Origin: Prochloraceae cyanobacterium
GTDB lineage: Bacteria > Cyanobacteriota > Cyanobacteriia > Cyanobacteriales > JASJDA01
Direction of reading: 5' to 3'
NCBI GenBank assembly: GCA_030065755.1
Contig: JASJDA010000031.1
Coordinates: forward strand, 4,000 to 67,999
DNA length: 64,000 nt
Each line of letters begins with the position of its first letter. Position 1 is the stretch's first letter. The notes beneath the pieces are model-generated. The model was not told the origin of the DNA. It was given only the letters and a program-made list of their open reading frames with translations, and ran no database searches. The translations under genes and the position numbers were made by a program. Below, piece by piece: positions 1 to 64,000 of the stretch.

Positions 1-703
1 GTGTCAGATAGCCTATTTTTCCCCCTTGTGGAAGAAGATTAATCAAATTTATTAGCTTTGTTTCTAAGCTAATACGGGAGTGTTCTATATAATTAGCAAT
101 AAAACTAGTTAATATATCAAATAACAATAAGACTGTAAATCCTGCTAGTAATATCCACCAGCTAGGTTTAGTGTTAGTTTGATTGTTGTTGTTGTTCAGA
201 TATCTTCTAATTTGACTATCTTTTCTAGAACGGTGGATAGCAGTAATGCAGATTGGCAATCCTAATAAAAACGCTAATACATCTTTCCCAGGTTCAATAT
301 TTTGCAGAAGGAAATCGATTATTTTATAGGAGCTAATGTCTGTGGATAAAACTTCTTCTACAATATCTTCAACGTCTGCGGATAAAATGTCTCTAACCCA
401 TTGCCATCCTTGCGGCGGAGGTATAAAGTCGAAGCGAGTCGGTCCATCAACTAAAATGGTCTCGAAAATATTCCCTACTGCCAATCCAGCTATTACCACC
501 GCCGGAATTACTAAAGCTAATTGCAATTTATTGCGAAATATAAATAAATTTCTCAGAAGAGGGGAGCTAGAAATAAGGGGAAATAAGACTAAGAAAAAGA
601 TCCCTAAAATAGGTACGCGCAGGTAGTAAATATATTGGTGAAATAACGCTATCAGCGTTACTAGGAGAACAATTGCTACTAATAGAGTCTTGTTAAATTT
701 CAT
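1..703 (-). CDS. hypothetical multi-pass membrane protein (partial, runs off the left window edge)
   Basis: This is not in the ORF track. A reverse-strand ATG at 701-703 opens a frame that I hand-translated with no stop down to base 1 (MKFNKTLLVAIVLLVTLIALF...KPSWWILLAGFTVLLLFD...). It contains several hydrophobic helices. The listed + ORF 336-626 is its antisense shadow. Confidence 0.5.
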   Translation of the reverse strand, partial: MKFNKTLLVAIVLLVTLIALFHQYIYYLRVPILGIFFLVLFPLISSSPLLRNLFIFRNKLQLALVIPAVVIAGLAVGNIFETILVDGPTRFDFIPPPQGWQWVRDILSADVEDIVEEVLSTDISSYKIIDFLLQNIEPGKDVLAFLLGLPICITAIHRSRKDSQIRRYLNNNNNQTNTKPSWWILLAGFTVLLLFDILTSFIANYIEHSRISLETKLINLINLLPQGGKIGYLT

Positions 704-1084
704 TTTTCCCGTTGCGACTGCGATTTTATTGATAGATATACCTTGTAGCCTTGGTTTTAGTACCTTGCTAGGAACCGATCGAGCTATAAAGTTGACTGGG
801 AAAAATATAGCATAATTTTTCAACTTTCAGAACTATCTTAAATGTCGCGAGAGGACTCCCGTTAAACCGACGCTAGGAGATTAACGGCGAGAGCGTCAAG
901 ATTAGCAATCGTCGATCGCGGCGAAGTTCCATCAGTGGCGATCGTGCCAAGTAGATCTAACTCAGGTAAATTAGACTTCGCAGCAGTTGTCGAGGAAGGG
1001 AAATGTGGGGAGAATTGGGAGATAGGGGAGAGGGGTAAAAATTTTCCTCAACTGCCTCAACTGCCCACTCTCCGAAACAGTTAA

Positions 1085-2431
1085 TTACAAAGCACCTGCA
1101 GCGGTTTTATCGAGAATCCCGCCACTTAAATGAGAAGTAATATTAATTGCTTGCAAGACTGGTAAACCTTCCGCACCTTCAGGATAGTCTATGACGCTAA
1201 CTGCACCATTACCCTGTTTAATATTCCAGAAATTGTCTGTTTTCAAGCCCATTAAATAACAAATAATTACCTTATTGATGGCATCGTGTGCTGTAATTAT
1301 GCCAGTTTGAGGCGATCGAGAATTAGAGTAGGTTCGTGCAATTTCATTCCAAGCAGCGATCGCTCTATCCCAAACCTGCTGTAAGTTTTCTCCTTCTGGC
1401 ATTTGTACTGTTTCTGGTGCTTCTTGCCATTTTTGCAGCATTCCAGGAAATTCTGCCTCTACTTCTTCTTTTAATTTCCCTTCCCAGAGTCCGTGACTAA
1501 TTTCTTCGAGTTGAGGGTTAGATTCTAACTTGACATTTGCATGATTTTCTAGGACTATTTCTGCTGTTTCTTTGGGACGCAATAAGTGACTAGTTACGGC
1601 AAAGTCTATTTGTACGTCTTTGAGGAATTCAGCAGCTTGTTGACCTTGTTTTTTGCCATTTTCATTGAGAGGAATATCTTTAATTCCTTGAAATCTAGAA
1701 ACCCGATTCCATTCTGTTTCGCCGTGACGTATTAATAATAAACGAGGGCCAGAATGGCGGGGACGAGGTGGAGGGAGAGGAATACCTAAGTGAGAGGTTT
1801 GATTTAAAGATTCTAACTCCACCGAGTCGCCAAAATCGCCAGTAAAATTGAGAACGTTGATGCAACAATTAGACTGCTGGATAGAATGGTAACGATCGAC
1901 TGGAACGCCAATAGCACTCATAATTAAACAGCGATTAATACCATTGTGCGCCACAATTAAAATTGTTTTACCCTGGTGTTGAGGGATAATTTCTTGCCAA
2001 AATTTCTGTGCTTGAGAGTAGAGAGAGGGGACGGGGAAATGTTCTTTTTCTCCTTCTGGAGTAGATAACACCATTTTGAATTCGCGAGGACGTTGTTTCC
2101 AACAGCGATACTCTTCGCCAAATTTTTCTTTAACCTCAGTCTTGGTTAAATTTTCCCACAGGGGTAAATCGATTTCTTGTAATTTCTCGTGGGTCTGTAA
2201 GCTAGGGGCGTTATTCAGACAGTCTCGAATAGTTTGGGCTGTTTGTTGCGCCCGTTTGAGGGGACTACAATAAAAGGCATCAAAACTGAGATTATTGAGA
2301 GCATCGCCTACCATTATGGCATCAGCACGACCTTTTTCGGTTAAGACTGATTCATCCGATCGACCTTGAATTTTTTGAAGGGCATTGTAGCTACTTTGTC
2401 CGTGACGGACAATAATTACACGAGTACTCAA
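1085..2431 (-). CDS. histidine phosphatase (phosphoglycerate mutase-like) family protein with two tandem domains
   Basis: Two RHG catalytic motifs are present, RHGQSSYN at the N-terminus and RHGETEWN at about residue 235. Each is followed by a histidine-phosphatase-like core (AHNG / AHDA). Confidence 0.85.
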   Translation of the reverse strand: MSTRVIIVRHGQSSYNALQKIQGRSDESVLTEKGRADAIMVGDALNNLSFDAFYCSPLKRAQQTAQTIRDCLNNAPSLQTHEKLQEIDLPLWENLTKTEVKEKFGEEYRCWKQRPREFKMVLSTPEGEKEHFPVPSLYSQAQKFWQEIIPQHQGKTILIVAHNGINRCLIMSAIGVPVDRYHSIQQSNCCINVLNFTGDFGDSVELESLNQTSHLGIPLPPPRPRHSGPRLLLIRHGETEWNRVSRFQGIKDIPLNENGKKQGQQAAEFLKDVQIDFAVTSHLLRPKETAEIVLENHANVKLESNPQLEEISHGLWEGKLKEEVEAEFPGMLQKWQEAPETVQMPEGENLQQVWDRAIAAWNEIARTYSNSRSPQTGIITAHDAINKVIICYLMGLKTDNFWNIKQGNGAVSVIDYPEGAEGLPVLQAINITSHLSGGILDKTAAGAL

Positions 2432-2571
2432 GCTATCTTACCTCCTTTTACCGCTTTCCTAATATCACCAGGTAATAGATTAACCTAGTTAGTGGTGCAG
2501 TTTACGATCGAGCCATAATGCTCAACGAACTGCGATAATTATTTAGTTAGAAAATCCCATCTTAAAAATAA

Positions 2572-4110
2572 ATGAAAGGCAAGTGGTTGAAGCGGTTAAT
2601 TTTGAGCGTGTTAACTATAGTGGCGATCGTCACAATAGTGCAGTCTCTGGGTGAGAGTTTTAGTAAGCCCCAATTTCAAACTCGTTTAGAACTATATCAA
2701 ACCGATCTAATCTTGCACGCAGCAGAGTATAAACTCGAAGACTCAGACGATGTCAGTAGCTCTTTGCAAGCAGCGATCGGTGACAATCCTTACTACAGTG
2801 CTGAAGAACAATATCAAAATGCCCTCCAAGCTGCTCAAATTAATCTTACTAATCTTCAAACCCAACTGCAACAACTCCCACTATCATCTAATATTGTCGA
2901 GCAACAGGCACAATTAGAAAGGGAAATTCAACAAGAAGAAAACTTTATTGACGAACTCAATCTAAAAATAGGAATCTTAGAAGTCGAACAAGGAAATATA
3001 GAAACAGCCCAAACAACTTGGAATCAATTAATTGAAAGCAATCAACAGCCAACAACTCAAACAGTAATTTCACAAACAGCTAGAGTTCTCCAAGACTTGT
3101 GGAGTGAATCTCCAACCTTATCTGAAGATAGTCGTTATTCGATCGTAGCTAATAATTTAGAGGGCTGGTTTCGCTATTACGCACTCAAACAACTCAATGG
3201 ATTACAAGCAAATGAAAGTGAGTTGTTAACTTTGGAAGCAACAGAACAAGAAATTGCCTCTCAAGCTATTTTTAAATTAGCTCTAATTGCTGGCGTTCCT
3301 TATTTATCAGGAGCTTTAGGAGTAATCCTATTAATATTTTTGCTAATTCAATTATTGCTTCAAAAAGAGCGCTCTATTTTAGCAATTAACAATAATTTTT
3401 CTTGGGAAACTCCTTGGGATGGGGAAACTGTTTGGCAAGTAATTATTATCGGCTTTTTCTCTGTAAGTCAAATAGTAATTCCCATATTGATTGGCATATC
3501 TGGGGTAAATCCTTCTGGTTTTAGTTTGCGTTTTAAAGCTTTGTATGTTTTAGTAACCTATTTACTCATGGCTGCTGGTGGGTTATTAGTACTGTATTTT
3601 TCGATTAAACCTTTCTTTCCTCTACCCAAAGACTGGTTTAAGTTTCAATGGCTTAGTAACTGGATTTTCTGGGGATTAGGGGGCTATTTAGTTGCCGTAC
3701 CTTTAGTGGTTTTAGTATCAATAATCAATCAACAATTTTGGCAAGGACAGGGTGGGAGTAATCCACTTTTATTTCTAGCTGTGCAAGCACAAGATAAAGT
3801 AGCCTTGGCGATCTTTTTCGTCACAGCATCGATCGCCGCACCAGTATTTGAAGAGATTATTTTTCGAGGCTTTTTGTTATCTTCTCTAACTCGATATATA
3901 CCTGTTTGGAGCGCGATTTTAGCCAGTAGCTTGCTATTTGCGATCGCTCACCTCAGTCTCTCAGAAGTCGCACCGCTGACTACTCTAGGAATTATTTTAG
4001 GGTTTGTTTATACGCGATCGCGCAACCTACTTTCTTCAATGCTGTTACACAGTCTTTGGAATGGGGGAACTTTATTTAGTTTGTTTATTTTAGGAAGTGG
4101 AGCGGGTTGA
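2572..4110 (+). CDS. CPBP (CAAX) family intramembrane glutamic endopeptidase with a long N-terminal coiled/TPR-like region
   Basis: The C-terminal multi-pass region carries the EEIIFRGF motif, FAIAH, and the HSLWN motif typical of the Abi/CPBP family. Confidence 0.8.
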   Translation: MKGKWLKRLILSVLTIVAIVTIVQSLGESFSKPQFQTRLELYQTDLILHAAEYKLEDSDDVSSSLQAAIGDNPYYSAEEQYQNALQAAQINLTNLQTQLQQLPLSSNIVEQQAQLEREIQQEENFIDELNLKIGILEVEQGNIETAQTTWNQLIESNQQPTTQTVISQTARVLQDLWSESPTLSEDSRYSIVANNLEGWFRYYALKQLNGLQANESELLTLEATEQEIASQAIFKLALIAGVPYLSGALGVILLIFLLIQLLLQKERSILAINNNFSWETPWDGETVWQVIIIGFFSVSQIVIPILIGISGVNPSGFSLRFKALYVLVTYLLMAAGGLLVLYFSIKPFFPLPKDWFKFQWLSNWIFWGLGGYLVAVPLVVLVSIINQQFWQGQGGSNPLLFLAVQAQDKVALAIFFVTASIAAPVFEEIIFRGFLLSSLTRYIPVWSAILASSLLFAIAHLSLSEVAPLTTLGIILGFVYTRSRNLLSSMLLHSLWNGGTLFSLFILGSGAG

Positions 4111-4208
4111 AAAATAATATATATCGTCAGAAATTTTGAATGGTAATTATGACGATCGACAATAAAATCATCGATCGTCTAAGTACGCATAAAGCGCTCT
4201 CTTCTGTT

Positions 4209-5675
4209 TTATGATTCGCTTGTCATACTTTGCTCTAATGACTGCTGCAAGCGAACTTTATCTAATCCTTTTTGAGAGAGTAACAACCAAGATTGAATTA
4301 AGTCTGGCCCTTGTAATTCTCCCATTAAAGCGGCACGAAGCGATCGCATGACTAAGCCTTTTTTGACTTTCGCTTGTTTGGTCACTTTTTTGACTATATC
4401 TTTAGCATCGTCTTGAGTGAGTTGAGAGTAACTTTCAATTGCTTCTTTTATGCTGGTGAGGATTTCTCCTACTCCTTCTTTTTGCAATTGCTCGATCGCG
4501 TCTTCGCTATATTCTAGTGACTCTCCCAACAGCAAGCGGCTTTCTTTTGGCGCGTCGCTCAAACGAGTTAAACTAGGGCCAATTAAAGCTGTCAAAGTTT
4601 CTAACCAGGGTCGATCGCTTTCTAAATCCACTTTATACCCTGCTTTTTGCCAGTAAGGAACTAACAATTCCACTAGCTTGTCTGCTGGCATATTATGAAT
4701 ATACTGAGAATTGATCCAATCTAATTTTGCCCAATCGAATTTTGCTCCTGCTTTGTTAACCCGATCGAGGTCAAATTTTTCTGCTGCTTGAGATAGGGTA
4801 AAAATTTCCTCGGTTGAGTCTGGTGGAGTCCAACCAAGCAAACTCATATAATTTGCCATTGCTTCTGGCAAAAATCCCATTTCTTTGAAGTCGTCAATGG
4901 ACGTAACTCCATCTCTTTTGGACAATTTCTGTCCTTTCTCATTCAAAATTAGGGGGGTGTGGGCAAATTCTGGCACTTTTGCCCCTAGCGCTTCGTAAAG
5001 TAGAATTTGTTTGGCAGTGTTAGCTATGTGGTCTTCTCCTCGGACGACGTGGGTAATTCCCATATCCGTGTCATCTACTACCACTGCTAGGTTATATAAT
5101 GGCTGACCGAATTCTGCTTCGGGGTTTTCTGCAGCGCGGGCTATGACCATATCGCCCCCTAGATCGCTAGCTTTCCAGGTTACTTTTCCCCTAACCAGAT
5201 CGTTCCATTCTATAAGCCTTTCGTCTTCTATTTTAAAGCGAATTACTGGTCTGCGTCCTTCGGCTACAAACGCTGCTTTTTCTTCTTCTGTGAGGTTGCG
5301 GTGGCGGTTGTCGTAGCGGGGGGCTTGCTTTCTAGCTTTTTGTGCCTCCCGCATCTGTTCTAATTCTTCTGACGTACAATAGCACCGATAGGCTAAGCCT
5401 TTATCTAATAATTGTTGAATTGCCTTTTTGTAGAGATCTAATCTGTTAGTTTGAAAAAATGGCCCTTCATCCCAATTTAAACCCAGCCAAGTGAGTCCCG
5501 ATTTGATGTTCTCAGTGTATTCTGGGCGCGATCGCTCCGTGTCCGTGTCTTCTATTCGCAGTATAAATTTACCGCCCTGGTGACGGGCAAACAGCCAGTT
5601 AAATACTGCTGTTCTCGCTGTTCCTATATGTAAATTTCCTGTTGGAGAAGGAGCAATGCGAACTCTTACCGTCAC
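4209..5675 (-). CDS. gltX: glutamate--tRNA ligase
   Basis: Class I aaRS HIGH-type motif ([12 protein letters not shown]) and KMSKS-type motif (KLSKR). Length and overall sequence are typical of GltX. Confidence 0.95.
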
Positions 5676-5855
5676 TATCTGTCCTCTTTTCTTTCTTTAT
5701 CTAGTTTCTTGCTAGATATTCATTGTAAGCTCCCCCTGCTCTAAAGAGAAGAGGCTTTCACCTCCGTTTCAATAAAGCAAGTTACATTTTAGTAGCCCTC
5801 ACCAATAACTCTACTCAGAATATAGTGTCTGTTTAGCGTAGTTTATTTTTATGCG

Positions 5856-6041
5856 ATGGCTAGGAATAACGTATTTAATTTAAGATTGTCTGATGAATAA
5901 TTATTAAGAATTAAAGCTTATGCAAAGTCTAAACAGATGTCACCAGCCAAAGCACTAAGGGATTATATTAAACGACTACCAAAAATTAATCCTGACGGCG
6001 GTTTTAACCGCTGCGTCTCATTTCCTCCGTCCTATGAATAA
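5856..6041 (+). pseudogene. ribbon-helix-helix (CopG/MobC-like) small gene with an in-frame TAA
   Basis: Hand translation gives MARNNVFNLRLSDE*LLRIKAYAKSKQMSPAKALRDYIKRLPKINPDGG.... It has an RHH-like beta-strand/helix pattern. A single in-frame TAA lies at 5898-5900, and the frame continues to a TAA at 6039-6041. Confidence 0.35.
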
Positions 6042-6100
6042 GGTCTGCTTCCACGCTTCCGTGTTATTTTCTTAACATATTTATTCTATTTTTTTTTCTA

Positions 6101-6174
6101 CGGGACTGACGGGGCTCGAACCCGCGACCTCCTGCGTGACAGGCAGGCATTCTAACCAACTGAACTACAGTCCC
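6101..6174 (-). tRNA. tRNA-Asp (anticodon GUC)
   Basis: The reverse complement reads GGGACTGTAGTTCAGTTGGTTAGAATGCCTGCCTGTCACGCAGGAGGTCGCGGGTTCGAGCCCCGTCAGTCCCG. The acceptor stem is GGGACTG/CAGTCCC, the anticodon loop is CTGTCAC, and the T-loop is GGTTCGAGCCC. No CCA is encoded. Confidence 0.9.
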
Positions 6175-6362
6175 AATTTTTTATCCGCATCTCATCATAA
6201 CAACTATTCAATTTATTTGTCAAGTTTTTTTTTGTCAGAAGCGAAGGCCAATTTCGATCTTTCTTATGAAAACTTAAAAATACTATTTGGCGATCGTCAA
6301 TCCTCCATACTGAAGCGTTAGATTATCTATATTAATGTCGAAAGTAACCTCAAGGAGACTCT

Positions 6363-7154
6363 GTGCTGGAGTTATACCAATTCGAGCTGTCGCAATACTC
6401 AGAAAAGGTGCGCCTGATTCTAGACTACAAAGGACTAGAATACAAAAAAATAGAAGTAACTCCTGGTGTGGGACAAGTGGAAGTGTTTCGCCTCTCCGGT
6501 CAGTCCAAAGTGCCAGTTTTAAAGGATGGAGATACAGTCGTTGCTGATTCGACTGAAATTGCCTTTTATCTAGACCGCAAATACCCTGAAAAACCAATTA
6601 TTCCTACCGATCCCCTACAAAGAGGACTGTGCTTGTTAATGGAAGAATGGGCAGATGAATCCATCGGGATTAAGGGTCGTAAAGCTTTTTTGGGAGCATT
6701 GAACCAAAATCAGAACTTTCGCACTTCTATTTTGCCCCAAGAGACTCCCGATTTGCTCAAAAACTTAGTAGGTGCAGTCCCGTCTGAATTGCTTTATATT
6801 TTGGGAACTCCTCTCGGTTCGGGTCGGGATGCAGTTAAGGAAGCCCAAAGAGATATCAAACGAGATTTAGAAGCTCTCTGTCTAATTCTGACTGAACGTG
6901 CCCATCTAGTTGGCGGTCAAATTACTTTAGCAGATTTAGCTGTAGCTGGACTTAGTATTATTCTCAAGTTCCCAGCAGGTTCTTATCTGAATTTACCAAA
7001 AGAACTTCAAGGAAAAGGTATTCCTGGTTTGGCTGACAATAGTGCTTACGAGCCATTTTTCAACTGGCGCGATCGTCTTTATTCTGAGTATCGCAAGCCA
7101 TTGGCTTCTACTAGCACTTCAAATTCATCTCCTACTTCTATAGAAATCGAATAA
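6363..7154 (+). CDS. glutathione S-transferase family protein
   Basis: GTG start. The N-terminal thioredoxin-like GST fold is present (LELYQFELSQYSEKVRLIL...SKVPVLKDGD..ADSTEI), followed by a C-terminal helical domain. Confidence 0.75.
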   Translation: MLELYQFELSQYSEKVRLILDYKGLEYKKIEVTPGVGQVEVFRLSGQSKVPVLKDGDTVVADSTEIAFYLDRKYPEKPIIPTDPLQRGLCLLMEEWADESIGIKGRKAFLGALNQNQNFRTSILPQETPDLLKNLVGAVPSELLYILGTPLGSGRDAVKEAQRDIKRDLEALCLILTERAHLVGGQITLADLAVAGLSIILKFPAGSYLNLPKELQGKGIPGLADNSAYEPFFNWRDRLYSEYRKPLASTSTSNSSPTSIEIE

Positions 7155-7197
7155 TTCACCTAGAGGCGATTACTTAACTCAATAGAAGTCGGTTAAA

Positions 7198-7245
7198 GGG
7201 AATAGGGAACTGTTATTTCCTGCTCCCTGTTCCCTGTTCCCTGTC
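7198..7245. repeat. STRR-like GGGAA(T/C)A heptamer units arranged as an imperfect palindrome between convergent genes
   Basis: The sequence is gggaatagggaactgttatttcctgctccctgttccctgttccctgtc. Forward units are followed by reverse-complement units (CCCTGTT x3). It could act as a bidirectional terminator hairpin. Confidence 0.6.
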
Positions 7246-7280
7246 AAGCACTCGCCTCCAGAGGAGATCGGGCTAAAGAT

Positions 7281-7796
7281 TTATGTTAGAAATACTTTCC
7301 TTGCTGGGAGGATGTTTTTCTTTGCTAAATACTCGTGAATTTGTTGAGGAGTAAGTTTGCACAAATCTTTTGCTAACTCTATAACCTTAATATTTTTTAC
7401 CAGTAATGGGCTTAATACTTCTCGCAACAACCCTAATATTTGAGGTTCGGCAACCAAAATAACTTCTACAGCTTGGGAAACCTGACTCAATCGAACAATT
7501 TCACTGACAATATCTTTGGCAAAACTGCGCTCGAATTCGATCGCGTGAGACTCTCGGCGATCGTCGTAGCCGTGTGCTTGACCGTTGGAACCGCGATTGC
7601 GTCCTGTTTTAGTATTTGCCCAAAGTTCTTTACCCTGGAGTTCGTTAGCCTGATTGCACAGACATTGACTTTCAACTAAATTTGGCCCTGACTGGTATTC
7701 GGGTAATTTTGCTGATTCTAGTTTAAAAAAGCGAGCTCTCGTTCCATCAATAACTGCAACTATGGATTGATTCATTTTTAACCAGACATTAAGCAT
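7281..7796 (-). CDS. host-attachment-protein family protein (Host_attach-like)
   Basis: The N-terminal signature VAVIDGTRARFF and the overall size match my memory of the 'protein required for attachment to host cells' family. The true start is probably the internal Met (MNQSIVAV) at about 7775. Confidence 0.55.
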   Translation of the reverse strand: MLNVWLKMNQSIVAVIDGTRARFFKLESAKLPEYQSGPNLVESQCLCNQANELQGKELWANTKTGRNRGSNGQAHGYDDRRESHAIEFERSFAKDIVSEIVRLSQVSQAVEVILVAEPQILGLLREVLSPLLVKNIKVIELAKDLCKLTPQQIHEYLAKKNILPARKVFLT

Positions 7797-8308
7797 TTAA
7801 TAATTTTATCTTTACCACGCGAAATTGTGGTGCGATCGCACTGTGAAATAAAGCTTAAACTTCATCTCTTTTAGGGCGCGAATACTCTCAAAATAGTTTT
7901 GGGAAAGGATTCACTATTAAAAAAAAGCGATCGCACTATCGTCTTCCCCTACTGGGCGATCGCAACTACTATGGAGTTAAGTGGCTGGAGAAGATCTCAA
8001 TGCAAACCACAGCATCAATACCAAAATTAATACGCTGCTTTTTACGATGAGGTAAATTGTAGCATTATTGTAGAGAAAAACGTTCGTCATTTTTTCCCTC
8101 TCCTTTTGCAACTCTAAAGGAGAGATGTTAGGCTTCACACAATCTCAATAAGATCTACCAAGGCTTGAAGCACTATCACTTTAGTGGGGGGTGCTAACTA
8201 AGTTAAGTTAGAGGTTAAACAGGGCGCGATCGCCTTCATCTCTCTATTTGTTTCTATCTTGCTACTAAAAACGGTTGCGATCGCTAATTGTTTACCAAAT
8301 TTTAATGT

Positions 8309-9673
8309 CTATTCAGTTTTCTTCTCATTTTTTGGTCGCCAACCTTTTTTTACTACCTGACGAGATCTAGCAATTACCAAAGCATCGTCGGGAACGTCTT
8401 CTGTAACTACACTTCCTGCAGCCACATTTACGTCTTCTCCTAAATTGACTGGTGCAACTAAAACGCTATTAGAACCTGTTTTAGTGCCGCTACCGATCGT
8501 GGTCGGATGCTTGTAAGTTCCGTCATAATTGGCTGTAATCGTTCCTGCTCCTATGTTAACGCGATCGCCTAAGATAGCATCCCCCAAATATGACAAGTGA
8601 GCTACATTGGTATTATTTCCTACCTCTGTCTTTTTCAACTCGACAAAATTACCAATTCGGCACGACTGACCTATCTTGACATTTCCGCGTAAATGTGCAT
8701 ATGGTCCAATTCTACTTCCAGATTCTACCCGAGAGTTTGTCACCACAGAATAGAGAACGGTAACATTTTCCCCAATATAACTATTTTCGATCGACGTTCC
8801 AGGGCCTATGCGACTGCCAGAACCAATAAAAGTATTGCCCCTAATGTGAGTTTGGGGTTCAATAATTACGTCTGGCTGTAATTCTACGGTGTCGTCAATA
8901 GTAATACTATCTGGGTCGAGCGCCGTAACTCCTGCTGTCATCCAAGCATCTTTGACCCGCGTTTGCAGAATTTTATAAGCTGTTGCTAATTGCTTGCGAT
9001 CGTTAATTCCAGTAATTTCTAAATAATCTTCCACGTCATAAGCCATTACTGGTTCTAAAAATTTAACTACATCTGTTAAATAATATTCCTGCTGATCGTT
9101 ATCTGTAGTTAATTTTGGCAGTACTTGCGCCATTTTCGGCCAATTGAAACAGTAAACCCCTGCATTAATGCGGTTATTTTGCTTTTGCGCTGCGGTACAA
9201 TCTCGATCTTCAATAATTTGTTCGACCAAATTATTTTGGTCGCAGAACACCCTTCCGTAGCCTTTAGGATCGGGTAAACGAGCGGTCAAAATGGTAGCCG
9301 CGTTCTGATTTACTATGTGAATATCTAATAAATTTTTTAGAGTTTCGGGTCGCAATAAAGGAACGTCTCCATTTAAAACGACTAAATCGTCGTTAAAGCC
9401 TTGTAGGTGGGGCAAAAGTTGTTGAATGGCGTGACCTGTTCCCAATTGTTCGGTCTGTTCGACGTATTCTAAGTTGGGATTTTTTTGGAGGGTTTGTTTG
9501 ACAAGTTGGGCTTTATAGCCAACTATTACTAAAGATCTTGTCGGCTCGATCGACTGACAACTATTGAGAACCCTTTCCACTAGCGTTCTTCCCCCTAAAG
9601 GATGTAAAACTTTAGGTAGGTCAGATTTCATGCGGGTTCCGCGTCCGGCTGCTAATATTGCTACCGCTACCAT
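8309..9673 (-). CDS. glmU: bifunctional UDP-N-acetylglucosamine diphosphorylase / glucosamine-1-phosphate N-acetyltransferase
   Basis: N-terminal LAAGRGTRM nucleotidyltransferase motif, a C-terminal left-handed beta-helix with hexapeptide repeats, and a length of 454 aa. Confidence 0.95.
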
Positions 9674-9758
9674 CGCTCTTATCTCTTAGTTGTTCCGACC
9701 AGAGTATAGCGCGTTCTGAGCAGATTCGATCGCTCATTCGCAAAGCTCAGCTCTATTT

Positions 9759-10748
9759 TTATCTCATTCCCACTTCAGAAACTATTTGGCTAGCATTAAT
9801 AAATGCTGTAAACTTTCCTACCAGTTTTGAATTGCGCCATCCTTTAGCTGCTTCTTCTGCGAGAATGTCTAAAGCTTCAGTGGGAGTCAGTGGCTTTTTA
9901 TAAGGTCGTTCGCTGATTAAGGCTTCATAGATATCGAGAATTTGAAATATTTGTGCCAGCCAAGGAATTTCATTACCCTTCAAACTGTCAGGATAACCAC
10001 TACCGTCCCAACGTTCGTGATGATGCCTAATAATTGGCAGTATGCCTCGTCCTTTTAGTGGCTGACAAATTTTTTCTCCTACTAAGACGTGCTTTTCGAT
10101 CGTCTCTCGTTCGGAGTCAGTGAGTTTCCCTTTTTTGAGCAGTACGGAATCTGGAACGGCTACTGTGCCAATATCGTGTAGATAGGCTGCGTATACCAAA
10201 TTTTTTATATCTTCTTTGGATAATTCTAGATACTCCCCAAAGGATTTAGCTAAAGATATGAGTTCGGCAAAAGAGTGTCTGCGATCGCAACTTCTACTTT
10301 CAATTGCTGTTGCTATTGAGAATAGCAATTGTTCGGTTTGGTCTAAACCTTCATAAAGGCGCTTTTGCTCTATTATCGATCGTACCCTTGCCGAAAGTAG
10401 CAGGCGATCGAGGGGTTTAACCAGCAGATCGTCACCTCCTGACTCTATGCATCTCAGACGAGATTTTCTATCGTCGGAAACTCCTGTTAAAATTATTCTT
10501 GTCAAACAAGTTCGTCTATCTTGCTTGATGTGCTTACACACTTCAAATCCATCTGTGTAAGGCATCATCACGTCCAGCAATACTAAATCTGGGTTATTTC
10601 GTACTACCTGAGTGATGATATCTGAGTTTCCATCTGTCTCTACTACCTGATAGCCATCTAATGACAGCAAATCTAACATTTGAGTACGGCTATAGAGATT
10701 GTTATCTACAACAAGAATTTTGGCGGAATCGGATTTAAAAATATTCAC
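9759..10748 (-). CDS. response regulator with an HD-GYP phosphodiesterase output domain
   Basis: A REC domain is present (ILVVDN...DLVLLDVMMP...K). It is followed by an HD domain (YLHDIGT) and the HHERWDGSGYP motif. Confidence 0.85.
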   Translation of the reverse strand: MNIFKSDSAKILVVDNNLYSRTQMLDLLSLDGYQVVETDGNSDIITQVVRNNPDLVLLDVMMPYTDGFEVCKHIKQDRRTCLTRIILTGVSDDRKSRLRCIESGGDDLLVKPLDRLLLSARVRSIIEQKRLYEGLDQTEQLLFSIATAIESRSCDRRHSFAELISLAKSFGEYLELSKEDIKNLVYAAYLHDIGTVAVPDSVLLKKGKLTDSERETIEKHVLVGEKICQPLKGRGILPIIRHHHERWDGSGYPDSLKGNEIPWLAQIFQILDIYEALISERPYKKPLTPTEALDILAEEAAKGWRNSKLVGKFTAFINASQIVSEVGMR

Positions 10749-11205
10749 GGCGCACTATATTATCGCTAATTTATATCCTCCAATTGGCTTATTTATTTTT
10801 CCTATATGGAGATTTTTATTGGGGCCTATCTTTGGCGAAGCCAAGGAAGCAGGCACTCTAATAAGCGGAGCTATACTTTAACGAAAACTTAATACAGTAT
10901 GGCAGAAACAAGTCATTAATGTCTTTAGTTTTTCTTTTTTTCCTTTTTGGCGAATTTATAAAAATCATCTTTTCATATAAATATTGTAATGCGGCATTGC
11001 CTTGTTAGGATTAAGTTCAGTGAATCCACGTAATTTAACTAATTATCTAAGAACAACTTTAGTGGATCTTACTTGGATTGTTCGTCGTTTATTTAGTTTT
11101 TTTTCTTAAATTTAAGTGATATCACTTACTCGATCTTTTGGATATTTATTTTCGATTGTGCTAATAACTCTTTCGAATTATAGTACATTTTAATTGTTAA
11201 TTTGA

Positions 11206-12078
11206 TTATTTCGAGTCATGGTAATCAGACCAACGCTTTTTCCAACGGGTAGTAGGTTCCAAATAACTAGCTTGTTGTTCGGCAAATCGTCGCTGACAAA
11301 TAAGTTGAGGTGAATCTTTTAATTGAGGATCTCTATAGGGAACAGCCGCACGGGTATTTAAATGTTCTAATTCTTGCTGGGATAGGGGGGGAATTTCTGT
11401 GGCGACTTTGCCAGCAACTGTTCCTGGCGATCGTCGGCCAATACGACTAGTCGAGCCAAACTTTAACCCAGTTAAGCCTATAGCCGCGCGTACCGGAGCA
11501 GCACAAGAGTATGTAGCAAGTCTTCCTGTAGGTGCTAGACACATTGCTACTAATTGCAAAAATTCTACTGTCCACAGTTGGGGGCATTTGGGTGGAGAAA
11601 AGGGATCGAGAAAAATGGCATCGGCCCTAAAGGGGGAATTGAGTACTTGTTGAATGGTTTTTCGGGCGTCCCCTAGCAATAGCTTCCCTTGTAATTGGGG
11701 GGTTTTAATTTCTCCTGATTCTGCTAATGCAGTTAGCGATCGGCAGATTGTTTGGGGCCACCCATTTAGTAATTGACCCTCGACAGCCTGACGAGGCACT
11801 CTCAAATCTATCTCTAAAGCAATAAGCTCGACGCAGCATTCAGGATTGATAGATTGAATAGTTGTTAGTGCCGCCGCACTATTGTAACCAAGTCCGTAGC
11901 AAATATCTAACAGGCACAATCTAGAATTAACTCGCGCTTTTTCAGCTATATTACAGGGTTTGACAAATTTTTGGGCTGCTTCTAACTTAGCCCCAGCTCT
12001 CGAATGAAAAGCTTCGCCCAACTCGTGGTTAAAGAAGGTAAAAGAACCATCTTCTGTTAATTTGGGTTCAAACGACAT
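11206..12078 (-). CDS. MnmC/MnmD-like SAM-dependent methyltransferase (DUF752 type)
   Basis: FHSRAGAKLEAAQKFV, LLDICYGLGYN and AIFLDPFSPPKCPQLWT match the C-terminal methyltransferase module of tRNA mnm5s2U enzymes. Confidence 0.65.
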   Translation of the reverse strand: MSFEPKLTEDGSFTFFNHELGEAFHSRAGAKLEAAQKFVKPCNIAEKARVNSRLCLLDICYGLGYNSAAALTTIQSINPECCVELIALEIDLRVPRQAVEGQLLNGWPQTICRSLTALAESGEIKTPQLQGKLLLGDARKTIQQVLNSPFRADAIFLDPFSPPKCPQLWTVEFLQLVAMCLAPTGRLATYSCAAPVRAAIGLTGLKFGSTSRIGRRSPGTVAGKVATEIPPLSQQELEHLNTRAAVPYRDPQLKDSPQLICQRRFAEQQASYLEPTTRWKKRWSDYHDSK

Positions 12079-12177
12079 TTTATTTTCAGGAGCAGCAAAG
12101 GATAGTATTTGTAATGCTATTTCAGTACTTATAAGAAGTTGTTAAAATTTAATTAAGGCTCCAATAACAAAAATAGT

Positions 12178-12612
12178 ATGAAAGATCGGGATCTATTCAA
12201 AGATGAAAAACTCAAGCGATTGGAATTGTCAATTTACCTGACGCCAATAATAGGAGTTTTTCCCTCCCTCTGGAAGCTCTACATAAAACAAGGAGATATG
12301 GCTCCTGGCGAGGCAGAACAGTCGCCTCATAGCGCATCTCTTCGAGAGCGCGACAGGAAAAATGCCAGTCGTTTATCTGTCACTTTAGCGGCAATCTGGC
12401 TGATAGCTTACAGCTTACTCTGGCTTGGAACTAACGAATCTTCTCAGATCTTAACGTTTCGATTACTATATATAAACAGTCTGTTAACTTCTGGCTATTT
12501 TTTAACGTGCATAGTTTTAATAGTGCGTCTCTGGCAAGGTAAGTCGCTAAAATTACCAGGGATTAGCCAAATTTCCGATAAAATCAGCACAAAAACATAT
12601 ACTAAACCATAA
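12178..12612 (+). CDS. hypothetical small membrane protein
   Basis: The ORF has about three hydrophobic segments. No recognisable motif. Confidence 0.4.
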   Translation: MKDRDLFKDEKLKRLELSIYLTPIIGVFPSLWKLYIKQGDMAPGEAEQSPHSASLRERDRKNASRLSVTLAAIWLIAYSLLWLGTNESSQILTFRLLYINSLLTSGYFLTCIVLIVRLWQGKSLKLPGISQISDKISTKTYTKP

Positions 12613-12865
12613 AAGATCCAAGTTCATAAAAGTTAAAGGTAATACAGGTTGAAAAGTACGATATTAACCGATAACGTATACCCTATTAAATTAATAGCCT
12701 ACTGTCGGTAGCAATTCCCTCTTCAGAATAATGTAATGAAGAAACTAAAGATAGGTCAGTAAACGTCAACATATATAAATGACTGCGCGGTTAACTCAAA
12801 CGTGGCTGCGCGACTCTATTTTCTACTCTCGTATCCCCAACTGAAAAAATAACAACTATAAAGGT

Positions 12866-14320
12866 GTGAGGAAGTTTGTGTCAGCTAGAAAAATGCGTGA
12901 AAAAAGCCGTATAAAGCCCGATCGTAATGCTAGGCTCAAAAAACCAGATGGAAAGACAATAAAAGGCTCTCTAGTATTTATCTGGTTAGGTTTAACTGGA
13001 CTGGCAATGCTTTCAGCAGCAGCGGGAGCAATGCTTGCAGTATCTCTTTCATCCACCCCTCTGCAAAAACAAGAGTTAACTCCTGAAGAAAAAAAAGTAT
13101 TTAACCAAGACAAAACCGTCTCGCCAAATCCTCTACAAATACCTAAATTGAATCGAACGGTAAATATATTGGTTTTAGGTATCAAAGTTATTACATCCGA
13201 TCTCAAGCAAAACTATTCTGACACAGATCTTGGATATCAAGCTTTAGTTAACTCTTTCGAGGGTCTCAGCGATAGTATGCTGTTGCTGCGATTTGACCCT
13301 GAAAAAGAAAAATTGACCGTACTTTCTATTCCTCGCGATACTAGGGTCTACCTGAAAGGATACGGGATTAGAAAAATTAATTCTGCTAATTATATAAGTG
13401 GTCCTGCACTATCGACTCAAGCGGTAAGCGATCTCTTAGAAGGAGTATCTATAGATCGCTACGTGCGGATCAACGTACAAGGGGTGGAAAAACTGATCGA
13501 TGCCTTGGGTGGGGTGAACCTTTACGTACCCAAGGACATGAAGTATACCGACCACAGCCAACACCTCTACATCGATCTAAAAGAGGGGGAACAACACCTA
13601 GACGGCAATAAAGCAATGCAGTTTTTGCGCTTTCGCTACGATCGCTACGGGGATATTGGTCGGGTACAGCGACAACAAATGTTCTTCCGAGCCCTTCAAG
13701 AACAGGCTCTCAAGCCACGTACTGTCATGCGACTGCCAAAAATACTTTCTATTCTCGAATCCCACATCGATACTAACTTATCTGTAGAAGAGTTATTAGC
13801 TTTGGGTAATTTTGCATCCCATACTGATAGATCGGACGTACAAATGCTCATGGTGCCAGGGGACTACAACGGTAATGGCAAGAACGGGATTAGCTACTGG
13901 CTGCCCAGTTATCGCCGCATTCGAGAAATGATGGCGGAGCATTTCAATGTGGGAGAGAGTCATTCTGAGTGGGAGGTTCCTGACCCAGCCAAGGTAAGGA
14001 TCGCTATTCAAGATAGTACTGGAGATTCCGAAGCAGTGCAAACTGTTGTTACTCGCCTGCAAGAAGCTGGCTACCGCAGAATTTATTTGGGCGATCGCTG
14101 GAACGAACCCCTGGATTTGACTAGGATTATCGCTCAAAAAGGAGATGACGGATCTGCAGCAGTTATTCGCGTCAATTTAGGAATAGGAGAAGTCTTGGTA
14201 GAAAGTACTGGCGTGTTGGGTTCTGACGTAACAATAGCATTGGGCGAGGACTGGCGAGAACTGCTAAATTCTAGTAAATACCTTTCACCAGTACCTGAAT
14301 CTTCCTTTTCTCAAGAATAA
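12866..14320 (+). CDS. LCP (LytR-CpsA-Psr) family cell-envelope phosphotransferase
   Basis: An N-terminal TM anchor is followed by the LCP core (DSMLLLRFDP, SIPRDT, RFRYDRYGDIGRVQRQQ). A C-terminal LytR_C-like domain is present. Confidence 0.8.
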   Translation: MRKFVSARKMREKSRIKPDRNARLKKPDGKTIKGSLVFIWLGLTGLAMLSAAAGAMLAVSLSSTPLQKQELTPEEKKVFNQDKTVSPNPLQIPKLNRTVNILVLGIKVITSDLKQNYSDTDLGYQALVNSFEGLSDSMLLLRFDPEKEKLTVLSIPRDTRVYLKGYGIRKINSANYISGPALSTQAVSDLLEGVSIDRYVRINVQGVEKLIDALGGVNLYVPKDMKYTDHSQHLYIDLKEGEQHLDGNKAMQFLRFRYDRYGDIGRVQRQQMFFRALQEQALKPRTVMRLPKILSILESHIDTNLSVEELLALGNFASHTDRSDVQMLMVPGDYNGNGKNGISYWLPSYRRIREMMAEHFNVGESHSEWEVPDPAKVRIAIQDSTGDSEAVQTVVTRLQEAGYRRIYLGDRWNEPLDLTRIIAQKGDDGSAAVIRVNLGIGEVLVESTGVLGSDVTIALGEDWRELLNSSKYLSPVPESSFSQE

Positions 14321-14363
14321 ATCCCTATTTCTCGCCCCCGAAGATCGCGCCGCCATTAATCAA

Positions 14364-15812
14364 TTAATCAATTGGCACAAAATCGTAACCACTAGAAAAA
14401 TTATTAGACTTAACGAGCCTTACTAATTGAACTTTTGACTTGCGATCGCCCCAAGGGAAAAACTCGATTTTACCTGATGCTCCAGTGATGGAAAAATCTG
14501 GGTTAGATAGTTCTTCTTTGATCCCATCGCGAGTAGGATTGATTTCTATGGCGGCAATCAAAGATTTTGTAGCATCGTAGGCTAAAATTGTGCGCCAGCT
14601 TACTCGGGAAGTTCGCCATAGCTTTTTAGACAAAGAGCTAAAGTCTGGCTCCATAACTCGATCGATATGCCAAGGTATTGCTATTATCATCCCCTCTGAA
14701 AATTGAGGATGAATTGTTAAAGTTTTAGGGGTATAAACATCATCTCCTCCTAGTAACGGGAGCTTTTTTCTGTTGACACTAACCACCTGAAGTGCTTCAT
14801 CTATTGTGCTAACACTGGCTGCTAACATTAAGACTTGTGCGCCTTTTTCATTTGCCTCATTTACTTTTTTATAAGCATCAAAGCCAGATTTAGAAAAGTT
14901 AAATTCAGCAACAATATCTCCTCCTTTTGCAAATACAGAAATGCTGAATTCAGATTTGAGGGAACGGCTATATCCACTCTTAGCATTGAAAAAAACAGCG
15001 ACTTTTTTTTGTCCCATCTCGTCCAACATATAGTCGGCTAATGCTTTTGCTGCAATTGAATCGCTCGGAACAGTGCGAAAAACGTAGTCGCTAAAGTCTG
15101 ATAATTTAACTGAGGTACTAACGGGGGAAATGGCAACTAACTTTTCTTTATCGTAGATTTCTCCTGCTGCTAAAGTAGTATCGCTAGCATAATGACCCAC
15201 TACTCCTAGGATGTCCTTATTTTTGGTAAACTCTATGGCAATTTTCTGGGCAATTTCTGGATTTTCTCGATCGTCAGCTAGCAATACTTTTAGAGGTATT
15301 CCGTTAATTTTCTCCTGTGAATTATTTATTTTATATTGAGCTTGAGCTACCCCTCTCATCATCTCCAAAGCCCCATTTGGATCGCTACTAATTGGCACGG
15401 ACAAAGCGATAGTATAGTGTCGCTCTTGACCTATGCGTGCATTGTTTAAATAAATTCTAGTCTCGGGTTCATTTTTATAGCGATCGAGTGCTTTTTGAAA
15501 ATGATTTGCCGCTTCCTCAAAGTTGCCAGCAGCCATTGCTCGAACCCCTTTCTGTTTTTGCGAGCTTTTTTTTTCTTTTATAAGTATTTTTTCCCCGAAA
15601 CTAATTTGTTGTTTTACTGCTACATTACTATCAGTTTTCGAGTCTTTTTTAATTGGAGTATTTTTAACAATTTCTTTAACAACTTCTGAATTTAAAGTTT
15701 GATTTTCAGAAGTTGGAGTTAGGTTCGGCATTAGTGAAAGACTAACTGCCAATAAAATTCCCGCAATAAACAGAATAATAAAAAGTATAATAATTTCATT
15801 TCTTTTTGACAT
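14364..15812 (-). CDS. membrane-anchored type I periplasmic-binding-protein (Leu/Ile/Val-binding-like ABC substrate-binding) protein
   Basis: An N-terminal TM helix and a TPR-like segment are followed by a LivK-like fold (GVVGHYASDTT, AISPVSTS, VAVFFN). It lies directly downstream of the kinase gene on the same strand. Confidence 0.7.
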   Translation of the reverse strand: MSKRNEIIILFIILFIAGILLAVSLSLMPNLTPTSENQTLNSEVVKEIVKNTPIKKDSKTDSNVAVKQQISFGEKILIKEKKSSQKQKGVRAMAAGNFEEAANHFQKALDRYKNEPETRIYLNNARIGQERHYTIALSVPISSDPNGALEMMRGVAQAQYKINNSQEKINGIPLKVLLADDRENPEIAQKIAIEFTKNKDILGVVGHYASDTTLAAGEIYDKEKLVAISPVSTSVKLSDFSDYVFRTVPSDSIAAKALADYMLDEMGQKKVAVFFNAKSGYSRSLKSEFSISVFAKGGDIVAEFNFSKSGFDAYKKVNEANEKGAQVLMLAASVSTIDEALQVVSVNRKKLPLLGGDDVYTPKTLTIHPQFSEGMIIAIPWHIDRVMEPDFSSLSKKLWRTSRVSWRTILAYDATKSLIAAIEINPTRDGIKEELSNPDFSITGASGKIEFFPWGDRKSKVQLVRLVKSNNFSSGYDFVPID

Positions 15813-15836
15813 AGTAATCTTATTAATTCTATTTTT

Positions 15837-17219
15837 TTATCTATTAATAAAATACTTGATAATTTGATGAGATACTCTTAAAATAATAGCAATTAAACCG
15901 GATATTAAAGTAATAAATAACAACACAAAAAAGAAATCAGCTTTTAACGAAAAATTTTTCGATATTTGCAAACTATTAAAAATATTAAATCCTATGAAAG
16001 TTGGAATTATAGCAATAATTATCCAAGAAATTTTTTCAAAAAATGAAACTCTTTGAAGAAAAATCCCTGCGATCGTAATTGCTACGATCGACAGCCAAAG
16101 TTGAGTGCTAATCCACACTGTGCCGAGAAAACTAATCAGGGCGATCGCTATACATTTATCTACAGAATTAAGAAGATTTATAGGAGCTAACCATTTGCTG
16201 ACAGAAAAATTAGCAAGTAATCTTCTTAATTTATTTGATTCTGTTAAATCTGATAATTGAGAAAATAACAAACTTTCTTTTACCGTCATATAAAAACTCA
16301 TAGCTTTTGAAGGAGGGTCGGCAAAAGTTTTGCGTTTGTTGTTTTGAGTTATATCTGTTGTTAATATGACTTTTCTGTTTAGTAGGGGCGTGTCGATGTT
16401 GAACTGTCTCAAAGCTGCTAAAACTTCAGAAGCAGATTTATAGCGATATAGCCAATCTTTAAGGACCATTTTCTCTAGTATTGATTTAAGCTTTGGATTC
16501 ATTTGTACTCGATCGGACCATCTTAACTCCCCTGTATGTCGATCTCTGTCCAAATCCTGCGGTCTCAATCCAGTTAAAGCTTGAATGGCGATGATTCCTA
16601 CTGCATATACGTCGCTAGACAATTTGGCTTTTCCTGCTGCTTGTTCGTTGGGCATATAACCTGGAGTCCCGATAATTGTTCCGATTGTACTCAGTCCAGA
16701 ATTATCGTCGAGTTGAGTTACAGCTAGCTGTTTAATCGCTCCAAAATCTATCAAAATTATTTTTCCATCTTGCTTGCGCCGCATTAAATTACTTGGCTTA
16801 ATATCTCTATGTATAATTTTTTTCTGGTGAAGAAAAGCTAAAGGTTTTAAGATATCTTTTAGTAATTGAATAACTTGTGATTCTGGTAGTTGTTTGCCTG
16901 GCGTTAATTCTTGAGTTAGATCGTAGCCCGAGATAAATTCTTGAACTAAGTAAAATTGTCGCTTTTCTTCAAAATAAGCTAAGAGGGAAGGGATTTGATC
17001 GTGATTCCGGCCTAATTCATAGAGTGCTTTAGCTTCTCTTTTGAACAATTTTTTGAGCAAATCAAAAGTTTTTTGTTCCCAAGAAATAAATTTTAATTGC
17101 TTAACCACACATTGATGACGAAATTGCCGAAGATCTTCAGCTAGATAAGTGTTGCCAAAACTTCCACAGCCTAGCGGTTTAATGATTTTAAAGTTACCGC
17201 CAACAATCTTAATATTCAT
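15837..17219 (-). CDS. serine/threonine protein kinase with a C-terminal multi-pass membrane region
   Basis: Hanks kinase motifs are present: GCGSFGNTY, VVKQL, HRDIKPSN, DFG and GTPGYMPNE. The C-terminal third is hydrophobic. Confidence 0.9.
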   Translation of the reverse strand: MNIKIVGGNFKIIKPLGCGSFGNTYLAEDLRQFRHQCVVKQLKFISWEQKTFDLLKKLFKREAKALYELGRNHDQIPSLLAYFEEKRQFYLVQEFISGYDLTQELTPGKQLPESQVIQLLKDILKPLAFLHQKKIIHRDIKPSNLMRRKQDGKIILIDFGAIKQLAVTQLDDNSGLSTIGTIIGTPGYMPNEQAAGKAKLSSDVYAVGIIAIQALTGLRPQDLDRDRHTGELRWSDRVQMNPKLKSILEKMVLKDWLYRYKSASEVLAALRQFNIDTPLLNRKVILTTDITQNNKRKTFADPPSKAMSFYMTVKESLLFSQLSDLTESNKLRRLLANFSVSKWLAPINLLNSVDKCIAIALISFLGTVWISTQLWLSIVAITIAGIFLQRVSFFEKISWIIIAIIPTFIGFNIFNSLQISKNFSLKADFFFVLLFITLISGLIAIILRVSHQIIKYFINR

Positions 17220-17633
17220 ACCATCAATGTTTTGAGTTATTTTTTCGAGACTTTTAAACTCTAATCCCCACCATTAGATAACAGAATTTAGTTAAAGAAA
17301 TTTTGGATATTTTAAAGATATATTTTGAGAATCTAGTTTCTATCTTAAGATACAATGATTTTATGTTCTTAAATTCCCATATAATCTTCTCTTAATATTC
17401 TTAAAATTTTATTTAGTTTCGGCTTAAATATTTAAATAGTATTTTTATCTCATTTGTTGCTAGGGCAAAAAAAATATCAAAACAGTTATCAGTTATCAAG
17501 TCTCCTCATGGATTTAATTTGTTATCTTTTTTTGTAACCTCTTGACAAAAATCTGATTAGTGCGCTAATTAAGTTAAACTAGCTCTCTATAGTTGCCAAT
17601 AATCAACTCGCTCGTGCTGAAGGATAACTATCA

Positions 17634-17885
17634 ATGCCCAGAAACCCAGATGAATATGCTGTTCATTTATTCCTCTCCAGCGGCCATACAGAAGAAGTTC
17701 GCTTTACAACGATTCAAGAGTTTCAGAAATGGTATAGTGGCGAGTTGATGCCTAAGTCTGATTCCCAAGACTTTATCAACGTACCAATTAAAAATATTCA
17801 GGGCGAATATATGATCTTACGCCCCTCTAGTGTTATAGCTATCCGAGTAGAGCCAGTATTTCTCGGAAGCGTGGAACGTTTCTAA
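17634..17885 (+). CDS. hypothetical 83-aa protein
   Basis: A clean ORF preceded by a long AT-rich promoter-like region. It is followed closely by mltA on the same strand. Confidence 0.45.
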   Translation: MPRNPDEYAVHLFLSSGHTEEVRFTTIQEFQKWYSGELMPKSDSQDFINVPIKNIQGEYMILRPSSVIAIRVEPVFLGSVERF

Positions 17886-17908
17886 GTTTTTTGCGATCGC
17901 CAAAAAAT

Positions 17909-19051
17909 ATGAAAAAATCAACTATTGCTTTACTATCTTTAACTTTGGGAGTTGCTCTTTGGTCTCCAAAACTACTCATTGCTTCAGAAGTTCCTTTGCG
18001 AAAAACCCAGCAATGCAGCGTGAGAAGATGTTTGGGCACAGACGAGCTACTCTGGAATTCCAAAGGAGAAAAACAAGCCCTCTTAAGGTCAATTAATAAC
18101 AGTCTCGGCTATCTAGATACTCCTACTTCTGCCGAAGTTTATGAGAATTATCCAGTACCAGGAGTAACCCACGATCGCGTCCGTCGCTCTTTAGTTCGTT
18201 TCCGCGAATTACTGATGCATTCGAGTAGCAAAGCAGAATTTCAAGCAGCTATCGATCGCGAGTTTGAGATCTACAAGTCGGTAGGAAAAGACGGACGGGG
18301 AACGGTTATGTTTACGGGTTATTTTGAACCTCTCTATAGGGGGAGTCGCACCCGCACCAGAGAATATCGCTATCCTCTCTATGGCAAACCAACGGACTTC
18401 GACCTGTGGTCGAAACCTCACCCCACTCGCGCCCAATTAGAAGGATATGACGGCTTGGGAGGAAAAAGTCCTTTAGCCGGAAACGAAGTAGTTTGGCTGC
18501 GCGATCGTATGGAAGCTTACCTGGTTCAAGTTCAGGGTTCTGCCAGAATTAAGCTTACCAATGGGGAGACAATTTCCGTTGGCTATGCCGGAAGTACTGA
18601 CTATCCCTATGTCAGTATTGGCGGAGAATTAATCAAAGATGGGGTAATTACTCGCAGCCAGCTATCTTTACCCAGAATGGTTGCTTATTTGCGGTCTCAT
18701 CCTGGCAAGCTTAACGAATATGCTTCTCGCAATAATCGCTTTATTTTCTTTCGAGAAACTCATGGAGCGCCTCCTATGGGCAACATTAACGTACCCGTAA
18801 CCGCAAATCGTTCCATTGCTACAGATAAAGATTTGATGCCCCCTGGAGCCTTAGCCGTAATTCGCGCTCCTATTACCGATTTTAATCGAGGGCGTTTGAC
18901 GACCCTTTACGTGCTGGATCAGGACACTGGTAGTGCGATAAAAACCCCAGGACGAGTGGATATTTTTATGGGTAGTGGTCCAGTAGCGGGCGATCGCGCT
19001 GGCAAAATTAATGGTCCAGGGGAACTGTACTATCTGCTTCTGAAAAATTAA
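17909..19051 (+). CDS. mltA: membrane-bound lytic murein transglycosylase A family protein
   Basis: A signal-peptide-like start (MKKSTIALLSLTLGVAL) begins at the ATG at 17909; the track ORF begins at a TTG at 17891. The MltA domain and the 3D domain with DTGSAIK are present. Confidence 0.8.
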   Translation: MKKSTIALLSLTLGVALWSPKLLIASEVPLRKTQQCSVRRCLGTDELLWNSKGEKQALLRSINNSLGYLDTPTSAEVYENYPVPGVTHDRVRRSLVRFRELLMHSSSKAEFQAAIDREFEIYKSVGKDGRGTVMFTGYFEPLYRGSRTRTREYRYPLYGKPTDFDLWSKPHPTRAQLEGYDGLGGKSPLAGNEVVWLRDRMEAYLVQVQGSARIKLTNGETISVGYAGSTDYPYVSIGGELIKDGVITRSQLSLPRMVAYLRSHPGKLNEYASRNNRFIFFRETHGAPPMGNINVPVTANRSIATDKDLMPPGALAVIRAPITDFNRGRLTTLYVLDQDTGSAIKTPGRVDIFMGSGPVAGDRAGKINGPGELYYLLLKN

Positions 19052-19830
19052 TTTTCCTGCCGAAATAAATTAAACCGCGTCAATAAATTTTCTACAGCCC
19101 TCGGTAAAGTTGTCTCCAACTCAGAGGGTTTTTTAAATTCCAACTGTTGGTGAGGAGGTAGCTCAAAAGGGTATTCTCCTACTAAGTCTGGCTTTGCCAT
19201 TTTAACTAGCAAAATTTCTTCGCTTCCCTTGCTTTGCAGAGCATAGCCTATTTCCACACAGACACTAGGACTGGGTATTAGTTGAATTTTATTTTCTTTT
19301 TCAGCACAAGTTGCCACCGAAGTTACGTCAGCGACAAACAGCAAGCTTTTACGAATTTTGTTCATTTGCGTGCTGCTCAATCGCATGGGAACTTCAGCGG
19401 GACGTTGAGATTCTTCTAAGCAGATCTCAAAGCGCGATCGCTGATTGAGAATATCTATTGTTTTAATTAAATATTGACGCAAAGCATCACTAGAATCGGT
19501 ATATTCTCTTTGATGGCTCAAAAAGATAACTGGTTCCAGCCAAGCGGACGCTTGCTGTTTGGTGAAGTAAATTTCCTGGGAGATTATATCTATGTTGGAG
19601 ATGATATAGCTGCCGCTACCCTCGATGTAAAATTCGACGGTTTCTCCTTCTAAATAACGTCTCAACCAAACAGATTTCTCTGCCTCCTTTCTTTCATTTA
19701 AAAAATCTGCCCGCAAACCAGATTTAAGCAAGCTATTTCTGCTCAAACGCAGGTCGTGAGGACGCTTTATTACTTCTTTAATAGGTTCGTATTGTTCTAG
19801 ATACCACGCTCTCAGAGCGACGATCGCCAT
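19048..19830 (-). CDS. hypothetical protein; the C-terminal half is possibly a TIR-like / nucleoside 2-deoxyribosyltransferase-like fold
   Basis: The strand-helix pattern VIFLSH...LLFVADVT...VCVEIGYAL...ILLVK resembles TIR-like/NDT-like Rossmannoid domains. This is a recollection only. The N-terminal ~100 aa are unassigned. Confidence 0.45.
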   Translation of the reverse strand: MAIVALRAWYLEQYEPIKEVIKRPHDLRLSRNSLLKSGLRADFLNERKEAEKSVWLRRYLEGETVEFYIEGSGSYIISNIDIISQEIYFTKQQASAWLEPVIFLSHQREYTDSSDALRQYLIKTIDILNQRSRFEICLEESQRPAEVPMRLSSTQMNKIRKSLLFVADVTSVATCAEKENKIQLIPSPSVCVEIGYALQSKGSEEILLVKMAKPDLVGEYPFELPPHQQLEFKKPSELETTLPRAVENLLTRFNLFRQEN

Positions 19831-19893
19831 AATTTTGATATAAATGAGATGTTTTTCCCATCTCTTACAAACAAAGGTTAATATCTAGAAATC

Positions 19894-20262
19894 TTAGCAG
19901 TAAGCACTCACATCCTCACCACATTTGTCTGCTAAATAGCAAATTGCTCGAAAACGCAAGGCTACTACTTCGTTGTAAAGGGGGTTTAATTTACACAGTG
20001 GCGGGATCCTCAGTACAGTTATACCGAAAAATTTGATTTCTCGCTCAAAGGGACACTGAGCTGGAATCATTTCGCATATATTGCGAGCTAACTTAGGTCC
20101 ATCGATTTCAATGCTGTCAAGCCAGCGTCTTAGGGGCCGCAATAGATCGAAGTTTTGCTCGCGATAAAAAGTTTTGTTAATATTTGTTACTTTTTGTGTA
20201 GTATTTGGCTTCCAGCCACAAAACAAGAACTTTTTTCCCGTATAATTGGATACGTTACTCAT
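19894..20262 (-). CDS. Mo-dependent nitrogenase C-terminal domain (Mo-nitro_C) family protein
   Basis: LRPLRRWLDSIEI...LARNICEMIPAQCPFEREI matches the conserved cyanobacterial Mo-nitro_C signature as I recall it. Confidence 0.6.
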   Translation of the reverse strand: MSNVSNYTGKKFLFCGWKPNTTQKVTNINKTFYREQNFDLLRPLRRWLDSIEIDGPKLARNICEMIPAQCPFEREIKFFGITVLRIPPLCKLNPLYNEVVALRFRAICYLADKCGEDVSAYC

Positions 20263-20895
20263 GATTGTTTTTTCTCAGTCCTCAAGTTAATAAGTTTCAT
20301 TACTTCTTAATTGACCTACAATTCCTTAGCTGGGTTCCTAAAATCGTTATTGTTGGCAGACAATAACAAGGTAAACTAGCTGGAATTGCTTACTGTGTAA
20401 ATGTTTCCAGGAACTATTATAAAAAACTAATGGTTCTCGAGCAAGAACTTAGAGGTCAAATGAACAATAACTACTCTTTAATATCCTGTCTGAGTCTAAC
20501 GCAATATGGCATGAGCATAATTACTTAATTTTAGTGATTATTTTTTTATATGAATCTACGTTACTTAACTTAAGGGAGTAAACAGGAGCTTTTCAGAACT
20601 TTATTCAGAAAAAAAAGTAGTTTACCAAAACTTTGTTTTATTTCTCGGCATATTCGGTCTTTATCAACAACTAAGATAATAAGTAAAGAAATGGAGAAGT
20701 TATTAGCAATATTTGGTTTATTAGATGAAGATTTAATGAAATAGGTTTAATAGGTTTATGCATTATAGGGGTTGGAATCATTTCTTTGAGTTCAGGTGTT
20801 GGATTGCAAATATCTTGGGGTGTAGTGCTAATTTCGATCGCCACCCTATCGACTAGCCTTTACTCGGTGATGCAAAAACCTTTGCTTGTTAAATA

Positions 20896-21105
20896 GGGCT
20901 TGCTGAAAAAGTAGCGATCGCGAATCTAGCAGCCACACAGCTTGAAAATAGTAGGTTTAGGAATTGATCTTAAAAACAAGCTAGGCGTTTACTGAACAAG
21001 TGCAAGGTTTTTGAGCCTCATACCCCCTAAAACCTTGCACTTATTTTACGAAAAAATGCTTGAAACCTTTATCTAGAGAGGATTACAGCTTTATTCAGCA
21101 AGCTC
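20896..21105. mobile_element. MITE copy 1 (about 210 bp) inside the EamA pseudogene
   Basis: The terminal inverted repeats are GGGCTTGCTGAAAAAG ... CTTTATTCAGCAAGCTC. It is flanked by the direct duplication TAAATA (20890-20895 and 21106-21111). Removing the element and one duplicate rejoins ...PLLVKYSPIQ.... It is alignable by eye to the copy at 23877-24087. Confidence 0.75.
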
Positions 21106-21324
21106 TAAATATAGTCCTATTCAGTTTACTAGCTACGCTATCCGGACAGGGCGCTATTCTTGTTTTTTCTAAGACTTCAAGCGATTATATCGGCTATTGA
21201 TGCACTTTTTGCTCCAACATTAGCAGTGATATATATGGGTGTGTTTCCAGGTGTAATTGCTTATATTGCCTGGTCTTACGTCTTATCTCAAATTCCAGCT
21301 TCACAAGCGGGTAGTTATTTAGCT

Positions 21325-21791
21325 TAATCCGCAGAAGCCTCACATCTGTACCTGCTAAGGTCAGCGTGAGATGAATGCGTGCGAGTTGACGAAAGTCTTA
21401 TACTCTCGATGCGTAGCAAGTGAGTTTAAGACATGGAGGAAACGAGCAATCAACTTAATTTGAGAAACAGGAAAGTTCATATAACCAATATAATTGCAAG
21501 AGTTCTAGGCGATGTATAATATTTGTAATCCTCAAGATATGAGAATAGCCTCATCGGATTGAACCATTGAAAATGAAATAAACTATAGGGTTGTAACCAG
21601 AAGTCCTAGAAAACTCGGTGGAAGCGTAAAAGTTTATTTCGAGCCTAGGTGAGTAGCATTTGGCAACTACAAGAACTCTGCGGAGGGGCATCTCGTGGAG
21701 TATAAAAAAGCTCGCTTTATATCCTATGCAGAAAGCAGGAGTTGGCGAGAAGCCTACACCGTAATCTCTGATTCGGTGTAGGAGTATGTCA
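21325..21791 (+). mobile_element. 467-bp protein-less derivative of the IS200/IS605-type (tnpB) element family
   Basis: The left end (TAATCCGCAGAAGCCTCAC...GCGTGAGATGAATGCG) and right end (GAAGCC-TACACCG-loop-CGGTGTA-GGAGTATGTCA) parallel the ends of the tnpB element at 57340-57757... in full, 57340-58757. The same decamer precedes both (TTATTTAGCT here, TTATTTATCT there). Deleting exactly 21325-21791 restores the EamA frame (GSYLA|PLIPVV). Confidence 0.55.
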
Positions 21792-21980
21792 CCACTAATT
21801 CCTGTAGTAGCATTAGCGATCGCGTGGCTGTGGCTTGGTGAAATACTTACCCTAATTTCCTTGCTTGGTGGAGCTGTGGTTTTAACTGGCATTCTACTCG
21901 TTAATAAACGTAGAGAGTAGATTGAACTTTAGGGATCCGCGAAGCAGGCAGATCTGAGCGAAAACCTCTTGTAATTTTCC

Positions 21981-22652
21981 TTATTTTTTTTCTAAGATTG
22001 CTTTTAATATTGCTTTTGAGGCTTCAAGTTCTTCTCGCGTTGGTTCGGTTTGTTGCCAACTTTCTCGTTGCTGTAAATTCTCCCACCAACGCTTTACTTT
22101 AGGATATCCATCTAAAGAGATTCCCAATAAAGGTATGGCAGATACTGCTGTACCAGCAACAATATCGGCTAAAGTTAATTGTTCTCCGAAAAAATAGGAA
22201 TGATTTTCATCTAAGTTATCTTCAAAATATTGCAATACTGTCCCTATTTGTTTTTTAGCTAATTCCAGTTTCTTAGCATCTACTGGTAAATCAATTATCT
22301 CCCGCATTATAACAATTGAAGGTGGGGGAAGTTCGTTAACTGTTACCAGTTCTATCTCTCGCATTTTGCCAATATCTTTGGCTTCTTTTGGCACAAACTC
22401 AGGGTTTGGATATTTAGCTTCTAAATAGTCTAAAATTGCTAAAGATTCTATTAGAGTACAATCGTCGTCAATCAAGACTGGGATGTGATGAAATGGATTT
22501 AGTTTTAGAAATTCTGGTTTGAATTGATCCCCGTTTAATTTTAATAAAATTGGTTCGAATTCTAGCTTTTTTTCAAGCAGTGTCACCCATACTCTGCGAG
22601 CATTGACAGATAGACGAGTGTAGTAAAACTTTAACATTGCTAAAAATCTCAA
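21981..22652 (-). CDS. glutathione S-transferase family protein
   Basis: GST N-terminal fold (LKFYYTRLSVNARRVWVTLLEK, HIPVLIDDD..LIESLAILDYL) followed by a C-terminal domain. The probable true start is the second Met at about 22637. Confidence 0.8.
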   Translation of the reverse strand: MRFLAMLKFYYTRLSVNARRVWVTLLEKKLEFEPILLKLNGDQFKPEFLKLNPFHHIPVLIDDDCTLIESLAILDYLEAKYPNPEFVPKEAKDIGKMREIELVTVNELPPPSIVIMREIIDLPVDAKKLELAKKQIGTVLQYFEDNLDENHSYFFGEQLTLADIVAGTAVSAIPLLGISLDGYPKVKRWWENLQQRESWQQTEPTREELEASKAILKAILEKK

Positions 22653-22694
22653 TCGCTAAGTTAACTTTTGAGATTAACTTTATTATTATTCGAG

Positions 22695-23144
22695 TCATAA
22701 TGCAATATGTTCTAGTTTTTCTAGCAGACGATCGAGCGATCGCGTAATTTCTTCTGCACACTGGCGATAACTAGATAGATCGCTACCTTTGGGATTGTTG
22801 ATGTCAGGGTTTTCCTTTTCGCCGACAAACTCTTTCAAGGTAAAAATTTGTTTCCCTATCTCAGGAAACATAGCCAGAAGTATATATTTTTGAGTTTTAG
22901 TCATTGTCAGCACTAAATTGGCCCATTCCATTAATTCTGCATTAATTCTTTGAGATTGATGAGAATAATTAATACCTCTTTCCTCTAAGATAGATTGTAC
23001 GTAAGACAAAATAGGATCCCCGTTCAATGCTGAGACCCCCGCAGATCTAACTTCTATATTTTGATATTTTGCTTGTTCTTTAAACAATGCTTCTGCCATT
23101 GGACTGCGACAAGTATTAGCGCTACAGACAAACAATATTCGCAT
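22695..23144 (-). CDS. low-molecular-weight protein-tyrosine phosphatase family protein
   Basis: An N-terminal CX5R(S) P-loop (ILFVCSANTCRSPMAE) and a length of 149 aa. Confidence 0.85.
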   Translation of the reverse strand: MRILFVCSANTCRSPMAEALFKEQAKYQNIEVRSAGVSALNGDPILSYVQSILEERGINYSHQSQRINAELMEWANLVLTMTKTQKYILLAMFPEIGKQIFTLKEFVGEKENPDINNPKGSDLSSYRQCAEEITRSLDRLLEKLEHIAL

Positions 23145-23158
23145 TTTTCTATAATTTA

Positions 23159-23337
23159 TTAGTAGAAAGACTCAAAGACTCGCGAGGTGAGTACTGTAGC
23201 CTTGCGTTGAATAATTGAAACAATATTATTTGATTCTAACCGATCGAAAGCTCGATCGCGTGTAACTTTGGCTGCTTCAGTTGCTAGACCTCGTCCCCAA
23301 TAATCAGGACTTAGTCGATAGCCAATTTCCTTCACGG
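23159..23337 (-). pseudogene. C-terminal fragment of a RimJ/RimL-type GNAT acetyltransferase
   Basis: The reverse-strand hand translation is PVKEIGYRLSPDYWGRGLATEAAKVTRDRAFDRLESNNIVSIIQRKATVLTSRVFESFY*. It contains the GNAT motif A region (WGRGLATEA). No N-terminal half is present. Confidence 0.5.
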
Positions 23338-23476
23338 GGAGGCAATCTATCCAAAAGGCTTGCTGTGCTTAGCATAAACTGATCTGAGTTGACGGCAAAA
23401 TGTGGCTTTTTTGCCATGCCAGCTTATTGACAATGAATCTACAATCAATTTGACTTCAATTGACTTGAATATATTT

Positions 23477-23851
23477 TCAAGTAAAACGATTTTTCCAAAT
23501 TACACTGAGCATTAAAACATTATTGTTCTTCCAATTAGTACGCACCGCTACGCGGATCTCTTCGAGATCGAGAGCTAAGATTAAAGTTGTTAAAGATGTA
23601 AATTCTTTTTCAATAATTGACTTGATAATAGGGAACCAAAATAAAACAATACTCAAATTAGGTATAACTAAAAATCTTTGCAGATGTTTTCGACGACTTT
23701 TGTACAGTATAGGAAGAGGTAAACAAGCAGCTAATCTTTCAACCCTTACCTGTTTATGTACTTGTAATAGCCAAATTAGTATTTTTAAAGTTTGTATTTG
23801 AGAATCACTTAAATATTTTTGGAATTGTTGTAAAGCTGATTCAGTAAACAT
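23477..23851 (-). pseudogene. N-terminal fragment of an IS4/IS701-like transposase
   Basis: LQTLKILIWLLQVHKQVRVERLAACLPLPILYKSRRKHLQRFL...LFWFPIIK...LALD...NNVLMLSVIWKNR resembles the N-termini of cyanobacterial IS4-type transposases. The ORF stops after 124 aa, and there is no DDE domain downstream. Confidence 0.5.
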
Positions 23852-23876
23852 TTTTTACTGAAGAAATTTATAGATA

Positions 23877-24087
23877 GGGCTTGCTGAAAAAGAAGCGATC
23901 GCCAATCTAGCCGCTACACAGCTTGAAAGATATTAGGTCTGTCGTTTAGTTTTAAAATTCAACCAGGGCGATCGTGACAAAGTGCAAGCTTTTTGGGACT
24001 ATCTAGCTCGAAAACCTTGCACTTATTCGCTCGAAAAATGCGTTGAAAGTATTATCTAGACTGTGTTTCAGTTTTTTCAGCAAGCCC
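23877..24087. mobile_element. MITE copy 2 (211 bp)
   Basis: The TIRs are GGGCTTGCTGAAAAAG ... TTTTTTCAGCAAGCCC. It is flanked by the direct duplication TAGATA (23871-23876 and 24088-24093). An internal HIP1 site and the hairpin GTGCAAG(G/C)TTTT...AAAACCTTGCAC are shared with copy 1. Confidence 0.75.
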
Positions 24088-24229
24088 TAGATAAACTTCT
24101 TCTTTATCACATAATTTATATCATTTCTCAGTGACTCGAAAACAACAATTCATCGCCTACTTAATTTCTCATAATATATAAAACTGATATTTTGTCAAGT
24201 AAATTTAAATGCGTTTACCCTGTCGAGTT

Positions 24230-24755
24230 TTGGAGCAAGTAAAAGATCTTCTATAATACATACAGTCTTTGATGTAGGACTCGCATAGATGAGACAGAAC
24301 AAAAGGGTCAGTAGCGCGTCGAAACCGTGAAGTGACGTCCTCGAAAGTCCATAGCTAGCAAAAAAGCATCTGTACCTTGCAAAAAAGCATCTGTACCTTG
24401 CAAAAAAGCATCTGTACCTTGACAACAGAATCATGGGTTGTGACGAGAAAAAAGCGGATGCGACCCACGCCGAGGTTCCCTCGGTGTGGAAAGCGCACCA
24501 AGCATCTGTCGTTGCGTAAAAGGTTCTCAGTTTCAAGATGAGAGAAATCCAGAATTTCTTGCTTCTGCGGTGGGACATCTCGTAAGAAGTAAAATAAAAT
24601 GCCTGTGGAGACGGTCTGTCGGGGTCAGTGCCTTTGGGAGAATACATATTCGTTTGTACCAAAGTGGGCTAGATAAGAGTCTTTGAGCCAGGAATTTCAA
24701 ATCGTGAGGTTTGAAGCCCCGTCCAAGCGCTAAGCGCAGGTCGGGGAGAATGTCA
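24230..24755 (+). pseudogene. decayed 3' part of a tnpB gene with its right-end (omega-RNA-type) hairpin
   Basis: The frame SICRCVKGSQFQDERNPEFLASAVGH retains a zinc-finger/RuvC-III-like trace. Compare CNQCG...DRDINAGKNILAAGLAV in the intact copy. The 13-mer ATCGTGAGGTTTG (24701-24713) is identical to the one at 58711-58723. It is followed by GAAGCCCCG...CGGGGAGAATGTCA, ending at 24755. Confidence 0.5.
24359..24421. repeat. perfect 21-bp tandem triplication
   Basis: CAAAAAAGCATCTGTACCTTG repeated 3 times, inside the tnpB remnant. A fourth degenerate copy (AAGCATCTGTCGTTG) lies about 75 bp downstream. Confidence 0.9.
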
Positions 24756-26231
24756 CAACACTTCTGCGTCTTTAAACTTCCCTTTTTGATGCGCTTTTGC
24801 AGACTCCCCACAAGTGCGAGGAGTGGGAAATACTTTACCTGGGTTAGCTAAGCCTTTAGGGTTAAAAACCTGGCGCACCCATTTCATAGTTTCTAAGTCA
24901 GTATCGCTAAACATATCGGGCATAAAACAATTTTTATCGGAACCGATACCGTGTTCTCCAGAAATACTTCCTCCTGCTTTAACGCAGAGTTTGAGAATTT
25001 CTCCTCCTATCTCTTCAACTGTTTCTAAGGCTCCTTCGACAGAATTATCGTAAAGAATTAGAGGATGAAGATTTCCGTCACCTGCGTGGAAAACATTAGC
25101 AATCCTATAGCCGTATCGATCGCTTAAAGCATTAATTTCTTTAAGTACGCTGGCTAACTGAGTTCGAGGAATAACCCCATCTTGAACGAAATAATCGGGG
25201 CTAATATGTCCAGCCGCAGCGAAAGCTGCTTTGCGACCTTTCCACATTTTAGAGCGAGTTTCGGGGTCATTTGCTGAGGTAACATTTCTCGCCCCGTTAT
25301 CTCGGCAAATTTCTCCTACTCGCTTTTTATTAGCTGCTACTTCTACCTCTAAACCGTCCAATTCCACAAGTAGAATTGCACCAGCATCGCGAGGATAACA
25401 ACCCGTAGCTACCACATCTTCTACAGCATTGATGCTGAGATTATCCATTATTTCCATGCCAGCGGGAATAATGCCAGAACCAATAATACCAGCAACACTA
25501 ACAGCAGCCTCTTCAATGCTAGAAAAATCAGCCAGGACAACGCAAATTGATTCTGGGGTTTTCAGGATCCGCAGGGTAATTTCTGTAGCAATACCGATAG
25601 TCCCTTCAGAACCGACAAATAAACCAGTTAGGTCATATCCTGGCATTTCTGGAACCATTCCGCCCAAATCGACAATAGAACCGTCGGGAATAACTATTTT
25701 TAAACCGATGACGTGATTAGTAGTTACCCCGTATTTAAGACAGTGAACCCCCCCAGAATTTTCCGCCACATTGCCGCCGATCGAACATATAATTTGACTG
25801 GAAGGATCGGGAGCATAATAAAATCCTGCGCCGCTAACTGCTTGAGTTACCCAATTGTTAATTACTCCAGGCTCAACTGTAATGCGCTGATTTTCTAGGT
25901 CAATATCGAGGATTTTTTTCATCCTAGCAGTGACGATGAGAACGCAATCTTCTACTGGTAAAGCCCCACCAGACAAACCTGTTCCCGCACCTCTAGCAAC
26001 CCATTTAACAGAATTGCGATCGCATATCTTTACTACTTCTGCTACTTGTTCGGTAGTCCGAGGTAATACGACAACGGCGGGACGTTGGCGATAGCTGGTT
26101 AAACCGTCGCATTCGTAAGTGAGTAGTTCTTCTTTGCGTCTTACTACTCCATCTTTTCCAACTACCTTTTCAAATTGTTTGACGATCGGTTTCCACTTAT
26201 TGTCTGTTTTGTTAAAAAAGTTTGCCAGCAT
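24753..26231 (-). CDS. glcD: glycolate oxidase subunit GlcD (FAD-linked oxidase)
   Basis: PCMH-type FAD-binding domain (VVLPRTTEQVAEVV...ARGAGTGLSGGA) and a C-terminal FAD-oxidase domain (GSISGEHGIG). Length 492 aa. Confidence 0.9.
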   Translation of the reverse strand: MLANFFNKTDNKWKPIVKQFEKVVGKDGVVRRKEELLTYECDGLTSYRQRPAVVVLPRTTEQVAEVVKICDRNSVKWVARGAGTGLSGGALPVEDCVLIVTARMKKILDIDLENQRITVEPGVINNWVTQAVSGAGFYYAPDPSSQIICSIGGNVAENSGGVHCLKYGVTTNHVIGLKIVIPDGSIVDLGGMVPEMPGYDLTGLFVGSEGTIGIATEITLRILKTPESICVVLADFSSIEEAAVSVAGIIGSGIIPAGMEIMDNLSINAVEDVVATGCYPRDAGAILLVELDGLEVEVAANKKRVGEICRDNGARNVTSANDPETRSKMWKGRKAAFAAAGHISPDYFVQDGVIPRTQLASVLKEINALSDRYGYRIANVFHAGDGNLHPLILYDNSVEGALETVEEIGGEILKLCVKAGGSISGEHGIGSDKNCFMPDMFSDTDLETMKWVRQVFNPKGLANPGKVFPTPRTCGESAKAHQKGKFKDAEVL

Positions 26232-26280
26232 TATTCTTAGTTATGTATTATTCGTAATCGAACTAAATTAATTATTTCAA

Positions 26281-26697
26281 ATGGTACTTGGAGCGATTAA
26301 TCACGTTGCGCTTACCGTTAGCAATCTCGACAAATCCTTAAAATTTTACCAACCAATTTTGACATTTTTAGGTTACAAAAATACAGAAAATTATCCAGGA
26401 GTAGCTATTTGGGAATCAGAAACTACAGGAAGCGCAGTTAATTTATGGGAAGCCAAACCAGAATTGGTGTCCTACGCCCACAAGCTTTATGCTCCTGGGT
26501 TGCATCATCTAGCATTTAATGCCGATTCGCCAGCCCAGATAGATCGATTTTATCAATTACTTTTGCAAATTGATGCTAAAATTCTCAATCCACCTGCTGA
26601 GTACGATTATGCACCAGGTTACTATGCAGTATTTTTTACCGATCCTGACGGTCTTAAATTAGAATTGGCACACGTACCTGGTTTGAAGGTTGAATAA
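26281..26697 (+). CDS. VOC (glyoxalase/bleomycin-resistance/dioxygenase) family protein
   Basis: INHVALTVSNLDKSLKFY...HHLAF...FFTDPDGLKLEL is a classic VOC fold pattern. Confidence 0.8.
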   Translation: MVLGAINHVALTVSNLDKSLKFYQPILTFLGYKNTENYPGVAIWESETTGSAVNLWEAKPELVSYAHKLYAPGLHHLAFNADSPAQIDRFYQLLLQIDAKILNPPAEYDYAPGYYAVFFTDPDGLKLELAHVPGLKVE

Positions 26698-26740
26698 TTG
26701 TGTATGTATTATTTTAATTGAGTTAAATAGATTGTTTTCA

Positions 26741-26806
26741 ATGGTATTTGGAGCCAGCCACGGGCTTGCGTTTACCATTAGCAATCTAGAAAAATCCTTA
26801 TTGCTT
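26741..26806 (+). pseudogene. relic of a second VOC gene (5' end only)
   Basis: ATGGTATTTGGAGCCAGCCACGGGCTTGCGTTTACCATTAGCAATCTAGAAAAATCCTTA parallels the first 60 nt of the VOC gene at 26281. The peptides are MVFGASHGLAFTISNLEKSL and MVLGAINHVALTVSNLDKSL. After that the sequence degenerates into a GGTAAGGGAG-type repeat. Confidence 0.4.
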
Positions 26807-26910
26807 GAAGGTACGTACAAATTGGGAGGTAAGGGAGATAAGGGAGGTAAAGGAAGACAATTTATTTTCAACTTTATCTACCTCATCTACCCCAACTAAC
26901 CCATCTCCCA

Positions 26911-28041
26911 TTAGTGATGGTGGTGATGGTGGTGGTGAGAATGTTCTCCTTGAGGAGCTTTTGCTTTAGGAGTTACTGGTTCAGGAGACAATAGGGCTTC
27001 GATTTGAGGATTTGCCCAATCAGCAGCCATCTTCAAGAATTCGGTGCGATCGTTAACGCAAGGCATTTGCACGAAAGTTACATCGCGGTTTATAAACTCG
27101 ACTCTATGAATTATATGGTGAACGTCGAGAATAGTTTCGTGATTTTCAGTAGCAAAACCAATTGGCATCATTACGATCGCTTTGGCACCTAAGTCGATTA
27201 GGTTTTGCGCAGCTACTTCTACATTAGGCTGCGTCCATTCAATTAGAGGAGTATCGTGATTTAGCCAACCCACAGAAATTAGAGGATACTTACTAATTAG
27301 TTCTTCTCTGACAAATTCGTAAAGCTTTTGACTTTCATCAATACCGGAAGTGAATCCTTTTGCCTTATGAGGACAGCCGTGATTCATCAGTATAATACCA
27401 ATCTGAGAAGGTAAATATTTTGCAGCTAGATCGGCAGCAATTTTTTCCTCTACTATCTGCGCCAGCAATTTAATGTATGCTGGTTCGTTATAGAAAGAAG
27501 GAATGTAGCGCGTACCTTTTAGCCAATGCTCGTCGCCTTCTGCTAATTTAGTCAAAGCGCCGTTAACTTGCTCGACTGCAATGCCGCTTGTAAATATAGA
27601 ATCTACTACCAATAAGGGGTAAATGAGAAGTTTGTCAAATCCTTGAGCTTTAATTTCAGCAATGACTTGGTCGGGAAGAAAGGGCGCGCAGAAGTTAAAT
27701 GCTTTAAATACTTTAACCTTATCGCCCCATTTTTCTTGCAATTGTTTTTCAATTCCCGATCGCTGGTCTTCGAAAATTTTATTGTGAGGGGAGATGAAAT
27801 TGTTATGTTGGTGTCCCCATTCGTGAAAGTCAAATATTGCTAGAAGCTTAGCTAAAGGGGGATAAATCCAGTTAGGTACTGGGGCAAATTTAGCTGTGAG
27901 GAGATTTAAAGCTTGTTCGTTATAGTTTGCAAAATCCTCGTAGCTTTCTACTTCGCCGTATCCCATTAATAATACTGCTACGCGGTCTTTTCCGCCTTCT
28001 GTTTCTGATGCTTGTTGTTTTTGTTCTGGAGTAGCAACCAC
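26911..28041 (-). CDS. class II chelatase (ferrochelatase/CbiX-like) with a C-terminal HSHHHHHHHH tail
   Basis: VAVLLMGYGEVESYEDF and two alpha/beta lobes with histidines (MNHGCPH, ATENHETI) resemble ferrochelatase/CbiX-type chelatases. The tail is encoded by mixed CAC/CAT codons just before the stop. Confidence 0.55.
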   Translation of the reverse strand: MVATPEQKQQASETEGGKDRVAVLLMGYGEVESYEDFANYNEQALNLLTAKFAPVPNWIYPPLAKLLAIFDFHEWGHQHNNFISPHNKIFEDQRSGIEKQLQEKWGDKVKVFKAFNFCAPFLPDQVIAEIKAQGFDKLLIYPLLVVDSIFTSGIAVEQVNGALTKLAEGDEHWLKGTRYIPSFYNEPAYIKLLAQIVEEKIAADLAAKYLPSQIGIILMNHGCPHKAKGFTSGIDESQKLYEFVREELISKYPLISVGWLNHDTPLIEWTQPNVEVAAQNLIDLGAKAIVMMPIGFATENHETILDVHHIIHRVEFINRDVTFVQMPCVNDRTEFLKMAADWANPQIEALLSPEPVTPKAKAPQGEHSHHHHHHHH

Positions 28042-28479
28042 TTTACCCTCTTACCAACAATTGTAAATTTAATTGCTCGGATACTCAGGATGGATACTGA
28101 ATACCGCGATAAGCGGAGCAAGGCTTGAGGTTTATCGCATCTTCTAGGCTAACATCCCTATGGGGGGTAGGGGGATATTTTGATAAATTGTTTTTCAAAG
28201 AGGGTTCGAGCCGAAATATGTTATCGTTAATGCCTTATTTCTTATGGTTGAATAGGATGGTCTAATTCATGTTCGCTTCTGCTCAAAAGCTTTTGGGCTT
28301 TTTCGCGATCGTCCGCCAAGCAACAAAAAACAAAGGGAGTAGTAATTCTAGAGTTGTTTTTGTAGCGTTTAACGACAAGAGAGAAGGTAACTTTCGGGAA
28401 GCTCTCAACCTCAAATTAATAATTCGTTTCAACGGATCGTAGCGAAATTCGCTACGATCGAAGTTAGAGGATTATTATC

Positions 28480-29619
28480 ATGTTTTACTCTAACTCTGTT
28501 GATTCACCAAACTTATTTGTCATAGAACCAAGTAACCCAGCTCGTAGTTCCACTGAAGATTTGTGTCAACTAATTGTCTCTTCAACTACAGATCTGTGGA
28601 GAAAGTTACATGGTTGTGGGGCTGTGTTATTTCGAGACTTTGACATAAAAACCCCAGAAGATTTTGAAAAAGTGGCTTTGAGCCTACTTCCGACCAAGCT
28701 AGCGAAACAATATCCTGGTGGTGCTCCAAGAAAAAAGCTAACTGAACGTGTATGGACGAGTACGTCTTTCTCTTCATATATGCCCATACCTGCTCATACT
28801 GAGCTGTCCTACTTTCCAAATATTCAACCATCCTATATTTTTTTCTATTGCTGGAAATCTCCAGAGTGGGGAGGACAGACACCAATTATCGATATGGGTT
28901 CGGTCTTAAAAGATTTACCAGCTTCATTAGTAGATAAGTGCCGTCAAAAAGCTATGGTTTACAGTATGCTTTCAACGGAAAAGCCGCAAAGATTTTTCGA
29001 CATCAGATTATTTCAGTGGCCGTGGTTTCGTAAAAGCAAAACGTGGAGTAAGACTTTTGATTCAGATAACCCCGATTTCGTAGAGAAAAAATGTCTTGCT
29101 ACCGGTCAACAAATTAAGTGGCTTGAAGCTCCAGGGAAAGATTTAATAGTTGAGACAAAAGCTCAATCAATTATTCAACATCCAATAACTGCAGAGGAAG
29201 TATGGGCTGGTTTTTCCCCTTTGTTTCATATTTGGGGTATGGCTATCGAAGCTTTATTTGTTACTTTACATCAAAGAACATTGCGCAGTTTTGTAGTGCT
29301 TTTTTTATTGTGGTTAGTTACGGTAATACAACAAATTTTCATCTGTATGTGTAATTTGTGGAATTATATCTTTAAGGACAAACTAAACTTACCATCTTGG
29401 TTTCCAGGGAATAGAAAAATATTAGATGTTTGTTTTGAAGATGGAACTTCTTTGAGACCATGTGAAGTTTTTTGGATTATAAAAGCATATTGGAAAAACA
29501 CGACAATCTTTAATTGGCGTGATGGTGATGTATTACTATTAGACAACAAACGTATTGGTCATCAGCGATTGCCATTTAAGGGAAACAGGCGCGATATATG
29601 TACGGCCTTTGCAAAATAA
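28480..29619 (+). CDS. TauD/TfdA (clavaminate-synthase-like) Fe(II)/2-oxoglutarate dioxygenase family protein
   Basis: GAVLFRDFDIKTPEDFEKV is an N-terminal signature. A candidate H-x-E facial-triad element is present (PIPAHTELSY). The distal DVLLLDNKRIGHQRLPF(K)GNR motif is also present. Confidence 0.6.
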   Translation: MFYSNSVDSPNLFVIEPSNPARSSTEDLCQLIVSSTTDLWRKLHGCGAVLFRDFDIKTPEDFEKVALSLLPTKLAKQYPGGAPRKKLTERVWTSTSFSSYMPIPAHTELSYFPNIQPSYIFFYCWKSPEWGGQTPIIDMGSVLKDLPASLVDKCRQKAMVYSMLSTEKPQRFFDIRLFQWPWFRKSKTWSKTFDSDNPDFVEKKCLATGQQIKWLEAPGKDLIVETKAQSIIQHPITAEEVWAGFSPLFHIWGMAIEALFVTLHQRTLRSFVVLFLLWLVTVIQQIFICMCNLWNYIFKDKLNLPSWFPGNRKILDVCFEDGTSLRPCEVFWIIKAYWKNTTIFNWRDGDVLLLDNKRIGHQRLPFKGNRRDICTAFAK

Positions 29620-29689
29620 TTGAAGAGCAGCCATTAAGTATACCAATTTTCAGGAATTGACTGAAGACTTAGTTAATAAGGAGGGAAAC

Positions 29690-30469
29690 ATGATGAATCT
29701 CTCACTACGCTTGGGGACGGTTGAAGATGCCGCTCGGTGTGGTAAGATTTGCTATGAGGCATTCAAAGCAATTGCTGAGCACCATAATTTCTTACCAGAT
29801 GTGTCCTCGCCCAAGGTAGGGGCAGCGAACTTTGCCAGATGGATCTCTCATCCAGGCTATTATGTAGTCGTCGCTGAGCTAGATGGTTGCATCGTTGGGA
29901 GTAATGTCCTCGACGAACGTTCGGCGATTGCTGGTGTGGGCCCCCTTATAGTCGCTCCTGCAGTTCAGAACCGCACGATCGGTCGCCAGCTCATGCTGGC
30001 GGTGCTTCAGCGAGTAGCCGAGCGAGGCCGTCCTGGTGTACGGTTGGTTCAAGCCGCCTATCACAGTCGGTCTCTCTGTTTGTATACCAAGATGGGTTTT
30101 GAAGTCCGCGAACTCCTCGTAAACTTGCAAGGACCAACCCTAGCTTTGCAGGTGCCAGGGTACACCGTGCGACAAGCGATCGAGGAGGATTTTGAAGAGT
30201 GCAATGCATTGTGTCGTCGCATTCACGGCCACGACCGGAGTGGCGAATTACTAGAAGCTATCCAGCAGGGTACAGCAACAGTAGTGCAGCAGGGGAATTA
30301 TATCACTGCTTATGCAACGGTGCTTGGTTTCTGGGGTCATGCCGTAGGAAAGAACAACATCGATATTCAGGCCCTTATTGGTGCAGCTCCAGAGTTTGTA
30401 GAACCAGGATTTATCCTGCCAGCACGTAATCGAGAGTTATTTGGTTGGTGTTTGACGCACGGTCTCTGA
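29690..30469 (+). CDS. GNAT family N-acetyltransferase (possibly truncated by an in-frame TGA; the frame continues to 30550)
   Basis: An ATG at 29690 is preceded by AAGGAGGG; the track ORF starts upstream at 29657. The GNAT motif A is VQNRTIGRQLMLAV. The composition is noticeably more GC-rich than the flanks. Confidence 0.75.
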   Translation: MMNLSLRLGTVEDAARCGKICYEAFKAIAEHHNFLPDVSSPKVGAANFARWISHPGYYVVVAELDGCIVGSNVLDERSAIAGVGPLIVAPAVQNRTIGRQLMLAVLQRVAERGRPGVRLVQAAYHSRSLCLYTKMGFEVRELLVNLQGPTLALQVPGYTVRQAIEEDFEECNALCRRIHGHDRSGELLEAIQQGTATVVQQGNYITAYATVLGFWGHAVGKNNIDIQALIGAAPEFVEPGFILPARNRELFGWCLTHGL

Positions 30470-30706
30470 GTGCGCGAGCCTCTAACGCTCATGAGCATGG
30501 GGCTCTACAACGAGCCCCAGGGAGCTTTTCTGCCCTCGATCGTTTACTAGCCCAGATCTCTGAGATATGCTTCTCAAAAATGAAGTAATTAGCGATCGCC
30601 TTCTGCTAATTTCACGAATCAAATTGGATTGTTTTGGATTGATACACATATTATTTGTTTCTTCTTCTTTGATTTTGTCAGAATTTACTTATAATTCAAA
30701 AAAATA

Positions 30707-31837
30707 ATGAATACAGTATACGACGCTATTATTATCGGTGGCGGAATAGTTGGTATTTCAATTGCTTACCATCTCGCCCTTGATGGTGCTAAGACCTTGT
30801 TGTTTGACCGCCGAGATGTTGGAAAGGCTACTGATGCAGCCGCAGGAGTTATTGGCCCTTATACAGCACCGAGCTCAATTGGGTATGGTTTAGATGCACT
30901 GTTCGATCTTGGGGTTAAAGCTGCAGAATATTATCTAACATTGAGCGAGGAGTTGGATTTAGACTCAAATACCTACGATCGATGCGGTGTATTAAAAGTG
31001 GCTGTCTCCGAAGATGAAATACAACAGCTAGAAGAGCAAAAAAGTCTGTTCCTGAAACGAAAAGAACAGATCGGCGATCTGAGTTTTCCTTCTTCCCACG
31101 AGGCAAAAGAATTATTTCCACCTTTAGCCCCAATTAAAGGAGCTATTTATACGAGTAAGGCTGCTCGCGTAGATGGTCGAAGATTTAGCCACATCCTCTA
31201 TCAGTCAGCAGAAAAACATCGGTTAACTGTCAAATCTTTGGGCGTTGAGAGCCTAATTATAGAAAGCGGTAAGGTGAGGGGTGTGGTAGCCAATGGGGAT
31301 AATTTTTATGCTGAAAAAGTTGCTATTGCTGGAGGTGCTTGGTCACGAGCATTCGAGCAACAATTAGGTATAAGCATTCCTGTTGAGCCACAACGAGCCC
31401 AGATTGTGCATCTGAGTTTACCCCATGTCAAGACAGCTAACTGGCCAATCTTAGTTACTTTCCGCGTTTATTATATTCTTTCTTGGCCCGACGGTCGATT
31501 AGTGGTGGGAGCAACTAAAGAAAGTGGATCGGGATTTAATCCACATACTACCGTAGCGGGGATCCAAGAAATACTAGGAGAAACTTTGCGCGTAGCTCCT
31601 CAACTAAAAGATGCTCGACTGTTGGAAGTGAGAGTAGGTTTACGTCCAATGACTCCCGATCTCTTGCCAGTGTTGGGAAGAGTGCCAGAGCTGGAAAACC
31701 TTTACCTTGCCACTGGACATGGTTACTCGGGTTTACTGCTAGGCCCTTATAGTGGTAAGTTGGTGGCTCAAATGATGCTCGATCGTCAGCCAGAAACCGA
31801 TTTAGCTGCTTTTGATGTCACACGATTTAGTTCCTGA
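30707..31837 (+). CDS. FAD-dependent oxidoreductase (glycine/D-amino-acid oxidase, DAO family)
   Basis: N-terminal dinucleotide-binding motif DAIIIGGGIVGISIAYHLA, a DAO-like length, and the C-terminal GHGYSGLLLGP. Confidence 0.8.
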   Translation: MNTVYDAIIIGGGIVGISIAYHLALDGAKTLLFDRRDVGKATDAAAGVIGPYTAPSSIGYGLDALFDLGVKAAEYYLTLSEELDLDSNTYDRCGVLKVAVSEDEIQQLEEQKSLFLKRKEQIGDLSFPSSHEAKELFPPLAPIKGAIYTSKAARVDGRRFSHILYQSAEKHRLTVKSLGVESLIIESGKVRGVVANGDNFYAEKVAIAGGAWSRAFEQQLGISIPVEPQRAQIVHLSLPHVKTANWPILVTFRVYYILSWPDGRLVVGATKESGSGFNPHTTVAGIQEILGETLRVAPQLKDARLLEVRVGLRPMTPDLLPVLGRVPELENLYLATGHGYSGLLLGPYSGKLVAQMMLDRQPETDLAAFDVTRFSS

Positions 31838-31865
31838 TTTAGTGAGAAAGAATTGAAAGGAAGAT

Positions 31866-31905
31866 AAAAAGCGGTAGAAAAGGAAATTTTTCTACCGCTT
31901 TTTAT
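31866..31905. terminator. bidirectional rho-independent terminator hairpin
   Basis: In AAAAAGCGGTAGAAAAGGAAATTTTTCTACCGCTTTTTATTT, an 11-12 bp perfect stem is flanked by an A-run and a T-run. It lies between the convergent FAD oxidoreductase and clpC genes. Confidence 0.75.
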
Positions 31906-31950
31906 TTAAAGTGTGATATTAGTTCTAATGAACTAACTCAGCTATCGATT

Positions 31951-34422
31951 TCAGTCAGCTTTAGTCAAGATTGGCTGTTGTTCTTTTTCAACGTGGAATA
32001 CTTTGACTTTACCTTCTTCATCGATATCAACCTTAGCTTCATCCCCTTCACCAAGACGACCGGAGAGGATTTCCTCTGCCAAAACGTCTTCTAAGAGGCG
32101 CATAATGGCTCGACGCAAGGGTCTTGCACCGTAGGAAGGATTGTAACCTTCTTCTACTAAGCGATCTTTGAATTTCTCGGTAACTTCGAGAGTAATCTCC
32201 TGTTCGGTAAGGCGTGTAAATACGTCTTTGAGCAGAATATCGGCGATCTCCTTGACTTCTTCCTTGGAAAGTTGGCGGAAGACAATGATTTCGTCTAAAC
32301 GGTTGAGGAACTCTGGACGGAAGTATTGTTTTAACTCCTCATTTACCAGAGAGCGAATGCGGTTGTATTGAGTTTCTGCACCATCTTCACCCAACTCGAA
32401 ACCGATACCACCGCCACCTTTCTCAATGACTTTAGAACCAATATTAGAGGTCATAATCAATAGAGTATTTTTGAAGTCTACTGTACGACCTTTAGCATCG
32501 GTGAGGCGACCGTCTTCTAAGATTTGCAGCAGCAAGTTGAAAACGTCTGGGTGTGCTTTTTCAATTTCGTCGAATAGCACTACAGTGTAGGGACGACGGC
32601 GCACCGCTTCAGTGAGCTGACCGCCTTCGTTGTAGCCTACATATCCTGGAGGAGAACCAATCAGTTTAGAAACTGTGTGGCGTTCCATGTATTCCGACAT
32701 ATCTAGGCGCACCATTGCATCTTCAGAACCGAAGAAGTAAGCAGCCAAAGATTTAGTTAGCTCGGTTTTACCTACACCAGTTGGCCCAGAGAAGATAAAG
32801 CTAGCAATGGGTCGGTTGGGATTTTTCAAACCAACTCTGGCGCGACGAATAGCGCGAGAGACGGCTTTTACTGCATCTTCTTGACCGATGAGACGCTGGT
32901 GCAGAGTGTCTTCCATGTGCAACAGCTTCTCAGATTCAGACTCGGTAAGTTTGTTAACTGGAATACCAGTCCAAGCAGCAACTACGTGAGCAATTTCCTC
33001 TGAATCTACGAATGGAGAGTCAGTGTCAGTTTCTTCTTTTTTCTTAGCAGAAGCGATCGCGCGAATTTGGCCTTTGATTTCCATTTCGCGATCGCGCAGT
33101 TCTCCAGCTTTATCGAAGTCTTGCGCTCTCACTGCATCGTCTTTCTGTTTGAGTATCTGACGCAGTTCTTTGTCTAACTCTTTAGCTGCTGGGGGCAACT
33201 GAGAGTTAAGCAAACGTACCCGCGATCCCGCTTCGTCAATGAGGTCAATTGCTTTGTCTGGCAAGTAACGATCGGAAATATAGCGATCGCTAAGTTTGGC
33301 CGCCGCTTCTAGAGCTTCGTCTAAGATTTTTAGTTTGTGGTGTTGCTCGTAGCGTTCCCGCAAACCGAAGAGAATTTCAATTGTTTCTTCTACGGTTGGC
33401 TCTCCTACCATTACTGGTTGGAAACGACGTTCTAGAGCTGCATCTCGTTCGATGTGCTTGCGGTATTCGTCTAGGGTGGTTGCACCGATGCACTGCAATT
33501 CTCCTCTTGCCAAAGCTGGCTTGAGAATATTTGCTGCGTCGATCGCGCCTTCTGCTGCACCCGCACCTATCAAGGTATGAACTTCGTCAATGACCAGGAT
33601 CACATTTCCTGCTTGACGAATTTCGTCCATAATTTTCTTAAGACGTTCTTCAAATTCTCCTCGATATTTGGTGCCTGCTACTAGCAAACCAATATCTAGA
33701 GTTACAACCCTTTTTTCTTCTAGAATGTCGGGGATATCTTTGTTAGCAATGCGTTGGGCGAGTCCTTCAGCGATGGCTGTTTTACCAACCCCTGGTTCGC
33801 CGATCAAAACAGGATTATTTTTGGTACGACGACCCAAAATTTGGATTACTCGCTCAATTTCCTTAAGCCTTCCTACTACTGGATCTAATTTGCCTTCTCC
33901 TGCCATTTGAGTCAGGTTAGAGCCAAATTCGTCCAAAGTTGGGGTTTTGTTGCGACCTCCAGCCCCAGGAGTTGCTGCGACTTCTGCTGTTTCTCCCAGC
34001 ATCCGGATAACTTGAGTGCGAACTTTAGACAGGTCTACGCCTAAATTTTCCAGTACTCTAGCCGCTACACCTTCTCCTTCACGAATCAAACCGAGAAGTA
34101 AGTGTTCGGTGCCAATGTAATTATGTCCGAGTTGGCGAGCTTCTTCTAAAGACAACTCTAAAACTCTTTTAGCTCTGGGGGTGAAAGGTATTTCCACCGC
34201 TACAAAACCAGAACCGCGACCAATAATTTTTTCTACTTCTATGCGAGCATCTTTAAGATTTACTCCCATAGATTTTAGTACTTTGGCAGCGACACCTGTT
34301 CCTTCTCCGATTAAACCGAGAAGAATTTGTTCAGTGCCGACAAAGTTATGCCCCAGGCGACGTGCTTCCTCCTGGGCTAGCATTATCACCTTAATGGCTT
34401 TTTCTGTGAAGCGTTCAAACAT
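31951..34422 (-). CDS. clpC: ATP-dependent Clp protease ATP-binding subunit ClpC
   Basis: Two Clp_N repeats and two AAA+ modules (GEPGVGKT and GPTGVGKT Walker A motifs) with a UVR-like linker. Length 823 aa. Confidence 0.95.
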
Positions 34423-34604
34423 GGTCTTTCCATCACCTGCTGCGTGCCCGTGTATGCTGATTCTAGCATAGGCTAAGTTTCGCGCTGTTAATTAGGGTAC
34501 AGCCCGAAGAAAAAAAATATATTACTCAGAAAAATATTCTGAACTTTTAACTGCAGGGAAAAACCAATCGCTTCTCCACCAGATGCCTTAATTCATTTAT
34601 TCTC

Positions 34605-35159
34605 TCACATGACGATTTTCCATTGGTTTTGCCTCAGTCGTTTGTCAACTCGATCGCGCCAAATTTTCAAATCGCGGATAAATTCGGATTGGTCTAAATC
34701 GCCGCGCCAGAGAATTAGGGCATCCTCGCCAGTTTTTGGATAATATCTTTTGCGCTTCCCTGCAGTTTTAAAGCCAAATTTTCGGTACAGAGATAGAGCC
34801 ACAAAATTTGACTCCCTAACTTCGAGAGTCGCTCTTTTTAGCTTACGCCCAATTGCATCCTTTAGTAAAGCACACAGTAGTAGTTGTCCCATTCCTCGAC
34901 CTTGATAGTCTGGATGAACTGCCAAAATAGTGATATGAGCTTCGTCTAAAATTGCCCAAAAACAACCTATTCCTATTATGGAACTTGGTTCATTATTTTT
35001 AGTTACCGAAATCACCAGCAAAGTACTATTGGGACTAGATAATTCTCTCTGATAACCATCTAAACTCCACAGTCCGCCAAAACATATTTTGTCTAAGCTG
35101 ACAACTTGTTCTAATTGGTCTGCTGCTAGGGGCTTAAGCTGAAGTTCTAATAATGTCAC
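34605..35159 (-). CDS. rimI: ribosomal-protein-alanine N-acetyltransferase (RimI-type GNAT)
   Basis: GNAT core HPDYQGRGMGQLLL and LEVRESNFVALSLYRKFGF. Confidence 0.75.
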   Translation of the reverse strand: MTLLELQLKPLAADQLEQVVSLDKICFGGLWSLDGYQRELSSPNSTLLVISVTKNNEPSSIIGIGCFWAILDEAHITILAVHPDYQGRGMGQLLLCALLKDAIGRKLKRATLEVRESNFVALSLYRKFGFKTAGKRKRYYPKTGEDALILWRGDLDQSEFIRDLKIWRDRVDKRLRQNQWKIVM

Positions 35160-35303
35160 GGTATTTAATTATACACTATCTAATAGTAAGCTAGGCATGG
35201 AGTCGAGGACGGAGTTTCTTGCTATCCTTCCCAGGACAATAAAAATCCAGGCTATTCGACTATTCACGCTCGAGCTTCCCCCATAAAAGGAAAAAATAAG
35301 ATT

Positions 35304-36713
35304 TTGCTATCGATGAATCTCACAGAGCCTAATTGCGGACTTAAATATCTACCATCAACTAGTTCTTCCCAATCCAAACCTCGATCGCCCAATCAAGAAC
35401 TTCTCCCTCTCACTGCCAAAGTTAACAGCCGCGACTGTCTCGAAATTGGCGGCTGCGACATAACAACTTTGGTGGAAAAATTTGGCTCTCCCCTCTACGT
35501 CTTAGATGAGTTTACCCTAAGAACTGCCTGCCGTCAGTTTCGAGATGCCTTTAAAACCTACTATCCAGGAGAATCTCAAGTCATCTATGCCTCTAAAGCT
35601 TGGAATTGTTTGGCTGTTTGTCACATTGTTAGCAGCGAGGGTTTGGGTTTAGATGTAGCCTCTGGAGGAGAACTTTACACGGCGCTGAAAGCAGGAGTCA
35701 GTCCTGAAAAAATTTATCTCCACGGAAACAATAAATCTGTCGGCGAGCTGAGCTTAGCAATTGAAAATAATTGTACGATAATCGTTGATAACTGGCTTGA
35801 GTTAAAAACATTAGCTCAAATTGGTCTCGATCGGCCAGAAACAGGGCCAATAAGCATAATGGTCAGGTTAACTCCTGGAATCGAGTGCCACACTCACGAG
35901 TATATTCGCACCGGACACATAGACAGTAAGTTTGGCTTCGATCCCAACGATATGGACGAAGTTTTTATCTTTATCAGCAAGCAACCTCAGCTCAATTTGA
36001 CTGGCTTACACGCCCATATTGGCTCGCAAATTTTTGAGTTGCAACCCCATCGAGACTTGGGGGAAGTTTTAGCGGAGTGGATGAAAAAAGCTGGCGATCG
36101 CGGCTTAAAAATAACAGAATTAAATGTAGGTTGCGGTTTGGGCATTCGCTACACTGAAACTGACGATCCACCCAGTATCGAAGAATGGGTAAAAACAGTT
36201 TCAGAAGGAGTGGTTGCTGCTTGTAAATCTCGTCAATTACCTTTACCCAAGCTGTTCTCCGAGCCAGGGAGAAGTTTGATCGGCTCTTCTTGTGTCACTG
36301 CTTATACGGTGGGTAATCGCAAAACAGTTCCCGATATTCGTACTTATGTGGCAATAGACGGGGGTATGTCCGATAATCCTCGTCCAATTACCTATGAATC
36401 TCTTTATCGAGCAGTAGTTGCTAATCGGATGTCCGATCCCCTGAAAGAGAAAGTGACAATTGCTGGAAAACACTGCGAGTCAGGAGATGTTCTGATTAAA
36501 GATTATCAGTTACCCGAAACAACTCCAGGAGATATCCTAGTGGTTATGGGCACAGGAGCCTACAATTACAGTATGGCATCTAACTACAATCGCTTGCCTC
36601 GATCGGGGGCAGTTCTAGTCAGCGAGGGAGAAGCTAACCTCATACTACAAAGAGAAACTTACGAAGATTTACTCAGGCAAGACTTATTGCCTGAACGATT
36701 GGTCATTGATTAA
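35304..36713 (+). CDS. lysA: diaminopimelate decarboxylase
   Basis: PLP-lysine region (IYASKAWN), HIGSQ, EPGRSL and CESGD motifs. The start is either the TTG at 35304 or the ATG at 35313. Confidence 0.92.
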   Translation: MLSMNLTEPNCGLKYLPSTSSSQSKPRSPNQELLPLTAKVNSRDCLEIGGCDITTLVEKFGSPLYVLDEFTLRTACRQFRDAFKTYYPGESQVIYASKAWNCLAVCHIVSSEGLGLDVASGGELYTALKAGVSPEKIYLHGNNKSVGELSLAIENNCTIIVDNWLELKTLAQIGLDRPETGPISIMVRLTPGIECHTHEYIRTGHIDSKFGFDPNDMDEVFIFISKQPQLNLTGLHAHIGSQIFELQPHRDLGEVLAEWMKKAGDRGLKITELNVGCGLGIRYTETDDPPSIEEWVKTVSEGVVAACKSRQLPLPKLFSEPGRSLIGSSCVTAYTVGNRKTVPDIRTYVAIDGGMSDNPRPITYESLYRAVVANRMSDPLKEKVTIAGKHCESGDVLIKDYQLPETTPGDILVVMGTGAYNYSMASNYNRLPRSGAVLVSEGEANLILQRETYEDLLRQDLLPERLVID

Positions 36714-36824
36714 AACTAAATTCTTTATAAAGATCTCGATGTACCATAAGACATGAGTCAAACTTATACTGCTCAATTGGTCAAGTATAAAGATAGTGGG
36801 AAAAGCTCATATGAGTAGTATTGA

Positions 36825-37254
36825 CCAAAAATTTAGGTTTAAAGCCCCGCCCTTTTAGGGCGGGTTTGCTAGAACTTTAATACTAATGGTTTTAGATCTA
36901 GGTAAAGATTTAAGTGAAATGTTTTATACTTGTAGACTATAACAGGAAAGGCGATCGACCTGTATAAAAACCTAGATATCGCGCTCGATATCGCGTACAT
37001 CGACAACTTAAGATATGGGGTTCAATCCAGTAGTCTCGGGTTTTTCCGTGGAAAGGTAAAATCTTATAGGAAGCCGAGTGAGTAGTAAACTTTTGTCAAA
37101 TCAAACTACTAAAATACCGTGGGGCGCACGGAAATCCATGCTTGAGGAGTAAGTTGAAAAGCTTAGTATGAACGTGTAATACCAGCAGTAGAGGCGACTC
37201 GAACGGGTAGTGTTCAGCCCAAGAATCCCCTTCCTCGAAGGACGGGGAGCGTCA
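36825..37254 (+). mobile_element. probable short IS200/IS605-derived element (boundaries approximate)
   Basis: A left hairpin AAAGCC-CCGCCC-TTTTA-GGGCGG lies at 36841-36868. A right-end motif GAATCC-CCTTCC-TCGAA-GGACGG-GGAGCGTCA lies at 37223-37254. Both match the architecture of the tnpB element ends. No ORF is present. Confidence 0.4.
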
Positions 37255-37318
37255 AAGTGTAAACTGATTGCCTCTTCGTTCTCCCAAACCACCATCTAAC
37301 TGAGACTATTAGAGTTAA

Positions 37319-38251
37319 ATGCCGCCTCCGTCGGGTTCTCCTGCTGACCATAGCTGGATTCAGCCCTCCTGGCTGCTTTACAGCGTTGATATTGGCTTAG
37401 TTCTAGCCCTAACTTATTGGGTACTACTCCTTATTGGAGAACGTCGTACCCTGTGGATGGTTCGAGGATTAATAGTGTTAGTGCTAGCCGCAGCAGTGAG
37501 TAGAGAACTGGAGCTAACACTGCTCAATTTTGTCCTCGATAAGATGGTTCTGGGCTCGGCTGTAGCTATGGCAGTCATTTTTCAATCCCAGTTTCGTCGA
37601 TTTTTAGAACAGTTAGGAAGGGGGGAAATTATTCAGTTATTTCGCCCTAACAGAAGTGCAATTCCCAAGGCTGACAGCGCGATCGATGAAATTGTAGATG
37701 CTGTCAAAGAACTGTCTCAAAATAGAACTGGGGCATTGATTGTTATGGAAACAATTACGCCAATAGATGATGAAACTTTTTCGGTTCCAGGAGTTCTCAT
37801 AAATGCTGAAATTTCCAAGGAACTCTTGCAAACTATTTTTCAGACAACAACTTTATTGCACGATGGTGCTGTCTTGATTCGCGGTTCTCGTATTATTGCT
37901 GCTGGCGCAATTTTACCCCTTTCCGAACGTAAGGCATCCCGACAATTAGGGACGCGCCACCGCGCAGCAATGGGAATTACCGAAAAAGTTACAGACTGCT
38001 TGAGCGTAGTAGTTTCAGAAGAGACTGGTTCTATTTCTCTGGCTGAGGCAGGTACTCTCAATCGACCTTTAACTAGCAGTAAACTGAAAGAGTTACTAGA
38101 AACTAGATTTTCCCCTGTTGTCGAACGCCGCCAGGGAGTGCCAGTTCCGGCTGGTATCGACAGTCTGAGTCGCAAAATTGGCTCTCAGGGAAAAGCTATG
38201 TTCCGGCGGATATTTCGCCTTTCGTCATCGGCCTCAAAAGATAAGAAATGA
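37319..38251 (+). CDS. cdaA: diadenylate cyclase CdaA
   Basis: Three N-terminal TM helices are followed by a DAC domain with the DGAVLIRG and GTRHRAA motifs. Confidence 0.85.
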
Positions 38252-38997
38252 CTCAATCCCCAACAGTATTAAAGGAGTTACCACTCGATCTTGACAGAAA
38301 CCGCTTGCCCAAACACGTGGCGGTAATTATGGATGGCAATGGTCGTTGGGCATCCCGTCGAGGACTACCTCGAATTGTCGGTCATCAAAGAGGAGTAGAT
38401 ACTCTAAAAAATTTGCTGCGCTGCTGTAGAGACTGGAAAATTCCTGCCCTGACTGCCTATGCTTTTTCTACGGAAAATTGGGGTCGTCCGCGAGAAGAAG
38501 TGCAATTTTTAATGACTTTATTTGAAAGAGTTTTACGGCGCGAACTTCAGGAAATGATCGAGGAAAATGTCGTAATTCGCTTTGTAGGTAATTTGGAAGT
38601 TCTACCCCGATCGCTTCAAGATGAAATTCAAAAATCCACCGAAGACACTAAAAATAATGGGGGAATTCAGTTTACTGTTGCTACTAATTACGGAGGACGG
38701 CAAGAAATTTTACACGCTTGTCGCTCGATCGCTAGTCAGGTACAACAGGGTAAAATTTGCCTCGATGAGATAAATGAAGAATTATTCGAGCAGCATCTTT
38801 ATACCGCTGGAATTTCTAACCCCGATTTACTAATTCGCACTAGTGGAGAAATGCGAATTAGTAATTTTTTGCTGTGGCAAATTGCTTATGCTGAAATCTA
38901 TGTTACCTCTACTCTCTGGCCAGATTTCGATCGCGTTGAGTTTCACAAAGCTCTTTCAGCATATCAACAGCGCGATCGTCGTTTTGGTAAATTGTAG
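38248..38997 (+). CDS. uppS: isoprenyl transferase (undecaprenyl diphosphate synthase)
   Basis: [20 protein letters not shown], and [15 protein letters not shown]. It has a 4-nt ATGA overlap with cdaA. Confidence 0.93.
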
Positions 38998-39004
38998 ATT
39001 TTGA

Positions 39005-39074
39005 GGGAATAGGGAACAGGGAATAGGGAATAGGGAATAGGGAATAGGGAATAGGGAATAGGGAATAGGGAACA
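39005..39074. repeat. tandem heptamer array (GGGAATA/GGGAACA) x10
   Basis: Ten contiguous 7-nt units counted by hand, immediately downstream of uppS. Confidence 0.9.
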
Positions 39075-39092
39075 GAGGAAAGGTTAAAGTAT

Positions 39093-39806
39093 TTAAAAAC
39101 TCGTACCTAAAAACCACTCATATCCTTCTTTAAACTTTCTCTTTCCATCATTTTCAACAATACTTCCATGAGCCATAATTACTCTCTTAAAATCCCAATT
39201 AAGTATTTTTTGAACTGAGTTTTTTACTCGCTCTTTTTCTTTGGTTGCAATTTTCTCTAAGAATGAAGGTCTGAGCTTTTTATAACTTCCGATCGCTTGA
39301 CTTGCTAGCCTCGTCCTTAAGGGGAAAGTTTCATCAAAATTAAAAGCTGTATCGGTTAAAATCAAGCTTCTACTTTCCTTATGAAAGAAAACAAATTCGT
39401 TGAATTTTAAGGGACCACTAAAATCGATTATAACTCGAACACCTTCAAATAATAAATATTCAACTTCTTCCCAAATACTTTTTTCGTCTTTATTCATTAT
39501 TCGATCGCTCTTTAAATCAGGTCTTTTCGATTCTAATCCTGGCGCAATCCAAAGTTTTGCTTCACGATAAATAGCCTTAAATTCAGAAACAAAAAGGTGA
39601 TGAAAAAGATTGGGAGCAATGATAAACCCGACATTACCAATCTCATTTATTTCTTGAATTGTTTTCTCATCTACTTGAATTGGAGAAGTAACTATTAACT
39701 CGCCACTAGATAGACGAATAATTGTCATTCTCGTTCCAATTTCAAGTTGCCAAAATTTTAACGGTTGTTCGTCAACCCAAATGTTTGTGTCAATTTTTCT
39801 CAACAT
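39093..39806 (-). CDS. DUF4336-like (metallo-beta-lactamase-fold-like) protein
   Basis: MLRKIDTNIWVDEQPLKFWQLEIGTRMTIIRL..GELIVTSPI resembles the DUF4336 family as I recall it. The first 22 codons of the track ORF (to 39872) translate a GGGGAGCA repeat and are probably not coding. Confidence 0.5.
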   Translation of the reverse strand: MLRKIDTNIWVDEQPLKFWQLEIGTRMTIIRLSSGELIVTSPIQVDEKTIQEINEIGNVGFIIAPNLFHHLFVSEFKAIYREAKLWIAPGLESKRPDLKSDRIMNKDEKSIWEEVEYLLFEGVRVIIDFSGPLKFNEFVFFHKESRSLILTDTAFNFDETFPLRTRLASQAIGSYKKLRPSFLEKIATKEKERVKNSVQKILNWDFKRVIMAHGSIVENDGKRKFKEGYEWFLGTSF

Positions 39807-39833
39807 ATCAGTAAAGGGGATGAGGGGGAGAGT

Positions 39834-39880
39834 GGGGAGCAGGGGAGCAGGGGAGCAGGGGAGAATAGCCAACAGCCAAC
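39834..39880. repeat. short tandem repeats (GGGGAGCA x3, then AGCCAAC x2)
   Basis: The sequence is ggggagcaggggagcaggggagcaggggagaatagccaacagccaacagc. Confidence 0.8.
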
Positions 39881-39898
39881 AGCAAAAAATTTTCGTTT

Positions 39899-41236
39899 CT
39901 AGCGTTTATTTAAAACCACTTGCATACCTTTTTCTGGTCGCAAAGTAATCGAAGGTTGCGGAATAATTGGATGGTTTGGTAACAAATCTAGCTGAAATTT
40001 TTGCGAAATTCTTGCTAGTAATAAAACTGCTTCCATTAGAGCAAATCCCTTACCAATACAAATTCTTTGTCCGTCCCCAAAAGGAAAATAAACTCCTTTA
40101 GGAAGGTGTTTTTCTAAGTCGTTAGCCCAGCGATCGGGATTAAATGTCTCTGGATCTGGGAAATAATCGGGATTTCTGTGGCTGACCCACTGACTCATCA
40201 TCACTATACAGCCAGCAGGAATTTTATAATCTCCGAGATGGCATTCTCGAATTGCTTGACGGGATATATCCACTACCGCTGGGTAAAGTCGCATCGACTC
40301 TTTGATTACCATTTTGGTATAGTGCAAGCGAGAATAGTCAGCAGCAGTAGGCTTTTTATTCCCTAAGACTTCTTCTAATTCTTGTTGCAATTTGGCTCGC
40401 ACCTGGGGATTTTTTGATAAAAGCATCCACGTCCAAGATAAAGTATTGCAAGTGGTTTCGTGTCCTGCTAATATCATTGTTACTGCTTCATCTCGCAATT
40501 GTCGATCGCTCATTTTGCTGCCATTTTCGTCTCGAACTTCCATCAAAAGTGACAGCAAATCTCCTGAAGACTCTGGATTTTTACGCTTGTGTTCGAGCGT
40601 CTCGTATATGGCTCGATCGACCTGCGCGAATGCTTGTTGGTAACGCAAATCTTCTTCTGTGGGATTGTTTCGATCGAATATAAAACCCTGCTTGCGCTTA
40701 CTTTCATACCAATTCATCCCTAAATTTAAAGCCTCGGCTACAATCTTGGCTTCGTCATTTGTTAAATCTTGGTTAAATATTGTCTTCATTGCAATATTTA
40801 ATGTTATATGCATCATTTCAGCGCTAATGTCGATCGTCTCTCCATCCGACCAGGTATTGAGCATTTTCTCGGTGTAATCGACCATTATCTCTGCGTAATT
40901 AGCGATCCTCTCTTGCAAAAATAATGGTTGTATTAACTTTCGCTGACGCTTCCACAAGTCTCCGTCGCTGGTGACTAGTCCTTTTCCGAACATATCTTCT
41001 AGGATTTGGTAGTCTTCACCTTTGACGAAGGAAGTTCGATCGCACAACACTTGTTCTATTAATTTTGGGTCTCTAATCAGACAAGCTGGAATTTTACCTA
41101 AACGTAGCGGGACTATATCGCCATATTCTTTAGCGCAGGACATCCAAAAGCCGATCGGATCTCGACCTAATTCTACTAAATGACCCAGTTGGAGATCGGC
41201 TTTTGGTGCGGGTAGTTCTAAGATATTTTTACTCAT
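39899..41236 (-). CDS. cytochrome P450
   Basis: Heme-binding loop FPFGDGQRICIGKGFA, the I-helix AGHETT, and the ESMR (ExxR) motif. Confidence 0.9.
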   Translation of the reverse strand: MSKNILELPAPKADLQLGHLVELGRDPIGFWMSCAKEYGDIVPLRLGKIPACLIRDPKLIEQVLCDRTSFVKGEDYQILEDMFGKGLVTSDGDLWKRQRKLIQPLFLQERIANYAEIMVDYTEKMLNTWSDGETIDISAEMMHITLNIAMKTIFNQDLTNDEAKIVAEALNLGMNWYESKRKQGFIFDRNNPTEEDLRYQQAFAQVDRAIYETLEHKRKNPESSGDLLSLLMEVRDENGSKMSDRQLRDEAVTMILAGHETTCNTLSWTWMLLSKNPQVRAKLQQELEEVLGNKKPTAADYSRLHYTKMVIKESMRLYPAVVDISRQAIRECHLGDYKIPAGCIVMMSQWVSHRNPDYFPDPETFNPDRWANDLEKHLPKGVYFPFGDGQRICIGKGFALMEAVLLLARISQKFQLDLLPNHPIIPQPSITLRPEKGMQVVLNKR

Positions 41237-41315
41237 TTTTCTTTGTCTTTTATTTTATATCGATTGTTTGTTATGCAAAAAAGTAATTGAATTAAAGATT
41301 TTGCGTCAAATGCCT

Positions 41316-41867
41316 CTACTGGTCTAGATAAGCAGATAGCATTTGAGCTAATAATTCACCTTGCTGCTGCAAAGAAACAGATTGGCGATCGAAGGCTCGT
41401 TGTAATAAAATGCCGTCAATTACGCTTAGAATTAAACTAGCAATTGCTGGATCTGTTATCTTGGAAGACTCCATAAATGCGTCTCGACAGCGCTGGTAAG
41501 TTCGTTTGAGAACTTCACGATTTTGGTGTTGCTGGTAAAAATTGACGTAAAGCAAGACCTGTTTGAGAAAATAGTCTTCTTCACGATCGAGAAAATTAAA
41601 CAAGCACTTAATTTTCTCGTCAGTCGTTTCTAACTTTTCTATTTCTGCCGTTGCTCTAATAATATCCTGCTGGGTAATTTCCTCTATTAGTTGCTCGAAT
41701 AATACCTCCTTGCTGGGAAAATAATGATACAGCGTACCCGTAGAAACACCAATACCTCGAGCTATTTGACGCATTGAGATCGATCCGTATCCTTTTTTGG
41801 CAAAAAGGTCAAAGGATTTTCTCAATAGTTCTTTGCGGTATCGATCGTGGTCTACGATTTTGGGCAT
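41316..41867 (-). CDS. TetR/AcrR family transcriptional regulator
   Basis: N-terminal HTH region FAKKGYGSISMRQIARGIGVSTGTLYHYFPSKE. Confidence 0.85.
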   Translation of the reverse strand: MPKIVDHDRYRKELLRKSFDLFAKKGYGSISMRQIARGIGVSTGTLYHYFPSKEVLFEQLIEEITQQDIIRATAEIEKLETTDEKIKCLFNFLDREEDYFLKQVLLYVNFYQQHQNREVLKRTYQRCRDAFMESSKITDPAIASLILSVIDGILLQRAFDRQSVSLQQQGELLAQMLSAYLDQ

Positions 41868-42006
41868 ACCGTTTCAGTAAATTTTGAACTTGACATTTAT
41901 TATATCAAACATTTGTTATAAAACAATCGAAAATTATTAATTATGGGAACGACAGACGAGAAAAAACAGGATAATTAAGGCGCGCGATCGCTTTTGGTAG
42001 AGGTTT

Positions 42007-42645
42007 ATGATGCAGGGACCAGATCCAAGAGAAAAACACCCGATGAAGGGATTTCCACAAGTCTGCTTTATCAAAAATACCGTATCTAATCCCAAGATTA
42101 TTATTGGAGATTATACGTATTATGACGACCCTGAAGATTCAGAGAACTTCGAGCGCAATGTATTGTATCATTACCCCTTCAGCGAAGATCGATTAATTAT
42201 TGGCAAATTTTGCGCCTTGGCTAGAGGGGTAAAGTTTATTATGAACGGTGCTAACCATAAAATTTCTGGCTTTTCGACCTATCCCTTTCAAATATTTGGC
42301 CATGGCTGGGAAAAAGTTACGCCAAAACCTGAGGAATTTCCCTATAAAGGGGATACTGTAGTGGGTAATGATGTTTGGATTGGATACGAAGCGATCGTCA
42401 TGCCAGGGGTTAAAATTGACGATGGAGCTATTATTGCTGCTAAATCGGTAGTAACTAGAAACGTACCAGCTTACGCGATCGTGGGAGGAAACCCAGCACA
42501 ACTGATCGAAAAACGCTTCTCTGAAGAGATTATTAATGAGTTACTCGATATTGCATGGTGGGACTGGAATATTGAAAAAATCTCCCGCAATCTCGAAAAA
42601 ATTGTATCTGCAGATATCGACGCTTTGAGAAATAGCGATGCATAA
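42007..42645 (+). CDS. Vat-family streptogramin A / xenobiotic O-acetyltransferase (hexapeptide-repeat)
   Basis: [44 protein letters not shown]...[35 protein letters not shown]...[12 protein letters not shown]...WWDW closely parallels VatD/CatB-type enzymes. Confidence 0.85.
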
Positions 42646-42655
42646 TGTCGATAAT

Positions 42656-43396
42656 CTACCAGTGAGTACTTCCCACAAAAATAGTTGCCCCAGTCTTTAA
42701 TTTGGTGTCTGCTGCAGCATTAACGATCGCGCGGGCAAAATCTTCGACAGTAGGAACGAAACCTACTTGTTGGCGGCGTAACTCTATTAAGTCAGGCATT
42801 TGGCGCTGCATTAGCTTAGGGGTAATAGTACCTTCAATCAAGTCCCCACTAACTACAATTAGTTGAATGCCTCTATTCGTAAATTCAGGTATGCGCGATC
42901 GCAAAGCTTCTTCACCAGCTTTTTTACTTCGCGCTACTGGCTCGTACATAGGAGGAAAAACTGGCTTTTGACCGTAAAAGTGAGCCGCGTGACTGGTAAC
43001 GAAAACAATGCGTCCGCTAGATGGAATGAGAGGTAAGGCGAGATCGACAGCGCGTAGTTGGGAAGTAAGGTTGAGTTCCATGGCATAGTCAGCAGACTTA
43101 TCTTTCTCTAAGCCCCCACTAGCGTTGAGGATAAGCAAGTCAAGACGATCGAACTTCTCTTTTATCTGCTCGATCGCCTGCTTTAATTGGCTTCCACTGG
43201 TTAAATCTGCCTGGACTAGTAAGGCTTGACTGCCACTGGCGCTTACAGCACTAGCTACTTTTTCAGCTCGTTGTCTTTTGCTGCGGTAATTGATTGCTAC
43301 GTTAGCTCCACCTTCAGCTAGCATAACAGCCACACTAGCACCAATACCTCGCGATGCTCCTGTTACTAGGGCTACTTTACCTTGAAAATTGCTCAT
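42656..43396 (-). CDS. SDR family oxidoreductase
   Basis: The TGASRGIG cofactor motif and an SDR length. It has a 4-nt overlap with the upstream GST-like gene. Confidence 0.85.
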   Translation of the reverse strand: MSNFQGKVALVTGASRGIGASVAVMLAEGGANVAINYRSKRQRAEKVASAVSASGSQALLVQADLTSGSQLKQAIEQIKEKFDRLDLLILNASGGLEKDKSADYAMELNLTSQLRAVDLALPLIPSSGRIVFVTSHAAHFYGQKPVFPPMYEPVARSKKAGEEALRSRIPEFTNRGIQLIVVSGDLIEGTITPKLMQRQMPDLIELRRQQVGFVPTVEDFARAIVNAAADTKLKTGATIFVGSTHW

Positions 43397-44169
43397 CTTG
43401 TCTCTCTCATCTCCCGATACAAATGCAGTGCGTATTTTCCTGCTGGAGTCGATCGCAACTCTTGAATGACATTTAGCATCTCTTCAGGAAGTCCTCGAAA
43501 CTCGGAACTCATAATTGGATGCTCGGCAGGACGTATAACTGGAGCAGATAGAGCAGCAAATGTCAAGTCTGCTGCTGTGAAACTATCTCCAACTAAGTAT
43601 TTCTGACCTTCTAAGCGTTTTTCTACTTTGGCAAATATCTCCTTAATTTTAGAGAGCGAACGAGCTGCACCTTCGGAGGTTGAGTTGAAAGCTTTACGTA
43701 CCATATTACGCAGCAAAGGGAAGGCGATCGCGCAACCAACTTGTTCTAACTTAGGCACTCCCATGCACCAGACATTTTGAACTAACTTAGGGCGATCGAG
43801 TACATAAAAGTACACCCAACAACGGGTAGAGACACCTAGTTGACGATCGAATAAGTCTTCTAGTTTGTCAACTTCTTGCCGTTGTAGGGGATTTATTGGG
43901 TAGAGTCGGTGACTTTGTGGAGATATACTGTCAAGGTAATGCAATATGTCAGTGGAGTCTACAAAATTACCACCTTCAGTAACTAATAAAGGAACAGTAG
44001 TGCCACCATGAAGACGGGTGTGAAAACGATTAAATGGGGGTGCGTGATTCTCTTCAACGTAGGGTATTTTCAGCCAATCTAATGCCCACCTTGCTTTCTC
44101 GCAATAGTGGCTGACTGCAATGGTAATTAAACGAGGAGTCGAGGAATTAGTGGGATTTTTGGTATTCAT
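43393..44169 (-). CDS. glutathione S-transferase-like protein
   Basis: N-terminal thioredoxin-like fold (ITIAVSHYCEKARWALDW, TVPLLV..G..VDSTDIL) and a C-terminal helical domain. Confidence 0.65.
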   Translation of the reverse strand: MNTKNPTNSSTPRLITIAVSHYCEKARWALDWLKIPYVEENHAPPFNRFHTRLHGGTTVPLLVTEGGNFVDSTDILHYLDSISPQSHRLYPINPLQRQEVDKLEDLFDRQLGVSTRCWVYFYVLDRPKLVQNVWCMGVPKLEQVGCAIAFPLLRNMVRKAFNSTSEGAARSLSKIKEIFAKVEKRLEGQKYLVGDSFTAADLTFAALSAPVIRPAEHPIMSSEFRGLPEEMLNVIQELRSTPAGKYALHLYREMRETR

Positions 44170-44271
44170 TTTACTTGACCTTCTTCGCCATAACTTTTCA
44201 TAGTCGATTTAAACTTTATTTACAGACCGAGCGGTTTCTAAATAAGTAAAAAAATATACTCGGTATTTTCT

Positions 44272-44859
44272 TTAAAGATTGTTTTGGACATATTCTTTGA
44301 GATGGTCGATCGCTCTTTGTAGGTGAATTGGGTCTTGATAAAGTTTGCTCATCATTATTCCTCCTTCAATAGTTGAGATTATGATGGTTGCAACTACATC
44401 AGCTTCTACAGTGGAGTGAATTTCTCCTTTAGATATCCCTTTTTCGATAATGCGACCGATTAGAGATCGCCAGGAAGTCATTGCTTGTCGGGCGCGATCG
44501 CGCAAAGCTGGATGTATGTCATCGCTTTCAACGGCTGTATTTAGAATTGGACATCCACCAGGAAGAGGGGGATCGTTAATATAGCTCAGGTAGCTCGATA
44601 GTAAAACTTGTAAGCGATCTTTTGCATTAGTTTTTGTGCGCACGACTTCTCTGATACGTTTACTCACACATTGGAAAGCATAATCAAAAGCTGCTAGTGC
44701 TAATTCTTCTTTACTTTTGAAATGATTGTATATTCCTCCTTTTTGCAAGCCAGTAGCACGCATAATGTCCCCAATTGAAGAACCAGAGTAGCCTTTAGTA
44801 TTAAACAGAGAGGCTGCTTGTTTGATGATTTTTTCTCTGGTTTCTCTGGCTTTAGACAT
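44272..44859 (-). CDS. TetR/AcrR family transcriptional regulator
   Basis: HTH region FNTKGYSGSSIGDIMRATGLQKGGIYNHFKSKEEL. Confidence 0.85.
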   Translation of the reverse strand: MSKARETREKIIKQAASLFNTKGYSGSSIGDIMRATGLQKGGIYNHFKSKEELALAAFDYAFQCVSKRIREVVRTKTNAKDRLQVLLSSYLSYINDPPLPGGCPILNTAVESDDIHPALRDRARQAMTSWRSLIGRIIEKGISKGEIHSTVEADVVATIIISTIEGGIMMSKLYQDPIHLQRAIDHLKEYVQNNL

Positions 44860-45032
44860 TAAAAGCGAGTGTTAAAACCGATCGGTCTTTTTTAGAATAA
44901 CACACCTCCCACACTCCCCTCTCTCACGATCGCCAGAAAGATGCCGCTGAATTGTCAGTAATATAATGGCATCCGCTCGAAAAGCAATTCTAAGCTAAAA
45001 TTCTAAGATGGTTATCCAGTCGCGATTTTTTG

Positions 45033-45950
45033 ATGAAAATAGCAATTACCGGAGCAACAGGATTTGTAGGCACTAGCCTGGTTAAAAAACTCAACAAACC
45101 AGAAAATCAATTATTAATATTAACTCGCAACCCAGCACGAGCAACAAAGGTATTTCCTGCTTCTGCTTTTCCCAATTTAGAAATAGTTGCTTACACTCCC
45201 AAAAAAGAAGGAGAATGGCAACTAGCAATTTCAGGATGCGACGCGGTAATAAATTTAGCAGGAGAACCGATATCCGAACGCTGGAGTCCGAAACACAAAA
45301 AAGAAATACTTGACAGTCGTCAACTGGGAACCAGAACTATTGTAGAAGCTATTAAAAAAGCCGATCCTAAACCTAAAGTATTAGTTAATGCCTCTGCTAT
45401 TGGTTACTATGGCACTAGCGAAACAAAGACTTTCGAGGAAAGCAGTGCCCCAGGAGAGGATTTTTTAGCTCAAGTGTGTCAAAAATGGGAAGCAGAAGCC
45501 CAAAAAGTTACTGAAGCTGGGGCGCGCTTAGTTATTCTCAGAATTGGTATCGTATTAGGCGACGGCGGTGCTTTAGGAAAAATGCTAGGAGCATTTAAAA
45601 TGTTTGCTGGGGGGCCATTAGGTAGCGGTCATCAGTGGTTTTCTTGGATTCATATCGACGATTTGGTAGGTTTAATTGTAGAAGCTCTATCCCGTCAGGA
45701 TATGGAAGGAACATTTAATGCTACTGCCCCTAACCCAGTGCGCATGAACGAGTTTTGCGAAACTTTAGGGGAAGTATTGAAACGTCCTTCTTGGTTGCCA
45801 GTTCCAAATTTTGCCTTAGAAGCACTTTTAGGAGAAGGATCGATTATCGTGCTTGAAGGTCAGGAAGTTTTACCCAAGAAAACAGAGTCTATTGGGTTTA
45901 AGTATCGATATCCGACCTTAAAACCAGCACTAAAAGAAATTATTTCTTAG
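45033..45950 (+). CDS. TIGR01777-type NAD-dependent epimerase/dehydratase family protein (with a DUF1731 C-terminus)
   Basis: [13 protein letters not shown] Rossmann motif. The length and C-terminal pattern are typical of YfcH-like proteins. Confidence 0.8.
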
Positions 45951-45959
45951 GAGCGATCG

Positions 45960-46574
45960 ATGAATCAAATAAAAACAGTTTCAGGAACAGGAATACCGTT
46001 AGTAGGAAATGATATCGATACAGATAGGATAATTCCTGCTCGATTTCTACGTTGCGTTACTTTTGACGGATTAGGAAAAGAAGTTTTTGCTGACGATCGC
46101 ACCCAAGCTGAAGGCAAACACCCGTTCGATTTATCCCAGTATCGAGGAGCTAATATCTTAGTAGTTAATGGTAACTTTGGCTGTGGTTCTTCTAGAGAAC
46201 ACGCCCCTCAAGCTTTAGCAAAATGGGGTATCGAGGCTATAGTTGGAGAAGGATTCGCCGAAATTTTCTTTGGTAACTGCTTGGCTATAGGTATTCCTTG
46301 TGTTACAGCGGATACTGAAACAGTAAAGCATTTACAGGCATTACTAACAGACAACCCCCAAGCTTCTGTGAAGGTAGATTTAGAAGCCATGAAAGTTAGT
46401 TGCGATGACTGGAGTGCTTCAGTATCAGTAGCAGAAGGAGCAAAGAAAATGCTGCTTTCTGGTACTTGGGATAGTTGCGGACAATTGATCGATCGTATCG
46501 ACCAAATTAAAACTACAGCATCAAAGTTACCATATGTAGATTGGAGTAGTAAGGAATATAGCGAAACTACTTAA
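45960..46574 (+). CDS. leuD: 3-isopropylmalate dehydratase small subunit
   Basis: [11 protein letters not shown] and [15 protein letters not shown] motifs. Confidence 0.9.
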
Positions 46575-46575
46575 A

Positions 46576-46619
46576 GGTTGTTTGCTGTTGGCTATTTGCT
46601 GTTAGCTGTTAGCTGTTTG
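46576..46619. repeat. degenerate heptamer repeat (GCTGTT[AG]-type)
   Basis: The sequence is ggttgtttgctgttggctatttgctgttagctgttagctgtttg, directly after the leuD stop. Confidence 0.7.
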
Positions 46620-46692
46620 AAAAGTTTCTAGAATTGGGGGACTTTTCATCCCAAGTCTAGTTTGACCGTCGAACAGTTAAGAGCTATTTTGT

Positions 46693-47505
46693 TTAAAATC
46701 GGGTTCCTCTGTCATATAGGTGTTGACACTGTTTGCCATAATAAGATAAAGGAATACGAAGACTAGCAAATGAGCGTATTAAACCCGCTTTTAAAGTTTG
46801 ACCGCCATAAGTAAGATTTAAAAGTAAAAATCTCAAATTCTTGCAAGTAGATTTCCCCTTTTGTTCGATTAGTTCAAACTTTTGTTTGGCTGCAATATAT
46901 TTACTTAGTATTTGCTCGAAAGCAGTTCCGTGAAATATGATGTAATCTCGCGGATGGGAGATAATAATATTTAGAATGCGTTCCAGGTGTGGTTTTAGTA
47001 ATTCTGGAGTCAAACCTCTCAAACTAAATTTTTTAGAGGTATAAGGAATAAGTTTGAGTTGAAGAATACGATCGCTAAAACGTTCTAGATTAATCCATCG
47101 AGAGTCTTCTGTTTGCTCTGAAACAAAATCTACTACCCCAAATGGCTGTAAAAATTGTATCTGTTTTAGTTCTAAAATAGATTTAATTTTTCTGGGAGCA
47201 TTATCGCTAAAATTATATTTACCAAAGTGCTGATGATAGTCTAAATAATCTTCAAACCTATGAAAATCATTTTCTTCTGTTTCACCATCAGCAAAATTGT
47301 TGGTTGACTGGTAATTTAAATGAACTAGGACGACTTTAGCTTTTAAATCCCCTGTGAAATATTTCGGATATCGATCGCCGTGAAACTCTTGACCAGTCCT
47401 GATTGATAATTCAATGGCTTCTTGGCTATCTCCAGTAATGATAAATTCTTCAATTTCTTTTCTAATTTCTTCAGTAAGTCTTGTATCTCGATCGACAACA
47501 ATCAC
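46693..47505 (-). CDS. hypothetical protein (270 aa, no recognisable motif)
   Basis: A clean ORF that stands alone between leuD and pbpC. About 350 bp of AT-rich sequence lies upstream of it. Confidence 0.5.
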   Translation of the reverse strand: MIVVDRDTRLTEEIRKEIEEFIITGDSQEAIELSIRTGQEFHGDRYPKYFTGDLKAKVVLVHLNYQSTNNFADGETEENDFHRFEDYLDYHQHFGKYNFSDNAPRKIKSILELKQIQFLQPFGVVDFVSEQTEDSRWINLERFSDRILQLKLIPYTSKKFSLRGLTPELLKPHLERILNIIISHPRDYIIFHGTAFEQILSKYIAAKQKFELIEQKGKSTCKNLRFLLLNLTYGGQTLKAGLIRSFASLRIPLSYYGKQCQHLYDRGTRF

Positions 47506-47862
47506 AGTAAATTCCCCTAAAAATTACACAGATATTTTTTTAATAAAGATTTAAACTAGTTAATAATACCTTAATTATAGCTCGAATGTCATCAGAAAAT
47601 ATACTGAAAAACAAACTAAGATGGTATGTAACTCGCTCGAAACCAGTTGAGAAAATTTAACGCTCGTCGAGGAAGATGAAATCTATTGGATGAGTAACGA
47701 ATAACGAGTTAGGTTGTGGCTTTGTTATTAATTCAACAACTTTCATCTTTTCGTGTAACTTATTGACGATCGGATTTTTTTTATTTTTAAGAAGAAACAT
47801 AAAACCGCCAGCAGCAAGTCTAATATTAAAGAGGATCGCTCCTACACCAACAAAAAATATTT

Positions 47863-50199
47863 ATGGTGCTGGTACGTCTAATTAAAAAACAACTTTGGCA
47901 GGATCGAAGTAATAAAACTAGACTAATTCTAGTAATAGTTTTATTGTGTCTAACCGTACGATCGCTACCCTATTTAGCCCCTATTAGCCCTAGGGATATA
48001 GAACAAGATCGACGGGCTATAGAATTTAGCGATCGCAACGGACTTCCCCTAGGTACTATACTCAGTCGCGATCGAAATCATACTGCTGTAGTTCCCCTCG
48101 ATCGAGTTTCTCCCCACTTCAAAAATGCTATTCTCGCAGCAGAAGACGGACGCTTTTACCACCACGGTGCATTAGAAATGGAAGCGATCGTGCGTGCAAT
48201 ATTTCTAGCTATTCAACACAAAAAAATTGTCAGTGGTGCTTCTACAATTACCATGCAACTAGCGCGAATGTTAGAACCAGCACCTCGCACACTTCCCAAC
48301 AAGATCGAAGAAATTTGGCGATCTTGGCGCTTAGTCGCAGGTATGAGCAAAGATGAGATACTTCATGCCTATATTAATCGATTGCCCATGGGAGGTAATA
48401 TATACGGAGTAGAAGCAGCATCCCGCGTTTATTTTGGCACACCTGCGGCTGAATTAAATATCGCTCGCTCGAGTCTACTAGCAGCCTTACCTAATAATCC
48501 TACTTATTTCAATCCTTACTATAACTGGGAACGGCTAAAACAACGACAGAAATACGTACTCGATCGCATGGTAGAAGATGGCTATATAACTCGCACCCAA
48601 GCAGATCTAGCCTATGCAGAAGAAATTACTCTTCAACCCCGCCAACAGGGAATTATAGCAGCACCTCACTTTTTATTCTGGCTAGCCGATCGACTTCCTC
48701 AAGATCGTCCTCCTCAGATACGCACCACCATCGATCGCTCCTTACAACAGTTTGTAGAAACTCAAGTAAAAGATATCGTCCGCACCCTCGCACCTCAAAA
48801 CGTCAGTCAAGCAGCAGTAGTAGTTATAGACAATCGTACCGGAGAAATATTAGCTTATGTTGGCTCGGTAGATTATTTTGCTCGAGGAGAATTAGGACGC
48901 AACGATGGAGTTCAATCTCTGCGTCAACCTGGTTCTACATTAAAACCTTTTCTCTATCAATTAGCCCTAGAAAAACGAATTATTCGCCCCAATACAGTTT
49001 TAGCTGACGTTCCCACCTATTACGCCATTCCTGGAGCCAAACTATACAGCCCTACAGATTATAGCGAAACCTTTGCAGGACCAGTAAGAGTTCGCATCGC
49101 CCTCGCCAATTCTTTAAACATTCCTGCAGTGCGAGTTTTAGAACGAGTTGGAGTAGATAAATTTCTCGATCGCCTGCACGAACTTGGTTTCGCAAACCTC
49201 GATCGAGCCCCAGAATACTACGGCTTAGGTTTATCTTTAGGTAGCGGCGAAGTCTCTCTCTGGGAATTAGCCCGTGCTTACCGCATTTTGGCACGAGAAG
49301 GGAAGATAACACCTACTATCACTACAATACCCCAATTTTCAGAATCAGGAACCCAAAACCTCTCCAAAAACTCCCCAACCTGGGGGCTAATTACCGATAT
49401 GTTAAGAGATCGTCACGCTCGTGCTTTAGCTTTTGGGGTTGACTCAGTTCTGAATTTACCTTTTCCCGTTGCAGTAAAAACAGGTACTTCCTCCAATTAC
49501 CGAGATACTTGGACAGTTGGCTACACTACTGACTACACCGTTGCTACCTGGGTCGGTAATTTCGATGGAAAACCCATGAAACAAGTTTCTGGGGTGGTGG
49601 GTGCAGCACCTCTGTGGCAGAGGATTATGTTACACTTGCACCAAGATTCTGAACCATCTGCTTTTTTTCCTCCTTCTAGGATGGTACAGCGTCCTATATG
49701 CGCCCTTTCAGGATTAAAACCCACTTCTGCTTGTCCTTCAGTAGTGCAGGAGTATTTTTATCGGGAAGACCTCAAAGATTACGAAAATAACCCAGATACT
49801 TTTTATGAAATAGTCGAGGGAAAATCTACTCAATATCGCCTCAATTTACCCCCAGAATACGACGAATGGCTAGCAATGCAACAGCGATCGACTTTTATTC
49901 CCAGTCAGCTTCAAATTTTATTTCCTCGTGACGGGGATCGTTTTTTAATAGATTCAGAAGGCGATACCACTTCGCAGTTAGAATTTAAAATTGCTGGAGC
50001 ATTAGAGTCGCCTTTAGAATTGTGGCTCAACGGCAAAAAATTAGCCACTAACTCCTCTAACTCTTTCTTTTGGGACTTGCGTCCTGGACAATGGACTCTA
50101 GAAGTGAAAAACGGTAGAGATAGCGATCGCCTTACTTTCTTTGTAGAATTAGCACCTAATCGAGCGACTCGTTGGGGTTTTTCCAGCGCCACTCCTTAA
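47863..50199 (+). CDS. pbpC: penicillin-binding protein 1C
   Basis: GT51 glycosyltransferase motif (AAEDGRFYHHG) and transpeptidase motifs STLKP and KTGTS. The C-terminal PBP1C-type extension brings the length to 778 aa. Confidence 0.88.
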   Translation: MVLVRLIKKQLWQDRSNKTRLILVIVLLCLTVRSLPYLAPISPRDIEQDRRAIEFSDRNGLPLGTILSRDRNHTAVVPLDRVSPHFKNAILAAEDGRFYHHGALEMEAIVRAIFLAIQHKKIVSGASTITMQLARMLEPAPRTLPNKIEEIWRSWRLVAGMSKDEILHAYINRLPMGGNIYGVEAASRVYFGTPAAELNIARSSLLAALPNNPTYFNPYYNWERLKQRQKYVLDRMVEDGYITRTQADLAYAEEITLQPRQQGIIAAPHFLFWLADRLPQDRPPQIRTTIDRSLQQFVETQVKDIVRTLAPQNVSQAAVVVIDNRTGEILAYVGSVDYFARGELGRNDGVQSLRQPGSTLKPFLYQLALEKRIIRPNTVLADVPTYYAIPGAKLYSPTDYSETFAGPVRVRIALANSLNIPAVRVLERVGVDKFLDRLHELGFANLDRAPEYYGLGLSLGSGEVSLWELARAYRILAREGKITPTITTIPQFSESGTQNLSKNSPTWGLITDMLRDRHARALAFGVDSVLNLPFPVAVKTGTSSNYRDTWTVGYTTDYTVATWVGNFDGKPMKQVSGVVGAAPLWQRIMLHLHQDSEPSAFFPPSRMVQRPICALSGLKPTSACPSVVQEYFYREDLKDYENNPDTFYEIVEGKSTQYRLNLPPEYDEWLAMQQRSTFIPSQLQILFPRDGDRFLIDSEGDTTSQLEFKIAGALESPLELWLNGKKLATNSSNSFFWDLRPGQWTLEVKNGRDSDRLTFFVELAPNRATRWGFSSATP

Positions 50200-50671
50200 A
50201 ATATATCTATTGCTAAATTTTTATTGATTTATATTTAGAATTTTTCCTAAGTTGAATTAATAAAATATAAACTACAGTTAAGAGCTAGGGGAGATTCTTA
50301 CATCCACTAAATAGAATTAGTTTAACTAATTAAAGTGGGTTGGTGTCAAGATATTTCGAGCTATATTGTTAAGAAAAAAAATCCAAAAAATATTAAACTA
50401 AGTAAGGTTAAAAATATTAAAAATAGAGATGTATTCGTATTTTCAACGTATCCCGATCGTTAATTAATAGTTTTTTAGAGAATGAGGAAGAATATAACAA
50501 AAAAAATTTTGTCTTTTTTCTAAAAACTAGAAAAGTTTATAAAAGTTGGAAAGAAAAACAAGTACGATATTAAAATTGCCAAAGGCGACGAAAAAAGAAT
50601 CTTCTATATAGAAAACATTAAAATAATTTAACGTCGCTTTGTCTAATTAACTCTCAAACTAATAAATTAAA

Positions 50672-52306
50672 GTGCCCATGAGTAAAGAAGTAAAAAATAT
50701 TACTAAAATACAAACTCGCCAGGAAAAAGAGCAAAGGTACGCACGAGAATATTCTCGTGCCAGAGAACGTGACGGAGAGAACTTAAGCGAAACAACTCGC
50801 GCTCGATTGTTCCAGCTACAACAAACATTAGGATTAGAAGATGGGGAGATAGCCTCAATAGAAGTAGAAATTACTGCTAGTTTTCGAGACTATCAAGAAA
50901 AATTGCAGCAATACGAACAGGCGTTGTTAGAAGCAACGAACAAAGAATTTCCTCTAAAAAAAGAAACTAGCGATCGATTGCAAAGATTTCAGAAATTTTT
51001 AAAACTTAGCGATAAAGATATTATTCCCCTTGAAGCCAGAATTATTGCTCAAAAACAACAAAGATATTTAGTAGAGATAGACACAGATAATAAAGAAAGC
51101 TTTAACGTCGCTCAACCTCAAGTAGAAAGAGATTTAGGGGCAGAAGATTCTTTTGAGATGGAAACCAATTCAGTTACTACAAGAGAGACTCTTTCCAAAC
51201 CAGAAGGACAAGTTACTTTTCTCTCAGCTTGGTTTGGCGCTGCTGTAGTAGCGATCGGCTTATTAGCCGGTGTATCTTGGTGGTTAATAGATAAACCGAA
51301 CTCTCCAAATAATCCATCTTCAATAGCTCTGAGCAAAGAAAATGGCAATATTAAAACATCTGTTCCTTCCTATACAGGACAGTATGACAAAGACTTTTTG
51401 AGCGTAAATAACGTACCTTCGGGAGAATTTGGCTATGGAGGGAGCGTCGCTTGGATGGAAATGTATAAAGTAATAGACCCCGCGATCGAAGCTGCAAGAC
51501 CGGAGTTTAAATTGCGCTACACTCTTCCTGAAAATGGCATTCCTAGCTCCAGTGCGGGTCTGCGCATGTTACTAGACGATCGAATAGCATTTGCTCATTC
51601 TTCTCGTCCCCTCCACGCTGACGAATATCAGAAAGCGTTAAAACTTGGCTATACTCTCAGCGAAATTACAGTAGCTTTAGAACCAATTGCGATCGTCGTC
51701 AATCCCAATTTAAACATTTCCGGTCTGACCCTGAGCCAATTAAAAGATATTTACACTGGTAAAATAACCAATTGGAATCAAGTTGGCGGTCCAAACCTAA
51801 AGATTATTCCCTATTCCTTTAACGCTAAAGATTCTGGCATAGCCGAGTTTTTCGAGCGCGATGTCATGGAGAGTCTTCCTTTTGGGAACAATGTTGTTTT
51901 CGTTCAGACAACTACCAATGCTTTGCGCGAGTTAGCAGCCAATCCTGGGGCTATTTACTATGCTTCAGCGCCAGAAGTAGTCGGTCAGTGCAGCATTAAA
52001 CTAGTGGCGATCGGTAACAATTCCGATCGATTAATTTCTCCCTATAGTGAGCCTCTCGTTCCAGCCTCCCAATGTCCAGAACGCCGCAATAAGATTAATA
52101 TGGCTGCCATGGAAACTGGTCAGTACCCAATCTTACAGCCCCTATTTGTGGCGGTTAAATATGACGGGAAAGTTAATCAACAAGCAGGTGAAGCATACGC
52201 TAATTTTATGTTGAGCGATCGAGGTCAGAAAATAATTAGACAAGCTGGGTTTATTCCCATTCGTTGTTTGTCTAAATTTATCGATAAATTAGACGCTTGT
52301 CACTAG
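50672..52306 (+). CDS. PstS-family (PBP_like_2) substrate-binding domain protein with an N-terminal repeat region and a TM anchor
   Basis: The C-terminal half resembles phosphate-binding protein folds (GGSVAW..., GLRMLLDDRIAFAHSSRPL, ITNWNQVGG). The N-terminus holds two similar L..L.L.D.DI..(I/L)E..I segments and one TM helix. GTG at 50672 or ATG at 50678. Confidence 0.65.
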   Translation: MPMSKEVKNITKIQTRQEKEQRYAREYSRARERDGENLSETTRARLFQLQQTLGLEDGEIASIEVEITASFRDYQEKLQQYEQALLEATNKEFPLKKETSDRLQRFQKFLKLSDKDIIPLEARIIAQKQQRYLVEIDTDNKESFNVAQPQVERDLGAEDSFEMETNSVTTRETLSKPEGQVTFLSAWFGAAVVAIGLLAGVSWWLIDKPNSPNNPSSIALSKENGNIKTSVPSYTGQYDKDFLSVNNVPSGEFGYGGSVAWMEMYKVIDPAIEAARPEFKLRYTLPENGIPSSSAGLRMLLDDRIAFAHSSRPLHADEYQKALKLGYTLSEITVALEPIAIVVNPNLNISGLTLSQLKDIYTGKITNWNQVGGPNLKIIPYSFNAKDSGIAEFFERDVMESLPFGNNVVFVQTTTNALRELAANPGAIYYASAPEVVGQCSIKLVAIGNNSDRLISPYSEPLVPASQCPERRNKINMAAMETGQYPILQPLFVAVKYDGKVNQQAGEAYANFMLSDRGQKIIRQAGFIPIRCLSKFIDKLDACH

Positions 52307-52360
52307 CCTCATTAGGAAATTTTAGTTGCATTCGATGTGATTTGAATAAAAATTCTGGGC

Positions 52361-52425
52361 AATCTAGGTATTAAGAGTGAAACATTTAGGTATTAAGAGT
52401 GAAAAATCGCCCAAATACCTAGATT
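52361..52425. promoter_or_regulatory. operator-like repeat cluster upstream of the three-gene operon
   Basis: The direct repeat TAGGTATTAAGAGTGAAA occurs at 52365-52382 and 52387-52404. A perfect 12-bp inverted pair is AATCTAGGTATT (52361-52372) and AATACCTAGATT (52414-52425). The cluster ends 22 nt before the ATG at 52448. Confidence 0.4.
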
Positions 52426-52447
52426 TATTTAACCCAGAATTAAAACA

Positions 52448-53128
52448 ATGTCAATACAAATAGAAGCTAAAAAGCAAACTCGTCTTTTACTAAATTTGTG
52501 GAATTTAGGTGGAATTGAAAAGGAAGTTAAATTAGGAGAACTTAACAAGCAAGTAAAACTGAATAAAGAAAAGGCAAAAGACTATCAAAAAATATACGAT
52601 CGATTAGAAAAAGAAGAAGCGATCGCCCTGACAAAGAAAGGTAACTCTACAAAAGTTTCTTTGACAAATAAGGGTTTGCAAATGTTAGATGCTGGAATTA
52701 AAAGTCCAGACTTTAAGTATAAGCCTACGCAAAAAGTTAGAACCAAAGATTTTAACGCTTTATTAAAGTGGATCGAGCATTTAGATATTGCAGTGAGTCC
52801 TAATAATCCTAATAATGGGAATACTAACGGCAAGCAAAGCGAAATAGTTTCTTACGAAGAATTTAAACAAGTAGCCTTGGATGTTTACGAAAAGCTAAAT
52901 AAAGGCTATAACTACGACGATTTAGTACCAATTTATCGCATCAGAAGAGAAATTGGGGAAAAGGTCGATCGAATTCAGTTTAATGAATGGCTGTTAGAAA
53001 TGCAAGCTAACGATATTTTCCAGCTTATGGAAGGTAGTGTCGAAGATAGCGCTCCAGATAAGATTGAAGATTCGATTACTACTGAACTTAGCGGACTGCG
53101 CTGTTATGCAAAGCGTTTAGTTGCATAG
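52448..53128 (+). CDS. hypothetical protein, two predicted winged-helix-like modules (gene A of the candidate system)
   Basis: The N-terminus (LLLNLWNLGG...IALTKKGNSTKVSLTNKGLQML) and the C-terminus (VPIYRIRREIGEKVDRIQFNEWLLEMQANDIFQLMEG) both look like wHTH DNA-binding modules. They are separated by an N/P-rich linker. This is inference only. Confidence 0.55.
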   Translation: MSIQIEAKKQTRLLLNLWNLGGIEKEVKLGELNKQVKLNKEKAKDYQKIYDRLEKEEAIALTKKGNSTKVSLTNKGLQMLDAGIKSPDFKYKPTQKVRTKDFNALLKWIEHLDIAVSPNNPNNGNTNGKQSEIVSYEEFKQVALDVYEKLNKGYNYDDLVPIYRIRREIGEKVDRIQFNEWLLEMQANDIFQLMEGSVEDSAPDKIEDSITTELSGLRCYAKRLVA

Positions 53129-53186
53129 ACGCAACACAACTATTTTTGCACATTTTATTCACTTAGAGAAACTTTTTGCCAAGACC

Positions 53187-54986
53187 ATGACTTTTTCTCC
53201 ATCTCAAATTCAAGACAAACAATTAGAAAATATTATTAAAAATTGTAATCCCTTCGATCGAGAAGTAATTGTTACAAAACAAGCTATTTGGAAAGAATCA
53301 TTTCCCGATGTTCCTTCTATTAATGCTGCTGCTTCCGATGCCGTTTTTAAGGCGATCGATAACGTTAGTAATGGACATCGTAAAGTTATAGGTATAACTC
53401 ATAGGGCTGAAAGAGGAGTAGGAAAAAGCCACATTATCAGTCGCATTCGCAGTCACATTAAAACTGAAGGTAATGCCTTTTTTGTTTATATGGGCGAATA
53501 TAGCGATTTAGATAAAATAAAACTCGAATTCCTCAATATTTTATGTGCAAGCCTCAAACAAGAAGGTTTTCAAGGAGTTATGCAATGGCAAGAATTAGCG
53601 GCTGCTTTGGTCAATGAAGCACTAGATAAAAAATATAACCTTCAAACGATACTTGAAGTTTTTCCTAATTGGTTTAAACAAACAAAACATAACTTAGTTA
53701 ATCAATTAACTCAACAAATTCTTGAGATTAAGTCTGACATCGAAGATCCCGATCTAATAACAGCAATTGTTTGCACACTTCACCCAACTTATAAAGCTTT
53801 TGCGATCAAGTGGCTTTCTGGCAAAAGTTTAACCACATCGAAAGCTGAAGAAATGGGATTACCTAATCCTAGTGAAGAGGAAAGAGAAGCTGAATGTTTT
53901 AGTAAAATTTGTCAGATTCTAGATGTAATTAGCAATTATAAAACAATAGTAATCTGTTTTGACGAACTAGATAGTACTGATTATTCTGAAAGTGGTTTTA
54001 CTAGGGCGCAGATAGTAGCTAGTTTCATTAAAGATTTATATAACAACATTAAACGGGGTGTTTTTCTAACAAGTATGTACCCTCAAACTTGGAGTAATCA
54101 TATTAATTCTTTACCACAAGCAGAAGCAGTTGTCGATCGCATTGGCTCACACATCATTGACCTCAAATATCTTAATTCTAATGACGTATTGACTTTAGTT
54201 TCTTGTTATTTAAAAGAGTTTTATACCGAACAAGGATTAACACCTCCTCATTCAGTTTATCCTTTTACAGAGACTCAATTAAGAACACTAGGGACAGAAA
54301 GACCCACCGTTAGAAAGGTTTTAAATTGGTGTAAGGATAAATGGAGGTCAGGTCCAATAATAGATCCACGTAAATTAGCTTATAACAATGAGCTTCAAAA
54401 TATTGAAGCAGATTTTATGGAGGATAAAGCAAAATTAGCGAAAGCAATGATTTTTGCTTTTAATAGAATAATTGGACAAAAAGTAGAAGGGGTTCAAGTA
54501 GAAAAAATTGAAACTATCCTAGAGCCTTACAATGAATATATAAACTTCAAAATTATTGGAAAAGAAAAAGGAAAAACTGTCAAAATTGGTGTGGCAATAA
54601 TGCAATCTTCCAATGGCAACAGGATTGGGGCTTGTTTAAGACATTTAAGTCAATATCAGATATACGATCTGACCCGCGGTTGTTTGGTTCGTTCTACAAG
54701 AATTAATCCTACTTCAAGAGTAGCCCGTCAAAGATTAAATGTACTTTTAAATGAAAAACGAGGAGCATGGGTCTTATTAAAAGAAGAACAAGTTAGACCT
54801 TTGATTGCCATTTATGCTGTTTATAGTGCTAGAGAAAATTATGAGTTAAGTGATCGAGAGATTTTTGAGTTTATATCTCAAAAAAAATTAGCATTAGATA
54901 ATCCTTTACTAAAAGAAATTTTGAGTAATACTTGCGGAAAAATACCTGAAAATGCAGATGATGAAGATATAGTTTATGGAAGCTAA
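53187..54986 (+). CDS. P-loop NTPase (STAND/ORC-like AAA-type), gene B of the candidate system
   Basis: Walker A AERGVGKS is at 53406-53429 and Walker B IVICFDELD at 53946-53972. The track ORF starts at an alternative TTG at 53121, overlapping gene A. The ATG at 53187 is chosen here. Confidence 0.7.
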   Translation: MTFSPSQIQDKQLENIIKNCNPFDREVIVTKQAIWKESFPDVPSINAAASDAVFKAIDNVSNGHRKVIGITHRAERGVGKSHIISRIRSHIKTEGNAFFVYMGEYSDLDKIKLEFLNILCASLKQEGFQGVMQWQELAAALVNEALDKKYNLQTILEVFPNWFKQTKHNLVNQLTQQILEIKSDIEDPDLITAIVCTLHPTYKAFAIKWLSGKSLTTSKAEEMGLPNPSEEEREAECFSKICQILDVISNYKTIVICFDELDSTDYSESGFTRAQIVASFIKDLYNNIKRGVFLTSMYPQTWSNHINSLPQAEAVVDRIGSHIIDLKYLNSNDVLTLVSCYLKEFYTEQGLTPPHSVYPFTETQLRTLGTERPTVRKVLNWCKDKWRSGPIIDPRKLAYNNELQNIEADFMEDKAKLAKAMIFAFNRIIGQKVEGVQVEKIETILEPYNEYINFKIIGKEKGKTVKIGVAIMQSSNGNRIGACLRHLSQYQIYDLTRGCLVRSTRINPTSRVARQRLNVLLNEKRGAWVLLKEEQVRPLIAIYAVYSARENYELSDREIFEFISQKKLALDNPLLKEILSNTCGKIPENADDEDIVYGS

Positions 54987-55009
54987 TTGATTTAAGGAAT
55001 ACAAGACAA

Positions 55010-56479
55010 ATGGATAATAATAGATCTATTTCCATTGCTACAGCTTTACGCTTACCAGCACCAGATATAACAGCATTAATAGAAGGTCGATCGCTGGTAG
55101 CTATATCTCGCATTTTTATCAACCCAGAAAAAACATTTGCTCTTTATCCCAGCGATACTTCTAGTAATGCTTTACCTAACCAACAATATTATCGTCCTAA
55201 TTTTCTCGATACAGCAGAAAAAGCGATCGCAGAGTTGAATGACCATACTGTTGACATTAAAGCATGGGCGAAGTGCTATAAATGTGAAATTATTAACCAA
55301 GAAGATAAGGATAGTTTTGAGATCCTGTCTCAGCTTACAGTCTGGACTGAGGATGCTTGGGAAAAAACTATATCCCAACGAGGACATATATTTTTAACTT
55401 ACCTCAGAGTGTATCCTTTACCCGAAATACTCAATATCCCTGTTTCTTCTAACTCTCGCTTCGTCTCCTTACCAATACCGATCGCACTCAGCCAAATAAA
55501 CCCAATATTAAGCGATCTCACTTTCGATCGACGCAGTCATGAGTTAGAAAACCGCATCCCACCAAAACATCCAGAATTAGAACAACTAATAAGTGGTCTT
55601 GCTCCTCTTTCAGATAATAACCTGGGTGCTAAACAACTCGATCGCAATATAAGAAACTTTCTCGGTTGGAATAATAAACAGTCCGAGTCAAATATAGACC
55701 CCGATCTAATCTGGATAGAAAGAATAGCTACAGTTGGAAACTCTAGCGACGGTAACGAGTTTGAAAAATTAGTAAGAAAAGGTTTAATTAAGTTAGGTTT
55801 TGGCAACTATAATACCAATCCTAAAGCAAGTCTCGATCCTGAAGCTACTGGAGGGGCTGGAGGAATAGATTTCTATTGCGAAACTCCTTATCCAGTAGTA
55901 GGAGAATGTAAAGCAACCCAAACAGAAACAGTCCCCAGTAGCACACCAGGACAACTAATTCAATTAGGTAACAATCATCTGGGTAGAGAGAAATACGATC
56001 GCTGTCTCAAATTAATTGTAGCGGCTGGCAGACTAACACAAGATGCACAACTTACGGCTATGAACAATCAAATAAGTGTAATTCGTCCCGAAACTTTGCA
56101 AAAATTAGTAGAAATGCAAGCAAAATATCGAAACTCGATCGATCTTTTCAAACTTAAAGAATGCTTGCAAGATGCTTATGGTTTAGCCGACGATCGAGTA
56201 GAAGAATATTTAAGAGACATCAGTCAAGAAATTGAAATAAGATCGCACATAGTCAAAGTTGTTAAAAATTATTTAGAAAATACTCAATCTAAGGATGTCG
56301 TGCTAGAAGCCATACATGGAGCTTTTGTTAATTCCAACCCACCCAAACCTTTAAACAGAGAAGAAATAAAAGACATTTTAATCGAATTATCTTCACCGCT
56401 AGCAGGATATTTAGGACGCAAAAGAGGAAGAAATGGAGCCGATCGCTTTTATTTTTTGCGAGATTTATCGATTAATTAG
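55010..56479 (+). CDS. DUF1802-like N-terminal domain fused to an Mrr-type PD-(D/E)xK restriction-endonuclease-like domain (gene C of the candidate system)
   Basis: The C-terminal half has NEFEKLVRKGLIKLGF...GGAGGIDFYCE...VVGECKA. The Asp is at 55868-55870 and E-C-K at 55904-55912. This is the Mrr_cat signature. The N-terminal ALRLPAPDITALIEGRSLVAISR...FALYPS...IFLTYLRVYPLP pattern recalls DUF1802. Confidence 0.7.
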   Translation: MDNNRSISIATALRLPAPDITALIEGRSLVAISRIFINPEKTFALYPSDTSSNALPNQQYYRPNFLDTAEKAIAELNDHTVDIKAWAKCYKCEIINQEDKDSFEILSQLTVWTEDAWEKTISQRGHIFLTYLRVYPLPEILNIPVSSNSRFVSLPIPIALSQINPILSDLTFDRRSHELENRIPPKHPELEQLISGLAPLSDNNLGAKQLDRNIRNFLGWNNKQSESNIDPDLIWIERIATVGNSSDGNEFEKLVRKGLIKLGFGNYNTNPKASLDPEATGGAGGIDFYCETPYPVVGECKATQTETVPSSTPGQLIQLGNNHLGREKYDRCLKLIVAAGRLTQDAQLTAMNNQISVIRPETLQKLVEMQAKYRNSIDLFKLKECLQDAYGLADDRVEEYLRDISQEIEIRSHIVKVVKNYLENTQSKDVVLEAIHGAFVNSNPPKPLNREEIKDILIELSSPLAGYLGRKRGRNGADRFYFLRDLSIN

Positions 56480-56483
56480 GAGT

Positions 56484-56588
56484 CAGGGAACAGAGAACAG
56501 TGCTAGTTTTTAGGCTATTTATACCCCGCATAAGACTTAAAACGTGCGATCGATCTATCTGTTCCCTGTTGCCTATTCCCTGTTCCCC
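56484..56588. terminator. long-range inverted STRR-type repeat between convergent genes
   Basis: CAGGGAACAG (56484-56493) pairs perfectly with CTGTTCCCTG (56559-56568). Further CCCTGTT/CCTATTC units extend to 56588. It lies between the gene C stop and the cobK stop. Confidence 0.5.
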
Positions 56589-56595
56589 TTAATTT

Positions 56596-57330
56596 TCAGT
56601 TTCCAATTATCCATTTAAAAGCACTGTCAACATCAGTAACGCGATCGCCTTCTGGCATTATGGGACGTTTAATGATGACTGCAGGTAAACCCAGTTCTCT
56701 AGCAGCAATTATCTTGGCAATTGTTGCTTCACCACCGCTATTTTTGCTAACAATTGCCTCGATCTGGTATTTTTTTAACAACTGGCGCTCTTCTGTTAAA
56801 TCAAAAGGGCCTCTTTCCAATAATAAATGTCCCTTGGGAATTGGTTTATCGGATGCTGGAGGTTCGATCGTTCGCATCAGAAACCAAATATCCTCTAAAT
56901 AACTAAAAGCAGCTAATTCTTGTCTGCCAATAGCCAGAAAGACTCGCTTTGCCAAACCTGGAAGTACGGCTACAGCAGCTTTAAAGTCATTTACTTCAAT
57001 CCAGCGATCGCCTTTTATTGGTTGCCATGGGGGACGCACTAACATTAAATGGGGAATACCACAGATTTTTGCTGCTATAGCCCCATTAAAGGAAATTTGT
57101 GCTGCAAAAGGATGGGTCGCGTCAATAAGTAGAGCGATCGCATTATTTCGTAGATAAGTCACTAAGCCTTCTGTTCCGCTAAAACCTCCTATTCTAGTGG
57201 GTACGTGAATCTTGGCTGGCTGACTAGTTCTACCTGCTAGAGAAACAATAACTTCTATTCCCTCAATAGTTGAAGCTTTAACAGCTAATTGAGAAGCCTC
57301 TGTGGTTCCACCCAAGATTAAAACTCGCAT
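56596..57330 (-). CDS. cobK: precorrin-6A / cobalt-precorrin-6A reductase
   Basis: MRVLILGGTTEA start, a length of 244 aa, and a CobK/CbiJ-like sequence throughout. Confidence 0.85.
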   Translation of the reverse strand: MRVLILGGTTEASQLAVKASTIEGIEVIVSLAGRTSQPAKIHVPTRIGGFSGTEGLVTYLRNNAIALLIDATHPFAAQISFNGAIAAKICGIPHLMLVRPPWQPIKGDRWIEVNDFKAAVAVLPGLAKRVFLAIGRQELAAFSYLEDIWFLMRTIEPPASDKPIPKGHLLLERGPFDLTEERQLLKKYQIEAIVSKNSGGEATIAKIIAARELGLPAVIIKRPIMPEGDRVTDVDSAFKWIIGN

Positions 57331-57339
57331 TATTTATCT

Positions 57340-58757
57340 TCTTCCCGCGAGAATACCCACGCTTTCAGCGTGTGGATGAATCGCAGGGCAGCCCTTTTAG
57401 TATTATCTTTAATCTTACAGAAAGCTATGTTAAAATGTAAGTTGTAAATAACTAACTATTGTAAGGGATGTTTTTTATTTTTAATTAGGGAACCCTTTTT
57501 CAAATAATTATTTTCCGTAAATGACCGAACGCGCCTACAAATATCGGTTTTACCCAACTCCAGAGCAAGAAAATCTCTTGCGACGGACGATAGGTTGCGT
57601 TCGTTTGGTTTACAACAAAGCTTTGGCAACTAGAACTGAAGCATGGTACTCCAAAAAAGAGAGGGTCGGCTACAAAGAAACCTCTAGTTTTTTGACTGCT
57701 TGGAAAAAGACTACTGAACTTAACTTTCTTAACGAGGTAAGCTCTGTACCCTTGCAGCAATGCCTTAGAAATCTGCAAAAAGCATTTGCTAACTTCTGGG
57801 GAAAGAGAGCTAGATATCCTCGGTTTAAGAAAAAGCGCTCGGGGGGGTCGGCTGAGTTTACCAAGTCTGCATTTAAATGGAAAGATGGTAAATTGTGGCT
57901 TGCTAAGTGTAAGGAACCACTCAATATAGTCTGGTCTAGATATTTGCCTGATGCTTGTGCCCCATCTACAGTAACAGTCAAATTCGAGCCATCGGGAAGA
58001 TGGTATATTTCTTTGCTGATAAATGACCGAACCATTGAGAAATTCCCACCAACTGACAAGAAAGTTGGCATTGATGTAGGTATTTCTCGATTGATTAGTA
58101 CCAGCGACGGGGATTTGATAGCTAATCCCAAGCATTTCAATCGGCTGTATCAAAAGCTTAAAAGAGCGCAAAAGGTATTGAGTCGGAAGACCAAAGGCTC
58201 TAATAATCGACATAAAGCGCTACAGATAGTAGCTAAGATACACACTCAAATCAAAGATGCTCGTACCGATTTCCTGCACAAGTTGACTACTTCGTTGGTT
58301 AGAGAAAATAGCCTTATTGCTATTGAAGACTTGGGGGTTAGAAACATGGTTAAACTCCGCAAGTTGGCTCGGTCTATATCCGATGCTGCTTGGGGGGAGA
58401 TGTTTCGTCAACTTGAGTATAAGTGTGAGTGGTACGGGCGAGAATTGGTTAAAATTGACCGATTCTATCCCAGCAGTAAAAGATGTAATCAATGTGGTTT
58501 TGTAGTCGCTCGATTGCCCCTCGACGTTCGCAGTTGGGATTGCCCTAGCTGTGGAACTACAGGCATAGACCGCGACATCAATGCTGGAAAAAATATCTTG
58601 GCTGCAGGGCTTGCAGTTTCTGTCTGTGGAGCGGACATAAGACCTGATAACCATAGTGTTAAAGGGCAGTTGCGAAAAACTCGTACATCGAGAAGGAAAC
58701 AGAAACCCAGATCGTGAGGTTTGGGAATCCCGCGTCAAGGAGCGCGGGAGGATGTCA
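57340..58757 (+). mobile_element. IS200/IS605-family tnpB-only element (IS1341-like), 1418 bp by inferred boundaries
   Basis: The left end has a subterminal hairpin CCACGC-TTTCA-GCGTGTGG followed by GATGAATCGC. The right end is GAATCCCGCG-TCAAGGAG-CGCGGGAGGATGTCA (58725-58757). Boundaries were set by comparison with the 21325-21791 copy. No tnpA is present. Confidence 0.7.
57521..58717 (+). CDS. tnpB: RNA-guided DNA endonuclease TnpB (IS605 OrfB family)
   Basis: N-terminal YKYRFYPTPEQENLLRRTIGCVRLVYN (OrfB HTH). The RuvC triad contexts are GIDVGI, IAIEDL and DRDINAGKNI. The zinc ribbon is CNQCG...CPSCG. Confidence 0.92.
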   Translation: MTERAYKYRFYPTPEQENLLRRTIGCVRLVYNKALATRTEAWYSKKERVGYKETSSFLTAWKKTTELNFLNEVSSVPLQQCLRNLQKAFANFWGKRARYPRFKKKRSGGSAEFTKSAFKWKDGKLWLAKCKEPLNIVWSRYLPDACAPSTVTVKFEPSGRWYISLLINDRTIEKFPPTDKKVGIDVGISRLISTSDGDLIANPKHFNRLYQKLKRAQKVLSRKTKGSNNRHKALQIVAKIHTQIKDARTDFLHKLTTSLVRENSLIAIEDLGVRNMVKLRKLARSISDAAWGEMFRQLEYKCEWYGRELVKIDRFYPSSKRCNQCGFVVARLPLDVRSWDCPSCGTTGIDRDINAGKNILAAGLAVSVCGADIRPDNHSVKGQLRKTRTSRRKQKPRS

Positions 58758-58773
58758 AGTAAGATAAGTTCCA
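58560..58773 (+). ncRNA. putative omega-RNA (right-end RNA) scaffold plus flank-derived guide; the 5' limit is a guess
   Basis: In characterised TnpB systems, the guide RNA overlaps the tnpB 3' end and the right end and reads into the flank. Here the conserved terminal hairpin ends at 58757, and the 16 nt beyond it are AGTAAGATAAGTTCCA. Confidence 0.35.
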
Positions 58774-58800
58774 GAAGTATTTTTAAAGCATTAAACCTAT

Positions 58801-58835
58801 TTCTGACTTCTGACTTCTGACTTCTGACTTCTGAC
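58801..58835. repeat. tandem heptamer (TTCTGAC) x5
   Basis: Five perfect units counted by hand, ending 8 nt before the cbiD ATG. Confidence 0.9.
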
Positions 58836-58843
58836 TTCGTATA

Positions 58844-59941
58844 ATGGCTCGTAAAGGTTACACCTTATCTGTTTTTGCTGTTGCTGCTGCTAAAGCTGCT
58901 TTGCTGCATCTACAAGAGAAAATGAATTCCGAACCAGTAGTGTGTCTCGATCTGCTACCAGAAAGCGCAGAGATACCCATTCAGCAGCTAGCTATTTTAG
59001 ATTCTACTAGTGCTTTGGCAATTACTACTAGCGATCCAGGTGATAATTTAGATCTAACTCGCAATACACCAATTTGGGCGTTGGTTAGGACGAGCGATCG
59101 CGTTTCTGATGCTTTAATTCTAGAAGCTGGTGAGGGTTTGGGTAAAACAGTAACGGGAGATCCTGCTATTTATAGTTTTGCTCGTCGCTTATTTGAGGCT
59201 AATTTATTACCAATAATTCCTGCAGATAAAACTGTAACGGTTTCAATTATTTTGCCTTTCGGTCGTCAACTGGCTCAACGGACTTCAAACGAAGCATTTG
59301 GCATTCTCGAAGGACTTGCTTTACTTGGAACTAGCGGTATATCTCAACCTCTATCGGCAGCCGATCGTCTAGAAGAATTTCGCCTAGATCTGCAGAATAA
59401 AGTAAAAGATCGCTCAAATCTAGTATTTTCTATTGGTAGCAATGGCGTGCGCGTTGCTCAAAAATTAAGTATTCCAGAAGAAACCATCGTCCAAACTGGT
59501 AATTGGATTGGTGCAATGCTGGTAGAAGCTGGGTTACGGGGTGCTAATTCAGTGCTTTTGCTTGGCTATCAGGGTAAGTTAATCAAGCTAGCTGGCGGAA
59601 TTTTTAATACGTCCAGTCATTTAGCCGATGCCAAACTAGAAATTATTAGTGCTGCTGTTGCTTCTGTTGGTGGCGATCGCAATGCGATTAAAAGTGTCTT
59701 GGCTGCGCAAACTGCAGATTCGGCTTATAAAACACTAGTGCAATTACAATTAGCTGAGTCAGTTTTTACATTACTAGCAGATAAAATTAGTCACAAAGCT
59801 ACTGCTTACGTTCAAAAGTATGCCGATGTATCTCTAAAAATAGGTACTATTCTCTTCGATCGTCAGGGTCACATTATTGTTAGAGATGCAATAGCCAAGG
59901 AACTGATAAATAAGTTGACGCGACCCGATAAAAAGAAATAA
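58844..59941 (+). CDS. cbiD: cobalt-precorrin-5B (C1)-methyltransferase
   Basis: GYTLSVFAVAAAKAALLHL N-terminus, GLALLGTSGI, and a CbiD-like length of 365 aa. Confidence 0.85.
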   Translation: MARKGYTLSVFAVAAAKAALLHLQEKMNSEPVVCLDLLPESAEIPIQQLAILDSTSALAITTSDPGDNLDLTRNTPIWALVRTSDRVSDALILEAGEGLGKTVTGDPAIYSFARRLFEANLLPIIPADKTVTVSIILPFGRQLAQRTSNEAFGILEGLALLGTSGISQPLSAADRLEEFRLDLQNKVKDRSNLVFSIGSNGVRVAQKLSIPEETIVQTGNWIGAMLVEAGLRGANSVLLLGYQGKLIKLAGGIFNTSSHLADAKLEIISAAVASVGGDRNAIKSVLAAQTADSAYKTLVQLQLAESVFTLLADKISHKATAYVQKYADVSLKIGTILFDRQGHIIVRDAIAKELINKLTRPDKKK

Positions 59942-60245
59942 CAAGAAGCAGACCGTTTTAGAAAAAGAATAATTTCAGATTTAATAAATATTTTAGGATC
60001 GAAAAAAATTACCAAAATTACTCCGCCCGCATAAGCTATCATTGTAGTATGGCACAAGTATTCTAGAGTTGATGACTCAAGTGAAGTTATCTTGAGAAAT
60101 CTCCAAAGAACATGGAGAAAAATCCTAGCATCGAAATTAAATCAATGATAAAACTCGATCGGGATATGTGTGAAAAAAGTACTCGATCGCAAGAAAATAA
60201 TGCAATTTATTAGCTCGCTCTCCAAAAATCGAGCATAACAGTAAT

Positions 60246-62024
60246 TTGAATTTAGGACGAGATATGTTGTGGATTGGAAGAGATAGGATTGAAAACAAAC
60301 TGCAGTCAACACCTATAATTCGGTGTTCTTGTTCTATTTGCCGCGCTACTAATCAAAGCAATAATTTTAATTCGTTGGAGTCAGGAAAAAAATCATTTTC
60401 CAATCGATCGCCAACAGGCAATATTTACGTTGACGGTATTCTCTGGGGAGGACATAATTGGCTTGTTAATTCCAATCGAGTTATTACTTATTCATTCTGG
60501 GGTAATAGTGTTCGATATCGTAGAAATTGGAAATCTCATGAAATTTCTGCCATGGAGCAAGCATTACGCACTTGGTCTAATGTAGCTAATATTAAGTTTG
60601 TCAAAACAAGGAACAATAACCCTAATGCCACACTTAAATTTCATTTAATTGACAACTCTTTCGAGTTCCCAATATTGGGAATGTTTTATCCTCCAGGCAC
60701 CAAAAACGAAGGTAACGGCTATTTCAATTTCCAAGGATATGGTTGGAATCAAGCAGGTTTGAAACAAGGTGGATATGGTTTTACCACCCTCCTTCACGAA
60801 CTAGGTCACGGATTGGGATTGGCTCATCCTCACGATAAAGGTGGTGGTTCTTTTATCTACCCTAGGGTTACTTATGAATATAGTACTGGCAATTTTGGAC
60901 TCAACCAAGGCGTGTGGACAACCATGTCCTATAACGATGGTTTAGTATCCAATAATTTGCCCTTAGCAAGTAATTATGGATATCAAGGAACGCCAATGGC
61001 GTTTGATATTGCTGCTGTTCAGTATCTCTATGGTGCAAACAAAAACTACCGCATTGGCAACAATACTTATACTTTACCTTCAAAAAACAGGTCTGGTAGT
61101 TTCTATTCTGCCATCTGGGATACTGGCGGTATAGATACAATTACCGCTGCAGGAATTAATAGGGCGGTTAATATTGACTTACGCCAAGCACCTTTAAAAG
61201 GAAAAAATGCTGGAGGTTATATTTCTTCTGTATTCGGTATTAATGGTGGCTACACCATAGCTAACCGAGTCACAATCGAAAAAGCGATTGGCGGCTTTAT
61301 GAACGATCGGCTCATAGGCAACATAGCAAATAATGTTCTTTTTGGCGGTAATGGCAATGATTTTCTGAATGGAGGCGGTGGCAAAGATCGCTTACTTGGA
61401 GGTAGAGGTAGGGACATTCTTAAAGGAGGTCTTGATAATGACATTATCAATGGGGGCGATGATAATGACATTATGAATGGCGAAGCTGGTAATGATACTT
61501 TCATTGTTAACAGCAGGTTCGATCGAGTCCTAGAATCTGTCAGAGGTGGTATCGATCGTGTAATTTCTTCTGCTCGTATTTATACTATCAGCGCTAACAT
61601 AGAAAATTTAACTCTCAGCGCTCGAGCTATTATTGGGAGCGGCAATAGTAAGAACAATCGTATTAACGGCAATAGGTACAGTAACAAACTTATTGGCCAA
61701 GCTGGCGATGATACTCTCAATGGGGGGGCTGGGAACGATCGCCTTGTCGGAGGTGCTGGAGCTGACGTTCTTGTGGGTGGAACTGGAGCCGATCGCTTTG
61801 TCTTCAATTCAATCTCAGAAAAAATTGATATTATTTCAGACTTTAATAGAGGTCAAAGAGATAAAATTTCCATCTTCCATAAAAGTTTTGGAGCAACTTC
61901 TACTAATCAATTTAACTTCAACGCAGCTAATGGCGCTCTCTTGTTTAGGGGACAGCAAATAGCTACTTTGGAAAATATTAATGAGTCTGGATTTAATGTT
62001 TCTACTGATATTGTATTGCTCTAA
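60246..62024 (+). CDS. serralysin-like (M10B) zinc metalloprotease with RTX calcium-binding repeats
   Basis: The zinc motif is HELGHGLGLAHPHD. A Met-turn region follows, then multiple GGxGxD nonapeptide repeats (GGNGNDFLNGGGGKDRLLGGRGRDILKGG..., GGAGNDRLVGGAGADVLVGGTGADRF). The start may be the ATG at 60264. Confidence 0.8.
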   Translation: MNLGRDMLWIGRDRIENKLQSTPIIRCSCSICRATNQSNNFNSLESGKKSFSNRSPTGNIYVDGILWGGHNWLVNSNRVITYSFWGNSVRYRRNWKSHEISAMEQALRTWSNVANIKFVKTRNNNPNATLKFHLIDNSFEFPILGMFYPPGTKNEGNGYFNFQGYGWNQAGLKQGGYGFTTLLHELGHGLGLAHPHDKGGGSFIYPRVTYEYSTGNFGLNQGVWTTMSYNDGLVSNNLPLASNYGYQGTPMAFDIAAVQYLYGANKNYRIGNNTYTLPSKNRSGSFYSAIWDTGGIDTITAAGINRAVNIDLRQAPLKGKNAGGYISSVFGINGGYTIANRVTIEKAIGGFMNDRLIGNIANNVLFGGNGNDFLNGGGGKDRLLGGRGRDILKGGLDNDIINGGDDNDIMNGEAGNDTFIVNSRFDRVLESVRGGIDRVISSARIYTISANIENLTLSARAIIGSGNSKNNRINGNRYSNKLIGQAGDDTLNGGAGNDRLVGGAGADVLVGGTGADRFVFNSISEKIDIISDFNRGQRDKISIFHKSFGATSTNQFNFNAANGALLFRGQQIATLENINESGFNVSTDIVLL

Positions 62025-62069
62025 ACATTTTTTATATTTATTAGTAACGATCGATGTTTTTTTCATTTT

Positions 62070-62780
62070 TCAATTGTCCGATCGCCACTGACTCGGTATT
62101 ACAATAGTAGAAAAATAAGGAACTTCTGCTGAATTTACCTTTTCGATCGCGATAATTTGTCGATCTGGCATAGTAGCTTTTTCTATATACTTAGCTCGAT
62201 CGTATAACCCCAATTCTTTTAAAACACCTATTACTTTCTCAAAATGTCTGCCCAATTTAATAATTACAGCAGCATCAGCAACAACTAATTTAGCTTTTAA
62301 TACTTCTGCTGGCAAAATAGCAGACAATACCACAAACACGTCATTGCGATAAGTTAAAGGAACTCCCAAAGCAGCCCCACTTGCCATAATTGAAGAAACT
62401 CCTGGAACTACTTCCGTAGGAAATCTATCTACTAACCGATTATAGATATACATAAACGTGCCGTAGAAAAAAGGATCGCCTTCGCACAGCACAACTACAT
62501 CTTGCCCTAACTTCAAATGTTCGGCTAGAGTTTCTGCGGCTTTGTCGTAATATGGTTGGGAAGAAAGTTCTAGTTTGAAGGGGAAATACAGAGGAACTTC
62601 GATCTGTTCGGGTTTAATATATTCCTGCACGATCGATCGCGCCAAACTCTGTTGATTTTTTTCTGAAATAGGATAAGCCACTACAGCAGCCGATCGCAAT
62701 AATCGTAAAGCTTTTAGTGTAATTAATTCTGGATCTCCAGGACCAATTCCCAAACCATAAAGACGACCTACCGACTTCAT
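62070..62780 (-). CDS. cobI: precorrin-2 / cobalt-factor-II C20-methyltransferase
   Basis: LYGLGIGPGDPELITLKALRLL and the tetrapyrrole methylase fold. Its start overlaps the cobH stop in TAATG. Confidence 0.85.
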   Translation of the reverse strand: MKSVGRLYGLGIGPGDPELITLKALRLLRSAAVVAYPISEKNQQSLARSIVQEYIKPEQIEVPLYFPFKLELSSQPYYDKAAETLAEHLKLGQDVVVLCEGDPFFYGTFMYIYNRLVDRFPTEVVPGVSSIMASGAALGVPLTYRNDVFVVLSAILPAEVLKAKLVVADAAVIIKLGRHFEKVIGVLKELGLYDRAKYIEKATMPDRQIIAIEKVNSAEVPYFSTIVIPSQWRSDN

Positions 62781-63412
62781 TATATTTCCCTCTCCGTTGC
62801 TAAGGCATTAACTGCTGCAGCGGCGATCGCGCTACCACCCCGACGACCCTGTAAAGTAATAAAAGGTACGCCCCGACTATCTGCTGCTAGAATAGCTTTC
62901 GATCGTGCTGCACCTACAAAACCCACAGGAAAACCTAAAATTACCCCAGGTTTGGGCGCACCCGCGTCTAACATTTCCAATAGATAGAATAGGGCTGTAG
63001 GTGCATTGCCGATCGCCACAATAGAACCGTGCAAATGTTCTCGCCAAAGTTCTAACGCCGCTGCCGATCGCGTATTATCAATATTACGGGCGATTTCTGG
63101 TACTTGAGAATCTTTCAGAGTACAAATTATCTTATTGTTTGCTGGTAAACGACTGCGAGTAATTCCATTAGCTACCATTTGCGAATCGCACAAAATGCTT
63201 GCACCTGCTGCTAATGCTTTTCTGGCAACAGCTACAGCATTGGGTGAAGCTTCTAGATCGGTGACAATATCGGTCATCCCGCAAGCGTGAATGAGACGAA
63301 CAGCAACTGGTGCGAGATCGGGGGGAAGACTAGATAAATTTGCTTCGGAACGAATGATAGCAAATGACTGACGATAAATTTCGTTCCCGTTACGGATGTA
63401 TTCAAGTGTCAT
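62780..63412 (-). CDS. cobH: precorrin-8X methylmutase
   Basis: The N-terminal IRNGNEIYRQSFAIIR and the conserved core (LIHACGM, GNAPTAL) are CobH/CbiC-like. Length 210 aa. Confidence 0.85.
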   Translation of the reverse strand: MTLEYIRNGNEIYRQSFAIIRSEANLSSLPPDLAPVAVRLIHACGMTDIVTDLEASPNAVAVARKALAAGASILCDSQMVANGITRSRLPANNKIICTLKDSQVPEIARNIDNTRSAAALELWREHLHGSIVAIGNAPTALFYLLEMLDAGAPKPGVILGFPVGFVGAARSKAILAADSRGVPFITLQGRRGGSAIAAAAVNALATEREI

Positions 63413-63870
63413 TGAAATTGAGCCTAAGACATTTTGTAAGTATTCCCACTAATCTGAATTAATACTTAAAAGTATACTCTGAAAAAATTAGTGTATTTTC
63501 TTAATTAAGATAGCAAAAAATCTACATAAAGACAGCTAAAACTCTGAGACTATTTTCGATTGATTCATGTTGATTTTAAATTGATTATCTTCTCAATAAA
63601 AACCTGGCTTTTACACAGTATGATTTTTGGCATTTCGGAGAATATCAAACTAAAAATATATGTTTTTTATAAAGATAAACTAATGGCGATCGCAGTTTAT
63701 ACAAATCCAAATCACAATTTTTACTGCTTGATAATTGATTTCTTTTTTTAAACTGAATAATGATTTTTACAATAAGAAAAAGTTCGGTATTTTTTTCAAT
63801 GTCAAAGTAATTAATTAGCAATTAATTTAGAAAAGAATCAATAAAAAAATGAAAGACGATCGTGCAAACA

Positions 63871-64000
63871 ATGGTTAACGTAAATTATATTTTTGGCACT
63901 CAAGGAGCAGATTCTATAGAAGGAGGAGAAGGTAACGATCGCCTTTTTGGTCGCAAAGGTAACGATACTTTGATAGGGGGTACAGGAAATGATTCTCTTT
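63871..64000 (+). CDS. RTX (calcium-binding repeat) protein, N-terminal part only (runs off the right edge)
   Basis: Hand translation from the ATG at 63871 gives [43 protein letters not shown].... These are consecutive GGxGxD nonapeptides. It is not in the ORF track because it is truncated. Confidence 0.6.

Follow-up and report, generated by a model that had tools for sequence, protein, structure and literature searches.

In this work, the divergent genes cobK and cbiD were analysed in a 64,000-nucleotide stretch of DNA (the window) from contig C270 of a metagenome-assembled cyanobacterial genome (8.46 Mb, 455 contigs, 96.6% complete). CbiD and CbiJ carry out consecutive steps of the early-cobalt-insertion corrin pathway. 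In the window, the space between the two genes holds an insertion sequence (IS), and the locus is composed of the following features.

56596 to 57330, minus strand: cobK (cbiJ), cobalt-precorrin-6A reductase, 244 aa, intact (Pfam CbiJ, 4e-70, full length)
57333 to 57337, plus strand: TTTAT, the target or TAM directly 5' of the left end of the element, within the 7-nt cobK leader (57331 to 57337)
57338 to 58758, plus strand: whole IS200/IS605-family element (IS1341-type, tnpB-only), 1,421 bp, without target-site duplication (defined by the empty allele L075)
58801 to 58835, plus strand: heptamer array (TTCTGAC)x5 in the native spacer and cbiD leader, outside the IS and identical in the empty allele L075
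58844 to 59941, plus strand: cbiD, cobalt-precorrin-5B C1-methyltransferase, 365 aa (Pfam CbiD, 3e-67)

Both biosynthetic proteins scored well above the cut-offs of their family models, CobK with 326 bits against NCBIfam NF005968 (cut-off 231) and CbiD with 305.8 bits against TIGR00312 (cut-off 200). The closest CobK relatives, at 76% identity, carry the names Xenococcaceae, Stanieria, and Hydrococcus. An earlier sequence-only reading of this DNA had put the cobK start codon at 57328 to 57330, and this position was confirmed by the list of open reading frames together with the Pfam and NCBIfam matches. An in-frame TAA lies two codons 5' of the ATG, and the same start position is used in the congener G002. 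The genome contains a single match to cobK, and CbiC is encoded on the same contig. The search of the 96.6%-complete genome found MetH and did not find MetE. Many arrays resembling (TTCTGAC)x5 occur genome-wide.

Limits of the element and its empty site

The 90%-identity cluster of CobK holds four further sequences besides that of the window, and the contigs of these sequences supplied the empty site. The GTDB relatives were too distant for this purpose, the best being the congener G002 with a CobK identity of 71%, and an exact-pattern scan of species-representative genome contigs for the site gave no match. The exact empty site was found in L075, a metagenome contig of a closely related strain, and reads ...CGCAT TATTTAT|GTAAGATAAG..., or, in the orientation of the window, ...CTCGCAT TATTTAT GTAAGATAAGTTCC.... 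The 92-nt spacer of L075 equals window positions 57331 to 57337 joined to 58759 to 58843, with 92 of 92 positions identical, and the coding flanks align without gaps at 95.1% identity. Because the spacer of L075 is the two window flanks joined together, the element extends exactly from 57338 to 58758 and lies 3' of TTTAT, which L075 keeps just before GTAAGATAAG, and no duplication of the target accompanies it.

The other copies in the genome agree with these limits at both ends. The leftmost 80 nt of the copy in the window (57333 to 57413) match loci that all open with TTTATC TTCTTCCCGCGAGAA... and are preceded by unrelated sequence, and TTTAT followed by C precedes every genomic copy with the same left-end type as the window element (9/9). 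At the right end, the terminus ...GGAGGATGTCAA, closing with ...GGATGTCAA, is common to at least 18 copies with unrelated flanks beyond it, and all right ends close with ...GGGAGGATGTCAA. Since the flanks diverge straight after the shared end in the 18 aligned copies, the right terminus is placed at 58758. Another element of the window, at 21325 to 21791, was also considered as an aid for defining the target; it has another end type and was of no help.

The sequence-only reading had described a tnpB-only IS inserted between the divergent cobK and cbiD and adjoining the cobK start, and the empty allele proves this for what is an IS200/IS605-type element. Its measurements needed correction by L075. 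The element had been limited to 57340 to 58757, but it starts 2 nt further left and ends 1 nt further right; it is indeed close to the cobK ATG, but at a distance of 7 nt instead of 9 nt; and the pair was divergent before the insertion as proposed, with a spacer of 92 nt and not of about 95 bp.

TnpB, element ends, and genomic copies

The anatomy of the element and of its right flank is as follows.

57344 to 57388, plus strand: left-end subterminal imperfect hairpin, 45 nt, CCCGCG..CCCACGC-TTTCA-GCGTGTGG..CGCAGGG (single-stranded DNA fold of -12.3 kcal/mol, z -2.6)
57428 to 57436, plus strand: TGTTAAAAT, candidate extended -10 promoter for tnpB, its function suggested by the sequence
57465 to 57520, no strand assigned: nested insert of 56 nt that separates the promoter region of tnpB from its ATG, with GTAA on both sides (from comparison with paralogues)
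57521 to 58717, plus strand: tnpB, 398 aa, intact, predicted gene of an RNA-guided nuclease (Pfam HTH_OrfB_IS605, OrfB_IS605, and Cas12f1-like_TNB)
58601 to 58758, plus strand: predicted omega-RNA-like scaffold spanning the 3' end of tnpB and the right end of the element (common fold of 8 copies from the genome)
58759 to 58774, plus strand: predicted guide or target GTAAGATAAGTTCCAG, the first 16 nt of the flank, its position expected from the established TnpB/omega-RNA mechanism and its length presumed

The TnpB protein matched the NCBIfam model guided_TnpB with 359.6 bits (cut-off 100). Its residues 3 to 366 align to residues 4 to 375 of the 408-aa chain in the structures of TnpB from ISDra2 (8EXA, 8BF8, 8H1J; E 3e-72), the IS200/IS605 element of Deinococcus radiodurans. 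D185, E269, and the DRD motif with D350 and D352 are aligned with the RuvC motifs of ISDra2 TnpB (8EXA/8BF8), and the four cysteines of the zinc ribbon (C322, C325, C341, and C344) are all present. The protein contains the HTH/WED-REC part, the split RuvC with D-E-D, and the zinc-ribbon TNB domain of TnpB nucleases. The alignment thus bears out the earlier claim of an intact TnpB with RuvC D/E/D residues and a zinc ribbon. The tnpB gene is the sole open reading frame between ends of the family type, as in IS1341 elements; the other frames are antisense and without family support.

The last 158 nt of the element (58601 to 58758) have a conserved multi-hairpin fold in which 8 of 44 pairs are covered by compensatory double changes, in a region that is partly coding. 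The predicted structure fits an omega-RNA scaffold. The Rfam scan of positions 56500 to 60000 returned only a chance match to mir-27 and neither a riboswitch nor an omega-RNA family. The TAM-plus-target junction is visible in L075, where GTAAGATAAGTTCCAG follows TTTAT. If the known TnpB mechanism applies here, the empty allele (TTTAT + GTAAGATAAGTTCCAG) would serve as a cleavage target for TnpB with its omega-RNA, which would favour retention of the element.

Both ends carry subterminal imperfect hairpins and not terminal inverted repeats, and insertion took place 3' of a short conserved target without its duplication (L075), as is characteristic of the IS200/IS605 family. The left-end hairpin is conserved in five other copies (on C134, C80, C19, C386, and C165). 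The right-end hairpin lies at 58729 to 58748, with GAAT just 5' of it (58725 to 58728) and the cleavage tetranucleotide TCAA at 58755 to 58758. In the stem of the terminal hairpin, the sequence varies while the pairing is kept in 18 copies. The candidate -10 element of tnpB is kept as TGnTAAAAT in the paralogous copies on five other contigs (C399, C344, C167, C319, and C113). None of the paralogous tnpB copies contains the 56-nt insert. Over its first ~47 nt it corresponds to a single arm of a MITE (ATTTTTAATTAGGGAACCCTT...) that is abundant in the genome, with more than 50 matches and with inverted arms in the full copies.

The one family feature that the element lacks is a TnpA encoded within it. 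No match to the Y1 transposase (PF01797) was obtained on contig C270, in agreement with the earlier observation that the window has no tnpA. The genome search that the sequence-only reading had proposed gave 16 Y1_Tnp matches elsewhere, at least 11 of them full-length, and neither the left-end nor the right-end motif of the window element lies within 3.5 kb of any of the 12 best tnpA loci. Because no tnpA lies within it, the element is non-autonomous and belongs to the IS1341 type, a recognised subgroup of IS200/IS605. From the known working of the family, mobilisation would be achieved by one of the Y1 TnpA transposases of the genome acting in trans on the hairpin ends.

The genome contains several tnpB copies with 76-89% DNA identity to the window copy, and five other full-length tnpB frames with 78-92% amino acid identity. 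Matches to the tnpB family were found in 14 of 41 related genomes. The tnpB body in the window is 86-89% identical at the DNA level to copies whose left end is of another type (TCATC|TGATTTCG...) and whose right-end hairpin is longer. Since the closest tnpB copies carry these other ends, the ends and bodies of the elements are modular. Moreover, mini derivatives of 41, 52, and 87 nt are made up of the window-type left and right ends joined to each other, and this shows that the two ends work as a pair.

By comparing the element with known systems, the nearest likeness is found in ISDra2. Besides the TnpB alignment with its retained RuvC acidic residues and zinc finger, both elements sit 3' of a T-rich target of 5 nt that is not duplicated, and the guide-RNA scaffold, which is predicted for the window element, extends over the 3' end of tnpB and the right end. 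Unlike ISDra2, the window element has no tnpA, its target is TTTAT and not TTGAT, and its nuclease activity and TAM are predicted. IS608 from Helicobacter pylori is the mechanistic model for IS200/IS605 ends. The window element shares with it the subterminal hairpins in place of terminal inverted repeats, a left end abutting a T-rich tetra- or pentanucleotide, and a right end closing with TCAA; the GAAT 5' of the right-end hairpin and the terminal TCAA presumably correspond to the guide and cleavage tetranucleotides of IS608. In contrast, IS608 has tnpA and inserts after TTAC. The IS1341 group and the PATE or stand-alone omega-RNA derivatives, which are frequent in cyanobacteria, are similar in having tnpB as the sole gene, several diverged copies per genome, and mini derivatives made of ends only, whereas the window copy joins its own ends and a nested MITE fragment to a tnpB body resembling that of copies with other left ends. 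The element has all testable defining features of a non-autonomous IS200/IS605 (IS1341-type) element, and it is not a new kind.

Expression of cobK next to the element

With the IS in place, cobK is cut off from all that lies upstream of it. The sequence-only reading concluded that cobK must be expressed from a promoter inside the element, and that the purine-rich run before its ATG was largely contributed by the first bases of the IS. Two candidate promoters bear on the first of these claims.

57412 to 57440, minus strand: weak candidate outward-facing promoter in the left end, TTACAT-17-TAAGAT, 8/12 (read by eye, below the threshold of the scanner)
58994 to 59021, minus strand: candidate native cobK promoter within the cbiD coding region, TTGCCA-16-TAAAAT, 10/12 (consensus match only)

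TTGCCA-16-TAAAAT (59021->58994) is the best sigma-70-like match pointing at cobK; both of its hexamers are unchanged in the related contig L073, and one base is different in G002. The numbers of promoter matches are about those expected by chance, 3 against 1.0 +/- 1.0 in one scan and 3 against 2.7 +/- 1.6 in the other. On the plus strand, CTGACT-17-TATAAT (58817 to 58845) was rejected as a promoter for cbiD because its -10 hexamer overlaps the cbiD ATG.

The dependence of cobK on the spacer can be judged from strains in which the spacer is absent. L073 and L074 have no spacer and read, in window orientation, ...CTCGCAT T ATGGCTCG..., so that the start codons of cobK and cbiD are 1 nt apart; their flanking genes are 94.5-98.4% identical to those of the window. 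In the congener G002, cbiD and cobK are likewise divergent, there is no IS, and the 36-nt spacer is unrelated and cannot be aligned; the pair is divergent in G006 and G039 as well, where the spacers are longer. Because the spacer measures 1 nt in L073 and L074 and 36 nt in G002, it is not the sole home of the cobK promoter in this lineage. A promoter in the spacer would thus be dispensable, and any promoter of cobK would then lie in the coding DNA of cbiD. Across the IS, the minus strand has only one weak terminator-like site (a 5-pair stem, 58233->58219), and in the minus orientation no U-run follows either of the end hairpins. Given the 10/12 match in cbiD and this single weak site, read-through across the IS appears at least as plausible as a promoter within it. 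The promoter inside the element is therefore plausible and not necessary, contrary to the earlier claim, as the strains with a 1-nt spacer and the two matches (10/12 in cbiD, 8/12 inside the IS) indicate.

The cobK gene is probably still expressed, because it is intact, it is the only copy, and the genome is MetH-only and B12-dependent. We hypothesize that transcription would start in the 5' coding region of cbiD and run through the IS, antisense to tnpB, into cobK. This is the route that we prefer, at odds a little below even. The 1.65-kb antisense leader of such a transcript would collide with tnpB transcription, which speaks against read-through.

The main alternative would be a rewiring of cobK expression, in which a promoter in the left part of the IS faces outward and drives cobK while the IS end supplies the ribosome-binding site. 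This we consider unlikely. The IS end is 7 nt from the cobK ATG and provides GGGAAGAAG at -8 to -16 (reverse complement of 57338 to 57346), the minus strand carries the TTACAT-17-TAAGAT match (57440->57412), and cobK is intact and probably needed. This match is the best outward one within the IS, but it reaches only 8/12, too little to pass the scanner's threshold, and other copies with the same type of left end neither conserve it nor adjoin gene starts. As to the ribosome-binding site, the empty allele has CTTATCTTAC where the filled allele has GGGAAGAAG, so the earlier claim holds for the origin of the run in the IS, although the run is wholly and not largely IS-derived. The predicted pairing with the generally known anti-Shine-Dalgarno sequence of the 16S 3' end changes only from -3.8 kcal/mol in the empty allele to -5.2 kcal/mol in the filled one and is weak in both, and the GGG of this run is itself base-paired where the antisense RNA folds into the left-end hairpin. 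The predicted Shine-Dalgarno gain from the IS end is thus marginal. A pairing of the antisense RNA at 57407 to 57415 with cobK codons 3 to 5 (57315 to 57323) was dismissed as chance, with a whole-fold z of -1.9 and a motif that is absent from other copies. Outward promoters are known from the enterobacterial IS1, IS2, IS5, and IS10, and there, as here, an IS end lies directly upstream of a gene cut off from its native DNA; unlike these, the window IS yielded no convincing outward promoter. IS200/IS605 elements are not known to activate a neighbour in this way.

It is also improbable, somewhat more so than the rewiring, that the insertion silences or strongly reduces cobK, so that the cells survive on imported corrinoids or leaky expression and cobK is intact only since the insertion is recent. 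Strains whose flanks are 95-98% identical differ in whether they carry the insertion, which hence appears evolutionarily young, and no convincing promoter lies close to cobK. Against silencing, the filled allele is present in three assemblies that differ by SNP patches, with cobK intact in all three; cobK is the only one in a genome with MetH and without MetE; and the one predicted terminator-like site that could block read-through is weak.

Natural alleles and their meaning

The insertion is real, and closely related wild strains differ at the site, with filled, precisely empty, and spacer-less alleles among them. Besides the window, the filled allele is carried with identical junctions by two more assemblies, L071 (99.3% identity) and L072 (99.5%), the former with a patch of paralogue-like SNPs within tnpB. 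The spacer-less L074 and the filled L072 come from the same metagenome assembly, so these two alleles co-occur. Aligned across all alleles, cobK shows a visibly mosaic pattern, which indicates recombination, and for this reason the ordering of the three alleles on a tree was dropped; the mosaic does not allow the age of the insertion or the direction of the spacer change to be ordered.

By comparing the spacer-less allele with the 92-nt allele, a gap of 90 nt was found, with a 2-nt AT overlap at the junction. One could read the three alleles as the whole 'peel, paste, cut' cycle of TnpB at one locus. TnpB and omega-RNA would cut the empty site, the break would be healed by the 90-nt deletion at the AT microhomology, and the deletion would remove the target, so that the site could no longer be cut and the spacer-less allele would be a repair scar. 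We regard this reading as very improbable.

A chimeric assembly, or an ancestral arrangement instead of a transposition, is effectively refuted as the origin of the apparent insertion. In its favour are the 455 contigs of the metagenome-assembled genome, the many paralogous IS copies in it, and the paralogue-like patch of L071 in tnpB, but L071 and L072 independently carry the same junctions as the window, a precise empty site exists on the related contig L075, and the congener G002 has the divergent pair without the IS.

The account that we favour is that of a non-autonomous 1,421-bp IS1341-type element that is inserted in the 92-nt cobK-cbiD spacer, encodes an intact TnpB, is polymorphic among strains, and probably leaves cobK expressed; we assign it, as a whole, a probability of about 85%. 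Cyanobacteria very commonly carry IS200/IS605 elements with tnpB alone, and it is routine for insertions to fall in promoter regions. The polymorphism described here is an ordinary one for an IS and means little beyond correct annotation. Only two points are unusual, the natural empty site that defines TAM and guide, and the spacer-less allele. The first provides, for an intact TnpB of a cyanobacterium, a TAM and guide (TTTAT + GTAAGATAAGTTCCAG) that can be used in experiments. Together, the filled, empty, and spacer-less alleles, which co-exist within a single set of metagenomes, are a natural experiment that could reveal how a gene pair of the B12 pathway tolerates it when the whole of its intergenic control region is lost or disrupted.

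Apparent exchange of ends and tnpB bodies among element copies

The window IS (57338-58758) was compared with other copies in its own genome. The tnpB bodies on contigs C399 (35270-36794), C344, C167, C319, and C113 share 86-89% DNA identity with the window copy, although their left end is unlike that of the window, TCATC|TGATTTCGGCG... with a GGGGGAGG hairpin, and their right-end hairpin is longer. Since similar tnpB bodies are found with different ends, the ends and the nuclease gene look to have been shuffled among element lineages. In addition, the window-type ends occur in much shorter elements of the same genome:

C165:8177-8217, mini-element, 41 nt
C357 ~36132-36184, minus strand, mini-element, 52 nt
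C165 ~2481-2567, minus strand, mini-element, 87 nt
C134:73418-74036, element of 619 bp bounded by a window-type left end and right end

The mini-elements consist of nothing but the first 11-30 nt of the window-type left end joined to the right-end hairpin and GTCAA. Inside the C134 element, a small ribbon-helix-helix-like ORF runs on the opposite strand, and its final codons (..GLPRDSSAR*) are formed by the window-type left-end hairpin; C80:16256-16330 keeps the homologous 19-codon tail (MSEVVRDFIKGLPRDSSAR*). The differences between the two copies are mainly synonymous or conservative.

Left part of the window IS

Two further features were located in or next to the left part of the window element:

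57465-57520, MITE-arm insert, 56 nt, separating the tnpB ATG from its promoter region, with GTAA repeated at both sides
57315-57323 and 57407-57415, 9-bp inverted repeat (AAGATTAAA / TTTAATCTT), one arm in cobK codons 3-5, the other inside the left end of the IS

One arm of a MITE makes up the insert. This MITE has inverted ends (ATTTTTAATTAGGGAACCCTT...) and >50 genomic matches; the insert itself is absent from every paralogous tnpB copy. The arms of the inverted repeat pair in the predicted antisense RNA. The repeat is probably due to chance (whole-fold z -1.9).

Variation at the cobK-cbiD locus

Two very different types of cobK occur in the order. The window type was identified in 11 of the 41 genomes (G001-G040 and the window's own, which is counted here), with 54-71% identity among relatives, and the cobK of the remaining genomes, including G001 of the same genus, is only 25-32% identical to it.

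Both related contigs carrying the IS contain dense SNP patches relative to the window, namely 31 SNPs inside tnpB in L071 (counterpart of 57916-58399) and 13 inside cobK in L072 (counterpart of 56845-56991). The cobK patch has variants in common with L073 and with the empty-site contig L075. Together, the patches and common variants suggest that strains or IS copies have exchanged sequence by recombination or gene conversion, or else that the assemblies are mixed.

The entire cobK-cbiD spacer is absent from two closely related metagenome contigs (L073:2997-3003 and L074:372-378, counterpart of window 57328-58846), in which the divergent start codons are separated by 1 nt (CAT-A-ATG). With this arrangement, the promoters and ribosome-binding regions of cobK and cbiD would have to lie inside each other's gene.
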